A DNA stretch of 64,000 nucleotides from a virus. The translations under genes were made by a program, and so were the position numbers. Of the stretch, positions 1 through 64,000 are shown piece by piece (the stretch's first letter is position 1; every line of letters starts with the position of its first letter). Under the pieces are notes generated by a model that was not told where the DNA came from, ran no database searches, and was given only the letters and a program-made list of their open reading frames with translations. The stretch lies in the IMG/VR virus record IMGVR_UViG_3300027987_000509. One strand, written 5' to 3'.

Positions 1-134
1 TCGCTGCAATGGATTTGCTGGCCGTTGTCGTACTGCTTCAGCACCGTCCCGTCTTTATAGATGACATACCATTCCAGCTTCGGGTCGTAGTCCCGGTTCG
101 TTGCGACTGTTGGTGCTGGTGCTTGTTTTGCCAT
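1..134 (-). CDS. Hypothetical protein, partial (runs off the window start)
   Basis: Minus-strand ATG at 134 reads MAKQAPAPTVATNRDYDPKLEWYVIYKDGTVLKQYDNGQQIHC, open to the edge; not in ORF track. Confidence 0.5.
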   Translation of the reverse strand, partial: MAKQAPAPTVATNRDYDPKLEWYVIYKDGTVLKQYDNGQQIHCS

Positions 135-360
135 AACGGTATCTACTGTGTGATTCCTCGTGGTAGTTGGAGTCAGAGCACTGTGGAGAACGTGTTGATC
201 TGGGATGTCAAGGCAAGCAGCTCCTTATCGAGTTATGGCAGTTACGAACTGTCCTCTTACCGACATTGCTCCGCCAGTGAGTGTTACGTCATCTACTTAT
301 TGCAGTCCGCACTCACGATTCTGGCTTAGCTTACATGGCTTGGAAGATCCAGCCGCACCA

Positions 361-567
361 TTGCTCCTCCTTGAATTTGTGGAGACGGTCGAACTATCGA
401 ATTATGATTCCTACGGCAGAATGCAAGATTGGAGAGTCGAATTCGAGTATGACGGGGGGCGTTACATTGGGACCCATTGTACCAATTTGAACAAAGCGAA
501 GATGATTGCTACTCGTCTGGGTATTCCAGCAATCACATCTTTTGTATTTGATATCTCGTCTTTCTGA
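361..567 (+). CDS. Small hypothetical protein (start uncertain)
   Basis: 3' part of ORF 205..567; TTG at 361 gives MLLLEFVETVEL... Confidence 0.3.
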   Translation: MLLLEFVETVELSNYDSYGRMQDWRVEFEYDGGRYIGTHCTNLNKAKMIATRLGIPAITSFVFDISSF

Positions 568-568
568 C

Positions 569-576
569 CAAAGATA
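569..576 (+). promoter_or_regulatory. Late-promoter-like motif CAAAGATA, 4 nt before ATG
   Basis: Recurrent N-A-W-A-N-A-T-A motif resembling T4 late TATAAATA; no Shine-Dalgarno present. Confidence 0.5.
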
Positions 577-580
577 TCGT

Positions 581-1024
581 ATGAACTTTGAGCGTCACCT
601 AAATCTGGTCCTCGGTGGGTTATTCTCTCAGGATACACTCCTTGAGACTCTAGATCCGTACGGCGACACGGTGGACCTAGAAGATGATACGAAGGAAGAT
701 AATTATGTCAGCGGCTCCGAACAAGTTGAAGCTGCTGAGCTGATAAAGCAGCTTCGGGCCAGAAACGAACTAGATCAATCAGAAGATAATCAGCTTGGAC
801 TGTCACTGAAACGGTCTCAGGACGCGGCTGACCTTGCTACTGCCGCATACCGGAAGGTGAATGATCTCGAACTCAAAGTCGATCGCGGCTTTGGTGGTTT
901 ACAAAAGTCGCTTATTAAACTCTCCAAGGGTGAACCCCTGGAAGAGCCAGACCCTCCTGGCTCGTCGATCTTTGATGAAGACGAGGAACTTAGCGAATTT
1001 GGGTTCATGTTCGACGATGAATAA
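581..1024 (+). CDS. Acidic hypothetical protein, possible internal head protein
   Basis: ATG 581 within ORF 506..1024; acidic, coiled-coil-like, LLE motif near N-terminus. Confidence 0.65.
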   Translation: MNFERHLNLVLGGLFSQDTLLETLDPYGDTVDLEDDTKEDNYVSGSEQVEAAELIKQLRARNELDQSEDNQLGLSLKRSQDAADLATAAYRKVNDLELKVDRGFGGLQKSLIKLSKGEPLEEPDPPGSSIFDEDEELSEFGFMFDDE

Positions 1025-1057
1025 TCTTCTGAGTATTTAATACCAGGAGGATCATCA

Positions 1058-1531
1058 ATGCCATCGACCCAAGACGCGTATCTTCATGTCATCACTGGCG
1101 GCTTCGATGAAAAGAAGAGAAAGGCCGTCAGGAAAATGTTCCAGGGCGAAGCCACGGAAGAGCAGCAAGAAGACAAACCAGACCCTAGCAACTACGATCT
1201 GATCGTGGGGGCTCTTGAAGAAATCCACGCGGTGGGAATCAAACAATTCACCATCGCTCAGGTTGTTCAGATTCTGTCGATCTTTGAAGTCTTGAATTTC
1301 CTGACTGGAAATGTCGATGAGTACATCGAGCGTGCTCTCGCTATTCTGGGCTGCGGACGGCACGGTGACATATTCACGATCCCAGATCAGAATAAACTGG
1401 AAGCCATTCGTCGGCAACACTGCCCCGATAACAAACGGAATGAGCGACTAAAATCGCTCGGGCATCAAATACCAGTCGCAGTTGAGGGATCTGAAGAATG
1501 GCGATCTCTTCGGGACCGTGACTTGAAGTAG
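1058..1531 (+). CDS. Hypothetical protein
   Basis: 157-aa ORF with AGGAGG RBS. Confidence 0.75.
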   Translation: MPSTQDAYLHVITGGFDEKKRKAVRKMFQGEATEEQQEDKPDPSNYDLIVGALEEIHAVGIKQFTIAQVVQILSIFEVLNFLTGNVDEYIERALAILGCGRHGDIFTIPDQNKLEAIRRQHCPDNKRNERLKSLGHQIPVAVEGSEEWRSLRDRDLK

Positions 1532-1537
1532 GCAAAA

Positions 1538-1855
1538 ATGCGTAGTGTCGTCTTTGGGAACCTGATTGTCTGCAAGCACGTCTTCGACAATTATCCATCA
1601 AGGTTCCCGCACCAATCCCGCGATCTTGACTTCGATAATCGAGAAGACAGAATCGAAATCGCTCGGTTCATCAAATCGGTTATCGATTGCTCCGTTAAAG
1701 TAGAGAAGCCAGATGGACAGACAATATTCGTCTATATGCCACAGGACGCTCCTCCGGTGGCTTTTCCTGCCGACATCGGCCCCACGCGGACTAAGATTGT
1801 GACGAGCTACCCAGCCGGGCCTTCTTTGGTAAATAAAGCAAAGCTACTTCAGTGA
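1538..1855 (+). CDS. Hypothetical protein
   Basis: 105-aa ORF in tight + strand run. Confidence 0.65.
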   Translation: MRSVVFGNLIVCKHVFDNYPSRFPHQSRDLDFDNREDRIEIARFIKSVIDCSVKVEKPDGQTIFVYMPQDAPPVAFPADIGPTRTKIVTSYPAGPSLVNKAKLLQ

Positions 1856-2040
1856 CAGTGCCAATGTCCACCGAACAAGATCACAAGCAACAAGATCACA
1901 AGCAAAAAGATCAATGCCAAGGTCGTCGCAAGGTTGAGGAAAGCGTCTACGTTCAAGAATCAAGGATCACCACGAGGGAGCCTGCGAAGTCCAACTTCGA
2001 TGCCAAACTCGACGATGCCCTGAACAAGGTCAACGGCTAA
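1852..2040 (+). CDS. Small hypothetical protein with QDHKQ tandem repeat
   Basis: GTGA overlap with upstream stop; 15-bp tandem repeat 1876-1905. Confidence 0.5.
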   Translation: MTVPMSTEQDHKQQDHKQKDQCQGRRKVEESVYVQESRITTREPAKSNFDAKLDDALNKVNG

Positions 2041-2080
2041 AAGCCAATCTCCAACCAGACCAGAGCCGCATGGAATTCCT

Positions 2081-2797
2081 ATGCGGCTCTTGTCGTATTT
2101 GACCAATATGGACACGAACAACGCGAAAAAGGTACTCGTCGGCTATTGGCCGCTTCTTGATTTCACCAAGGTGATGTCGAAACCGGGTGATGTCAAAGAG
2201 GGTGCTGATGTTGTCACGTCTCTTTCTAAAATGCTTTCCGAAATCGAGATTCCTCCCGTCGCTGGTATCATGTGGGCACACTATCCATTCGATGCCGAGA
2301 CAGTAGAAGAAACTGTCACGATCCCAGTTATTCTGATGGATAGGGCGGCTGAGATTGCAGATCATCTGCTCATGTGGATGGAGAACGATGTGAGTCGTTT
2401 CACTCTTCACTTCGAACAGCGTGATATTGGGTATGCTGTCTTACTATTGCCGGATGTCTTGAAGTCGATCGAACGATGGAAGGCCGCTCGTCTAATCTAC
2501 CATGAAGAGGTCGTAACCGACAACGACTTCTCTGTAATCTACCAGACCCTTGGTACGTGTTGTCTTGGTGGTAAGACTTTCGAACAAATCAAAGGGTCGG
2601 TTCAGAGTCCGTGTCATGTCGGGTTTCTTGATCTCGACAAGATGGACCCGAAAAGTCCTGAGGACATCAACCCTGAAGACATCGTCGTTGTCGGTCCGTT
2701 CCGGATTGTGACAGATCCGGATGACAGGGCACGGATGCATCTTGATAATCTGTTCTCAACGGTTGAACCGGTAAAGTCGAAGCTCAATGAATCGTGA
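2081..2797 (+). CDS. Hypothetical protein
   Basis: 238-aa ORF. Confidence 0.7.
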   Translation: MRLLSYLTNMDTNNAKKVLVGYWPLLDFTKVMSKPGDVKEGADVVTSLSKMLSEIEIPPVAGIMWAHYPFDAETVEETVTIPVILMDRAAEIADHLLMWMENDVSRFTLHFEQRDIGYAVLLLPDVLKSIERWKAARLIYHEEVVTDNDFSVIYQTLGTCCLGGKTFEQIKGSVQSPCHVGFLDLDKMDPKSPEDINPEDIVVVGPFRIVTDPDDRARMHLDNLFSTVEPVKSKLNES

Positions 2798-3239
2798 ACG
2801 ATCAACGGAGTTGTTGCGTAAACTGATGTCCGTGAGTAGTGTCGGGCATCGTAATTCGGGTCATCGTTTCTTGGTGAACCCCTTTCTCACTCTCGTTCAC
2901 CGCGAGTGCATGACCTTCACGTGGGAAGAGGCACAAAATTGGGAGACGAAGGGTCTCTTCATTGGGCAGGACGACACAGATGAAGCTGCTACACCGTACG
3001 TGATCGTTGTTTACGAGATGAGATGCGGTACTCTCCCATTCGTCATTTTGCCAAAGAAAAAATGGGGGACGTGGGAGCCAAATCTTGATCCCCTCAAAAT
3101 TGACTTTGGTCCGGGCGGCGAGTTCGGTTGGTGGCTCAAGTTTGATCGCTGGCACCTTGGACCTCACATTGAATCGTATGTGGAGAAGGTCGGTGCGGGT
3201 CAAAAAGTTCACCATTTTGCAAGGCGTCCTGTTTCTTAG
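2787..3239 (+). CDS. Hypothetical protein
   Basis: 150-aa ORF overlapping upstream stop. Confidence 0.65.
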   Translation: MNRERSTELLRKLMSVSSVGHRNSGHRFLVNPFLTLVHRECMTFTWEEAQNWETKGLFIGQDDTDEAATPYVIVVYEMRCGTLPFVILPKKKWGTWEPNLDPLKIDFGPGGEFGWWLKFDRWHLGPHIESYVEKVGAGQKVHHFARRPVS

Positions 3240-3765
3240 TATCCTGCTTATTGCGGGATGCCCTTCTAAGCAAGCGACACCGCCTGTCACGTCGCCGTCG
3301 ATCTCAGACAATACATCTGTGGTCGATGAAGATGTGGCATCGGCACAGTCTTCTACGAAGTCATACGGCGACATCACAATAGACAGGTTGGTATCGATCT
3401 ACGATGGCGATACGTTCCATGTCGATATTGCAGGTTGGCCGGACATCGTCGGGAAGAATGTCTCTATCAGGGTCAATGGAATTGATACTCCTGAGCGTAG
3501 GGACAAGCGAGAAAATATCAAGAGACTGGCCCAAGCTGCGAAAGAGCTGGTCGTTACCAGGTTGCGTGCTGCGGAATCTATTGAATTGCGGAACATGCAG
3601 CGTGGTAAATATTTTCGCATTGTCGCTGATGTCTACGTTGACGGTGAAAGCTTGGCTGACATTCTGATCGAACAGGGCCTTGCTAAGCCGTACGACGGTG
3701 GCACCAAGATAGAATGGTCCGAAGCTGATTCAGAAAGGTACTTCAATGGCCGCAACACAGACTAA
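3178..3765 (+). CDS. Thermonuclease (staphylococcal nuclease-like) family protein, predicted lipoprotein
   Basis: Catalytic motifs YDGDTF, RVNGIDTPE, GKYFRIVA; hydrophobic N-segment ending in lipobox LIAGC. Confidence 0.88.
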   Translation: MWRRSVRVKKFTILQGVLFLSILLIAGCPSKQATPPVTSPSISDNTSVVDEDVASAQSSTKSYGDITIDRLVSIYDGDTFHVDIAGWPDIVGKNVSIRVNGIDTPERRDKRENIKRLAQAAKELVVTRLRAAESIELRNMQRGKYFRIVADVYVDGESLADILIEQGLAKPYDGGTKIEWSEADSERYFNGRNTD

Positions 3766-4150
3766 TGCCCGAGCGACGCTGATTTCTCAAAGTCTTGAAG
3801 GCCGCGAACAGATGATGGGCCTCGACTTCGGCAGCATCATCACGATCATCACGCAGTTGTTGCCGATGATCATCGCGTGCTTCAATCCCGACGACGGCCC
3901 ACAGGCCCAAGCATACGTCTCCAAGCGGTACAATCCCGCGAACGCCGACGACCAGTATCGTGGTTACGACAAACGGCTCGTTAAGGCGATGGCACGTCAG
4001 GCCAAAAACGCCGGGCGAAGGGAAAAGCAGCACGTCACCTGGACGCAGGCGTACGAGATGGCCTTCGCGGCACTTGACGACATTCGCACTGGTGATGCTC
4101 ATCAGGCAAGCGTGGCGATCGCTGAGAACCACGACTTCCTGTTGATCTGA
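3746..4150 (+). CDS. Hypothetical protein with one hydrophobic segment
   Basis: 134-aa ORF; FGSIITIITQLLPMIIACF segment. Confidence 0.7.
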   Translation: MAATQTNARATLISQSLEGREQMMGLDFGSIITIITQLLPMIIACFNPDDGPQAQAYVSKRYNPANADDQYRGYDKRLVKAMARQAKNAGRREKQHVTWTQAYEMAFAALDDIRTGDAHQASVAIAENHDFLLI

Positions 4151-4249
4151 TCCAGTAATTGTGTTTTGAATGCGTTCTGACGCGGTTCAAACGTATTTAA
4201 GACAGCGGAAGGACCTGAATTCGGTTTGGGATAGCCGAGTTGCACATGT

Positions 4250-4294
4250 TGAGCCGCCCCTAGGAAATCCGGTCCTGGGGGCGGCTCATTTTGT
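4250..4294 (+). terminator. Intrinsic terminator-like hairpin
   Basis: 16-bp stem TGAGCCGCCCCTAGGA/TCCTGGGGGCGGCTCA (one G-U), followed by TTTTGT. Confidence 0.65.
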
Positions 4295-4303
4295 ATCTGG
4301 ACA

Positions 4304-4879
4304 ATGTATAGCGAAGATGAGCTAAGAAACCAGAGAAACGACAGAACTTTCCGTGACCAAGTGATGACGGACGGTAGTCTTGGGTATATCGCCATCCCAA
4401 AGAACGCGTCATCAAGTCTTTTGCGAGCTTTCTCTCGCGATCTCGGCTGGCAATGGTCCGAGAGTCCAGGAGAAGTAAAATTCTTCGGAATAATCAGAGA
4501 TCCTGTCGAGCGATGGATATCAGGTTTCGCACAATCATTCCATCGTAATCATGGCAAAGCTCTCAAAGAAGCCTATAAGGATATCGGACCATTTGTCGAA
4601 GATCCCTGGTATGATCTCCACCAAGCTCCACAAGTATTATTCCTTGAGAAATGGCAATCACCAACTCTGTTCAAATTCGAGCATCTCAATCTGTTGATTG
4701 ACTGGCTGGTAGAACACGAAGTTACGATGCCGGAACTACTCAGGAAGAACACCCGTGCCCAAAATCCAGAGAAGTTGGCGTTGCACAATTATCTGAACAC
4801 CGCTTTGACGGATGAGCACAGGCGAAAACTTCGCTGCTACTATGCAGCCGATGTTGTTCTCTATAATGGAGCGATCTGA
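4304..4879 (+). CDS. Sulfotransferase family 2-like protein
   Basis: PAPS-binding motifs YIAIPKNASSSL and IIRDPVERWISG; HxxPQ. Confidence 0.85.
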   Translation: MYSEDELRNQRNDRTFRDQVMTDGSLGYIAIPKNASSSLLRAFSRDLGWQWSESPGEVKFFGIIRDPVERWISGFAQSFHRNHGKALKEAYKDIGPFVEDPWYDLHQAPQVLFLEKWQSPTLFKFEHLNLLIDWLVEHEVTMPELLRKNTRAQNPEKLALHNYLNTALTDEHRRKLRCYYAADVVLYNGAI

Positions 4880-5229
4880 TGTACGTTGCGATCTCGAGCG
4901 ATGGGCAAATGAGCGGTGCTGAAATGCTCAAAGAGCTTCAAGAAGCTCGTATTTGTCCGGTCATGACGTACGTGGAGAACGAAGAACGAATAGTGCCTTT
5001 GTTCGTTTCTGCTGATACGGCACAGAAATTTGCGAAGAGAAACACAAGCCGTGGCGACACTATTGGCACAATGTTCGTCAGAGAGGAAGACAAGCAACAG
5101 CTAATCGATCGCGGGTTGAAAATCGAAGTGCTAAGCTTCCCGAAGAAACGTGACATCGTGGTAGAGGTCATTCACTTGGCTCGAGAGGTCCAGACGCACA
5201 ATAGAGGGTTGCGTAAGGATATCAAGTGA
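4879..5229 (+). CDS. Hypothetical protein (weak SseB-N-like pattern)
   Basis: 116-aa ORF coupled to upstream stop; IVPLFVSADTAQKFA pattern. Confidence 0.6.
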   Translation: MYVAISSDGQMSGAEMLKELQEARICPVMTYVENEERIVPLFVSADTAQKFAKRNTSRGDTIGTMFVREEDKQQLIDRGLKIEVLSFPKKRDIVVEVIHLAREVQTHNRGLRKDIK

Positions 5230-5253
5230 AACGTGCTGTGTATTTGACACGGC

Positions 5254-5889
5254 ATGAAAATGTTTCTTCAAGCCGCTGACCACAACCAGTTCTTGGTTGA
5301 GTGCGTCGCCAAAAAGCCAGATCGGGTTTTCATCTCGACATTCGGGATGTACCTTGGCATCACCTACGACGGCCGCGACACAACACAATGGGGGCCGGAA
5401 TACGCTCTTGCGACCCGTGATCTTGCTGAGAAAATGCGATCGCTGTCCGATGTCAACATACTCGTCGGCATAGCGAACTATCGCAGCTGTAAGAACAAAA
5501 TCACGTGCATGGACTGTGAGAAGCAGTACGTTCGCACGCTGTTACGGCACGTCAACCACGCTGAGATGTTCCCCGAGTTCAATTGGCGAATGACAACGGA
5601 GTTGCATCTTAAGTCATTCCTGTTTTATTACGGGGAAGAGAAGACTGGCGTCACCGGCGGTAGGAACTTTACAGATTCAGATTGGACTGACGTCTCGATT
5701 GTTGTTGGTCCCGAACAAATCGCCAAAATCGAGGAACTAGCCGAGCCCGTTTGGTCGGAAGCATACGACATAACGGATACGAATGCTGGTAAGATCTTCG
5801 AAGAGCAGGAGATATCGAAACGAGGTTTCGAGTCGGTCCTTCAAGGGATCGATGAACTCGACAAAAAGAACGACGACGTACCATTCTAA
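5254..5889 (+). CDS. Phospholipase D-like (HKD-type) nuclease domain protein
   Basis: LHLKSFLF...GVTGGRNFT matches HxK...G(G/S)xN, Asp not conserved; C-terminus DDVPF. Confidence 0.6.
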   Translation: MKMFLQAADHNQFLVECVAKKPDRVFISTFGMYLGITYDGRDTTQWGPEYALATRDLAEKMRSLSDVNILVGIANYRSCKNKITCMDCEKQYVRTLLRHVNHAEMFPEFNWRMTTELHLKSFLFYYGEEKTGVTGGRNFTDSDWTDVSIVVGPEQIAKIEELAEPVWSEAYDITDTNAGKIFEEQEISKRGFESVLQGIDELDKKNDDVPF

Positions 5890-5899
5890 AGGAGCAGTC

Positions 5900-6829
5900 A
5901 TGAATCCCTGGATCATCGTGATAGCAATTGTGGCCCTCATTGCCTTTCTAATTGTTTTGGCACTTTGTAAGGCCGCCGGACAGGCCGATCAGAAGATGGG
6001 AGAGATGCGACGAGTTGAAGATCGGTGGCAAAAAGAGATTCCAGAGGACGACTTCGGCGATCAATCGGTAATAGCTTCATCACTTCACAAGGACGAGAGC
6101 AGCATGCCAGAAACAATTGGAACCCCACTCTTTGAGGACACAGGCGGCAAAGGCCGCAAACCGTGTTCGAAACTCAGCAACTCACAATCCGTTTGGGTCC
6201 TTGGTCCACTTGGGCCGATCCAAATGTTCGTGACGAGCGTTGGAGACGACGAAGCGACCCTTCGGAACGAAGAATTCGAGGCGAAAGCGATTCGCAAGCC
6301 AAATTACTTCTCGCAGTCGGTTGCAAACAAGCTCGGCATCGAGAAGCAGGCATGGTGCCTTGACGACATCCGCCGCCGAAGCGAGACAAATTGGTACCGT
6401 CGTAATGGTGGGTCTTCGATGCGTTACAACAGACATGCTGGTGGTGCCAACACAACGTGGCTGCGAGAATATTCGCTGTTGGGCGAGTTCTTCGACATCA
6501 CCATCGAATTCTTCTTACTGCTCGCCGAGGATATGTTCCACGAATTTGACCATTACCAGGACAACTTCCCGCTCGAAGAGCAGGTGGAAGCCGACGCGTC
6601 CCAAGTGATGGAGATGAGCGAGCAGATCGATGTTGCTGCCGCAGAAGCGGCGGACGACTATCAGGCACCAGGGCCGCCGTCCAATATGGATTCCGGCATT
6701 GATCTGGAATCTGAGGACTCTCGACGGTATTCCGAACCGGTTGAAGCTCCTCATTATGATCCACCCGCTGACACCGGAGGTTATGACAGTGGGGATAGTG
6801 GGGGCGGGGACAGCGGCAGTTTCGACTGA
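5900..6829 (+). CDS. Membrane-anchored hypothetical protein with acidic/Gly C-terminal tail
   Basis: AAGGAG RBS; N-terminal TM helix WIIVIAIVALIAFLIVLALC; tail DTGGYDSGDSGGGDSGSFD. Confidence 0.75.
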   Translation: MNPWIIVIAIVALIAFLIVLALCKAAGQADQKMGEMRRVEDRWQKEIPEDDFGDQSVIASSLHKDESSMPETIGTPLFEDTGGKGRKPCSKLSNSQSVWVLGPLGPIQMFVTSVGDDEATLRNEEFEAKAIRKPNYFSQSVANKLGIEKQAWCLDDIRRRSETNWYRRNGGSSMRYNRHAGGANTTWLREYSLLGEFFDITIEFFLLLAEDMFHEFDHYQDNFPLEEQVEADASQVMEMSEQIDVAAAEAADDYQAPGPPSNMDSGIDLESEDSRRYSEPVEAPHYDPPADTGGYDSGDSGGGDSGSFD

Positions 6830-6872
6830 TGCTTTCTTTTGCTTTCTCTTGACCTGCTGCCACGGACGGCCC

Positions 6873-6934
6873 GAGGCCCGCAGAAGCTATCCGAAGGCCG
6901 CTTTCGGCCACAGGAAACGGCTTCTGCGGGCCTT
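6873..6934. other. Long intergenic stem-loop (candidate structured RNA or cis element)
   Basis: 14-bp perfect inverted repeat 6874-6887/6920-6933 enclosing a GGCCG-CTTT-CGGCC hairpin. Confidence 0.55.
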
Positions 6935-6954
6935 CTGGCTATTAGGGGCCTTGT

Positions 6955-7341
6955 ATGTTGAAGCCTTCACAGCCTCCTGGGCATGTTGATATTGTGGAAT
7001 GTGGAATTTGCGGCGTAGAATTCGATTTCATCAGTGACACTGGGCATGGCATCCCGATCTCAACGGAGACAGCACTTATTGTCCCCAATTCGTATATTGG
7101 GGAGTGGGGTAGTGTCGAATGCTGTAAGAAGTGTTTCGACAAGCATAACTTGTGGTCAGTCCACTTCATGTATTTCGAGTACATGTTGAGAGATGGACGG
7201 CTTGAGCTGACGCCGGAAGAGCTTGTAAATTATGGGCATGAAAATGCCGCGAACCGTCAAACAATGGAAATCTCCCCTAGCGGCACTGTTGAGGCCGCAA
7301 CACCTAGCCGAGATCATCGGCCAGAGTCATCTGCTGGGTGA
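6955..7341 (+). CDS. Possible small zinc-binding protein
   Basis: CGIC...CCKKC; 3' end overlaps RarA start, boundaries uncertain. Confidence 0.4.
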   Translation: MLKPSQPPGHVDIVECGICGVEFDFISDTGHGIPISTETALIVPNSYIGEWGSVECCKKCFDKHNLWSVHFMYFEYMLRDGRLELTPEELVNYGHENAANRQTMEISPSGTVEAATPSRDHRPESSAG

Positions 7342-8623
7342 TGGGAAGCTTCTCCAGCGAATGTCGGCGAAACGGGAATATCAGAGCACGATCTTTTGGG
7401 GACCTCCTGGTACCGGAAAGACTTCGTTGGTTCGATCGTTGGCGAACGACACGGACTCGAACTTTCGCCCGCTGAATGCTACGAAAGCGACTGTGAGTGA
7501 TCTAAGGAAGATCATTACAGCTGCAGAGAAAGCAGAAAATCGCACATTTGTGTTCGTCGATGAGATCCACCGCTGGAACAAATCGCAACAAGACGTCATG
7601 TTGCCGGTGGTCGAGGATGGCACGATCATCTTGTTCGGTGCCACGACGGAGAAGCCGAAGTTCGCCGTTAATTCGACGTTGCTTTCGAGATGCCTTGTGA
7701 TGGAGGTAAAACCTCTGTCGTACGAGGAGTTGCTCGCTCTTGTGGTCAAGGTCAAGAACCATTATAAGGAACAAGGCAGAAAAGTCTCGATCGACAAAGA
7801 TGCTGCTATGTTGCTTATTTCTAGGTGCAGCGGAGACGCCAGAAAGGTCATCACGGCTCTAGAAACCTGCGTCGAAGTCCTTATCGATGACGATCACATC
7901 GCCAAAGAGCATATCGAAGTAGCGATTCCAGAAAAGCACATCGTCTTCGACGCCAGAGGAAACGACCATTTCGATCTTGCTCATTGCTATCAAGAGGCCA
8001 TCCAGAATTCGGACGTCGATGCTGCCATATATTGGCTGGCGAAGTGGGTGGCATCAGGCGAAGATCCTGCCTACATCTGCCGAAGAATGCTTATCACAGC
8101 GTTCGAAGATTGCTCTGGCAATCCGTTTGCAGGTCCGGTGGCGATGGCTGCTTGTTACACCACTGAGAGAACCGGTATGCCCGAATGCCTGATTCCGATG
8201 GCTCAGGCTACTGTTGAATTGGCAATGAGTCGTCGGAACAAGGCTGCGTATTTCGCGATCAAGCGGGCGATGGATGATGTGAACAACAACGAGACGGTCC
8301 ACGTTCCACCAGGGTTGAGAGCCGGTTCGAAGGGCTACGTCGCGGCGATATCGAAGACGTACCTAAAAGGCTGGTGCCGGGACTGGGAGAGTATTAGTAG
8401 ACCGGAATCAGATCGAGAACAAACTTTGTATGGCATCGGGATTGAGCATTCACCCGGTGAGTTTGGTATGACTCATGGTCCGTCGCCAGACCTTGAGGCA
8501 TTGTTGCAGATCCAAGGCGAAGAAGGTCATTGCGTCATTCAGTTTAGAGGTGGTTCGGAGGATTACAAAAGCGATGTCGTGCGTAGATGGCAAAATGACG
8601 GGTGGGAAGTCGTAGACGACTGA
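7232..8623 (+). CDS. rarA: Replication-associated recombination protein A (RarA/MgsA AAA+ ATPase)
   Basis: PLAALLRP..IIGQSHL, Walker A GPPGTGKT, Walker B FVDEIHRWNKSQQD, GATTE, SRC, GEDPAYICRR. Confidence 0.92.
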   Translation: MGMKMPRTVKQWKSPLAALLRPQHLAEIIGQSHLLGDGKLLQRMSAKREYQSTIFWGPPGTGKTSLVRSLANDTDSNFRPLNATKATVSDLRKIITAAEKAENRTFVFVDEIHRWNKSQQDVMLPVVEDGTIILFGATTEKPKFAVNSTLLSRCLVMEVKPLSYEELLALVVKVKNHYKEQGRKVSIDKDAAMLLISRCSGDARKVITALETCVEVLIDDDHIAKEHIEVAIPEKHIVFDARGNDHFDLAHCYQEAIQNSDVDAAIYWLAKWVASGEDPAYICRRMLITAFEDCSGNPFAGPVAMAACYTTERTGMPECLIPMAQATVELAMSRRNKAAYFAIKRAMDDVNNNETVHVPPGLRAGSKGYVAAISKTYLKGWCRDWESISRPESDREQTLYGIGIEHSPGEFGMTHGPSPDLEALLQIQGEEGHCVIQFRGGSEDYKSDVVRRWQNDGWEVVDD

Positions 8624-8756
8624 AGCTCGTTTGAGTCATCTACACCCTTGGGCACAGGTCTGGATGCATTCCTAGCAAATATTCTGTGAAGGATGTCAAC
8701 CACGGCCAGTCACCGCAGGACTGGTTACAAAATAAAAATCCAGTCTGGCGGACACA

Positions 8757-8957
8757 ATGGAAGAGGCCCAGAACGACAAAACGCCAAGGAAGTCCTCAAA
8801 GCTACCAGCTTTCGACGTCGATGATCGTATTTATTTGCGTATCGAGCGTGAGCTGGCGGTACAGCTTGGTGAATTGGTCCTGCAGACCGACACGAAGAAC
8901 ACCGCCTTGCTAGCAATTGGTCACCAACTGAGGAACCTGGCCCGTGAGCAATCCTGA
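8757..8957 (+). CDS. Small hypothetical protein
   Basis: 66-aa ORF. Confidence 0.6.
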   Translation: MEEAQNDKTPRKSSKLPAFDVDDRIYLRIERELAVQLGELVLQTDTKNTALLAIGHQLRNLAREQS

Positions 8958-9117
8958 CTGGGACGACGACGACGACGATCTTGAGGACGCCGACGACGAT
9001 CTCGATGATGGTCCCGACGAAGAATCGTACTACGAAGAGTACGAGGATGACGACGACCTCGACGAAGATTATGAAGACGACGATGACGACGATGATGACG
9101 ATGACGACGACTTCTAA
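8944..9117 (+). CDS. 57-aa extremely acidic micropeptide
   Basis: GTG start, GAGGA RBS at 8930-8934; MSNPDWDDDDDDLEDADDDLDDGPDEESYYEEYEDDDDLDEDYEDDDDDDDDDDDDF; below ORF-track cutoff. Confidence 0.65.
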   Translation: MSNPDWDDDDDDLEDADDDLDDGPDEESYYEEYEDDDDLDEDYEDDDDDDDDDDDDF

Positions 9118-10601
9118 GCCATCGTAAAGTCGCTAATCGTGCACTTCCCAACGGCCCCCGGAGCACTGTGGTCGCTGCTGTATCCGAGCAAACCCGTCTT
9201 ACCGATTCTGACAGCAGTTGGGTTGTGCGGGAAGATACTTAGTGGCACCTCGACCACGGTGTACCATTTCCGAAGGTCTTGGATTTCGCCAATCCAAGAC
9301 GTAGCCGTCTTGCGGATTCTGACTGGATAAGCCTTGTTCGGTTGGGTCTTTCCGATGTTGATGTTGTAATTGGTGTTGAAGTATCCACCGAAAGTCCCAC
9401 CGTGCCGGAGGTTGACTTTCAGCATCCCTGTCGGCCACTGCACGACGAGTCCAGGTCCCCAAGTAGCACCATTGTCGGTGCCAGTGTTGATCGTGCAAGA
9501 GATCGATTTGACGTTACTGACGATCTGTGCCTCGCAGAAGCAATGGTGATTGGCTGCACTTTCGAAAACGACCACACCATTTGGGTTCTTTGTGACTTTT
9601 CCAGATCTGGCATGTTCGGTCCAAGTCAAAGGACCGATCGGGATCGCTCCTGGTGAATCGTCAGACCACGGTCTCAGACCGTAAAATTGCTGGACGATTG
9701 CGAACGGATTAGCGATGGTAATCTTTGGAGATCCAGCGAATAGAAGGCCGACAGCTTTCATCCCCATGTCGAAGATAATACTGCCTGAATCGCCGCCAGC
9801 ACTCATGTTCGACAGAACCACACAGTTTTCGAATCTAGCCGGACCAAAGTCGTATCCCACCGAGAAGCTGGCGTGTAATCCAATGACGCGGCCGGTGGTG
9901 TAACCGGTGGTCCGTCCTTCTTTTTGAACTGATGTCCCTACCCGAGCTGAGCCAAATCCGGCTAATCTCTTGTTGATAGTTGGGTAGATATCATCAACGA
10001 GCCCATCTCTGATGAGCGTGTCGTGGATTTTTGCGATTGCTGAATCGTGGCTGTTGCCACTGCCCTTGAGGCGTACGAACTTTTTGAGTGTTCCGATGTA
10101 AGGAAGATTGGCAACTGGAGTTGGCCACGATCTGAAAGTGAGATCAGCTCGATTGTCGAGCGGCCCAGGCTGATAGATGACGTCTCCAATTCTCGCTGAA
10201 TTCTCGTTGGCCAGAACATGGTTGTTGCTCAGGATGACTGGGTCGCCATCTTTGTCGTAGAAAACGCCACCGATGGTTCCAGCCGTGATTTGGCGATGAC
10301 CGACACTGTAGCCGGGTTTGATTGGTCTCGATTTGCCTTTGTATCCGACTTCCTTGGTGATGACCCCGACTTCGATGACATCGGTTGGAATGCCATCGAG
10401 TTCACTTGGAACCATTTCATTTGCCGAATACTTGCTGAGGACCCCCCGTTTCGTGAACTTTTTTTGCACAAACACTAACACAGCGTCCTTGCCAGTCGGA
10501 GTGCCGTTGGACCATTTCTCTCCGATAGCGGTTCCAACCACGTTTTGCTTCTTGAGGAGAGATTTCTCGTGAGCTTTTTGTACTGTCAAGCAGTTTGGCA
10601 T
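9114..10601 (-). CDS. Trypsin-like serine protease, Nal1-like, with extra C-terminal beta-rich domain
   Basis: Triad SNNHV / HDSAIAK / GGDSGS; TAGTIGG, KEGRTTGYTTG, GLLFAGS; N-terminal pro-domain VFVQKK...LDGIPTDV. Confidence 0.85.
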   Translation of the reverse strand: MPNCLTVQKAHEKSLLKKQNVVGTAIGEKWSNGTPTGKDAVLVFVQKKFTKRGVLSKYSANEMVPSELDGIPTDVIEVGVITKEVGYKGKSRPIKPGYSVGHRQITAGTIGGVFYDKDGDPVILSNNHVLANENSARIGDVIYQPGPLDNRADLTFRSWPTPVANLPYIGTLKKFVRLKGSGNSHDSAIAKIHDTLIRDGLVDDIYPTINKRLAGFGSARVGTSVQKEGRTTGYTTGRVIGLHASFSVGYDFGPARFENCVVLSNMSAGGDSGSIIFDMGMKAVGLLFAGSPKITIANPFAIVQQFYGLRPWSDDSPGAIPIGPLTWTEHARSGKVTKNPNGVVVFESAANHHCFCEAQIVSNVKSISCTINTGTDNGATWGPGLVVQWPTGMLKVNLRHGGTFGGYFNTNYNINIGKTQPNKAYPVRIRKTATSWIGEIQDLRKWYTVVEVPLSIFPHNPTAVRIGKTGLLGYSSDHSAPGAVGKCTISDFTMA

Positions 10602-10676
10602 GCTGGAGGCTCCTTTGCGTGTGTCTGGTACGTTAGATTTGCAACAAATCTACAATAGTACCATCTGGACGGTGTG

Positions 10677-10684
10677 GATAAATA
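10677..10684 (+). promoter_or_regulatory. Late-promoter-like motif GATAAATA
   Basis: One mismatch to T4 TATAAATA, 6 nt before ATG 10691. Confidence 0.5.
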
Positions 10685-10690
10685 TCAGCG

Positions 10691-12025
10691 ATGGCTTCGA
10701 CAATTCTTCCGAATGACAGATGCTCGGTAATGCCAGCAACGCCGACCAACGGTCAGGTGTTTGTTGATAGCGAATTCGTACGTTGGATCTACAACGCCGA
10801 CTTGGATCTGTGGGAACGTGCTGGCACAGCTGATTCCATTCCTCTAGCAACCGTCGTCAATGACGGCTTGATGGCAGCAGCCGATAAACGGCTACTCGAT
10901 AAGGTCCCAGCAATAGGCGGTGCTTTCGGGATCATTGTCGACACAAAGTTGCTCCTTCAGAGTCCTACGAATCCAGAAGGAGTAATTCAAGGCGACATCA
11001 AGCTCAAGAGTGAGAGTCTTGATATTATTTGTGTCGGACCGGACAAGGTGAAGTTGAATTGTTCGATCCCACCAGAGCTGGAATGCACATCTCAATCGGG
11101 TGACGCTCCCGGCCTGTTGTTCAAGCTCAGTAATAAATTCCTAGACACACTACTAGTTGATCTCCCAGGCCCACCTGGAGATAAGGGATTTCGCGGTGAC
11201 AAAGGCGATCAGGGTACGCCTGGATTTAGCGACGGCCCCAAAGGCGACCAAGGAGAATCCGGTGAGAGTGTGGACGAACTGTGTGAGCTGACAGACGTCG
11301 TCTACAACGATCTGACAGGGCTTACCGATACCGCCATCGTCGATCTCCAACTAGTCGACGACAACGGCCATGGCTGCAAATTGATCGTCACCAAGTCCAA
11401 AATCAACGTCGGAGAAGACAAACCAGCTGAGAAGATCATCGCAAATAGCTTGAGCAGGTCGGTTGTCTATCCTGCTAATCCTAGCGATGCCACCTGCAGT
11501 TTGACGAGATTGGACGACTTCACATTTGCGAAGCCCCCAGGCGATGCGACTCCTTTGAATATGCAGCTTTTGCGGCTGCCGAAAGGTTCGAACACCAGAG
11601 AGACAGCACCCATTGGCTTTAACGGCACGATGGATCTGCAAGGGTTCGTAGAAGACATCGTCTCGGAATACAAAGATCGCCTTATCAAGCTCGATGAGAC
11701 ATGGGGCAAGCAAGTAAAATCTTACATCGAATCAGTTGATGACAAGGCCAGGACAATTCTGTCCGGCTTGGCCGATGATCTGGCACAATGCGAATTCGAC
11801 ATGCCAGCCATCGAATATTGCATCACATTCACTGGATGCGGTGAGCCACCGCCTCCTCCGCCGCCGCCACCTCCTCCGCCTCCTCCTCCGCCGCCGCCAC
11901 CACCGCCACCACCAAGTCCTTCGGCGGCTGCAGCGAAACGTGCGGACGCAGGTCCGTTGCGTATCGGTGGTAGAGAATCCTCGTCCGTGCAGATGGGACA
12001 GAGGAGATGGAGGGTTAATTCATGA
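10691..12025 (+). CDS. Putative virion/tail-fibre-associated protein with collagen-like segment and poly-Pro tract
   Basis: LAT..NDGLMAAADKRLLD fibre-type motif; GPPGDKGFRGDKGDQG repeats; 23 consecutive Pro. Confidence 0.65.
   Translation: MASTILPNDRCSVMPATPTNGQVFVDSEFVRWIYNADLDLWERAGTADSIPLATVVNDGLMAAADKRLLDKVPAIGGAFGIIVDTKLLLQSPTNPEGVIQGDIKLKSESLDIICVGPDKVKLNCSIPPELECTSQSGDAPGLLFKLSNKFLDTLLVDLPGPPGDKGFRGDKGDQGTPGFSDGPKGDQGESGESVDELCELTDVVYNDLTGLTDTAIVDLQLVDDNGHGCKLIVTKSKINVGEDKPAEKIIANSLSRSVVYPANPSDATCSLTRLDDFTFAKPPGDATPLNMQLLRLPKGSNTRETAPIGFNGTMDLQGFVEDIVSEYKDRLIKLDETWGKQVKSYIESVDDKARTILSGLADDLAQCEFDMPAIEYCITFTGCGEPPPPPPPPPPPPPPPPPPPPPPPSPSAAAAKRADAGPLRIGGRESSSVQMGQRRWRVNS
11846..11914 (+). 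repeat. In-frame poly-proline tract (23 codons)
   Basis: Mixed CCA/CCG/CCT codons, no CCC. Confidence 0.95.
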
Positions 12026-14751
12026 CGACGAGTGGCATGACAACTCGTTTTCCAGCAAATCCACAGCACGGCGACATCTTCGAACTTCGTGCCGGGCTTT
12101 TGTTCCAGTATGACGCGGCCGTCAATGCATGGATAAAGATCGTCTCCAGCAATTTGATGTTGCCTGTTGCAACGAACATTGCCAACGGAGCAATGACGGC
12201 TGTCGATCTCAAGAAACTCAACAGGCTGGTGATTCCACCGCCGAGATCGACCATCATTGGTAATGACTGTATTGCCCCGTTCAAGGCTGGAGCGATCGCT
12301 CTTTATAGCGGGGACAATTTTGTCAATGTGGAAGGGAATATTGTCCTACAGAATATCGATGAGTTCGGTGATCTGATTAGTGACGACTTCCCGTTCCAGA
12401 TTCACCAGCATACCTATGGCTATGACTTTAATCTCGATATCCCGCGACTTGTCACCGAATTGAAGAGAAGAGGCCAATTCGAATCGACTGGTACAGTCGG
12501 GCCGAAAGGAGACAAAGGCGAAGAAGGTGATCCTGGTGTCGATGAAATCCTGTCAGGTCCGCAAGGAGACAGAGGCGAACAAGGTGATGCTCCCGAATGT
12601 GAGCTTACTATCGAAACAGAACCGGTACAATCCGAAACCCAGCCTGGATTACAGAAAGCTCTGGTGGCTGCGAGAGTGATTCCCAGTGTCCAGTTTCCGA
12701 ATGACGCTACAAAATACGGGCTCCAATTCGATCGGCAGACTATCGGAACGTCTGATGTGTCGACCAGTCGATTTATGGTTCAGCAACAAAACAGTTTCTG
12801 GATATTGGCTGTCGAAAGTATCGTTGGAACGCCGCAAGCGATCTATTATTTGGATATCGAGCCGTTGATTGAGGCGGTTCGCCAGAAATTCTTGACAGAG
12901 GTTGAACTCCTGAAGAGCGGCTATGAGGATATCGTCGCTTTTTGGATTCAGACAATGTCTGACCTCTTCGATGAACAGAAAGATGCTCTGTGCTGTGCTA
13001 TCGAGTGTTGCAAATCGAGAACAAAGGGCACCCAACTCAGACAGCACATGGAATCTGTTGCAGCTTCTGCATTACCAGATGCCAAAATCAATATTCACGG
13101 CAGGAAGAGTGGTGAAGCGTTCGAAATGCCGAATACGACTATGTTGGTCGACACTAAATGCTATGATCCTCCGCTGGCGGCCGATGAGGTCTGCGGACGA
13201 TCAGGGCTTGGTGGAGGTGGAGGCGGAGGTGATTCTGATTCAGACACTCTGGAAATCGATGATAGCGACGTAAATCCAGTCGATTGTGATGGCGGTATGG
13301 ACGTTGTGTTCGTCCTCGACGATACTGGTTCGATGGGTCTCTACATCGAAGCGATGAAATCTGCTGCCACTGACTATTCGAACCACATCAAGAACTTGAG
13401 CGGCGGCGATTATCGTCTTGGTTTGATCACATTCAAAGACAGCGTTACAGTTCGACTTTCGATGTCGCCTGCCAACCAGGCACAATTTGTAGCGATTCTC
13501 GATACTATTACTGCTTCCGGTGGTGGTGATAAACCGGAGTCTTCCGTAGAAGCCTTGACAGACGCACTCAATGGTGCGGCTGGTAATTGGCGGCCCACAA
13601 AAGCCGATATTGCTATTGTGATCACTGATGCCCCACCTTCAGCCGGTAATGCAGCCGCTCAAGTTGCTGCCAATCTGGCCAAGTCTTTGAATATTAGAGT
13701 CAGCAGCATTCACGTTCCGTTGAGGGGTGTGGGTTTCGATAGTGAGGCTGAGCCTGCTCTTCGTTCTTATGCCAGCACTAGTGGTGGTGTCTACGTAAAA
13801 TCAGGCAGCAACCGTGCCGAAGATGCGATCGTCGATGGTGCTCTGAAAGTCTGCAGCGGGTCATCTCCTCCGCCAGTCGGCGGCTTCATTGCCAAATTGG
13901 CTGTAGACCCGCTTATCAATGCCGGATCGGCCAACAACGGAGCCTCTGTCGAGATTCCTGCTGGCAATTACGTGGCAACAATTACCGGGGCCACAGCGTC
14001 GATCAATGGCAAACACCGCTCGAATGTTCGTTTGCAATATGCCAATCAAGGGCAACGAAAATCGGCGAGCTTCTTGGATAAGGGCGAATTCCACTCGTTG
14101 GTTGATGGCCGTCATGCTTATGAGGGTCTTACACTTCCGTTCTCGCATGATGGTGGCACGGCTTCGTTCTACTTCCCGATCATACCACAAAAGCGATCTG
14201 CTGGTGAAGTGCAGATTGAAATCAAGAAGGCGAATACTGTATCAAGTATTGCCAAAGCTGCAGCTGTTGAGGCACCGCAGCCACGCCCAACACTGCGTCG
14301 TCCACAACGAGCTGAAAAGATCGTTCCGGTTTCTGACGGTTCCGCGATGTGTACTTTGGATGTGTCGCGTTTGCGATGGTATGAGAGGAGCTGGAAAACC
14401 GGAAATTGCTGCGGTGTTGTGGTGAATGTCAACGGTCAAGACTATATCGTCGTCAAGAATTCGCTAATTGGCGACGACTCGTGTGGCGGTGGTGAAAATG
14501 AGACAACACCTTGTATCAAGCAATTCATCAAGTCACATGGTCATCCTTCTTTTGCTTGGCCAACACTTGATGGAGTGAATTTTGTACCTATTCCGGAGAC
14601 TGAGCAAATTCACTTCAAGTATGATCAAGTGCTAAACGATCTAGTGGCTCAAAAGCTCGCCGACGAAGAGTACAATAGTCCAAAGGGTAATCCAGCTGGC
14701 GTACGCCACTTGACGTTCCAATTGATGACTATTTTGTTCCCAGTCGCGTAG
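12022..14751 (+). CDS. Putative virion/tail-fibre-associated protein with collagen-like segment and vWA domain
   Basis: N-terminus paralogous to upstream gene; GPKGDKGEEGDPG; vWA MIDAS-type DVVFVLDDTGSM...GGGDKPES...VITDAPP. Confidence 0.75.
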   Translation: MTTSGMTTRFPANPQHGDIFELRAGLLFQYDAAVNAWIKIVSSNLMLPVATNIANGAMTAVDLKKLNRLVIPPPRSTIIGNDCIAPFKAGAIALYSGDNFVNVEGNIVLQNIDEFGDLISDDFPFQIHQHTYGYDFNLDIPRLVTELKRRGQFESTGTVGPKGDKGEEGDPGVDEILSGPQGDRGEQGDAPECELTIETEPVQSETQPGLQKALVAARVIPSVQFPNDATKYGLQFDRQTIGTSDVSTSRFMVQQQNSFWILAVESIVGTPQAIYYLDIEPLIEAVRQKFLTEVELLKSGYEDIVAFWIQTMSDLFDEQKDALCCAIECCKSRTKGTQLRQHMESVAASALPDAKINIHGRKSGEAFEMPNTTMLVDTKCYDPPLAADEVCGRSGLGGGGGGGDSDSDTLEIDDSDVNPVDCDGGMDVVFVLDDTGSMGLYIEAMKSAATDYSNHIKNLSGGDYRLGLITFKDSVTVRLSMSPANQAQFVAILDTITASGGGDKPESSVEALTDALNGAAGNWRPTKADIAIVITDAPPSAGNAAAQVAANLAKSLNIRVSSIHVPLRGVGFDSEAEPALRSYASTSGGVYVKSGSNRAEDAIVDGALKVCSGSSPPPVGGFIAKLAVDPLINAGSANNGASVEIPAGNYVATITGATASINGKHRSNVRLQYANQGQRKSASFLDKGEFHSLVDGRHAYEGLTLPFSHDGGTASFYFPIIPQKRSAGEVQIEIKKANTVSSIAKAAAVEAPQPRPTLRRPQRAEKIVPVSDGSAMCTLDVSRLRWYERSWKTGNCCGVVVNVNGQDYIVVKNSLIGDDSCGGGENETTPCIKQFIKSHGHPSFAWPTLDGVNFVPIPETEQIHFKYDQVLNDLVAQKLADEEYNSPKGNPAGVRHLTFQLMTILFPVA

Positions 14752-14757
14752 CGGAGT

Positions 14758-15300
14758 TTGCCCCCCATCAAGATTCTGGTTGAGCAATTTTGCACTCTTT
14801 CGACCTCTCCCTCATGGCAGTCGTGGCTGTACCATTTCGATCAAGGACTACATTCCTGGTATGTCAAGAAATTGAGGGAATCGACCGGTTGTAATGCCAA
14901 CCGCGAATTGATGAAGGAGACGCTGCAGAAAATCGACAATAGCAGTGGTTCTGAAAGACTGGCGTTGTTCTTGCGGAAGAACTTTCCGCAAATGATCAAG
15001 AGTGGTACCACTGCGACGCAGAAACAAGACGATTCAGAGCATCTGAATTCCCATGGAGTTTTCGATTCTTACGTTCCCGGTATTCTGACCTATCCACGAC
15101 GCATCATCTTTGTAGGTCCTAAACGGGAATTGATCAGAGAGGTTAGGCAATTCTGCCTAGACAAACCTGTCAGCGACAGCATTATTGTTGAAGATAGAGC
15201 GTATGTCGAATACCTCGATTCAACTGACCTTCACCTCCAGGACGCAATACCTCTGAAGAATTGGCAAATAGCTGCGTACCGCAACAAACATAGTGTATGA
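14758..15300 (+). CDS. Hypothetical protein
   Basis: 180-aa ORF, TTG start; ILVE motif near N-terminus. Confidence 0.6.
   Translation: MPPIKILVEQFCTLSTSPSWQSWLYHFDQGLHSWYVKKLRESTGCNANRELMKETLQKIDNSSGSERLALFLRKNFPQMIKSGTTATQKQDDSEHLNSHGVFDSYVPGILTYPRRIIFVGPKRELIREVRQFCLDKPVSDSIIVEDRAYVEYLDSTDLHLQDAIPLKNWQIAAYRNKHSV
15285..15292 (+). promoter_or_regulatory. Late-promoter-like motif CAAACATA, 4 nt before ATG
   Basis: Same spacing as copies at 569, 29355, 47415, 56824. Confidence 0.5.
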
Positions 15301-18300
15301 CCAAAGAATTGCCAGACATGCCAGAAGTCGATCCTGACGATGGTGACATCGAACGCCACGATGCACATTATCGCCTGAATCCTTCTGGCCACAAGGAATT
15401 GGTCATCCAGAAGAAGGGTGAGCAGGACGAGGAGACTCTCAACGAATTAGCCGAAAGTCTGATGGAGATGGCCGGTGATTATGAGGGGCTCGAGGACGAC
15501 GATGAGTTCGAAGACGAACCCGAAGACGACTACGAATACTGCGATTATTGCGACAGATTCAAAGAAGAGGAATGCCAAAATTGCGGTAGGTCTCTTTGCG
15601 ATGTACATGCTGGCGAACACTACGACTTTTGTGGAAGCGACGAAGAAGAGGACGAGTACGAAGGTCTTGAAGACGCTGATGAATTCAAAGAAGGCGAAAG
15701 TTCCTGGCAAGCTTTCCAACCCGATCAAGAACGGCCGACTCGCCACGTTGTTATTTTCTACGGAAATCAGGGAATTCCAGACGATGAGGTCTTGGTGGCT
15801 GCTGGCAACGAACTAGGGGTCCAGTTGCGACAAGTTGATATCGAGGACGAGCCAGCTTCTACTTGGAACGTTCCGTTCAATTTGGGTTATTTCTGGGCAG
15901 AGATGGATAGCGAATTGCCGTACGGGACTACTGCCAGTGGTCATGCTCCTAACGGTGAATGGATCGCGGTTGTTGAGTCTCCGGAAGATGAGTACGAGGG
16001 ACTTGAGGACGCCGACGAATTCGGACGCCGAAGCGATGATTGTGAGTATTGTGGCGGTACTGGAGAGATTATTTCATCGTTGTACGAAGACGATGTTCTC
16101 GTCAGTTGTCCGCAGTGCTCGGACCCGGACGATCTTCAAGAGGACATTGCTTTTGGTGGTCCTGCTCCGGCGATGTCTCCCGAACAGCAAGGATATCAAC
16201 GAGATTTTCGCCCCCAGACTCCCGCTGCGTATGTCGATACTGGTCCTGTCCAAGTATCGAGTGATCATGAAACGGAGAGAGCAGCCCAGGAGTCTCCGAA
16301 CAACTTCACATCTACCACCGCTCAAGCTGCTGATGGTCCTGAAATGTCTCGTGCAAAATCTAGAATAAGATCAAGCACGATACGAGGCACTGGCTCTCGA
16401 AACAAATATATTTCAGGAACCAGAGGCGACGGGCTTGACTACGGAGCCACCCACAGCGAATCATTTACTGGGACGGCTGCCATCGCGATTGGTACTTACG
16501 ACGTCCTAGGAAACGAAAAAAACGAAGACACCGACACTTCGGAGAGTCTCATGGCAAACAGAAATCTTCTTAACGAGTGGGAACCGAAATTCGCCGGTGG
16601 CGGCGATTACGATCCCGGTGATTACCAAATGCCGAGCCCCACAGGTGACGGTGTAGCCGAACGGAAGCCCAAGAAGAGCAAGGTGGGTGCCTATGACACG
16701 GCTACTTCCAATCAAGGCAAAGAGTGGCCCCGTGATCACAACGAAACGGCGGCAATGTGTGACGTCGACGATGACGGCGTTGAGCACAAGCCACAAGGCG
16801 GACACGAATCGAGTGTCGGCGAGCCCAAGGACGGTCACCAAAGCGAACTTGGCCACAACTGGCCAGATCAGCCGAAGCTCAGTGGCAGTGGTGTTGCCGA
16901 GCCATTCGAAGGAAACCGCTGGAGTGACGGCGGTACTCTCTCGGGCGGCAAGGGTGCCGACGACGAACATTTCAAAGCCGGTGGCCCAGGAATGCCTGGA
17001 ACCGGTACCATCACCGGTACAAGCGGCCCCCAGAACGGTCAACCGCAAGAAGGCAGATGGTCTCCGGACGCCTTTGCAACGTTGATGGAAGGCGACATCG
17101 ACATCCAAGCATTGTTCGACGCCTACGCCGCAGACGGTCGTGAAGCTGTTTGCGTCGAAGACTTCGAGATGCTACTCCGTGCACACGGCTGTGGTGTCCA
17201 AATCGACGAACAGTCCTTGATGTATCTCATGAAGGAAAACAGGCAATTCATCTTCTATGAAGGTGTCGATGCGAATGGCCCGTACTGGGTTCCGACACCT
17301 ATCGCCGAAGGCAAGCCATTCCCAGGTGCCGCCCCACCATTCGGAAGCAAGGACTCTGATTCCGACGATGACGATGATGGTGGCAGCGACAGCGACAACG
17401 ACGATGATGACGATGGCGGTGGCGGCGGCAAGCCGTTCAAAGGTGCCGCACCACCGTTCGGCAAGAAGAATTCCAACTCAGATTCCGACGATGATTCGGA
17501 TGACGACGACAGCGGCAAACCATGGGAAAGCCGCCGTCGACGCGGTCGTGTGGTCTCAGAAGGTTCCGGCTGGTGCGACAAGTGCAAGTGCCCGGCGTCC
17601 GAGTGTGGCTGCGACGAAGAAGAATGCGAAGAAGACTGCGTTGAGGAGGGCAGTCTTCGCCGCCCTTTTTCCCTAACTGAAGGCCGCACACTCAGCGAAT
17701 TTCAACGACGATCGCCGGAAGAAGAGGCGAATTTGTACCAAAGTGGTATTACTGACGACCCAACCATGATCCCGCCTGGATTGCAGGGTCCTGGTACGAT
17801 CTCAGCCAGCCCACTGGATGACATTCCAGGTGACGATTTCGAACCGGGTTTGCCGGGCGAATTCGACATGGCAGATCCGCTTGGTGACGAAGACGATTTC
17901 GGCCCAGGCCCGGATTTCGGTGGACCTGGAGCATTTGGTATGCATAACGCCTCGACAGAGGCGTGCCCGGAGTGCGGCTATGAAGGGCCAGGCGGAGAAG
18001 AAACTTGCCCTGAGTGCGGTGCCATGATGGGTGGCATGGGCGAAGAAGACATCTTCGGACCAGGCGGGATGGAACCACGCGGTGGTCTTCCGTCCGACAT
18101 CGACGATGAAGATGAATACTTCAGCGGTGGCGGCGGTTATGACGATCTCGAGGAAAGCAAAATGTACAGTCCTCAAATTCAAGAATCGCTACGAAGGTTC
18201 ATGGTTTCGGCACGCAACATCATCGGCCGCAATCGAGGTCAGCATGTTGGTGCGATCGCTGAAGCTCTGAACAGCTCGTGGGATTATCACGCCGGGAATG

Positions 18301-19235
18301 TCAACGCAAATCGATGCCCGACGAAAGTGCAACAAAGCCTGTCCGAACTCATGGACAAGTTCCCCGGATTCAGTCCGGTGACCGAAGAATTTTCCGATAG
18401 GCCAGAAGCCAAGGCCATGAACAAGGCTGATGGAAGTCCTATTGGTGGTGGCGGAGGTGCGAACAACAAGTCATCGTTCTTGCCGGAATCTGACACCGAC
18501 ACGAAGGATGAAGGCGAAGCATGGCCGCGATCGCATCGCCAGCAGAATTCTCCAGAAGAGACGCCAATCATCAAGGGCACCGAAAAGGGAATGTCAGGCA
18601 CGGGCGGTAATGCAAAGACCGTCAAGGAAAACGTTGCTCGTTTGTCCCGTGTTGTTCGCAAGTGCCTTGCTGAAGGCGTCAAAGGTCTTCAAGGCAAGTT
18701 CGACGTTCGTTTCACTTGCCTCGTCCAAGAAGACGATGGTTCGTTCAATCGAACTCCCGCCAGAATCCGTTTGGCGGAGGCACTCGCAGACGCTGAAGAG
18801 CTTCTACAAATCCATGCGGCTGACCAAGTCGTGTTGGAGAGCTATTTCGGACGAAACGGCCAGTGTTTGCGGAAATACAATATTCCGCTCACTCCCGTCA
18901 AAGTCCGAGGTCCGCTGGTTTCCGGCGATATGGCACTGTTCCGGTTCAACAGATCTGCTGAACAGTACGCCGAAAACTTGGTTTCCGAAGGCATCACTTG
19001 CCGAATCGGAAGTCACAATTGGGGACGAGCGGTTCAAGTGCTTTCTGAGAAGAAAAAGTGGATGCAGGACGTCAAGGCCACCGGCGAATGCACGCCGATG
19101 ACGAAGTCCACCTGCACTGGTCGGAAGAAGGCGTTCGCTAAGAGAGTCCACAAGGGCGGCGACCTCTACCAAGGCGGGAAGAAACACAAGTCCACCGACG
19201 AAGCACGACGACGCCGCAGTCCCGCTATCACCTGA
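15297..19235 (+). CDS. 1312-aa acidic low-complexity protein with zinc-finger modules; probable internal head/core protein
   Basis: Three YEGLEDxDEF repeats, several CxxC clusters, duplicated GKPFxGAAPPFG, many (I/L/V)xE sites (VSEG, LTEG, LEES, IQES, LAEG, LSEK). Confidence 0.8.
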   Translation: MTKELPDMPEVDPDDGDIERHDAHYRLNPSGHKELVIQKKGEQDEETLNELAESLMEMAGDYEGLEDDDEFEDEPEDDYEYCDYCDRFKEEECQNCGRSLCDVHAGEHYDFCGSDEEEDEYEGLEDADEFKEGESSWQAFQPDQERPTRHVVIFYGNQGIPDDEVLVAAGNELGVQLRQVDIEDEPASTWNVPFNLGYFWAEMDSELPYGTTASGHAPNGEWIAVVESPEDEYEGLEDADEFGRRSDDCEYCGGTGEIISSLYEDDVLVSCPQCSDPDDLQEDIAFGGPAPAMSPEQQGYQRDFRPQTPAAYVDTGPVQVSSDHETERAAQESPNNFTSTTAQAADGPEMSRAKSRIRSSTIRGTGSRNKYISGTRGDGLDYGATHSESFTGTAAIAIGTYDVLGNEKNEDTDTSESLMANRNLLNEWEPKFAGGGDYDPGDYQMPSPTGDGVAERKPKKSKVGAYDTATSNQGKEWPRDHNETAAMCDVDDDGVEHKPQGGHESSVGEPKDGHQSELGHNWPDQPKLSGSGVAEPFEGNRWSDGGTLSGGKGADDEHFKAGGPGMPGTGTITGTSGPQNGQPQEGRWSPDAFATLMEGDIDIQALFDAYAADGREAVCVEDFEMLLRAHGCGVQIDEQSLMYLMKENRQFIFYEGVDANGPYWVPTPIAEGKPFPGAAPPFGSKDSDSDDDDDGGSDSDNDDDDDGGGGGKPFKGAAPPFGKKNSNSDSDDDSDDDDSGKPWESRRRRGRVVSEGSGWCDKCKCPASECGCDEEECEEDCVEEGSLRRPFSLTEGRTLSEFQRRSPEEEANLYQSGITDDPTMIPPGLQGPGTISASPLDDIPGDDFEPGLPGEFDMADPLGDEDDFGPGPDFGGPGAFGMHNASTEACPECGYEGPGGEETCPECGAMMGGMGEEDIFGPGGMEPRGGLPSDIDDEDEYFSGGGGYDDLEESKMYSPQIQESLRRFMVSARNIIGRNRGQHVGAIAEALNSSWDYHAGNVNANRCPTKVQQSLSELMDKFPGFSPVTEEFSDRPEAKAMNKADGSPIGGGGGANNKSSFLPESDTDTKDEGEAWPRSHRQQNSPEETPIIKGTEKGMSGTGGNAKTVKENVARLSRVVRKCLAEGVKGLQGKFDVRFTCLVQEDDGSFNRTPARIRLAEALADAEELLQIHAADQVVLESYFGRNGQCLRKYNIPLTPVKVRGPLVSGDMALFRFNRSAEQYAENLVSEGITCRIGSHNWGRAVQVLSEKKKWMQDVKATGECTPMTKSTCTGRKKAFAKRVHKGGDLYQGGKKHKSTDEARRRRSPAIT
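15480..16022 (+). repeat. Three dispersed in-frame 30-bp repeats encoding YEGLED(A/D)DEF
   Basis: Copies at 15480-15509, 15657-15686, 15993-16022. Confidence 0.95.
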
Positions 19236-19270
19236 ACCGACGCGACATCTTCAGGTAAGACTGCACCAAT

Positions 19271-19310
19271 CGACAGAGGCCGTCTTTCAGGGCGGCCTCT
19301 GTCGTATTTA
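19271..19310 (+). terminator. Intrinsic terminator-like hairpin
   Basis: 12-bp perfect stem CGACAGAGGCCG/CGGCCTCTGTCG followed by TATTTA, downstream of the 1312-aa gene. Confidence 0.7.
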
Positions 19311-19316
19311 TAGGAT

Positions 19317-20291
19317 ATGCATGCTACTCTCATCGGATCGCGAGCACTTTGCTATTGGTACGAGGATGCAAGATACCCTCGTGACTGGGATCTGTTTGTA
19401 ACCAGAGAAACCCACGATCAGTGGGTGGAACAAAACAAGCACCTCATAAGAGAAGTCCGCGAGAGCCGCAAAGACAAATTTGTCTTCATTCTAAGCTGCG
19501 GCGTCAAGGTCGAGATTGAGATAGCGGACGAACCGTCTGTGTCGGCATTTATCGAGCTGAACACTAACGGGCCACAAATCAACGTCTTTGGCATCCAAGC
19601 CACCATTGCGTCACCGCATTGCTTGCTGGCTCTAAAACGCAGCCACATTTATTGGCCGCACAATTGGCACAAGCATATCAGGGATTATCACTTCCTGAAG
19701 GATAAGGGAGTGCAGATGGGGTATTTGGTTGAAGATGCCTGCAATATGCGACTCGAGGAGAAAAAGATCGGAAACCCCGACAAAACCATCTTCTCGCTAA
19801 ACGTGTCTAACGAAGAGTTCTTTGATGCCTCCGAAGCTTCTCTTTTGCGTTCCTTTGAGCACGACGACATTCACGCGGCCACGTGTTACTATGACGAGCC
19901 GCTGTACAGGAAAGCCAAGAAAGACGCCACGAAAGCCATGGTCGATCGAGATCTGTTCGAGGCCATGAGCTACGACGATCAATGCAAAATGGTCCGTGAA
20001 GAAGCATTCGTCATCGCCTTAGAGCGACGAATTATCCCGCATTTGATGGAGCCGCAATTACCGGGCGAACCTCTGATCGACAAAGCGGTGATCAGGCACG
20101 GTTTCGATTACGCTATCATGCGAATCTGCACCAGTCTGACCAGAGGCTGGTTTCGGGAATTTGCCATCGAAAACTTCCCGGCGATCTACAAGCATGACAC
20201 TGACTTCGTGAAGAAATTCCTATTGGCCTTGAAACACGGGAAGGTCCGAGAGCGTGCAGTATCCCCTGGCGAAACTGACCGAGAAGGGTGA
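19317..20291 (+). CDS. Nucleotidyltransferase-fold protein of a large-virus family (DUF7275-like)
   Basis: LIGSRAL...PRDWDL fits hGS-x-DhD NTase motif; LKRSHIYW, HDDIH, EEAFVIALER. Confidence 0.55.
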   Translation: MHATLIGSRALCYWYEDARYPRDWDLFVTRETHDQWVEQNKHLIREVRESRKDKFVFILSCGVKVEIEIADEPSVSAFIELNTNGPQINVFGIQATIASPHCLLALKRSHIYWPHNWHKHIRDYHFLKDKGVQMGYLVEDACNMRLEEKKIGNPDKTIFSLNVSNEEFFDASEASLLRSFEHDDIHAATCYYDEPLYRKAKKDATKAMVDRDLFEAMSYDDQCKMVREEAFVIALERRIIPHLMEPQLPGEPLIDKAVIRHGFDYAIMRICTSLTRGWFREFAIENFPAIYKHDTDFVKKFLLALKHGKVRERAVSPGETDREG

Positions 20292-20478
20292 TACAATCTT
20301 CATCCGGCTCTACGATCACCCAGAGATCGACAGGCTGACCAGTCAAGAAATAGCCGAACGATGTCAGAAGTATGAATCGTTCAAAATCGTCATCGAACAA
20401 ACCCACCTTCACATCGTACAATTAGTGCACGATCTAGAGCAAACCGGGTACAAAGTGTCATGGATAAAGCCAGCCTGA
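20254..20478 (+). CDS. Small hypothetical protein
   Basis: 74-aa ORF between coupled genes; start uncertain. Confidence 0.5.
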   Translation: MQYPLAKLTEKGDTIFIRLYDHPEIDRLTSQEIAERCQKYESFKIVIEQTHLHIVQLVHDLEQTGYKVSWIKPA

Positions 20479-21398
20479 CGATCGACCGACATACGCCAAT
20501 CATTCCTGAATCATTATGGTACGGAATGCCGCCGACGCTCGAGAGAGTCTACACCAGGACCAAAAACAAGTTCATCTTACCGACATCTGAAATCGAGCAG
20601 ATCACAAGATGGCGTGGCGTCCAAGGAAACAAGTTCCCAAACGAAGAAAAGCGGGAAATCACCGAGGAGATGCTTCAAAAGGCCGAATTCGCCGTACATG
20701 CCAGTGTCGGAATCCTCAGTGAAGAAACAAAAGCTCACCTGATCAACCGAGGAGTGACACAAGAGGAAATCAGAAACTGGAAAATGTGCGAGACGGCGGA
20801 CCTGCTCGAATTCCTTGACGACCATACTGTCGACAACCTGACGCTCAGGATTCCGGCGAAGTTCAAGAGTATTGTCACGAATACCGAGATCACAGGCATA
20901 TCTATCCCATACTATCGCGACGGTCGCCTGTGCGGATTTGTTACCAGAGTACTCGGCGAAGAATCGCTCAAATATTGTGTCACTGTACCAAATCGGTTAT
21001 GCTTTGGCACAGATTTCAACAAGAACGAGGTCTTTGTTGTTGAAGGTGTATTTGATGCGATAGCGATGAGGGCTGTTGGCAATAACCCTCTTGGGATGGC
21101 TGACTCTCAGCCGAACTTCTACAAGATGTGGGCCGCCAACACGTTCGACGTCGTCAATTTGTTGTTCGATCCAGACTACGCCGGTTGGCTCGGTGCAATC
21201 AAAGCCTACATCATCCTGACTCGGATGTTGAATCGAGACCCCGATTCGATCAATATTCTTGAATTGGATGGAGCCGACCCGGAGCGATTAATTAGGGAAT
21301 CCGGGCAGCTGTTCTCCAGAAAAATTACTTTTGAAGATGCTGTCGCACGTGCGGAAGATCTAGGAAGCCATCTGACTTCGGAAGACATGTTGTTATGA
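20460..21398 (+). CDS. TOPRIM-domain DnaG-like primase-related protein without zinc-binding domain
   Basis: ISIPYY...GFVTR, VFVVEGVFDAIA, LLFDPDYAG. Confidence 0.75.
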   Translation: MDKASLTIDRHTPIIPESLWYGMPPTLERVYTRTKNKFILPTSEIEQITRWRGVQGNKFPNEEKREITEEMLQKAEFAVHASVGILSEETKAHLINRGVTQEEIRNWKMCETADLLEFLDDHTVDNLTLRIPAKFKSIVTNTEITGISIPYYRDGRLCGFVTRVLGEESLKYCVTVPNRLCFGTDFNKNEVFVVEGVFDAIAMRAVGNNPLGMADSQPNFYKMWAANTFDVVNLLFDPDYAGWLGAIKAYIILTRMLNRDPDSINILELDGADPERLIRESGQLFSRKITFEDAVARAEDLGSHLTSEDMLL

Positions 21399-21826
21399 GC
21401 ACGAACTTCGAATCCCGTCTTGGTAAGGTCCTCAGCGAAGACTTCAATATCCAAGAGATGGCGGATCTATCAGGTGGTGCGGTCTCAACCGAGCAGTTCC
21501 TGCATTTTCTGAATGCGATTGTTACCAGTTCGGACCACGCTCGTGCTGAACAGGCCCTGGCACGTGCTGCCCAGATACCGCCAGAGCAGCTCATCGAAGT
21601 GGTAACTAATACGGAATCACTTGGTAATCTCGCTGGCCTGTCTGACTACATCAAGTCGAAGCCATCGCGAATCATGGGGCTGATCGAAATCGCGAGGGTA
21701 TTGTTTACTGGTGTGGAATTGGAAGAGGTCGTTGACCAAATGATCCGCAGCAGTACCGACAACGAAGTGTATGATGCAGAAGGCGACTTCTACTACGACC
21801 AGGGCGAAGACAGCGATGGTCATTAA
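21395..21826 (+). CDS. Acidic hypothetical protein
   Basis: 143-aa ORF; VLSED motif near N-terminus. Confidence 0.65.
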   Translation: MSTNFESRLGKVLSEDFNIQEMADLSGGAVSTEQFLHFLNAIVTSSDHARAEQALARAAQIPPEQLIEVVTNTESLGNLAGLSDYIKSKPSRIMGLIEIARVLFTGVELEEVVDQMIRSSTDNEVYDAEGDFYYDQGEDSDGH

Positions 21827-22553
21827 CCATCGCAGTGAAACTCTTGCACTACTCGAAGATCTTCGCAGCCCGTACGTTAAGCTTGGTATCCATCCAGAAT
21901 GGCGGCCACAATTCCGCCGGATGATCAAACACCCAAGCATTCTCGCCAAACTTGATGAGAAGATGGCTAAGCTCGGCCGCTGGGTCATCTGCTACACCAA
22001 GATCATTCCGGACCAAGAAGAAATACTCAAGCTATGCGGCTATGACGACGCCACAATCTGCATTATCTCGAGCGTCGGCGAACACGGCATGACCCCGTGG
22101 ATGATAATCCACAACGTTGCTCACACGATTGTCTCAAATGAGATGTGGGTCAAGGAAGAAATCAAGAACGTCCTCTGCTTATCACCCACGAACTACCGCA
22201 TCTATTTCAAACAACAGGACTATGTGACGTGTGGATCATCGCGTCACATGTTGATCCCAAACATCAACGAGCTGATCTACGAGCTATTCACAACCTGGAT
22301 GTGGCACGGTGAGACCAAATCGAACACGCCACATCTCAAAGCTTATTGCGATTTCACATTTTCCAGGCTGATCGAACAGTATCGTGGCAAAATGTTCTGG
22401 CACAAGTACCGATGCCCAACAAACTCATCTGACGCGGATATGAATTGGCTGCAGGATATCATCGAGGAAGTGCAGCAAGAAGAAGCACCGCTATGCCCTG
22501 GCGTGCCCGGCTTCACCAAATACCAGATGCAGATGCGGAAAGAAGGCGGTTAG
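21816..22553 (+). CDS. Hypothetical protein
   Basis: ATG 21816 in ORF 21771..22553; WMIIHNVAH. Confidence 0.7.
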   Translation: MVINHRSETLALLEDLRSPYVKLGIHPEWRPQFRRMIKHPSILAKLDEKMAKLGRWVICYTKIIPDQEEILKLCGYDDATICIISSVGEHGMTPWMIIHNVAHTIVSNEMWVKEEIKNVLCLSPTNYRIYFKQQDYVTCGSSRHMLIPNINELIYELFTTWMWHGETKSNTPHLKAYCDFTFSRLIEQYRGKMFWHKYRCPTNSSDADMNWLQDIIEEVQQEEAPLCPGVPGFTKYQMQMRKEGG

Positions 22554-24538
22554 AGAAACTGCTTGATCTTCTCGTGGATCGGACCTGGTACCATGGCATC
22601 AGCTTTTGGATCGGCAAAAAGACTCTTGAAGAAGTCTTTGAGGAACGGCCCGAACCGATCGATGTTGCCTTCGTTGGCATTGGTTATCCATAGTGCATCT
22701 CGATCTTGATTCCAGTGAATCAGTAAGATCGGCTTATAGGACAACACTTCGGTGCCTTTGTGCTTCTCTTTTGAGATAACATAAGCGACTTCTTCTCCGG
22801 CCAGAAGTTGTCCGAGTGTCTCTTCGTCATAATCTTCATCGCCGACGATATCAGATCCGAACAACCTCATCGAAATAGAGGTAACGGTCGGCTCATCGCC
22901 AAGAAGAGCGGCGATCGGGTCGCTTGAATAGTCCTTCCTGAAGATCAACTGCGTTGCCCCAGCGTTCTCATCTCCAGTACGTTCCTGTCGGTTGAGCCTG
23001 TGAAAATATGGGTTCAGGACGTCACCAAACGCCCACAAGTCACCAACCCCGCCGTGCCGCCAAGCAGCTTTCTGCCAGAGTTCGTGCACGAACTCTGGAT
23101 GAGCACGTAACATCTGCAGGAAGTGTGGCTTCAAAATGTCGGCGAACCCGAGTAGATCACCAAGCTCCATGCTAGAAAGTAACTGCATGGTATACTGATG
23201 GTTGGCCTGAGTGTATCTCTGGAAGTATGGCCTCAATTCCCACAGCAGAGTGCCTTTTGATTTTTCGACAGGGTCTTCGTTCTGGTGTTTGTATGGTTTC
23301 TGGTAAAAATCGCCAGCTTTCTTGCTTGTGAAGATCTCTTCGGCGTGCTCTGGATGGCTCTTCAACCATTCGCGATAGAATGGCCTGATGTCCTCAACAA
23401 ATACCTTGAGATTTCCGAGCCTTTTATTGGCAAAGAGACTGTTGGTGAAGTCCGGATCATTGGCCAGCAATCGACGAAGGGCTGGTCTCAGTGCCTCTTC
23501 TGTCCCCTGCTCGACCTCACCGTTCTTTAGGCGGGCGATCGCGATCTTTGGGTTTCGTTCCAGCTCTTGTTGTAGTAACGGCGTAAGAAATTCGCCATAG
23601 ATTCGGCCGAAATCGCCTAGATTAGATCTGCCGAACAGTAGTTCTCTGGCTGGTTCGTCTTGTAAGAATCGCTGGAGAAAATCGAGCCCCTCGTCGAAAG
23701 TCGCGGTTGCACTTTTTGGCGACCCGACTGGCCTGTTGTCAGGGTCTTTGAATTCTCGGCTTGATCCGAAATCGGCCAGGGCGAATCGTTTACCGCCTTT
23801 GACGAGGAGGTATAATTCTCGTCGGCTATTTGGTCCCCAGGCATGTTGGTATTTGACGCACCACGACGTACCAGCCATTGCTGCGTGGCAGGTCTCGCCT
23901 TTGTGCATTGTGGATTCTTCGCCGGGAATCCACGTCGGAATGTGATAGAGCTTCCATGGGCCGTCTTGGAAGACAAGCTCGAGCCCCATTCTTGAGTATT
24001 CATCGCTCTCAACATCACCACTTTCTGTTTGGTAGTCAGCAAGAGTGCGACGGAGAGCGTCGTAACTGTCAAAGTCGTTGACGGATGCGGTTAAGCCGTG
24101 CTGCTTTGCAAGGTTGAATGCAGCTAGAGTTTCGTTGACGATCGGAATGTCTTCTGGGAAGACAAGCGTGTCTGTCGAATTCGGGTCAAGCCACCATTTG
24201 AGAATATTCTTTACGAACGGGGCTTTGACGTTCTTGAGTGGTTTGCCGCGTCGCACGTGATCTTTGTAATATCGTGGATCGGCCTGGAGTGCGAGATCAA
24301 CAGCATTTTCGACGTACTTGTTGAGTTCTTTCTTGCTTTTCGGTGGCGGCCCGATTCCGAGATTGCCGAATACGGCCTCTTCTCCGGCATCTTTCGCCAG
24401 CTCCAGCAAACCGGCGATATAGCCGTACGCGTCATCTACGAGGTGTGGCATCAATTTTTCGATATTCTCAGACAGCACTTCATCGAAGACATCGGGGTCT
24501 TCGGTGATCATCTGAGCTATATCTGAAACCACGATCAT
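22550..24538 (-). CDS. Hypothetical protein, paralog of adjacent gene; probable virion internal protein
   Basis: IAQMITEDPD N-terminus; shared core F.ED...D...Y..L...GT.WCV...LY...F.D. Confidence 0.75.
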   Translation of the reverse strand: MIVVSDIAQMITEDPDVFDEVLSENIEKLMPHLVDDAYGYIAGLLELAKDAGEEAVFGNLGIGPPPKSKKELNKYVENAVDLALQADPRYYKDHVRRGKPLKNVKAPFVKNILKWWLDPNSTDTLVFPEDIPIVNETLAAFNLAKQHGLTASVNDFDSYDALRRTLADYQTESGDVESDEYSRMGLELVFQDGPWKLYHIPTWIPGEESTMHKGETCHAAMAGTSWCVKYQHAWGPNSRRELYLLVKGGKRFALADFGSSREFKDPDNRPVGSPKSATATFDEGLDFLQRFLQDEPARELLFGRSNLGDFGRIYGEFLTPLLQQELERNPKIAIARLKNGEVEQGTEEALRPALRRLLANDPDFTNSLFANKRLGNLKVFVEDIRPFYREWLKSHPEHAEEIFTSKKAGDFYQKPYKHQNEDPVEKSKGTLLWELRPYFQRYTQANHQYTMQLLSSMELGDLLGFADILKPHFLQMLRAHPEFVHELWQKAAWRHGGVGDLWAFGDVLNPYFHRLNRQERTGDENAGATQLIFRKDYSSDPIAALLGDEPTVTSISMRLFGSDIVGDEDYDEETLGQLLAGEEVAYVISKEKHKGTEVLSYKPILLIHWNQDRDALWITNANEGNIDRFGPFLKDFFKSLFADPKADAMVPGPIHEKIKQFL

Positions 24539-25650
24539 GACAATTCCATTCCGCCGATCTGAAGAGCAGCTTGGATCATTTTTCCAACAGCTGGCGGGAG
24601 GGCACTCGCGTCAAATTCACCGTTTGGCCCCATGGCACGAACTTTACCGTGTTTCATGGCGGTACTGATCAATCTCACAAGGTTCTTGATCGCGTTCTCT
24701 CCGAGTTCTTCATGCTTTTCTACGATGAGCTTGGAGAAGAAGAATGCTGAAACGGCTGTCATGAACTTGAAGGGCTTGTCTTCTTCATTCATGAACTCTC
24801 CCCAGCTGACGTCAGCGAGAAGGTAGAAATCGCCGTCCTTGAATGTGGCGTAGAGAGGGCCTCGATTCAGGTATGATTGGGCGGTTGTCGGATTGGCAAC
24901 ACAATAAGCTGTGCCGCAAGCCAGACGTGATAGTGCGACGGCGGTTGGTGTGACTGTTTTGGCCGTGCTTGGATCGACTTCTTCGGCTGCCCAAAGCGGT
25001 ACCCAGGATGTTTCGATCTGTTGACCGTGAGTACCAACGGTCAACTTTTTGGGAACGACTTGGACTCCTTGGGTGATGTCCGGCTGGTAGCTCCCGCTGC
25101 TTCGGTCGAGATAGTTTTCTGCGTCGAATCTGAGGACCGTGAATTTTTCGTCTTTGTAGAAGAGGGTCACCCCTTGGCGTTCGACCCATTTGAACCACGA
25201 GCGAAGGTTGCTTGGTTCGTCTGTTTGCGATAGTTCATTCTGGAACTTCCTGGTAATAGATTCCAGTTCGCGGAAGCTCTTGTACTTGTGAATGTCCTTA
25301 TCACCCTTGAACCGTGTTGTCTTCTTGATCTTGTCGAAGATTGTAAGTGCGTTGCGGAGACGGACGCCATCCTCTGGGAACCGTATTTGAGCAGTGGCGA
25401 TTAGTTTCAAGATCCAGGAGACGTATAATCCCTTCGGCATCTTCTCGGTGCCTGATGGGTCCCATTGTGAGAGATAGCGAGCAATTTCTTCTGGACTCTC
25501 GAGGCCGACTTCGGCTTTGAATTTGCGGAGACCTAGATTATTCTTCTTTTCGAGTTTTGTAATCTGGCCCACGAGTTGTTGGATGCGAGCCTCCAGGTCC
25601 TCTGTGAGAACCAGGGCCACCTCGAGTGCTTCATCGAATTTTATTGGCAT
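24535..25650 (-). CDS. Hypothetical protein, paralog of adjacent gene; probable virion internal protein
   Basis: VLTEDLE N-terminus; DPSG..YVSWI..FPED..KDIHKYKSFREL..GTAYCV..GPLY..EFMNEED. Confidence 0.75.
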   Translation of the reverse strand: MPIKFDEALEVALVLTEDLEARIQQLVGQITKLEKKNNLGLRKFKAEVGLESPEEIARYLSQWDPSGTEKMPKGLYVSWILKLIATAQIRFPEDGVRLRNALTIFDKIKKTTRFKGDKDIHKYKSFRELESITRKFQNELSQTDEPSNLRSWFKWVERQGVTLFYKDEKFTVLRFDAENYLDRSSGSYQPDITQGVQVVPKKLTVGTHGQQIETSWVPLWAAEEVDPSTAKTVTPTAVALSRLACGTAYCVANPTTAQSYLNRGPLYATFKDGDFYLLADVSWGEFMNEEDKPFKFMTAVSAFFFSKLIVEKHEELGENAIKNLVRLISTAMKHGKVRAMGPNGEFDASALPPAVGKMIQAALQIGGMELS

Positions 25651-25666
25651 ACGGCGTCTCCATCTA

Positions 25667-25680
25667 CAACTTATTTTTGA
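25667..25680 (-). promoter_or_regulatory. Late-promoter-like 14-mer TCAAAAATAAGTTG
   Basis: Identical 14-mer at 43472-43485 (+), both upstream of head-protein-like genes. Confidence 0.55.
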
Positions 25681-25682
25681 AT

Positions 25683-26000
25683 ATGTTGCCGGAAACAGTT
25701 AAATCTGAACTCTTTGATGTCCGCCATCACGTGGGCGACATGGCACTGGAGTTTATCTGTAGCAAGATAGAAGAGTTCGGATTCGTCGTAGATGAGCAAG
25801 AGAATCTAGACTTGGCAGTTCGGATCACATTCAAGAACGGTGACGATCATGGCGAACTGCGGATAGATCGCCTGCAGCAAGAGTTCGAAATCTGTGCCGT
25901 CGTAGATGGCGAGACCATATTCCCTATGGTTGGGAATTGGGATTTGGTGCTTCGATTCTTGGCTGTTGCTGTGCAATCAGCAGCTGATTCTCAGTTATGA
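25683..26000 (+). CDS. Hypothetical protein
   Basis: ATG 25683 in ORF 25626..26000. Confidence 0.55.
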   Translation: MLPETVKSELFDVRHHVGDMALEFICSKIEEFGFVVDEQENLDLAVRITFKNGDDHGELRIDRLQQEFEICAVVDGETIFPMVGNWDLVLRFLAVAVQSAADSQL

Positions 26001-26676
26001 TGGGTTGTTGGTTGGCGGCGACCGACCGAACGATTAGATACCCCATCCAAGAAAGCAACGACTGTTCCAGATTGTAGGTCTGGTGAATCCGCTGCAAGCC
26101 GTTGTAGATGACGTCCAACTGGTTTGCATAAGCGTTTTGCGATTGTAGCAGAGTTCTGACCCTCTCTCGTACGGCTCCCATCAGCACGTTGCGTCTCGGT
26201 TCGGTCCTGTGTGTGACTGTTCCAACCGGCGTGACGATTCTCACTGATGATAGGTCTGGTTGAGCCACGACGTCGTGATTGAGACGCAAGTAGACACCCT
26301 CGAGACATTTGAGTTCTTCTAGGGCGTTGAGAAGTAACTTACTGAATGTCGCAATGTAGTCGTCTTCATGGGCTCCTTGGACTTTTCTTTGCAGCCATTC
26401 AGTCATGCATGCTTCGAGGACGGCGTCTACGTCGAAGCCGGGCCACCATTTGGTTCTTGAAAGCTGCAAGATACTCGCTGCCTCGATTGGGTACAGCTCA
26501 TTGCAGTGTCGCATTCCTTCGAGAACGACCGGATGTTCTTGAAGAGCGAGATTGATGTGCATCATCGCTCGTTCGTAGTCGGATTTCGTGAATTTTTGGC
26601 GTCTCGATGTTGATCCGGATGCTGTCGCCCAGTAGTTGCGATCGATCGGTACGTACTTAGTATCGAATTCATTCAC
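25924..26676 (-). CDS. Hypothetical protein
   Basis: 250-aa ORF with AGGAG RBS. Confidence 0.7.
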   Translation of the reverse strand: MNEFDTKYVPIDRNYWATASGSTSRRQKFTKSDYERAMMHINLALQEHPVVLEGMRHCNELYPIEAASILQLSRTKWWPGFDVDAVLEACMTEWLQRKVQGAHEDDYIATFSKLLLNALEELKCLEGVYLRLNHDVVAQPDLSSVRIVTPVGTVTHRTEPRRNVLMGAVRERVRTLLQSQNAYANQLDVIYNGLQRIHQTYNLEQSLLSWMGYLIVRSVAANQQPIITENQLLIAQQQPRIEAPNPNSQP

Positions 26677-26705
26677 GTGAAACTCCTTTCTGGAATTTAT
26701 ATATC

Positions 26706-27179
26706 ATGGGAGATTACGCCAAGATCGGTGACAAGATCGAAGAACCGAGACCGTCCGTATTTGAGCTTGTAATCGAGGACCACGTTCCATTTGTCAACCC
26801 GGCCGATTTCGGTCTAACCGATATTCAGGGCATCAATCCAGCCGATTACTACATCACCAGCGGCGACGCGGTTGAAAAGGCAAAAGTCCTCGAGAAGGAA
26901 CTCTGGAAATACGCCGGGGACCTAAGAAGAAGGTCCTATGAAATCGTCGCTGAGGAAAATGCCTGCACACCTCTTGAAGCACAAGCCCTGTTCAGGGCCG
27001 GGACACGTCCGCAAGCCCCATCTGGCTTCTCCGAATACGAAGCCGCTGTGTGGAAGGCAGCTGGCTCTGCTCGTAAGATGCGGAACGCTCTTGAAAAAGC
27101 CAAAGGTGTTGATTGCTTCCTTGAGACGGAATGGGACAATCATCAACTACTCTGTATACCAAAGAATCCGAGGAAATAA
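26706..27179 (+). CDS. Hypothetical protein
   Basis: 157-aa ORF coupled to tmk. Confidence 0.7.
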   Translation: MGDYAKIGDKIEEPRPSVFELVIEDHVPFVNPADFGLTDIQGINPADYYITSGDAVEKAKVLEKELWKYAGDLRRRSYEIVAEENACTPLEAQALFRAGTRPQAPSGFSEYEAAVWKAAGSARKMRNALEKAKGVDCFLETEWDNHQLLCIPKNPRK

Positions 27180-27904
27180 TGCAAGGAATCTATGTCATAT
27201 TCGAAGGCTCAGACGGAGCTGGGAAGACTTCGACAATGAGAGCTGTGGCCGAGGCTGTTCGGCCATTGCTCTTAGAGGCAGGGCTACCGTCTGATCACAA
27301 AATTCACCTGACCCATCACCCTGGAAGCACGCCACTCGGCAAACATCTCAGAACCCTCGTCAAACAACCGGAGACCATCGACCCGACTATCGAAATCGAC
27401 CCAATGTCACGGCAGATGCTCTACATGGTCGATTGTGTCAGCTTTGCAAAATCCATCCTTGAACCCGCTGTCGAAAAGGGCGAATTTGTGTTCGCCGATC
27501 GCTCGGTGCTCATCAGTGCAATCGCTTATGGTTGTGCCGAAGGAATGAGTATTGATGAGATTCAGCGGATGTTCTCGATTTACGAACCACCGAAGGCAGA
27601 CCGCCTCTATGTGTTGCGGTGCCCGTGGGAGATCGCAAAAGAGAGGATGCTTCAAAGTCGAGGGGAGAAGGTCAAACTCGACTACTTCGACAGGAAGCCG
27701 GATGGTTTCTTCGACAAGATTGTCGAGATCTATGACAACTTGCTGACAGGTCCTCCGGAACGGATGGTCACGGTCAGCAGATCCGTTGCCTTGAACAACG
27801 TGATCTACATTGATGCCACTCAACCTATCGACAGAGTGGTTGAGGACATCCTAACTGATTTCCGATCTGTGCTGAGGCGTCACGTTTCAGCCTTCTCGGA
27901 ATAG
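27179..27904 (+). CDS. tmk: Thymidylate (dTMP) kinase
   Basis: IFEGSDGAGKTS P-loop, HPGSTPLGKHLR, VFADRS..SAIAYG. Confidence 0.9.
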   Translation: MQGIYVIFEGSDGAGKTSTMRAVAEAVRPLLLEAGLPSDHKIHLTHHPGSTPLGKHLRTLVKQPETIDPTIEIDPMSRQMLYMVDCVSFAKSILEPAVEKGEFVFADRSVLISAIAYGCAEGMSIDEIQRMFSIYEPPKADRLYVLRCPWEIAKERMLQSRGEKVKLDYFDRKPDGFFDKIVEIYDNLLTGPPERMVTVSRSVALNNVIYIDATQPIDRVVEDILTDFRSVLRRHVSAFSE

Positions 27905-28186
27905 ATGAATCAACGCTGACAACCAGCTACGTATTGGTCGCCGAGGCTTAACGTCTTCTTCATCTGTTTCTGGTGCTACAACTCGCAGCTTCATTTTTTC
28001 AAGACGTTGGCGAGCGACGGTATCATCGACGTTGAGAGCGACGGCCTCAATCACCTGCAGTCCTTTTTGGCGAAGGGTGAGAGCTAAATGTTGAAAACTT
28101 CGAGCCTTTTCTCGACCCTCAATGATCTTGAGGTCAGAGTCATAGGCCCGATACTCGAATTGTTGGAAGGGAGTTTTACTTTTCAT
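27887..28186 (-). CDS. Stand-alone protein resembling the N-terminal cytoplasmic domain of PilC/GspF
   Basis: FEYRAYDSDLKIIEGREKARSFQHLALTLRQKGLQVIEAV matches F.Y.A.D..G....G...A.S......LR..GL; no TM helices. Confidence 0.55.
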   Translation of the reverse strand: MKSKTPFQQFEYRAYDSDLKIIEGREKARSFQHLALTLRQKGLQVIEAVALNVDDTVARQRLEKMKLRVVAPETDEEDVKPRRPIRSWLSALIHLFREG

Positions 28187-28256
28187 GACGGATCGACTTG
28201 CCAATTGCACCACCACTCGCCGAGGACTCGATCATGTTCTCGTCAGTCTGGAAGTG

Positions 28257-28667
28257 ATGCTCAAGCATGAACATGCCAAACTCCCGTTCAGAAAACGTGA
28301 AACTGATGCCGGGTACGACATCTACTCTGTCGAACAAATAACGCTCATGCCCAATCGGGCAACCATCGTCCACACCGGCATTCATATTGCAGCTCCGCCC
28401 GGCTTCTATTATACTATCGAAGGCCGGTCGAGTTTGTGGATGAAAGGAATTTTCCCCAATCGTGGAATTATCGACGCTACTTACACAGGAGAAGTAGTAG
28501 TGTCACTGGTTAATGTCAACGAGGGACCATTCAACGTTGGCATCGGCGATAGAATTGCACAGATCATCCTGCATCGTCAATACGATGCTGATTTCAAAGT
28601 AGTGGAGGAGTTCAGCCCGTGCTTTAATGAGCGTGGAACGGACGGATTTGGCAGCAGTGGCAAGTAG
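28257..28667 (+). CDS. dut: dUTP diphosphatase (trimeric dUTPase)
   Basis: DAGYDI, GRSS, GIIDATYTGE, GDRIAQ, ERGTDGFGSSG. Confidence 0.95.
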   Translation: MLKHEHAKLPFRKRETDAGYDIYSVEQITLMPNRATIVHTGIHIAAPPGFYYTIEGRSSLWMKGIFPNRGIIDATYTGEVVVSLVNVNEGPFNVGIGDRIAQIILHRQYDADFKVVEEFSPCFNERGTDGFGSSGK

Positions 28668-28684
28668 CCTCCTGGAGAATAATT

Positions 28685-29029
28685 GTGACGGAGTACGAAA
28701 CATCGGGAGTACTACTCGCGAGGAGAAGCCAAATGGAGAAATTCGTTGTCGCATACGCGAAAATTATCACAGATAAAGAAGATGGGGTGTCGCTCGCCGG
28801 AGTTTTCTTCGGCGGGCTCGGTGATACGGTCGATGAAGCCAACGCACTCGCAAAAGACTGCGTCAATACCATCAGAGGAGGAACGATCCTGCCACGGGTC
28901 CTACCGATCGAAGGTGACGGCCAGCTTCTTGAGGCAATGTTCGACGCAACCGACAAGTTCGAACAAGTGACGGCTTACATGATCGAGGCGAACGAAATCA
29001 TTACCAGAACACAGAATCTTAAGAAATGA
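28685..29029 (+). CDS. Hypothetical protein
   Basis: 114-aa ORF, GGAG RBS. Confidence 0.65.
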   Translation: MTEYETSGVLLARRSQMEKFVVAYAKIITDKEDGVSLAGVFFGGLGDTVDEANALAKDCVNTIRGGTILPRVLPIEGDGQLLEAMFDATDKFEQVTAYMIEANEIITRTQNLKK

Positions 29030-29334
29030 TCTGGTTCAGTCAGGAATTCGCACTCGCCGGACAACCGCAAGACGCCACCGTTCGTCTTGAGGGTACCTAT
29101 AACGCACCAGACACCAATCTGCCTCGAATTCTGGTTCGCCTCTACGTCGGTAATCAAGACGATACAATCATTGTCAGAAATCTCTTCGAGAAAAATCCGG
29201 CCATGCTCAGGTACCAAGAGCCGGAATCAGATGATGTCTACGAGAAATATCAGCACAACGTACAAAAGCTGATAAGCAAAATCGATGGTATGAACTACGA
29301 AGAACTGGTTTCGTGGTGCAGTACCCCTGCTTAA
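29026..29334 (+). CDS. Hypothetical protein
   Basis: ATGA overlap with upstream stop. Confidence 0.65.
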   Translation: MIWFSQEFALAGQPQDATVRLEGTYNAPDTNLPRILVRLYVGNQDDTIIVRNLFEKNPAMLRYQEPESDDVYEKYQHNVQKLISKIDGMNYEELVSWCSTPA

Positions 29335-29354
29335 GTTCCTGCGGTGTATTCTGA

Positions 29355-29362
29355 CAAATATA
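29355..29362 (+). promoter_or_regulatory. Late-promoter-like motif CAAATATA, 4 nt before ATG
   Basis: Recurrent motif and spacing. Confidence 0.5.
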
Positions 29363-29366
29363 CCGT

Positions 29367-29831
29367 ATGAAACTCAGACTCATTGCGGAATCCCACGCGG
29401 ATCGGATATCCCGAGAGCAGTCGGCCAAGAATCTTGTCGTGACCTCGCTCATCAAGGTCAGGAACATGCTTGGGCCGATGGGTCTGACAAAACGCCCAAT
29501 CCAGAAGCACAGGGTAGTAGAACCAATCGGCGACCCAGGTGTATTCAGGGCATTCAACTCACTGCGAGAAGTCGTTCGTGCCCGTGCCCAACGCGATGCT
29601 CGTAGTATTCTGAACGGCGAAAATGCCGAGCGGATCGGCGAGTTTTGGGGATTTCAAGTCCCAACTGGCTGGTACGACGTCCATGCGGGCCAAATGGGAC
29701 GACCGACTGCAACAGGTGCATTCGATAATATGATTCGAAACACCGTAGAGCAAGCAGCTGGCCTTGAAAACGATGAGGCCGGTCTCGCTACCAAGGCCGA
29801 ACTGCTAAATCAGCTCGCAAGCCAGATCTAA
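29367..29831 (+). CDS. Probable internal head protein
   Basis: N-terminus MKLRLIAE|S; late-like promoter. Confidence 0.7.
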   Translation: MKLRLIAESHADRISREQSAKNLVVTSLIKVRNMLGPMGLTKRPIQKHRVVEPIGDPGVFRAFNSLREVVRARAQRDARSILNGENAERIGEFWGFQVPTGWYDVHAGQMGRPTATGAFDNMIRNTVEQAAGLENDEAGLATKAELLNQLASQI

Positions 29832-30175
29832 GAATCGTCCACGTGGGTAATAAGCCTGAAGTCGGCCAACACGTCGACAATCCTCTTGGTGAAACTGGCA
29901 AAATCTGGCTCCGCGATGTCTGGGACAACCGCTTCTTGGAGCAAATCCTTGTAGGCCATTGGTCCGCCAGCCCACATTACTCGAACACCGGTATTTGGCG
30001 GTGGTGCTCCGATGTTGAAGAGGACCAGAATCAGTTCACCATCAACGCCGACTTCCAATGCTTGTGAGTAGTCGAGATATGAGCAGTCCACGTGCTCAGA
30101 ACCGATTTTGCATCGGTACTTCTCACTAAGCACCTCGAACAGGTGCTGCCGGACTGCTTTGTTGATGATGTCCAT
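29828..30175 (-). CDS. Hypothetical protein
   Basis: 115-aa ORF, GGAGGGG RBS. Confidence 0.6.
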   Translation of the reverse strand: MDIINKAVRQHLFEVLSEKYRCKIGSEHVDCSYLDYSQALEVGVDGELILVLFNIGAPPPNTGVRVMWAGGPMAYKDLLQEAVVPDIAEPDFASFTKRIVDVLADFRLITHVDDS

Positions 30176-30617
30176 CTATAGACCCCTCCACGTCCTTGTT
30201 GCCAGTCTCTTCATCTTCGTAAATTGGAGCGTAGATTTCGAGCTTGTAAGTCGGCTTCACAATGCCCGGTAAATCCAATTCGAGCGAATCTTCGCTTTTC
30301 TCGTTGGTTCGGCCTTCTTGAGTCAGCTGGCCATCCCGGTATAACTTCCACCGATAGCCAGGAGCTGGTTTGCCTTTATGCTTGACAGTGAGGGCACCTT
30401 CCCAACCGAGCATAGCACCAGGTGGCGTAGGTTGCTTCATACCAACCAGCGGGCGTCTACGAAGCTTCCTATCGATTTCGATGAAGACTTCGTTGACTGC
30501 TTCTTTGTGGATTTGGTATTGGGACTTGCTTATGCTGTCTTTGCATTCAAATACAAATTCGGCGGCAAGTTCATACGTCAGATCGTTCGAACTTCCGCCG
30601 CTTTGTGAAAAGGGCAT
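30126..30617 (-). CDS. Hypothetical protein
   Basis: 163-aa ORF in minus-strand run. Confidence 0.6.
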   Translation of the reverse strand: MPFSQSGGSSNDLTYELAAEFVFECKDSISKSQYQIHKEAVNEVFIEIDRKLRRRPLVGMKQPTPPGAMLGWEGALTVKHKGKPAPGYRWKLYRDGQLTQEGRTNEKSEDSLELDLPGIVKPTYKLEIYAPIYEDEETGNKDVEGSIDGHHQQSSPAAPVRGA

Positions 30618-30946
30618 TTGAACACCGGTGTCTTAGTAAGGCTCTGGAACCTGTCGGCTGCATCATCGAATACGAAATCGCAATGCTCAGCCATACGTGC
30701 TTTGTTCGCAGCTCCTTCGTCAACCGGACCAGTTTGCATCAGAGACGGGTCGATGTTCTTAGGGTCAATACCGAGAGCCCTAAGCCGCTTTTCGTCCTCT
30801 GGCCACTGTCGAAGTAGATGGTTGCTGGTGCAATAGAATTTGTGGCCAGCTTCGACCATTGCCGCTATGAACGGCACAAAGAATCCGGGGAAACCGTAAA
30901 CTGTATGATCGAGATCAACACCAATCTTTAGCTGGGCATGTTCCAT
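30578..30946 (-). CDS. Small HAD-superfamily phosphatase (NT5C-like)
   Basis: Motif I IGVDLDHTV; motif IV FVFDD. Confidence 0.7.
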   Translation of the reverse strand: MEHAQLKIGVDLDHTVYGFPGFFVPFIAAMVEAGHKFYCTSNHLLRQWPEDEKRLRALGIDPKNIDPSLMQTGPVDEGAANKARMAEHCDFVFDDAADRFQSLTKTPVFKCPFHKAAEVRTI

Positions 30947-33441
30947 TAAGTGACTTCTAGCTGGCCATAGGTGAATTCGTTGAACAGCGTGAGCTGCGTT
31001 CTCACGTCCATTCTACGTACCTTGGCACCTGGCCAGAGTCTGAGCCCCGCTTTTCCGTGCTCCTTATTTGCGTCCTGCTCGATCGGGAAGTACGGAGTGT
31101 CGATGTCAACAGGTGTTGGGAGACCTGCACTGAGAGTAGTGCTTGGCGGTATCAGAAGTTGATTCCACCAGATCCAGACTTGGTCATCTCTGACCATCAC
31201 CTCAAGCCTGTTCCAGAATTCGTCCTGTGTTCCACCGATGACAGCACCGCCATCGTAGACGACAAATCCTTCTGGCGATGCACTGGGTTGAGTTCCGACC
31301 CCAGTGAAGGTACCGGCCTGAGAATAGACGGCACTCACTGCATAACCGGGAGCGAGACCACGGACGTAATCGTCCAAATCGTCTCCGGCGATGTCTTCTT
31401 CGTATGGCAGACTCATGTCGAGTGTGCCAACTTTGAATTGAATCTCTACCAGCCCGGTGGCGGAGTTGAACGAGAATTCGACTCGTACCACGGGGGAGGT
31501 GTACTCCTGATGAAGCAACTCGCAAATATCGCCAACGTCCCCAGGATAAGGAGTATTGGCAGTAGCATCACCAGTGAGCACAATAGAATCGCAACCGTCG
31601 AGGGCGATTGGCGGGAAACCGCCTGTCGGTTCAGTGCCGACCGTAGGGTCTTCGACCGCTGTCGGGAAGACGAACTTTCGTGTGTAATTGAAGATGATGT
31701 TGTGGTTGGAATCTGGCGAGAGGACTCGGAGGGTTCCGAACGGTGGTAGATCATGGAAGTGGACTCCACAAACACGGACGTAGTTCAATCCATTAACAAC
31801 ACCTTTGCCGAGGACTCGAACATATTTGTTCGTATTCTCGTCGATGTCGCCACGGATAATAACGTCGAACGGAACGAAATCCGAGCTATCCGGCCTGCCG
31901 ATATCAGCTCTGATCAGCATATTGCAAAGATTGTGCCGATTCCAGAGCCAGACCGGTCGTTCGCTGAAATCGTCAGGGACCACCGAGCTTGCAACGATCT
32001 TCAACCCAGGCAAAGCCGTATCGATGATTGCTCTGTGTTGCAGGCTCAAATCAGCATCGTCAGTTCCAACCGCAGATGCAACATCGAAGCTGAACAGAGG
32101 ATCGTCGTACCCAGTAAGACCCCAAAGAGTGCGTTCCAGGACTCTGATCGCAGAAACCTGAACCGCTGCGTCTTTGTCCTCACTACCGCCTCCCGGCACC
32201 AACTCTTCGCGAGCGATGGCGACGTCCCCGAATTGTGCCTTACCGACCCAAGTCCAAGCATGGTTCGGGTTGAAACGTGGCTTCTCTCTGAAGTAATACC
32301 GTAGGATCGGCTCGCCAGAGACTTCGCCGACCTTGAAGAACCACAAATTGACCAACGTACCGATCGGCAGCAAGTCGATCGTGTTGTCAAGAACCAGTGC
32401 CTTTGGATTGCTGCCGGAAGCCGGATTTTCCGGATTCTGGTACATCCAGACGTTCGTAGCTGTGAATGGATCACCGATTGCGGTTGCCCCATCCACGTCC
32501 CATTCTCGAACCGTGTATTGGTTTGTGCTCAGAATGGTCGCTGTGTAATCGACCACGACGCCCATCTTCTTCGAGATGAGATGACCGTTGTAGAGGAGCG
32601 ATCCAAGAAGGCCGGGAGTCGTTTCAGCGTTGAGATCGAAACGAAGCTGATTGCCTTCGTCGTCTTTTCCCATGAACCAGACCATCTCCGGCACACCAGC
32701 AGCACCAGGAGTGAAAGCCCAGCCGATTTCTGTCTGAAGCAGATTGTTCGAATCACGCTTCAAGACCATCTCGTGCTCAGCGGCACCAGGAACGATCGAG
32801 TCGTCATATCGCTTGAAGATCCAGGCTGGGTATTGCCCTTTGTTTTGTAGTGTCGCGGCAGTGTTGTTCGGATCGGCGATGGTCGATTCTGGGAAGAGGT
32901 AGACCTTCATTTCGCCGTAAGAATTGACTCCTGGCAGCTTACCGCCACAGGTCGGCGGTCGAATCGAGGCAGTATCGGTCTCGTCTTGTACCCAGAAGAT
33001 CTGTTGACATTCTTCGCAAGCACAGTTGAGCGGAATCGGGCTGTCGACGGTGAACCTGACGACGTTTCCGATTCTCTCGAGGCTGATGAATTCGGTACCA
33101 GCCGCAAGGATGATATCTCCCTGCATCCAGCCGCCATCGTCTGGGAACCCTGCACCTTGGAATCCCAAGACGCCGATGCGAGTCTGTAGCAACGCATCAA
33201 GCTTGCATTTGTCGTCGTTCGACATCAAACCCGGTGTGTCGCACGTGGCGTTCGGGACCGGGTCTTCTGCGATGTGCGTTGCACCGTGGAAACTCGGGAA
33301 GAGTACCTGCGATTCTTTGAAGTACAGTGCACGCTGTTGTTTGTCGTAGTGATAACCAGTCGTGATCCCATCGGGACCCTGGACTTGTACGAACTGGCCA
33401 TCTGCAAGACTTGTGTGCGGAGGGACGGTTACTAAAGCCAT
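30946..33441 (-). CDS. Putative virion structural (tail/baseplate/fibre) protein
   Basis: VPNATCDTPGLMSNDDKCKLD motif shared with 10691 and 12022 genes; beta-rich, acidic, 831 aa. Confidence 0.65.
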   Translation of the reverse strand: MALVTVPPHTSLADGQFVQVQGPDGITTGYHYDKQQRALYFKESQVLFPSFHGATHIAEDPVPNATCDTPGLMSNDDKCKLDALLQTRIGVLGFQGAGFPDDGGWMQGDIILAAGTEFISLERIGNVVRFTVDSPIPLNCACEECQQIFWVQDETDTASIRPPTCGGKLPGVNSYGEMKVYLFPESTIADPNNTAATLQNKGQYPAWIFKRYDDSIVPGAAEHEMVLKRDSNNLLQTEIGWAFTPGAAGVPEMVWFMGKDDEGNQLRFDLNAETTPGLLGSLLYNGHLISKKMGVVVDYTATILSTNQYTVREWDVDGATAIGDPFTATNVWMYQNPENPASGSNPKALVLDNTIDLLPIGTLVNLWFFKVGEVSGEPILRYYFREKPRFNPNHAWTWVGKAQFGDVAIAREELVPGGGSEDKDAAVQVSAIRVLERTLWGLTGYDDPLFSFDVASAVGTDDADLSLQHRAIIDTALPGLKIVASSVVPDDFSERPVWLWNRHNLCNMLIRADIGRPDSSDFVPFDVIIRGDIDENTNKYVRVLGKGVVNGLNYVRVCGVHFHDLPPFGTLRVLSPDSNHNIIFNYTRKFVFPTAVEDPTVGTEPTGGFPPIALDGCDSIVLTGDATANTPYPGDVGDICELLHQEYTSPVVRVEFSFNSATGLVEIQFKVGTLDMSLPYEEDIAGDDLDDYVRGLAPGYAVSAVYSQAGTFTGVGTQPSASPEGFVVYDGGAVIGGTQDEFWNRLEVMVRDDQVWIWWNQLLIPPSTTLSAGLPTPVDIDTPYFPIEQDANKEHGKAGLRLWPGAKVRRMDVRTQLTLFNEFTYGQLEVT

Positions 33442-33532
33442 TTGGAGTACTCCAGGTGATCGCCATATTTACAGTATGTTTGGTGCGATCTGCTTTGCGA
33501 GCGGGATTTTCGGCCAACGTTTTTATCTTTGT

Positions 33533-35188
33533 CTACCATAGGAATATAAAATCCGGGGTCTGAGCATGGCACCGAGCTTTCACTTGAATAATTGACGACG
33601 GCTTGTACTTGGCCTGCATCGATGCTTTCTCATTCCGTTGGACAAAGACCATCATCCGTCTTGCCTTCGACGCGTACTGCATTGCGTTAGAAATATCGCA
33701 CTTCCGCAGATCGTTGTCTAGGAGGACCAAGTCGACAACCCCGCCGTCGTATTCTTCGTATTTCAGTCCGGTGAAGTCGCACAACCCTTTCTCTATGGCG
33801 GTCTGGACTTTCTGATTCGATTCTGTCACATAGGTGAGGCCGTTCAAAGCACAAGCAACCGCACGGCTGCCGTGATTCGGTGTCAGATCAAGAATGCGAC
33901 CTTTGATCCCCAATCTCTTCAGAACAATTGAGTAAAAGCCGGGATCAATTACTCTAGGTACGTCTCTGTTAGACACGTACATCATTGAACGATAAAATTG
34001 GTGCGTGTCGTAAGCTTCTAACTTATGCTGCACCATATTATTCAGGGCCTTCAGAGTCCAACGCGGGCTCCTGATAGTTTCCCACAACTCTCGAAAATCG
34101 AAGAATTGTTCAACCATCCGGCGTCCCGGTGGCGGTCTCGTCCCGTATCGCGGAAATGCCGTAAACGTGCTCTTCTTGAGGTACTTTGCCGGATTTAGAT
34201 TCCGCAGCTTGCCCCACTCTTCGTTCAAGACCCACTCTGGATAATCTGGGTCGATCCATCCTCGCTGAGTGATCTGCCGAGCAAATTCATGAACTGCCAT
34301 ACGCCGCTCAATGAAACTTGCTTGCCGCCACTGAGCCATTGGAATGATGATATGTGCCGCGTACGAATCTTGACCAAGATCTGACTCGTATTGCCTCAAA
34401 ACTGGCGGCACCTTTTCTAGTCGGCTTTGCTCTTTGGTGATCGTGAACGATCGCGGTATCCGACTGGCTCCTTGCTTTACAGACTTGTCCGGATAGTATG
34501 TCTCCCAGTAATAGTTGTAGAATCTGACATGGATGTGATCTTGACGAATGAAGCACTTCCGGACTATCGGCTGCTCCTCAAGACATGATACGAGTCGTCG
34601 GCACCAGACCTTTACTTGTTTCTGCTTTGCGAATGTTTCTCTGGCAGTCCGGACCGGAATCCGGAATCGAACAAGCCACTTCGTGAAGGCGGCTGTTGTG
34701 ATGCCAGCCATTTTAGCACATTTGGACTGGCTAAGGCCCTGTTCGACGTAATGCTCATGAACCCACGCCTTATTGTAGTACGGATTCTGTGGGTCTGTCG
34801 CGTCGATTCGTTCGGTTATTTTATAGCGGTCGAGTCTGCGACGAATTGTCCTTCGCGATACTCCGAGAGCTTGGGAAATCGATAGAATGGAATATCTGAG
34901 AACCGCTTTCTGGAGCCATTCTGGTGTGTCCCAGTTTTCTGGAACCTCGATGTTGACTACTTTTCTATGGCGGGTCGTCGGCCTTTTCTTGACGGGCTTC
35001 CCGCCAAGCCCCGCAAGCTTCTTCAATTCGCGAATGTAATTGAGGCTGCGGCTTGCGATCAGAGCATGATCGGCGGTGCGTAGATGCGGGTACGATTCGA
35101 ACCACCGTCGTAGGGCTTTTGGGTCCTTCTTGTTGACGGCGGCGAATTTTGGGCGGAGTTGCTCAATCTCATCGTGGTAAGTGCTCAC
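33533..35188 (-). CDS. Multi-HTH protein fused to a degenerate SAM-dependent DNA methyltransferase-like domain
   Basis: HTHs ISQALGVSRRTIRRRL and LSQSKCAKMAGITTAAFTKWL; ILDLTPNHGSRAVA motif-I-like; DLVLLDND where DLhhTSPPY is expected. Confidence 0.55.
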   Translation of the reverse strand: MSTYHDEIEQLRPKFAAVNKKDPKALRRWFESYPHLRTADHALIASRSLNYIRELKKLAGLGGKPVKKRPTTRHRKVVNIEVPENWDTPEWLQKAVLRYSILSISQALGVSRRTIRRRLDRYKITERIDATDPQNPYYNKAWVHEHYVEQGLSQSKCAKMAGITTAAFTKWLVRFRIPVRTARETFAKQKQVKVWCRRLVSCLEEQPIVRKCFIRQDHIHVRFYNYYWETYYPDKSVKQGASRIPRSFTITKEQSRLEKVPPVLRQYESDLGQDSYAAHIIIPMAQWRQASFIERRMAVHEFARQITQRGWIDPDYPEWVLNEEWGKLRNLNPAKYLKKSTFTAFPRYGTRPPPGRRMVEQFFDFRELWETIRSPRWTLKALNNMVQHKLEAYDTHQFYRSMMYVSNRDVPRVIDPGFYSIVLKRLGIKGRILDLTPNHGSRAVACALNGLTYVTESNQKVQTAIEKGLCDFTGLKYEEYDGGVVDLVLLDNDLRKCDISNAMQYASKARRMMVFVQRNEKASMQAKYKPSSIIQVKARCHAQTPDFIFLW

Positions 35189-35191
35189 GCC

Positions 35192-44069: not shown

Positions 44070-45325
44070 TCGACCCAAAACTCAAGCAAGCCTGCACTGA
44101 GGTCGACGATTGGTGCGGCAAGCATGGAATTAAGTACGACATCGTCTGCGACGAGTCAGACTTGCAAGGGTTCATGTTGTTCAAGAAGGATCGCTCAGCA
44201 CTTGGTGGACTTGTTGAACACCTCCGACCACTCATTGAGAGAGGCGATGTCCATCTCGAAATGAGAAAGGTCAGGGGTGGCAACATCCTGGCTTTCTCTC
44301 TAAAGGCCATTTCCGAAGAACAAATCAACAAAATCCTAGCGGAAGCTGGTGAGGAAGAAGTTGCAATGACATTCAAAGAACGAATCAGTGACGCGTTCAC
44401 AAATCCACCGGTCATTGTCCAAGAACAAGGAACCGGCCCAGACTTCCTCGCCTCCGCCAAGAAGATCGCTGAATCTCAGCGAAAATCCGCCACTGGCGGC
44501 ATGACTCGTTCGAATCAGACGTCGCACCAGCGACAGCAACATACGAGCGACACCACTCAGGGCGGCGTCGAACATGGTGCATCGCCCAAATCCACGTCGC
44601 CCGAAGAAGACGGTATGCAATACCGAGCACAAACCACGAAGGGAGCAACTCTCAAAGGCGGACAAGCCACAAAAGGTTCGCCGATGCGATTTGAGGGTAA
44701 AGTCAGTGCCGCACTCCAGTTGCCGGTCGATCGCAACCCCACTGACTTCGATCTCGCTCTCAATGAAACTCTGCAAGGCATGGCTACTCCGACAGGAGCA
44801 CAGCCAGGCGATCTTTTCAACCAATTCGCCAGGGCTCTGCAGGTTCTAGGTCAGCAGATGGGCATCGGTCCGCTGCAGGATCAGCTGAAGAAGCAAGGTA
44901 TCCAGTGGAAGAAGTCGGACGACGGGTTGTCGATCATCCTGTACATCCAGAATGCCCAGACCAACGCACCGCAACCGATCGCTCGCATTACCTCCGAAAC
45001 TCTCCAGAATCCGAGAGATTTTGAGGATCAACTGACGAACATGCTCGACTTCGCGAAGGGAGAGGCACCCGGTTCCTTGCGACAAAAGCAGCAAGAGATG
45101 AAGGACCAAGAGGGAGCGATCAGAGATATCGCTCAGGCTATTTCTCCGGAAGACCAGGAGAGCGAAGTATCGAAACAAATGAATCAGCCGCAGCAAGGTG
45201 CGGCCCCAGCGGCACCGCAGCCACAACCACAACCGAATGCAGGAGTGGCCGCCGCCACTCAAGCCGCCTCCCCCAAGCCAGTCTTAGCCGCTGGCAAAAT
45301 CAGAAAACGATCCGGTCTGGTGTAG
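44066..45325 (+). CDS. Gln-rich hypothetical protein, probable head-associated
   Basis: 419 aa; ISEE, IAES, LNET sites; low-complexity tail. Confidence 0.75.
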   Translation: MIDPKLKQACTEVDDWCGKHGIKYDIVCDESDLQGFMLFKKDRSALGGLVEHLRPLIERGDVHLEMRKVRGGNILAFSLKAISEEQINKILAEAGEEEVAMTFKERISDAFTNPPVIVQEQGTGPDFLASAKKIAESQRKSATGGMTRSNQTSHQRQQHTSDTTQGGVEHGASPKSTSPEEDGMQYRAQTTKGATLKGGQATKGSPMRFEGKVSAALQLPVDRNPTDFDLALNETLQGMATPTGAQPGDLFNQFARALQVLGQQMGIGPLQDQLKKQGIQWKKSDDGLSIILYIQNAQTNAPQPIARITSETLQNPRDFEDQLTNMLDFAKGEAPGSLRQKQQEMKDQEGAIRDIAQAISPEDQESEVSKQMNQPQQGAAPAAPQPQPQPNAGVAAATQAASPKPVLAAGKIRKRSGLV

Positions 45326-45362
45326 TTGTGGGGAAGTACATATCGCGTAATTAGGAGGCGAG

Positions 45363-46010
45363 ATGGCCACACCTACAACCCCAGATAATAGAGTCAGGCT
45401 TCCTGCGGCCAAGATCGATTTTTCAACAGACGTCGGTTTGGCCAGCCAGGATCATGACAGCTACCCTCCTCCACAAGGGCAGGCTCGATTCGACCATATG
45501 CGGATGTTCTTGATTGGATTGCTTGCTCAGCAATCATCTTATCAAGAACCAACACAATATCGAGACGGCACTCCGTGGTTCGATCTGAACACACTGCAGA
45601 TCAAAATCAGGAAAGGGTCCGAATGGGTTCCTTATGCCGATGCTATCGCCCTGGAAGAGGACGAAGACGGCAACATCACGACGCTTGCAGATTGGTTTGC
45701 TGCTGTCTCATCATCTCTCGGTTCGCTAGCACCTGAAATTGTCTTTTCCGGCACTGTCAGTGCTGACGACCAAACAAGTATCACAATTCCGACGTCTCTC
45801 CGGACCTTTCTCTATTCGGATTCGCGGCCATTTGTCTACAAGAACGGGTTGCTAATCGACCCACGAAACACTCGCCTCGATCCAGGCAGTAATCCTACTG
45901 CTGTTGACTTCACAGGAGGCGAGCAACTTGACACTGATGATACTTTCACCGTGATGATTCGTCGTATTCCTAGCGAGACTTGGTACACACCTAACGTACC
46001 GGCACCGTAA
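45363..46010 (+). CDS. Putative virion structural protein
   Basis: AGGAGG RBS; EPTQYRDGTPWFDLNT..IKI..GSEW fibre/baseplate-type motif. Confidence 0.6.
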   Translation: MATPTTPDNRVRLPAAKIDFSTDVGLASQDHDSYPPPQGQARFDHMRMFLIGLLAQQSSYQEPTQYRDGTPWFDLNTLQIKIRKGSEWVPYADAIALEEDEDGNITTLADWFAAVSSSLGSLAPEIVFSGTVSADDQTSITIPTSLRTFLYSDSRPFVYKNGLLIDPRNTRLDPGSNPTAVDFTGGEQLDTDDTFTVMIRRIPSETWYTPNVPAP

Positions 46011-46354
46011 TGAAGCTCTCAGACAGGTTAAACATCGTACTCGAAAATCGGGGCTTGGGCACAACCGAGCTACCTGACGATGTTCCTGTGCAGGAAGAAG
46101 AGCATCAATTCACGGTAGAACCAGACTCGATCCAGTTTGCCACTTTTGATGATCTCGCCCAGATGCTCAAAGGTGCCGACAAAGTACAACCAGACGAGGA
46201 CGGCGTTCGTGTAGTGTGCGTCAAGGATGTTAGCTTGCGAGAGATGTGCCTGCCAGCGGTTCGCGGCAAGTTCATCATTGACGATATCCAACGCAATGGG
46301 ACAGAGTATGAAGTCCATCTCGTCGAGAATCCTCTGCACGAGCGGCAAACATAG
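46010..46354 (+). CDS. Probable internal head protein
   Basis: MKLSDRLNIVLE|N N-terminus. Confidence 0.65.
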   Translation: MKLSDRLNIVLENRGLGTTELPDDVPVQEEEHQFTVEPDSIQFATFDDLAQMLKGADKVQPDEDGVRVVCVKDVSLREMCLPAVRGKFIIDDIQRNGTEYEVHLVENPLHERQT

Positions 46355-46361
46355 GTGAACC

Positions 46362-47417
46362 ATGAAAATCCAACTATCTGAAAAATACGGCCAAAAGCGG
46401 AATTACCGCGAATACAAAGGCGAACTCGAATTTGAAATTCGTGACCGCCACGGCCGTGTCATCGATCGAATCCGCGAACCGAACATCGTCAAGATCTTCG
46501 CGAAGGAAATCCTATCGCACCGTCTGCCGTACTCGAAGGTGTGGGACCCGAATGCAAGCGGTGGTGCTGGCGACTGGGTGACGCACAACATCGACATCGA
46601 CGAATTCGCAGCGAAGTATATTGTCTTTGGTGCGTCATTTGACGAAAACGGCAACCCGCTCGATACAGCAGATACCCGTTTTTACACGGAAGACTCGGTG
46701 GTCGGCGGCTTTGTCCCAATCAGCCTTGGTACAGGTGCGGAATATGATGGTGGGCTGATTAATGCCATCCCGATTTCCGAACCGACACGACCCATCAAGA
46801 GAATCGAACGCATCTTCTTCGAACCGTCTTATCAGCCTGCCGGGACGCCTCTCCTTGCTGATGACGTCCGGGCCATCAACAACATCGTCGTCCTTGAGAC
46901 GACACTTCTGAAGACAGAGTACAACGGGCTGGGTATTACAAGCAGCGACTTCTTCACACTCACCGAAGTCGCTCTGGTGGGTGCCGCTGAAGTCGGAACA
47001 GTAGGTGCTTGCGAATGCGATCCGCGAGACATCTTTTTGACGGCGAGTGCGGACAGCGACGCCTTCCTTGCCAGTGCGTCCGGCACTGAGACTATTTCGC
47101 TTGATTCTTCAGAAACAGAGGTTGACGCGATCAAGGAAGGCGACCAAATCAAGATTGTCGCACCTGGATCGACGGCCGAAGCGGACCTGATCCTCAACCA
47201 ACTCAATCCGTATTATCTGGTGGTCAACAAGGCGTTGGGCGGCCGTGACCTCACTCTCGATCGCACGCCAGTTGACGCCGATAACATCGCTCTAACCGGT
47301 GACGTAGGCGTTCTGCGTGACGGCTTCAGAATCTTCTCGCATCGCATCTTGAAGACTCCGGTCAAGAAATCGGAGGACTTTGAGATTGTGGTTCGCTGGA
47401 GGATTATCTTCAACTAA
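46362..47417 (+). CDS. Putative tail/baseplate (tail-collar-like) protein
   Basis: NIVKIF..., TTLLKTEYNG, TEVALV, FSHRI..PVKK....VRWRIIF pattern typical of phage tail-collar/fibre attachment proteins; CAAACATA at 46346. Confidence 0.6.
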   Translation: MKIQLSEKYGQKRNYREYKGELEFEIRDRHGRVIDRIREPNIVKIFAKEILSHRLPYSKVWDPNASGGAGDWVTHNIDIDEFAAKYIVFGASFDENGNPLDTADTRFYTEDSVVGGFVPISLGTGAEYDGGLINAIPISEPTRPIKRIERIFFEPSYQPAGTPLLADDVRAINNIVVLETTLLKTEYNGLGITSSDFFTLTEVALVGAAEVGTVGACECDPRDIFLTASADSDAFLASASGTETISLDSSETEVDAIKEGDQIKIVAPGSTAEADLILNQLNPYYLVVNKALGGRDLTLDRTPVDADNIALTGDVGVLRDGFRIFSHRILKTPVKKSEDFEIVVRWRIIFN

Positions 47418-47422
47418 AAATA
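47415..47422 (+). promoter_or_regulatory. Late-promoter-like motif TAAAAATA, 4 nt before ATG
   Basis: Recurrent motif and spacing. Confidence 0.45.
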
Positions 47423-47426
47423 TCGT

Positions 47427-48200
47427 ATGAAACTTCGTACGATAAATGATGCAGTTTCCGACGAGCGTCGGCGAATCATCAAAGAGCTGAACAAGCTCGC
47501 CAAAGATGCTGAGCTTGCTGCTTCTGAAGAACTGCATACTCTTCTCAAGGACCCGGTTGGAATGGTCCGCCATACGCTGGCAGGGATCAAGGCCGATTTC
47601 AGCCTTCTTGAGGATGAGACGTGGTGGCACCAAATGTTCGAGTATTGGGACCACCTCGAGCCAGAGTTCCTCATGTCCGCCTATGAGGAAATCTACACCG
47701 ACGTCATGGAGCGAATTAAGAAGGCAGTGGAAGCCGGGGTGATGGTGGAGAGCAAACTTGGCGGATTTCTTGGCATCATTGCCAAAATAGGTCTTCTCTT
47801 TCTGATGCTCGCCTTTGGTCCTTCCCTCATGGGACTAGGTAAAGACAAGCATGGAAGAGACCACAGAAATCGAAGAGGTGGTGGAAGACGCGAGCCCAAC
47901 ATTCGACATCCGAGTCGGGACGATCTGCCTCCAACACCAGCAACATTAGCCGCCGGTGAGAACACCTTCGAAATTAGAAGGCTAAATCCTTACATTGTCT
48001 ACAAGTTCGTTGAAGCTTGTGTCAATGAAACCAAGAAGCGAATAGCTGGCGGTGAACTCGAATCATTTGAAGATCCAGCGGCTCCAGGCGATCTCGGTGC
48101 AGAACGTGAGATTCCTGACGCCGAGGATAGCACCAAAGCACCATATAATAGTGGTGAAGAGGTGACTTATCCAGAACCCGATGAAGAACTCCCATTCTGA
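47427..48200 (+). CDS. Hypothetical protein with one hydrophobic segment
   Basis: 257 aa; VMVE|S followed by LGGFLGIIAKIGLLFLMLAFG. Confidence 0.7.
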   Translation: MKLRTINDAVSDERRRIIKELNKLAKDAELAASEELHTLLKDPVGMVRHTLAGIKADFSLLEDETWWHQMFEYWDHLEPEFLMSAYEEIYTDVMERIKKAVEAGVMVESKLGGFLGIIAKIGLLFLMLAFGPSLMGLGKDKHGRDHRNRRGGGRREPNIRHPSRDDLPPTPATLAAGENTFEIRRLNPYIVYKFVEACVNETKKRIAGGELESFEDPAAPGDLGAEREIPDAEDSTKAPYNSGEEVTYPEPDEELPF

Positions 48201-48209
48201 GGACAGATC

Positions 48210-48719
48210 ATGAAAACGATCCTTCTTGCTCTATGCGTGTTCGTGTCAGCGGTGTCAACAGCTGACGCCTGTCACAGATGTCGGTGCTACACACATTGCA
48301 TCTACCAAGCTGCACCGGTCGTCACGAATAAGGTCGATGTGCAGTTCAGGCATCTTCGCTTCGTCAACCAAACGCCACCTGTCAGCCAGGACGAAATCAA
48401 CACCGAGCTTGCATTACGGCGGCAATGGGAAATGCTCACGTCGGCGATCCCGATCGCCCCGCCGATCGACCAAAGGCAGCTGTTCCGTCCGTTCCAATTC
48501 AGGGATAATCTACCTCCATACAGAGCTGCCCAACAAGTGCAGGACGAGGGGTACCAAGAGGTCAGGTACGTCAGACGGACCAAGGTCTATAGGGGCCTGG
48601 TCGATTTCAGTTTGCGTGTCGAGCCAGGCGGGAATGTGAACTTGATTCAAGCGACACAATCTGGCACTCAGACTCAATCATCCACGCAGACTCAGACGAC
48701 CACGGGAAGCGGGTATTAG
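48210..48719 (+). CDS. Secreted hypothetical protein
   Basis: Signal peptide MKTILLALCVFVSAVSTADA|C. Confidence 0.7.
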   Translation: MKTILLALCVFVSAVSTADACHRCRCYTHCIYQAAPVVTNKVDVQFRHLRFVNQTPPVSQDEINTELALRRQWEMLTSAIPIAPPIDQRQLFRPFQFRDNLPPYRAAQQVQDEGYQEVRYVRRTKVYRGLVDFSLRVEPGGNVNLIQATQSGTQTQSSTQTQTTTGSGY

Positions 48720-49015
48720 TCTATTCCGTGGTACTTTCTGTATGATAAGCATGCTTCGCAACCAACCTCGAAATCGCGGCATGTTGCCGGTCGATGTTCG
48801 TAATGCTTGCATCGACCGTTTTCGAGCCAATAACAGGGCTGCATGCTTCCCTCACGATCCGGTTCTTTGATCTCTCGCTGTAAAACTTCATCCCTGAGAT
48901 GTGGCGGTAGATCGTAGATCTCGTGGCGGACAAATGGTGGTGTGCCCATTTCGTTGCAGCATACGCCGCAACCATCACAGGTCACCACAGGCAGTTGCCC
49001 ATCAAATATTAACAT
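48716..49015 (-). CDS. YkgJ-family CxxCxxCC cysteine-cluster protein
   Basis: CDGCGVCC...PCYWLENGRCKHYEHRPATCRDF. Confidence 0.85.
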   Translation of the reverse strand: MLIFDGQLPVVTCDGCGVCCNEMGTPPFVRHEIYDLPPHLRDEVLQREIKEPDREGSMQPCYWLENGRCKHYEHRPATCRDFEVGCEACLSYRKYHGID

Positions 49016-49036
49016 AGATCAAACCGGAGATCCAAA

Positions 49037-49951
49037 ATGCCACAGACTATCTCTCCTCAGCTCGTTCGTTCGATCGCAGAACAAATGGGGCTGGTGCAGG
49101 CCGAGGCGAAGTTCGCCACACAGTATCTACAATATTACTACGAGCCTGACAAGAACAAGGTTCTGACCGAAACCGATATCGCGTCCCACACGCGAAGCTT
49201 CCAAAAGATGTTTGGGCTTACCGCCAATGGTAAGCTCGATGGTAAGACACTCACAGCGATGGCATACCCACGATGTGGGTGCCCTGACTTCATGATGATC
49301 AGCAATGATCAGCAGGCAGTCAAGTGGGGACCGAAGAACATCACGTACTTTGTCGAAAAGTACGTCAACGGCATCAACAAGTCCGATCAGGACGACATTC
49401 TCGATCTAGCATTCGAGCAATGGGAAGAGCACATCGAGCTTGATATTCGCCGCACGAACACCAAGAATTCGGCGAATTTGATCCTTTCGACAGGCCAAGG
49501 GCGAGCAGACAACTTCGATGGCCCATCAGGGACTTTGGCATGGGCATACTTGCCGCCAAACAACAATTTCCAGGGCCAGTTGTTGATGCGTTTCGACCTA
49601 GACGAAACGTGGATCGTCAACGCTCGCGATAGGGGCATCCTGCTCCTAAATGTTGCGTGCCACGAATTCGGGCACATGCTTGGTCTCGAGCATTCGAGTA
49701 TCCAGAGAGCATTGATGGCACCGTATTACTCGGCCGGTATCACCAAGCCGCAGTTCAACGATGACATCACCAGAATCCAGGCTCTGTACGGCAAGAAGAC
49801 GACACCGCCTTCACCACCGCCACCGCCTCCGCCTGGACCTACTCCTCCTCCGCCTCCGAGTGGCGGGAATCGCGTCGAGATTACGGGGATCGATAGCCTC
49901 GATCAGGTGAAGATCAATGGCAAGCCAGTGGCCGATTTCACACTGATTTAG
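49037..49951 (+). CDS. Matrixin (M10, MMP-like) metalloprotease
   Basis: PG-binding-like FQKMFGLTANGKLD, cysteine switch PRCGCPD, FDGPSGTLAWA, HEFGHMLGLEHS, ALMAPYY. Confidence 0.92.
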   Translation: MPQTISPQLVRSIAEQMGLVQAEAKFATQYLQYYYEPDKNKVLTETDIASHTRSFQKMFGLTANGKLDGKTLTAMAYPRCGCPDFMMISNDQQAVKWGPKNITYFVEKYVNGINKSDQDDILDLAFEQWEEHIELDIRRTNTKNSANLILSTGQGRADNFDGPSGTLAWAYLPPNNNFQGQLLMRFDLDETWIVNARDRGILLLNVACHEFGHMLGLEHSSIQRALMAPYYSAGITKPQFNDDITRIQALYGKKTTPPSPPPPPPPGPTPPPPPSGGNRVEITGIDSLDQVKINGKPVADFTLI

Positions 49952-50289
49952 GGCATCTCTTCGATGTAGCACCCGAGCGGGTACTTCACAGGTCCGGCTT
50001 CTGCGTAGAAGTCAGTGCCGCCACCCTTGATTTGGTCGCGTTTGAGTTCTGCGACCTCTTGCGAGCCGGACCATACCACGGCTCTGCCTGTCTTGTCGAT
50101 CTCGTCGGCGAGCTTGAAGCACTTTGCGACGTCGTAATGGAACACCTTCTGGAATAATTCCATGACGTACTGGAAGGTGTGCTCATCGTCGTTCATGACG
50201 ATGACCGCCCAGGGCTTCGCTTTCTTCGGCTTTTTCTCTTCCGGAGCTTTGGTTGTTACGGGCGGCTCCAGAACTGCTGTGTCGCTCAT
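49948..50289 (-). CDS. clpS: ATP-dependent Clp protease adaptor ClpS
   Basis: WAVIVMNDDEHTFQYV..GRAVV..EVAELK. Confidence 0.9.
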   Translation of the reverse strand: MSDTAVLEPPVTTKAPEEKKPKKAKPWAVIVMNDDEHTFQYVMELFQKVFHYDVAKCFKLADEIDKTGRAVVWSGSQEVAELKRDQIKGGGTDFYAEAGPVKYPLGCYIEEMP

Positions 50290-50291
50290 GA

Positions 50292-50693
50292 TTACTCCAC
50301 TGGATCAATTCCGATCTTGAAAAGTAGGACAGTCCGCTTTTCGCCCGCGAGTTTGTTGCGAGCTGCTTTAGTCATGATAAATCCATCAAACCAGTTGCGA
50401 GAGCGGACTTCTTTTCCATCTTTGTCGACGGCTACGCCCCAGCAGTGGTCGTTCCATAGAAAAATGTGCTCTCCGTTGATAACACATTCGGCGATCGTCT
50501 CGAACGTTGGATTCTCAATGTCGTCGGCCACGTCTACGGCATACATTTCGCCATCAGTGGTTTGTACACGTTGTTTGGCGACCACAGACAAGAAATGAGG
50601 TTTGGTTTTGGTGAAATGCTCTTTGAGAAATATAAGGTACTTCTCAGGATTGTGCGGTGTGAAGTCATACCGTTTCCTGAATGCCTTTTTCAT
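50292..50693 (-). CDS. Hypothetical protein
   Basis: 133-aa ORF coupled to clpS. Confidence 0.65.
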   Translation of the reverse strand: MKKAFRKRYDFTPHNPEKYLIFLKEHFTKTKPHFLSVVAKQRVQTTDGEMYAVDVADDIENPTFETIAECVINGEHIFLWNDHCWGVAVDKDGKEVRSRNWFDGFIMTKAARNKLAGEKRTVLLFKIGIDPVE

Positions 50694-50804
50694 CGCAACG
50701 CTGCCTTGACACCCCTGCCTGCCGTCACACTTGGGTCGACAAATGGTAGATAGGCAAAATTACAAATGTAGTCTTGCCAGACCGCAGCAGTGGAGGACTG
50801 AGCC

Positions 50805-52562
50805 ATTCCTACTATAACACCAGCCAGTGTCCCGACAAAAGCCCCTGGTACTCTATTCAGTGCATTCACTGGTGGGGATACCACGCTGAATATTCGGTGG
50901 CTCGTCGCTACTGATCCTGTTTTCTTCGAGACTCTGAACAGGCCGACAGCCGACATCACCGTTCGGCAACTGGTGCTGGCGAAAGCAATCGACAGCATCC
51001 AATTGAGCCTTGGGCATGCGGCACTGTACCCATACCTAATACAGCCGCGAGTATCGTCCGGGACTCAAGAAGTCGATGTTCCGCTCCGTTGGATCTGGGA
51101 CATCCACGCCTCCCTACCGAAGAAATGGGAAAACCTGCGTCTCGCCAAAATCAAGAGAATTTCCGGCGAAAACAGCACCACCAGTGGCTACGACGGTTGG
51201 CTCCGCTGCATCTTCACAGCCAACGTCGAAAACTCGGCTACCGAAGTATCGGTCTTCTACGCCGATTACCAAATCGACAGCAACCTCACCTACCAACCAG
51301 TGCGAATGGGCGTCGTCGACTCGCTCGAAGAAGCGGTCTCACTGGACCCCGGCGAAGTCGAAACAGTCGCTGGGTTCCTGATCTTTCGAACGCTCGACGA
51401 TACACTGCAGGAAGTCCAGGACTTCTACGACCTCCTTGTACCTCCAACAGACACCACCGATTCTGACGCTGACGGATTTTATGACAACCCAGCGATCTAC
51501 GAGATCGTTGATACTGTTGCCGGAGGGGTCGGTATCAGTGACGACTTCGCCACCGTTGCCCTCTCGCACGGAACGGGGCTCTTCACTGACAGTGCCTGGA
51601 ACGCGATCCCGCAGCTCGACAGCGATATCCAATCTTGGATTGTTTCGTTCAACTATCCGTTCGACTCCCTTGCGAACAGGACGTCCATCGACAATATCAC
51701 AATCCCGAATGGATTGTTCAAAGAATTCGATATTGTCGCTCCAGCAGGTGACCAGCCGACTGGAGACACCAGCGGCCTGACGTACCCAGTGTGGCTGTCA
51801 AGGATTGAACGAATCGGGACCGGCTCGCAACAGCTTAGGCTGTATTTCTCGACGTTCAACGTCACGGACGCCGAATCCGGAGGAAATCCGAGCACCGCAG
51901 CAATCGAATTTGCGACTCTCGATTTGATCCGGTCTGCAACTCAAGGCGAAATCGTCGATATTGTCCCGATCGATAATCTGTTGCTCGAAACCGGCAGCGA
52001 TGCTGACGATTTCTATCAACACTTTGGCCGTGGCCATGTGGTGCTGTCAAGCTTGTGGGATAAGACGACATCCGAGGTCGACGACTTCTTTGATGCGTTC
52101 GACACGATCGTCGATGTGCCTCCTGACACCACTTTCTCGCAATCTTCGACGCGTCTCAGCTCATTTGGGATCAGTCGAGTACCGAAGTACGTGCCGACAA
52201 TCGGTCAGTCTCAAGCCCTCAAGGGAAGCACGTCTCGCAGGACTGCTCCGATTCACCCGAGTTACGACAACCGATACGTTACCGAACTCGACCAGGGTGT
52301 CGGCAATCAAGTGGACCTTGAGGCACAAGTTGGCATCACACCGAATACTGCCATCGACAGGTTCGGCTTCCAGGGTGCATTGGTCCACAAAGTGGTCAAA
52401 CTCATCGTGGACGCAACAGCTGTTGGGAACGATCCAACGTTCTACGACGACGAAATCTTGCCGCGTCTACGGATTCTCTTCGGCCGCGATCCTGCCTTTG
52501 GTGACTTCTGGTACAACGGTACCCGCTTGATGTTCCACAACGGGGACACCTGGCAAGGTTAG
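50805..52562 (+). CDS. Putative virion structural (baseplate/tail) protein; probable ATT start
   Basis: Frame of ORF 50973..52562 is open back to 50802; GGAGGA at 50792-50797 sits 7 nt before ATT 50805. Confidence 0.65.
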   Translation: MPTITPASVPTKAPGTLFSAFTGGDTTLNIRWLVATDPVFFETLNRPTADITVRQLVLAKAIDSIQLSLGHAALYPYLIQPRVSSGTQEVDVPLRWIWDIHASLPKKWENLRLAKIKRISGENSTTSGYDGWLRCIFTANVENSATEVSVFYADYQIDSNLTYQPVRMGVVDSLEEAVSLDPGEVETVAGFLIFRTLDDTLQEVQDFYDLLVPPTDTTDSDADGFYDNPAIYEIVDTVAGGVGISDDFATVALSHGTGLFTDSAWNAIPQLDSDIQSWIVSFNYPFDSLANRTSIDNITIPNGLFKEFDIVAPAGDQPTGDTSGLTYPVWLSRIERIGTGSQQLRLYFSTFNVTDAESGGNPSTAAIEFATLDLIRSATQGEIVDIVPIDNLLLETGSDADDFYQHFGRGHVVLSSLWDKTTSEVDDFFDAFDTIVDVPPDTTFSQSSTRLSSFGISRVPKYVPTIGQSQALKGSTSRRTAPIHPSYDNRYVTELDQGVGNQVDLEAQVGITPNTAIDRFGFQGALVHKVVKLIVDATAVGNDPTFYDDEILPRLRILFGRDPAFGDFWYNGTRLMFHNGDTWQG

Positions 52563-52697
52563 TACCAGAACGAGTCCTTCTATTCCATGCTCTGGGCATG
52601 CTATACCGTGTGTGGCATAGCCCCATTCGCATGTGCAGCAGAATCCTACTCCGTCATAGTGGCCATATTTGTGTTGGCCGATGACGTCGTATCTCAT
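52467..52697 (-). CDS. Possible small Cys/His-rich protein
   Basis: ATGA overlap with upstream stop; FCCTCEW..IACPEHG; overlaps convergent gene by 96 nt. Confidence 0.3.
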   Translation of the reverse strand: MRYDVIGQHKYGHYDGVGFCCTCEWGYATHGIACPEHGIEGLVLVLTLPGVPVVEHQAGTVVPEVTKGRIAAEENP

Positions 52698-52900
52698 TCT
52701 CTTGCTACAGCTATTCTTGCCCACATCATTGCCTCTTCGAGCTTGGTGAATACCAGAGACTTTTCTCGTCCTGGTGCCAAAGATCGCTCCACTTCGTCAC
52801 CGAGTCCAGCCATCATCTCGGCCATTCTGTCCAGCTTGTCGACTTTGTCGACTGTCGGTGCTGGATGTGAGAACCTTGCACGCATGGGGATGCTAGCCAT
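52694..52900 (-). CDS. Acb2/Tad1-like hairpin-domain protein
   Basis: GREKSLVFTKLEEAMMWARIAVAR resembles the Tad1-type RExxLAxTKLEEAxxW helix; GGAG RBS. Confidence 0.7.
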   Translation of the reverse strand: MASIPMRARFSHPAPTVDKVDKLDRMAEMMAGLGDEVERSLAPGREKSLVFTKLEEAMMWARIAVARE

Positions 52901-52976
52901 CTGGGAATCTCCAATGTATTTGAGGGAGGTTGGAACCTATTGGGGATTGAGAATCACCCGGATGTCCCAACCGGAT

Positions 52977-53015
52977 AGTTGGCGGGACCAGCAATGGTCC
53001 CGCCGACTTTTATTT
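52977..53015 (+). terminator. Terminator-like hairpin in divergent intergenic region
   Basis: 14-bp stem (one G-U), GCAA tetraloop, TTTATTT tail. Confidence 0.6.
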
Positions 53016-53078
53016 AACGTCCGGCTCCGGCTCGCAACACCCCAATGTCAACACAACCTTCTTTTGGAGATCAGATCC

Positions 53079-54254
53079 ATGTCAGGCAAGCAGTTCGAAT
53101 ACAAGAATCTACAGGTCGGGAAGCTCGAACTCGATCTGGTCAAGCCGGAAGACGCAAAGGGAATCTCCCAAGGCACCGACTATTTGTTCCACGGCGGGAC
53201 GATGGTTCGCGGCGTCGTGGTTGACGGCGAGTCGATCCGCCCCACGGATCGATTCTGGACGTCCCTCTACTCCCGATTCGGCCTGAACAAGGCGTTCTTC
53301 AAATTCTTCGACCACACCGAGGTCTTCCAGCGTGTGGCCGACGTCGACCCGACCGGAATGATCCGCATCTGTGTCGAGCGAGACACCGCGACCGGTGATG
53401 CTCGGCTGCTCGCGGCCACCGGCCTCAACAAGCCCGTCGTTGTCTACGACGACCTGCTGGAGTTGCTCGAGAACTTCAACGTGCAGGAAGGCATCAGCTA
53501 CGACAATGGAATCGTGACGTCAACTCACGCTCCGCGTGTCGGCTCCAACCCGTTCTCGCTGGCCGGTGACAAGTTCTCCAACAAGTTCGTTCTGCACTGT
53601 CCGGTCGACGGCTTCGGCTCGCCGAACGTCTATCTGTCCCTGCTGCGATGGATCTGCGGCAACGGGATGGTCGGTTACGCCAATTCGTTCAAGACCGCGT
53701 TGAGCCTGGGTGCCGGTGGCGACAACATTCGCTACACCCTGGCTCGTACGCTGGATTCGTTCAACAACGATGAAGGTTATGCGGTTCTGCGAGATCGATT
53801 CGAGACGGCCGCGAACTCTCACGCGAGCCTCCGGGAACAGCAGCAACTCTACAAGGTTCTGCTGAACCTCCAGAACGACACCAAGCTGCGTCAGACCATC
53901 GGCGGAGGCAACGCGTCTCCGGCCGAAGTGCTGATGAAGCGATACGAGGACATGACGGGTCGCCCGTACGACATGTACTACCGCGATCCGAACATGCTGA
54001 GCGAGAAGCGTCAGCGATCTCTGCCGGTCGAGTGCCGTGTCTACGACATGATGAACTTCGCCACCGAACTCGCGACGCACAATCTGACGACCCCGAGTGC
54101 CCGGCAACTCCAGGCATGGGTCGGGAACATGCTCAGCGGCGAGTACGATCTGGAAGATTCGTGCGATCAGTTTGATCAGTTCCGCGACTTCTTCGTGAAG
54201 GAGAAGGTCGGAGCACCGGAAGGCGGTAATTCCTTGGACGACTCCGAGGAATAA
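53079..54254 (+). CDS. DUF932-like protein
   Basis: SLLRWICGNGMVG (LR..C.NG) motif; GGAG RBS before ATG 53079. Confidence 0.65.
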   Translation: MSGKQFEYKNLQVGKLELDLVKPEDAKGISQGTDYLFHGGTMVRGVVVDGESIRPTDRFWTSLYSRFGLNKAFFKFFDHTEVFQRVADVDPTGMIRICVERDTATGDARLLAATGLNKPVVVYDDLLELLENFNVQEGISYDNGIVTSTHAPRVGSNPFSLAGDKFSNKFVLHCPVDGFGSPNVYLSLLRWICGNGMVGYANSFKTALSLGAGGDNIRYTLARTLDSFNNDEGYAVLRDRFETAANSHASLREQQQLYKVLLNLQNDTKLRQTIGGGNASPAEVLMKRYEDMTGRPYDMYYRDPNMLSEKRQRSLPVECRVYDMMNFATELATHNLTTPSARQLQAWVGNMLSGEYDLEDSCDQFDQFRDFFVKEKVGAPEGGNSLDDSEE

Positions 54255-54305
54255 TGCCACCTGTATTTTGACCCTAACTCTACTTCTCTTTCGAGGAACC
54301 AAGCC

Positions 54306-54977
54306 ATGTCAGTCGAAACTCTCAGCTCCGCTCAACGCGATCTCTACCAAGCCATGCAGGCTGGTAAGGACAAGAACACCATCATTCGCGAACTCGGTCT
54401 TACGGAAGGCACGTTTGCGGCTCAATGCACCCGCATCAAGAACAAGGGGATTAGCCTCCCCAACTTCCCCGGCCACACCGGAACCAACCCGTCGTTCGGC
54501 CAGACACACCAGCCGTCACGTCAAGACGTGGCGTCGGGACGTGCGTCACGTCCGATGTCTACTGGCCCCGGTGAGAGCAAGTCTGTCCTCAACGAGGTCT
54601 CGGATGCCGGGCCTGCGGTCTATGATGTCGAGCGAACGATCAAGGAAGCCCAAGCACGCGGCGACATTCACGGAGAAATGCGTGATCTGCATCCGATGGC
54701 CATTCTTGGCGTCACGATCCAGTTCATGCGGCTCTGCGGCGGACGATTCCACGCTCACCAGATCATCGAAGATGTCTACGGAGCGGTTCGTCTGATGGCC
54801 GGTGATGGTCCGAAGGCGGATGATGTGGTTGCAGCTGCGACCAAGCCATTTACCGCCGGTCCGGAATCGCTGACGCATGAGGATCTCCAGGAATTCCTTG
54901 GCAAGGTCGAAGGCGTCAAGGGCGAGCTGGAGGACCTCTTCTCGAAGTTCCAACCGGTGGGGGCCTCTGGGCCGTAG
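54306..54977 (+). CDS. Hypothetical protein with N-terminal LuxR-like HTH
   Basis: LSSAQRDL..GKDKNTIIRELGLTEGTFAAQCTRIKNK; GAGGA RBS. Confidence 0.65.
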   Translation: MSVETLSSAQRDLYQAMQAGKDKNTIIRELGLTEGTFAAQCTRIKNKGISLPNFPGHTGTNPSFGQTHQPSRQDVASGRASRPMSTGPGESKSVLNEVSDAGPAVYDVERTIKEAQARGDIHGEMRDLHPMAILGVTIQFMRLCGGRFHAHQIIEDVYGAVRLMAGDGPKADDVVAAATKPFTAGPESLTHEDLQEFLGKVEGVKGELEDLFSKFQPVGASGP

Positions 54978-55020
54978 ACCATCATCGAAGTACGACGGAA
55001 GGCAAAGGAGAGGCTCGGAG

Positions 55021-55221
55021 ATGGCAAAGAAAGACCGAACCGAAAAGACGGCCCTCGAAATGGACTTTAACGAGTTCGTGACATGGGCTACCGGATTTAT
55101 TCTCTTCGGTATCGGGGAAGGCCGATCTCTCCGAGAATTAGTTCACACGGTGGTGGACCATGCAGCTCGTAATCCCAATTTCGGAGTGCCACGTAATGAG
55201 CAGAGAGAAAGTGAAGGCTGA
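55021..55221 (+). CDS. Small hypothetical protein
   Basis: ATG 55021 with GGAG RBS. Confidence 0.55.
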   Translation: MAKKDRTEKTALEMDFNEFVTWATGFILFGIGEGRSLRELVHTVVDHAARNPNFGVPRNEQRESEG

Positions 55222-55447
55222 CATCCTCGAGGCCAAGCGGTGGGACGAACTCGTCGATCGCACCCGCAAAATGGTGGACCGCTACGGTGCACCAACCCTC
55301 CGGCAGATGTCAGAAGTATTTGGCTGTGGCCTGGATATCCTCCACAACATCGGCGACGCGGTGGACGGATTACAGATCGTCGGTGATCCACACAATCAGG
55401 ATCAGTTGAGAATCACCAGGGCACCAACAGAAGCAGAATTGAACTAG
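55196..55447 (+). CDS. Small hypothetical protein, possible winged HTH
   Basis: GAPTLRQMSEVFG. Confidence 0.55.
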   Translation: MSREKVKADILEAKRWDELVDRTRKMVDRYGAPTLRQMSEVFGCGLDILHNIGDAVDGLQIVGDPHNQDQLRITRAPTEAELN

Positions 55448-55986
55448 GCCATCGTCTTCTGTATGTTGGCGATGACCTGTTTGAGGGCAGCCATCTCCTT
55501 GTCCAGACCGCCGAATGCCTGCCCGGCATCTGCGGTCTGGGCCTGTCCTTGCTGGATGCCAGTTTGCAAAGCCCCAAGATTGGTATTCAGCTTGTCGATT
55601 TGGGGCTGCATCAGCTCCTGCCGCTCTTGCTGGGCTTGCATCTCTGCGTCTTGTTCAGCTTTCAGCTGGTTCGCTACCTCTTGATCTGAGTCACCGGCAT
55701 CGTCACCGGCAATCTTGTCAGCCTCTTTCTCGATCTCAGTAGCGTTGAGAGGCTTGTCTTCTGCTCCAGGCATCTCCTGGTCTGCATCCATCCCTGCACC
55801 GGCAGGACCGGTGGGAGCCTCCATTGACGGGTCCATCGAAGCATCCAGTTCCATAAAGATATCTGGATCTTCGGTGATGAGAGCAGCGATGTATCTGACT
55901 TGGTTAGTTCGCACTTGGAGGTCCGCCGCCTTGGGTCCATTTCTGAGTGGCCTTTCCCTTCCGTGCCGATCCGTGGGCTGAACCAC
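55444..55986 (-). CDS. Acidic coiled-coil probable internal head protein
   Basis: IAALITEDPDIF motif shared with 24538 gene; start uncertain. Confidence 0.7.
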   Translation of the reverse strand: MVQPTDRHGRERPLRNGPKAADLQVRTNQVRYIAALITEDPDIFMELDASMDPSMEAPTGPAGAGMDADQEMPGAEDKPLNATEIEKEADKIAGDDAGDSDQEVANQLKAEQDAEMQAQQERQELMQPQIDKLNTNLGALQTGIQQGQAQTADAGQAFGGLDKEMAALKQVIANIQKTMA

Positions 55987-56782
55987 TCATGCCGCTTCCA
56001 CGGTTGCCTGGCTGATCCCGTGGACCAAGACCGGACTGCGGGACGCCGAAGATATCAGGGAATAGGGCCTCGACGTCCATACGAAGTTCGTTCGCGATTG
56101 CACTGGCGGTGCCAATGCTCGGGTTTCGGCCGCCTGGGTCGCCTTGCCGGTCTTTCGGCGTTCGGAGAAGCCTGGAGATAGCTGGGACGTCAACGCCGAC
56201 AGCACGTGCGAGAGAGGTCACTGAGTGGCCTTGTTGCTCCATGGCTCGCAGCATCGGACTACGGTCCACGGTCGCCGGGTCAACCTTAGACTTGAACTCG
56301 CCTTCTTTTTCGAATTCGTCTTCGTCCCCACCTTCGAATTCTGGCTGGTCTTGTGTGTTACCAGCAAATCCTCCACCACCTGGAGGCTGCTCTTCGGCGA
56401 GAACTCGCTCGACATTGTGCCAGTTGCCGAGAAGCCGTGGGGTCATGATTTCGAATTCGTCGCCCTTGCTCTCGAAGACTTCTTGGTCTTTGCTACCACC
56501 GATTGGGACAAGCATGGTGTGTCCGGCGTTTGTCGCCATCACCATGTATTCTCCGCACGGGATCGAGAGGGCATGAGAACCGACCGTTGTGACGTTCAGG
56601 AGAGCACCCTCAGATAGGTGCTGCTTGAGTTCAGAGACGCTTTTGAAGCGTCTCAGAGCGTCGAGGGCGGTGATAACTATATCCTGAGACGCGTCAATCA
56701 TCGCGTCGAGTTCGCCGACAATCGGGTCCTCGCGAAAGAGGGAATCCAGTTTGTCCTTGAACGGTACAGACTTTTTCGGCAT
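55904..56782 (-). CDS. Protein with C-terminal XRE-type HTH and acidic linker
   Basis: GHSVTSLARAVGVDVPAISRLL..RNPSIGTASAIANEL; LFRE|D and HLSE|G sites. Confidence 0.75.
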   Translation of the reverse strand: MPKKSVPFKDKLDSLFREDPIVGELDAMIDASQDIVITALDALRRFKSVSELKQHLSEGALLNVTTVGSHALSIPCGEYMVMATNAGHTMLVPIGGSKDQEVFESKGDEFEIMTPRLLGNWHNVERVLAEEQPPGGGGFAGNTQDQPEFEGGDEDEFEKEGEFKSKVDPATVDRSPMLRAMEQQGHSVTSLARAVGVDVPAISRLLRTPKDRQGDPGGRNPSIGTASAIANELRMDVEALFPDIFGVPQSGLGPRDQPGNRGSGMSGSAHGSARKGKATQKWTQGGGPPSAN

Positions 56783-56810
56783 AGTTCAGTTCCTCTCGAA
56801 TTTGGCATTG

Positions 56811-56831
56811 TATCTTTGCTTTTCAAAGATA
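56811..56831. promoter_or_regulatory. Back-to-back divergent CAAAGATA motifs
   Basis: TATCTTTG-CTTTT-CAAAGATA between divergent XRE and NUDIX genes. Confidence 0.6.
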
Positions 56832-56835
56832 GATT

Positions 56836-57279
56836 ATGAACGGTCTCCTGTTAGAGTTCGATGAGCGGCTTGATCTAATCCTTGAAGCGGAATTCAAGGA
56901 GAAGTACAAAGCTGCCGTAGCTATCGTCCAAGATCGTGATCGATGGCTGCTTGGGCTTGCCAAGAATACTCATGACGACAGGAACAACAAGTGGGTCCAC
57001 CCAGGCGGCGGAATTAAGGGAAGGGAGACTCCAGCACAGGCGGCTGTTCGGGAGACGAAAGAAGAGACCGGTATCAGAGTTAAGGCCGTTGGGAAGCCTT
57101 TCAGTACGCTGAAGCACAAGGGCGTGGCTTTCGTCCATTGCAAAGTGACGAGCCATGGCCAAGACCCGGACCCAAATCACGAATTCGCTGCTCTTGGTTT
57201 CTTCACACTGCGGGAGATGCGATCTCTCAAGCTATATCACAATGTCAAATCGCTGATTGATCGCGTCAAAAGCTGCTAA
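56836..57279 (+). CDS. NUDIX hydrolase with head-protein-like N-terminal extension
   Basis: Nudix box GGGIKGRETPAQAAVRETKEETGI; MNGLLLEFDERLDLILE|A. Confidence 0.9.
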   Translation: MNGLLLEFDERLDLILEAEFKEKYKAAVAIVQDRDRWLLGLAKNTHDDRNNKWVHPGGGIKGRETPAQAAVRETKEETGIRVKAVGKPFSTLKHKGVAFVHCKVTSHGQDPDPNHEFAALGFFTLREMRSLKLYHNVKSLIDRVKSC

Positions 57280-57306
57280 TTGGTATTTAGGTGTGGAGGA
57301 ACAGTT

Positions 57307-57660
57307 ATGCTCAAAGAAATGAGAGGTATGGAGTATACTCTAGAAATACTCCGTGCCCTACACCACAACGAAGGCCGCCATGACTCCGTGGCGATCTACA
57401 ACTTCGTCCAGAATGCCGGTCGTGTCGAAGCTTCCAAAAGCTACGTCCAGAAAATTCTGCCACGCATGGTCAGGATCGGCCTTCTCGAATCCAATGAAAA
57501 CGGCTATACTCTGACAAAGCCGGTTGATGAGGTCACCGTCGATCAGGTCCTCGACATATGCGATATGCCGGACCGAGAGAGCCCCTTGTATTCGTTGTGT
57601 GATGGAATGAAAAAGGGTGTCTCTCTGACAACGATTGACGAATTCTATGACTTCTCCTAA
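57307..57660 (+). CDS. Rrf2-like winged-helix transcriptional regulator
   Basis: SKSYVQKILPRMVRIGLLES..NGYTLTKPVDEVTVDQVL; GGAGGA RBS. Confidence 0.8.
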   Translation: MLKEMRGMEYTLEILRALHHNEGRHDSVAIYNFVQNAGRVEASKSYVQKILPRMVRIGLLESNENGYTLTKPVDEVTVDQVLDICDMPDRESPLYSLCDGMKKGVSLTTIDEFYDFS

Positions 57661-57967
57661 TCTGAAATATCTCCCATTCTGGACCCTCTTCGAGTACATC
57701 GGCGACACTCCGCCGCATCCTTTCATACCCGTCTATGTGTTGGAAGAGTATGTCAGGAACGCTCGAGGCCCGCAAGGACCTGTCTCTTACAACGCAGTCA
57801 ACATCGCGATCTACAAGCCGGATTCTGAACTCGTAGCGACCGACATCCCGACAGAAATGTTAATCAGTCCGGAAGAGTTGGTTGATTGGGCCGACCGCAT
57901 CGCTGGTTGGTTTAAGGACCACGCGGTCGAGCTTGTAACTACGAGGCCAGAAAATGAAGAAGGTTGA
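57647..57967 (+). CDS. Hypothetical protein
   Basis: ORF 57635..57967, ATG 57647. Confidence 0.6.
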   Translation: MTSPNLKYLPFWTLFEYIGDTPPHPFIPVYVLEEYVRNARGPQGPVSYNAVNIAIYKPDSELVATDIPTEMLISPEELVDWADRIAGWFKDHAVELVTTRPENEEG

Positions 57968-58913
57968 TACCCACCGGCACCTAGGAGGATCGATTTCGAT
58001 TGACTGGGTGTGGCACACCGTCCGCCAGCTCGGACTCAAGCATCTGGCGGAAAGTCTAACGGACGTCACCGAAGCTATGACGTTCAACCACGACGAACCA
58101 CGTGAATTTCATCGCTTCTTGGACAAGTTCAGAATTCTGGACGATATCCCATGGACCGAAGATCTAATCGACGGCTCCATCAAATCCGTATGCGACGGTC
58201 TCGAAAGGGAGAATATCGATTATTGCTGGCTCGACTTCTCCATCAACAAGTACATGGATGGACCCATGACTTGGCACAAACACGAAGCGATCGACTTTAT
58301 TCACAGCTCATTTGAGACGCATCGCCCCGGTGGGGTTGGGCTGGTGTTGTCTCTCAAGTACGAAGCCCATCGAGCTAGCCAGCGACAATATGCCGATCTC
58401 ATCCACGACCCAAACGTCGCCGATAAGCTCGTCGGGATCGATCTAGTTGGTGATGAGGGATTCTTCGACTTCCGATTTTACGAGCCAATCTTCCGCGAAT
58501 GGAATGCTGCCGGAAAGATGACGAGGGCTCATGTCGCTGAGTCATGTGAAGCCGACAACGGCCTACATGCGATTGTCCACCTGAAAGTGACAAATATAGC
58601 ACATGGGCTGAAAATGGCGGCGTCGTCAGAAATGATGGCGATCGCAAAAGATCACGGCGTAACCTTCGATCTTGGAATTGGCAGCAATTACCTCACCGGT
58701 GTCTGGAAAAGCCAGACTTATCACCCAGTCATGACTCTGCTCGAATCAGGGCAGAAAGTCACGCTTGGGACAGACGACCCCGTTCAATGCTCTACTACGC
58801 TCGACATCGAATTTCGTAATGTGCAACAGAACTACGGCGTCTCTGAAGAAGAATGTGATCGGATGAGGAGAACTGCCGTGGAGAATTGCCAGAAGTATGT
58901 TCGAGCACCTTAA
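57954..58913 (+). CDS. add: Adenosine deaminase family protein
   Basis: DTHRHLGGS, GIDLVGDE, AHVAES, IAHG, SNYLTG, LGTDDP. Confidence 0.88.
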   Translation: MKKVDTHRHLGGSISIDWVWHTVRQLGLKHLAESLTDVTEAMTFNHDEPREFHRFLDKFRILDDIPWTEDLIDGSIKSVCDGLERENIDYCWLDFSINKYMDGPMTWHKHEAIDFIHSSFETHRPGGVGLVLSLKYEAHRASQRQYADLIHDPNVADKLVGIDLVGDEGFFDFRFYEPIFREWNAAGKMTRAHVAESCEADNGLHAIVHLKVTNIAHGLKMAASSEMMAIAKDHGVTFDLGIGSNYLTGVWKSQTYHPVMTLLESGQKVTLGTDDPVQCSTTLDIEFRNVQQNYGVSEEECDRMRRTAVENCQKYVRAP

Positions 58914-59460
58914 GCAGTTCAAGAAAATCCTTGTTTCCGGCCCACAGCGATCTGGTACGAGAATCTGCTCCGTAATGGTGTCAGAGGACACCGGAATCGA
59001 GCGAATCGATGAAGTACGAGCACCGCATATCTTCGTGCCTGGGCAGGAGCTGGCTTATGTGAAGTCACTTGTGCAGGAACGAGAAGAATTCGTTCTTCAC
59101 TGCCCACCGTTCAGCAGGTGGCTCCATGAAGTGTCAGGAGTAGCCGTCGTTCTGATGCGAAGAGCCATCGCGGACATCATAGAGTCGGAACGGCGAATTA
59201 ACTGGCGTAAGGGGCGTCAAGAACTGGAATATACCAAGTATGGATACTGGCGATGGAAGAAGCAGCCCGGCCTCACCAGGACGTTCAAACCAATCTCACA
59301 AATCAAGTACGAGTATTGGGATAACGTACAAAAGGCACAAATAGAACACGCCTTTGAAGTGAGCTATGACGACTTGATGGGCCATCCACTATGGGTTCCG
59401 AAGGAAGAACGAAAGAACTTCACATGGGGGCAAACCTCGCAGAACCCGCAACTACTGTGA
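58897..59460 (+). CDS. Sulfotransferase-like P-loop protein
   Basis: ILVSGPQRSGTR; VVLMRR..DII.S; VSYDDL. Confidence 0.7.
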   Translation: MFEHLKQFKKILVSGPQRSGTRICSVMVSEDTGIERIDEVRAPHIFVPGQELAYVKSLVQEREEFVLHCPPFSRWLHEVSGVAVVLMRRAIADIIESERRINWRKGRQELEYTKYGYWRWKKQPGLTRTFKPISQIKYEYWDNVQKAQIEHAFEVSYDDLMGHPLWVPKEERKNFTWGQTSQNPQLL

Positions 59461-60161
59461 ATTTCGTCATCCTCGGCCGCATCAGAACCGGCACTTCACA
59501 GCTCTGCTCGGCACTGGATTCACATAGCCAGATCCGTTGCAAACTAGAGCTGCTCAAGCACGGCAAATTCAACGTCGGCGTCGACAAAGTCGAATCGTAT
59601 CTGACGGAGAAGATCTATACCCCACATACCGAGAAGCCGGTCCGTGGTTTCAAGATCATGTACCACCAAATGTGGGGCCGCGAGACGCCAGAGTTCTACT
59701 GGATCTGTAATGTCCTGCAGCAATTCAAAACGAAAGTGATCCACGTCAAACGGCGGAACTTTCTCGATCACTTTCTATCGATCATTCTGGCCAGAAACTG
59801 CGATATCTGGAATGCCTGGACCGATCGTAGAATCGACAAGCACTTCGTGATGCTCGGGGAGGACACTCTTGATCGCTACAATCAGCCGGTGCATTTAGAC
59901 GTCAAATTGATGCTCAGGAAGCTGAAGAGCCAACAAAAATGGGAGCGATCAATCGACGCGATGTTCCCTGATTGTTTTGTCGCTCAATATGGAGAGACGG
60001 ACTTTGGTCTCATTCAGGAATGGCTCGGTGTAAAGCCAGAAGATATCAAGCCGTCAACGGTCAGAATGAGAACCAGGCCCAAGAGAGAACTGATTTCTAA
60101 TTATGATGAGGTCGTCGTCGCACTGCGAGAAATCGGGCGAGATTGGATGCTCGAAGATTAG
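59457..60161 (+). CDS. Stf0-like sulfotransferase
   Basis: FVILGRIRTGTS..LDSH, GFKIMYHQ, VIHVKRRNFLDHFLS. Confidence 0.82.
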   Translation: MNFVILGRIRTGTSQLCSALDSHSQIRCKLELLKHGKFNVGVDKVESYLTEKIYTPHTEKPVRGFKIMYHQMWGRETPEFYWICNVLQQFKTKVIHVKRRNFLDHFLSIILARNCDIWNAWTDRRIDKHFVMLGEDTLDRYNQPVHLDVKLMLRKLKSQQKWERSIDAMFPDCFVAQYGETDFGLIQEWLGVKPEDIKPSTVRMRTRPKRELISNYDEVVVALREIGRDWMLED

Positions 60162-60475
60162 TCGTCTTGTGCTTCGTGCTTGGCGATATGTCCCTCGAGA
60201 GCCTGTAGCTGGATGAGGATTGGCTCAGCTCTGTCGAGGTAGATCGGTCCCCAATTGGAACGGATGTGGTCGCGGCGTTCTTCGATTCCCATCGTGTCCA
60301 TCTGGTGGCACAGCAGTCGGACGTCGTTCGTTTTGAGGACGTTGGTTGATAGGAGTAATGTGTCGAGTTTGTTCCGCAAGTCTCGCCATTGGCTGGACAT
60401 TTCCACCCGTTGGCGGTTTTCCAATGCGGAGGCCACTTTCTCGACGCCAGTTTCGATATCGACTTGCTTTGCCAT
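60158..60475 (-). CDS. Hypothetical protein
   Basis: ATG 60475 coupled to upstream TAA. Confidence 0.6.
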   Translation of the reverse strand: MAKQVDIETGVEKVASALENRQRVEMSSQWRDLRNKLDTLLLSTNVLKTNDVRLLCHQMDTMGIEERRDHIRSNWGPIYLDRAEPILIQLQALEGHIAKHEAQDD

Positions 60476-60849
60476 TAGACGCGTTGCCTTACAACTTGAA
60501 CATCCTTGGCACCGCCCTTGAGAACAATTTCGCCTGTTTCGGCGACTTCGCATGTTTCGCGGACGACTTTGAGAAACTCTTCCTCAAAGACGATATCGGC
60601 ACCGATCTTGCCATGACGCATTGGAATCACGAAATGAATCCCACCCTCCGCCGGATTGTAGGTAGCATTCAATTCTTGGACCATCAGCTGAATGTTGGCT
60701 GGGGAGAGATCGCCGACTTCGATGAAGTGAACCGTACGTAGAGTAGCACCCGGTCTCACAGTCGGAGGAGGGGCAACTTTGGGTTTCTTGTCACTGAGGA
60801 CAACGGTTTGTTTCTTCTGCGGCTGCTTCTTAATTGGCTGAGATTGCAT
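60475..60849 (-). CDS. Hypothetical protein
   Basis: 124-aa ORF, GGAGG RBS. Confidence 0.7.
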   Translation of the reverse strand: MQSQPIKKQPQKKQTVVLSDKKPKVAPPPTVRPGATLRTVHFIEVGDLSPANIQLMVQELNATYNPAEGGIHFVIPMRHGKIGADIVFEEEFLKVVRETCEVAETGEIVLKGGAKDVQVVRQRV

Positions 60850-60906
60850 TGGAGTCCTCCACCCCGTATATACGCAAGGCGTTCACGAACAAGACAGGAG
60901 CGAAAA

Positions 60907-61218
60907 GTGAAATCGATTCTTATTACCTTTGCCGATGATGTCGAGCGAGACCAATTCCTGGAGCAAGTCCGGACCGTCAAGGCAGACGTGGTGACCAAGG
61001 CACTTGGCACCATCAAGCTCGACCCGCCGATCAAGGAGGATCACGAACGACAATGTGCCTTGTTCATCTCCGGTCAGAAGATGATGGAAGGTAGTCTGAC
61101 GGAACTAAACCGTCGATTTGACCAAGAAGTCGGCAGCCACTCAGGTTCCGTCATCATCAAAGAACTGCGTGGTGGAGAATGGCACGAGATCAGGGCACGC
61201 CGCCTGCAGAGGACGTAG
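60907..61218 (+). CDS. Hypothetical protein
   Basis: GTG 60907 after AGGAG RBS. Confidence 0.65.
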   Translation: MKSILITFADDVERDQFLEQVRTVKADVVTKALGTIKLDPPIKEDHERQCALFISGQKMMEGSLTELNRRFDQEVGSHSGSVIIKELRGGEWHEIRARRLQRT

Positions 61219-61958
61219 ACAAGTTCAGAGACGCGGTACAGCGTCGGATCTCGTACCGTCTCGAGCATGACGAAACTCCTGTCGGAGGTCTGAATCCGTA
61301 TCACAGATACTACACAGAAAGCGGCATTGCAGCCTTCCGCCTGATACTCGACCATCTGCATCTCACGAAGACCGACAAGGTTCTGGAAGTGGGATGCGGA
61401 ACCGGTCGAGTATCGGTTCCTTTCATCAAGCACCTCGACAAAAATTACCACGCTTTCGACAACAATCTCTGCTTCATTGAGTATTGCCGAACGCTCGGTG
61501 GTAATTTTACATATTTAGATGTGTTTCATGACGATTGGAACCCAGCGGGAACGATAGACCCGCTACAGGTAGAATTCCCGTACCGAAGCAGACAATTCTC
61601 AGCTGTCTTCTCGATGGTGGTGTTCAACCATTTTAGATATACCTGGTTCGAACACTATTGTTCGGAGATCTCACGGGTCCTGACAAAGGGCGGAAAATTC
61701 TTCACCACCTTGATCGTCGCTAAAGAACCGCAAGAAGAGAAACAGCCACCATTCCAATTCAAACACCGCACTGATACCGAATGGTATGACTACCGGGACG
61801 CCCCGTTGTATAATATTGCGTTTCCCGAGATCTTGATTCGGCGGGCTTTGATCAAGCACGGTCTGATGATTGCCGAGCCCATCAGATATGGGAGTTGGAA
61901 TAAATCGCCATTGGCTTTGTCAGGGTTCGATGTGGTGATGGCACACAAAAGGAAGTAA
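61179..61958 (+). CDS. Class I SAM-dependent methyltransferase
   Basis: KVLEVGCGTGR; FSAVFSMVVFNHF; VLTKGG. Confidence 0.88.
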   Translation: MARDQGTPPAEDVDKFRDAVQRRISYRLEHDETPVGGLNPYHRYYTESGIAAFRLILDHLHLTKTDKVLEVGCGTGRVSVPFIKHLDKNYHAFDNNLCFIEYCRTLGGNFTYLDVFHDDWNPAGTIDPLQVEFPYRSRQFSAVFSMVVFNHFRYTWFEHYCSEISRVLTKGGKFFTTLIVAKEPQEEKQPPFQFKHRTDTEWYDYRDAPLYNIAFPEILIRRALIKHGLMIAEPIRYGSWNKSPLALSGFDVVMAHKRK

Positions 61959-62671
61959 TGCTCTATCATCGGCCCATACATTTTGTTATTCTGTCCTGGG
62001 GCAGGTGCGGCACTGAATGGCTGGTCCAAAGACTCAATTCTCATCCGGAAGTGCGGTGCCTATCGGAGTTCTTCGGTCTAGTCAAGAGCGAAAATGGCTG
62101 GATACCACCGGTCCTTGAACCTATGCTTCCACTATTTTACCAGACGATGGCGACACACCAGGTCCATGGTGTCAAAATCCTGTATACCCAATTGCAACGA
62201 GAAGGTGAAGACCTGGATCTGTTTCTAAAGAGCGTGTTTGGCCGTGGTTCGGTCAATGAGAGGCTTGTGATCCATCTTCTACGCCGCAACTATCTTGACC
62301 TACTCGTGTCACAAACACTGGCACACACGACTCGTATAATGCACTTCACTAAAGATCAGACAAAGTACCGAGAAGTTTACAATTCCAAGATCGTCGTCGA
62401 TCTGAATTACTTCAGGCATTTCGTTGATCGCTATGAAAGGCTACAAGAATGGGCAGAAAAGATGGTTCCGAGAACCAGACGCTTCTGGTACGAAGATCTA
62501 CAACGGGACGGATTGCAGAGCGTCTTGGATTTCTTGAATCTTCCACAAGCCGACTTATCCGATAGATATTGCAAGATGCGTACAAGACCAAAGTCGGAAC
62601 TGATATCCAACTTCGATCAGCTGGTTGGTGCACTTAGCGGTACGCAGTACGAATGGATGCTGGACGGATAA
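61958..62671 (+). CDS. Stf0-like sulfotransferase
   Basis: FVILSWGRCGTEWL..LNSHP, GVKILY, VIHLLRRNYLDLLVS, WYEDL; paralog of 59457 gene. Confidence 0.82.
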   Translation: MLYHRPIHFVILSWGRCGTEWLVQRLNSHPEVRCLSEFFGLVKSENGWIPPVLEPMLPLFYQTMATHQVHGVKILYTQLQREGEDLDLFLKSVFGRGSVNERLVIHLLRRNYLDLLVSQTLAHTTRIMHFTKDQTKYREVYNSKIVVDLNYFRHFVDRYERLQEWAEKMVPRTRRFWYEDLQRDGLQSVLDFLNLPQADLSDRYCKMRTRPKSELISNFDQLVGALSGTQYEWMLDG

Positions 62672-63279
62672 TGTTAGCACACATGCACAAACTGGCAATC
62701 AAAGGGCGAAGAGGGTTTCCCAAGCTCCTGAAAGAAATCGGTGCAAAAAGAATTGCCGAAATTGGGGTGGCCGATGGTGAAAACATTCAAACCCTGTGTG
62801 AATGCGACCCAGATATCATTGTCGCTATCGATGATTGGGCACAACCATCAAGAAGCACCGAGTTCGTCCATCGAACTGGCATCGTGAATGGATTTCATCC
62901 TGTTGTTAAGATGGCACTGCAAAACAGGGCCATACTTCCAATCAGATTAGAATCTGAAATAGCGGTCAAGATCTTTGACGACGGTTTCTTTGACTTTGTC
63001 TACATTGACGCCAACCATACCTACAAATACGTGAAACGCGACATTGGTATCTGGTGGGACAAGGTTGCAGAGAATGGCATGCTCGCAGGGCATGACTACA
63101 ATCTATGCGAATTACGTGGCCCACAGGTCTCTGGCGTCAAAAGAGCCGTTCACGAATTTGCATCAGAACGTGGCCTCTTGGTAACTATAGTCGAGGAAGA
63201 ATCTCCTTATTCATTTGATAGTTGGGTTCTGGTAAAAAGCGAATTCAACTACATGCTTGATCCATGGAAAAGACCATGA
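62671..63279 (+). CDS. Class I SAM-dependent methyltransferase (Methyltransf_24-like)
   Basis: IAEIGVADG; FDFVYIDANHTY; GMLAGHDY. Confidence 0.88.
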   Translation: MLAHMHKLAIKGRRGFPKLLKEIGAKRIAEIGVADGENIQTLCECDPDIIVAIDDWAQPSRSTEFVHRTGIVNGFHPVVKMALQNRAILPIRLESEIAVKIFDDGFFDFVYIDANHTYKYVKRDIGIWWDKVAENGMLAGHDYNLCELRGPQVSGVKRAVHEFASERGLLVTIVEEESPYSFDSWVLVKSEFNYMLDPWKRP

Positions 63280-64000
63280 AAGAAATCCTTGAATTCGCCT
63301 TGCAAAACCCAGACGCCGTCGAACATGTCGATATCAAGCTCAAAGCTGGAGCTATTCCTAAGTTGTTCGAATCTCAGCTTTGGCCTCGGGCTGTCAATCC
63401 ATCATTGATCATCGACGAGAGCGACGAAAAACAGGTGGCGACTCGTGCCAAATCGATCGTTCGAACATTCTTGCCGGATCTCTCTGGCAAGAAATTCTTG
63501 GACTTTGGCTCCGGTACGTCTAAAATAGCCGATCATGTCGAAAACGCGGCCGTCGCGGTGTCGTACGATGTGGCTGAATCGCTAGGAGTGCTTACCGACT
63601 GGAATGTAGTGATCGAGCACAAGTATGACGTCATCCTGATGTACGATGTCATCGACCACATGACCAGCGATGGAAAGCTGGTTGGATGGAACGGGGTCAT
63701 CGAAATCCTCAAACAACTGGTAGAAGATGCCCTCGCTACTGACGGTGTGATCTACTGCCGCTTGCACCCTTGGACATCCAGACACGGAACTCACAACTAT
63801 CTTCTCGACAACAAAGCATACGGGCATTTTGTAAACGGACAGAATATCGGCATGCCTACCATCGTCACAAAAGAACCGGTCAACCAGTACAAAGACATTT
63901 TCGCCAAATCCGGTTTGAACATGACGAAAACAAACCTTTTCAGACAACCAATTCCGCCAATATTCAATGATCCAGTATTCGACAGCTGGTCGAGAGAGAT
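63276..64000 (+). CDS. Class I SAM-dependent methyltransferase, partial (runs off the window end)
   Basis: Manual translation: MKEILEF..KKFLDFGSG..YDVILMYDVIDH; not in ORF track. Confidence 0.75.
   Translation, partial: MKEILEFALQNPDAVEHVDIKLKAGAIPKLFESQLWPRAVNPSLIIDESDEKQVATRAKSIVRTFLPDLSGKKFLDFGSGTSKIADHVENAAVAVSYDVAESLGVLTDWNVVIEHKYDVILMYDVIDHMTSDGKLVGWNGVIEILKQLVEDALATDGVIYCRLHPWTSRHGTHNYLLDNKAYGHFVNGQNIGMPTIVTKEPVNQYKDIFAKSGLNMTKTNLFRQPIPPIFNDPVFDSWSRE

Follow-up and report, generated by a model that had tools for sequence, protein, structure and literature searches.

Type IV filament machines have at their core a platform protein, GspF/PilC, that is poorly understood, its N-terminal domain least of all. 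In Klebsiella PulF this domain (residues 1 to about 54) is folded as beta-beta-alpha-beta and is peripheral and mobile, being carried on a flexible loop; it does not co-evolve with the rest of the protein, and stability and oligomerisation of PulF are independent of it (PMC10790770). PulF works without it, but endopilus assembly and secretion reach full efficiency only when it is present. The N-domains of P. aeruginosa PilC and N. meningitidis PilG are described as non-essential in the same way, and losing PilT suppresses the piliation defect that a mutation in the PilG N-domain causes (PMC10790770). The Cyt1 and Cyt2 domains of the platform protein are credited with contacting the motor ATPase (PMC10790770, PMC10191384, bioRxiv 10.1101/2025.10.14.680967), and partners of the N-domain are, according to the PulF authors, still to be identified (PMC10790770).

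That phages can block pili had been stated in a preliminary description of the present locus, and for type IV pili it is well documented: Tip of phage D3112 and Aqs1 of DMS3 act on PilB, PfsE of Pf4 acts on PilC, and Zip belongs to the same group (PMC11656802, PMC8764522). Like the protein considered here these are small phage proteins; their targets lie in the cytoplasmic or inner-membrane motor of the pilus, and PfsE is itself membrane-associated. Unlike it, none of them has been reported as a copy of a machine component, and all come from Pseudomonas phages, temperate or filamentous, in which they are accessory genes, whereas the gene described below looks like a core gene. They form a functional class, marked by binding to PilB, PilC or PilZ with loss of piliation or twitching, and not a sequence family. 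No sequence relation between our protein and the phage pilus inhibitors was found in PHROGs, and we came across no published account of a platform N-domain carried by a phage.

The new element is a stand-alone, phage-borne and probably membrane-tethered variant of the known T2SSF_N domain. It is encoded in a 64,000-nt stretch (the window) of a 146-kb IMG/VR record that is 41% complete according to CheckV and carries the label of a provirus. The features of the locus are as follows.

27887..28186, minus strand: coding sequence of the stand-alone T2SSF_N-domain protein (P0001), 99 aa plus stop, from the open reading frame and its translation.
28034..28165, minus strand: N-domain, residues 8-51, beta-beta-alpha-beta, from the AF2 model, hhalign, PF28597, NCBIfam and Atlas matches.
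27980..28030, minus strand: conserved helix, residues 53-69, with the motif LAxxRLxKMKxR, from the model helix and the conservation in the family alignment.
27935..27979, minus strand: variable acidic Pro-rich linker, residues 70-84, pLDDT 53-65, lacking secondary structure, pI 4.5.
27896..27934, minus strand: C-terminal cationic amphipathic helix, residues 85-97, with a putative role in membrane targeting, from the model helix and the properties of the family tails.
27131..27904, plus strand: tmk (thymidylate kinase), convergent neighbour, PF02223 at E 2.8e-17 and phrog_761.
28185..28667, plus strand: dut (dUTPase), divergent neighbour, PF00692 at E 2.4e-29.

The 280 nt between tmk and dut are filled by an antisense gene. 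At its 3' end it runs 18 nt into the tmk stop region, and its ATG has 2 nt in common with the ATG that comes first in the dut frame, within a TCATGA palindrome. We place its start at the ATG at 28186 and not at the upstream GTG at 28216, which would give a protein of 109 aa, because homologues begin 2-9 residues before the first strand. Alignment with relatives puts the likely start of tmk at the ATG at 27179. Since the dUTPase domain begins only at residue 30 of the dut frame, the real start of dut may be the ATG at 28257.

The open reading frame is a real, conserved phage gene. A word-index search returned four homologues of 97-99 aa with 52-57% identity to P0001, and phmmer against 1.84 billion representatives found 48 clusters (50% identity) at E <= 1e-3, nearly all of 70-126 aa. 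Three long phmmer matches, P0017, P0019 and P0052, were taken as spurious; they contain LRR, Calx-beta or other repeats and have no platform features. Word-index searches with P0001 and with the 50-sequence family alignment (A2) gave no longer, fused relatives, which is weak evidence, as the E-values are set for 5.8 billion proteins; DNA and protein searches of the INPHARED phage collection gave no match.

Neither a sigma-70-like promoter nor an intrinsic terminator was found in 26500-30200, no Shine-Dalgarno sequence is recognisable for the gene, and comparison of the upstream regions of four relatives revealed neither a conserved motif nor a copy of a late-promoter-like octamer. The missing signals, together with a start that lies inside or abuts dut, are what one would quote for a chance antisense frame in a spacer. 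This explanation is barely credible: the protein-level conservation across the clusters, in which the domain core is invariant and the linker varies, already refutes it, and the confident AF2 fold and significant profile matches described below point the same way.

The first approximately 50 residues of P0001 are a homologue of the N-domain of the GspF/PilC platform, the resemblance being much greater than chance would give. The precomputed Pfam call for the protein, as for its relatives P0007, P0010 and P0034, is PF28597, which the ESM Atlas names T2SSF_N, type II secretion system protein F N-terminal domain (Pfam 38.1). The comparison with the PilC N-terminus that the preliminary description had proposed was made by hhalign between A2 and the N-termini of 19 full-length GspF/PilC proteins gathered from related genomes; it gave a probability of 96.2% and E 2.3e-9, with residues 9-51 of P0001 lying on platform residues 2-44 (43 columns). 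Among 185,579 species genomes a pattern scan picked out two Verrucomicrobiae loci, where the match is formed by the first 40 residues of a full-length GspF/PilC protein of 401 aa, and BLASTP of P0001 against one Verrucomicrobial PilC gave 38% identity over 40 residues (E 7e-7). When the A2 profile was run over 201 Verrucomicrobiota genomes, 30 contained matches, with per-genome E-values down to 1e-6, nearly all at the start of open frames of 400-500 aa; the ten that were checked are all GspF/PilC homologues and belong to diverse paralogue groups. Below the cut-off but in the correct register, positions 1-44 of the NCBIfam GspF model match P0001 at E 0.008, and one relative matches the NCBIfam PilC and XpsF models at position 1, likewise sub-threshold. 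Shape agrees with sequence: both family sets reported for the 30 nearest models in the Atlas search are T2SSF_N, and one of these matches has an rmsd of 1.8 A over 57 residues. Neither the protein alone nor the family profile had a significant match in local Pfam (in a version lacking the PF28597 model), PHROGs or PDB sequences, and no solved T2SSF_N structure was found in the PDB for comparison.

These results bear out the stand-alone PilC/GspF N-terminal pattern that had first been noticed from the sequence alone, and equally the statement that the membrane-embedded T2SSF domains are absent. T2SSF (PF00482) has no match in P0001 at E <= 1 in local Pfam, and the C-terminal half shows no similarity to PilC residues 45-125 by hhalign. 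The remainder of the platform protein is absent, and P0001 is not a member of the full GspF/PilC family. We also considered that the gene might be a 5' fragment of pilC, its C-terminal helix being the first T2SSF helix, and rejected this after hhalign of the C-terminal half against PilC 1-125 found nothing. A single PilC paralogue as donor was rejected as well: the best-matching cellular N-domains sit in platform proteins that are only 20-34% identical to one another.

The AF2 model built on A2 consists of strands 8-15, 21-28 and 44-51 and helix 31-40, in the order E-E-H-E, with pLDDT of 94-97 over residues 11-50; for residues 8-51 of P0001 the model is confident (pLDDT about 95). Helix 53-69 is predicted at pLDDT 67-76, and helix 85-97 lies beyond a disordered stretch. 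The family follows the same plan, with a conserved N-terminal half, the LAxxRLxKMKxR helix, a linker free in length and sequence, and a terminal helix. Conservation is strong in the N-terminal half: R39 is invariant, and the figure is at least 90% at each of the positions Y12, A14, G24, F31, L38, Q40, Q44 and A48; R13 is, with R39, a conserved arginine of the family. The helix at 53-69 aligns also in the distant L070 homologue. P0001 thus shares with the platform N-domain profile homology, the beta-beta-alpha-beta fold, the extreme N-terminal position and, probably, a flexible attachment to something located at the membrane. It differs in standing alone, with neither the Cyt1/Cyt2 T2SSF domains nor the three-TM core, in being encoded by a phage, and in having its own C-terminal amphipathic helix or tail anchor as a putative tether.

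Over the last 25 residues of the 50 family members the mean best hydrophobic moment is 0.66 and the mean net charge +3.9; W, F, L, I, R and K abound in these tails, whose sequence drifts freely. Within residues 85-97 of P0001, I85, W88, L89, L92, I93 and F96 lie on one face. Two homologues, P0053 (Kyte-Doolittle 2.8) and the L070 ORF (3.2), have a hydrophobic tail of TM grade instead of the amphipathic helix. Such an exchange of amphipathic helix and tail anchor is expected if the conserved role of this end is membrane attachment, and P0001 is probably tethered to the membrane. MinD and FtsA carry C-terminal membrane-targeting amphipathic helices whose sequence is free to vary while their physical character is kept. 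These helices resemble that of P0001 in being short, cationic, aromatic-rich and placed behind a flexible linker; they belong to a different protein family, and membrane binding by the P0001 helix is a prediction. The L070 homologue with its TM-grade tail, from the 364-kb phage, was found via tmk, independently of the small gene.

The preliminary description spoke of a gene inserted antisense between tmk and dut. The antisense position is correct, but the word inserted is misleading. The order of tmk, antisense gene and dut is kept in 8/8 relatives examined, down to about 30-35% identity (loci: P0002 contig, L004, L005/L006, L007-L009, the 408-kb contig with P0034, L058 and the 364-kb genome), and the gene is therefore neither a recent insertion nor a moron. 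The 408-kb and 364-kb genomes, both rated 100% complete, came from a search of IMG/VR with a Tmk alignment, which makes the synteny test non-circular; in the 364-kb genome an antisense ORF of 119 aa occupies the tmk-dut gap and is a match to A2 (hhalign 92.4%, E 5e-7). Searches for viral-contig relatives with A1 or with the single Tmk protein found none. A phage tail gene is present also on L007-L009. Besides eight tRNAs and a tmRNA, the 146-kb record encodes a clamp loader of T4 type, a head protease, an HNH protein and a tail-fibre-like protein. The gene looks like an old core member of the tmk-dut block in a T4-like jumbo clade of about 350-400 kb, and an old, fixed gene in a jumbo phage clade makes the provirus label doubtful.

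Unvarying synteny with tmk and dut in all of these relatives could also mean that the protein is a membrane-tethered accessory which organises or regulates Tmk, dUTPase or a dNTP-synthesis complex, and this would explain its frozen position. We regard such a role as very unlikely. The whole block is syntenic, including the flanking 157-aa and roughly 100-aa genes, so that position alone carries little weight, and overlapping a gene on either side would already make rearrangement difficult. Lying on the opposite strand, the gene is not co-transcribed with its neighbours, and we know of no dNTP enzyme with such a domain.

A second use of the domain, in a filament machine of the phage itself, is not open to it. 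T2SSE and T2SSF are absent from the 146-kb record and from the two complete relatives, so the P0001 domain cannot serve a phage-borne machine; the pilin N_methyl motif is absent from the 146-kb record too. We tentatively put forward, as a reading that is quite possible but may well prove wrong, that a membrane-tethered free N-domain takes up the docking site used by the N-domains of the host platform, and that pilus or endopilus assembly is lowered or biased as a result. The cationic amphipathic helix at the C-terminus would bind the cytoplasmic face of the inner membrane, with a hydrophobic tail anchor taking its place in some relatives, and the flexible linker would let the N-domain swing just beneath the membrane, like the native domain at the periphery of the platform trimer. 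Many free copies made during infection might then vie with the N-domains that belong to the host platform for the docking partner of the latter, so that the efficiency of pilus or endopilus assembly would be lowered or the balance between extension and retraction tipped. The pay-off could be depiliation, which would exclude other pilus-dependent phages or stop progeny from adsorbing to infected cells, or it could be the shut-down of a costly envelope machine.

Several observations speak for such competition. The homology to the platform N-domain in 48 clusters of like size and domain plan supports it, as does the lack of a phage-borne type IV filament machine for the domain to serve. Since the tether would put the free domain at its native site, it too fits a competitor, and so, by analogy, does the precedent of phage proteins acting on the pilus motor (PMC11656802, PMC8764522). 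The earlier suggestion of a decoy is close to this proposal and stands in part: the stand-alone N-domain, the pilus-blocking precedent and a predicted tether remain on its side. Its premise, given there as established, that cytoplasmic PilC regions engage the motor ATPases does not cover the N-domain, because the literature assigns this contact to Cyt1/Cyt2 (PMC10790770, PMC10191384), and a core gene does not have the status of a moron for superinfection exclusion. Core status counts against our own proposal as well. A core syntenic gene in apparently lytic T4-like jumbo phages from varied samples is not what the known blockers, all accessory genes, would lead one to expect. A pure competitor may moreover have a mild effect, because deletion of the N-domain only weakens the machine (PMC10790770). 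Two points taken up below count against it too: some residues are near-invariant in the phage family but not in the cellular set compared, and the small fold recurs, though by weak matches, in phage inhibitors that have unrelated targets. Prediction of a complex of V. cholerae EpsE, EpsL(1-250) and EpsF(1-60), aimed at the partner of the native N-domain, gave a score of 0.27, below the 0.34 mark, and speaks neither for nor against binding. The wider statement, that T4-like phages of 350-400 kb use, throughout a clade, a tethered copy of a platform N-domain to disarm or re-wire the host's type IV pilus or T2SS, is in our opinion conceivable but rather improbable.

The same target might be approached without inhibition. 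A free N-domain could dock on the host T4P/T2SS platform in order to mark the machine or the cell pole as the place for a phage process, or to re-tune the machine in the phage's favour, for instance by keeping pili or secretion active. In cis, the N-domain raises efficiency and does not act as a brake (PMC10790770), and conservation as a core gene suggests a role in every infection, both of which would suit this idea. No phage precedent for it is known, though, no partner protein was identified in the phage, and P0001 has no second domain to deliver; we consider it unlikely.

Whatever its use, a phage family has cut out exactly the N-domain, added its own predicted membrane tether and kept the product through deep divergence. 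P0001 is a natural, soluble and over-expressible probe for the partner of the N-domain. Should the wider statement on the phage clade prove true, this would be the first phage effector that mimics a piece of a pilus or secretion machine, and its partner would reveal the function of the GspF/PilC N-domain. As an inhibitor, it would make self-domain mimicry a new principle in phage control of pili and secretion, and it would mean that investment in this control extends beyond temperate phages to large lytic ones.

It is also possible, although on the unlikely side, that the fold has been exapted, so that a descendant of the platform N-domain now binds an unrelated host target which the tail localises or sequesters. 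The top PDB matches of P0001 include YkzG/RNAP epsilon, p56-UDG complexes, Gp2 and Dmd, all of them weak: VIA-align gives Z 4.0 for Gp2, Z 3.5 for Dmd and Z 3.0 for p56, and Foldseek E-values are 0.1-0.2. The shape recurs in BFVD, in many phage proteins that are small and uncharacterised and in a putative RNAP inhibitor. Gp2, YkzG, p56 and Dmd share with P0001 a similar size and arrangement, and several of them are phage inhibitors that occupy the surface of a host protein, T7 Gp2 acting on RNA polymerase, phi29 p56 on uracil-DNA glycosylase and T4 Dmd on toxins. Core-gene status speaks for exaptation, and a place beside dut would suit an inhibitor of uracil repair. The structural matches, all at Z < 5 and Foldseek E >= 0.1, stay below the level that would indicate more than a common arrangement, and kinship at the sequence level is to T2SSF_N only, with no sequence similarity to Gp2, YkzG, p56 or Dmd. 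Whereas Gp2 is characterised by a key Arg on its sheet and p56, an acidic protein, by a DNA-mimic face, P0001 has an extra helix, a linker and a putative membrane tail, and its N-domain is basic (pI 9.6), a charge that makes a p56-like DNA mimic unlikely. The N-domain of PulF itself matches Gp2 and YkzG (PMC10790770), which shows that these matches reflect a common small fold and nothing specific to P0001. If the domain has nevertheless been exapted, it would be a further example of a tiny beta-beta-alpha-beta inhibitor fold, this time with a traceable cellular origin. Some residues distinguish the phage family from the cellular domains: G19, 95% conserved in the cellular set, is missing from P0001, and the phage family shows a near-invariance at F31, Q40, Q44 and A48 that the cellular set compared lacks, a difference that could reflect a changed partner.

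The small gene, a free-standing T2SSF_N-domain protein of 99 aa, and the dut frame (28185-28667, plus strand) meet at their starts, within a TCATGA palindrome.

Window 28184-28257: the small gene's start codon overlaps the first ATG in the dut frame

The dUTPase domain itself begins at residue 30 of the dut frame, and a second ATG of this frame lies at 28257; were it the start, the two genes would be separated by a divergent spacer of 70 nt. A search for promoter-like or SD-like signals of the small gene found none.

Two features of neighbouring genes were noted in the large relatives of this phage.

L056:8883-9986 (locus in the 408-kb phage): dUTPase gene, 367-aa product as called
L070:1585-2415 (locus in the 364-kb phage): 276-aa ORF with a DPPY motif, immediately upstream of tmk

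The dUTPase product of the 408-kb phage is more than twice the usual size and presumably carries a fused extra domain. The DPPY motif, as judged by eye, is typical of N6-adenine DNA methyltransferases; the same position upstream of tmk in the window holds no counterpart of this ORF. Both relatives are complete linear phage genomes, and the gene content is T4-like. The IMG/VR entry lists the 146-kb phage record (G000) as a provirus with a completeness of 41%; given these relatives and this content, that label is probably artefactual.

Outside the window, the record carries a cluster of RNA genes.

G000:C1:141644-145552 (window coordinates ~108100-112050): eight tRNA genes and a tmRNA

The tRNA types are His, Ser (two), Met (three) and Lys (two), and the tmRNA encodes the tag peptide AKHSFAMAA, which might be of use in a search for the host.

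Among cellular platform proteins, the one closest to the phage family by its N-terminal pattern (MQFEYRAYNSN...) comes from a Verrucomicrobiae MAG.

L002:3781-7739 (contig CAWJFL010000016.1): orphan platform paralogue

Its neighbours are a response regulator and a hybrid histidine kinase of 737 aa, with no ATPase flanking it. Platform paralogues number five in this genome, which also gives at least ten matches to T2SSE-type ATPases. In the ESM Atlas, several clusters whose 'T2SSF_N domain-containing' members are 61-152 aa long bear bacterial labels (Hydrogenedentota, Pseudomonadota, Thermodesulfobacteriota and Verrucomicrobiota). Such proteins may be genuine free N-domains, but they may also stem from genes cut off at the end of a contig or from phage contigs binned wrongly. 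A cluster of 105 aa, labelled mainly Verrucomicrobiota, is similar in shape to the phage family, and this likeness gives a weak hint as to the host.
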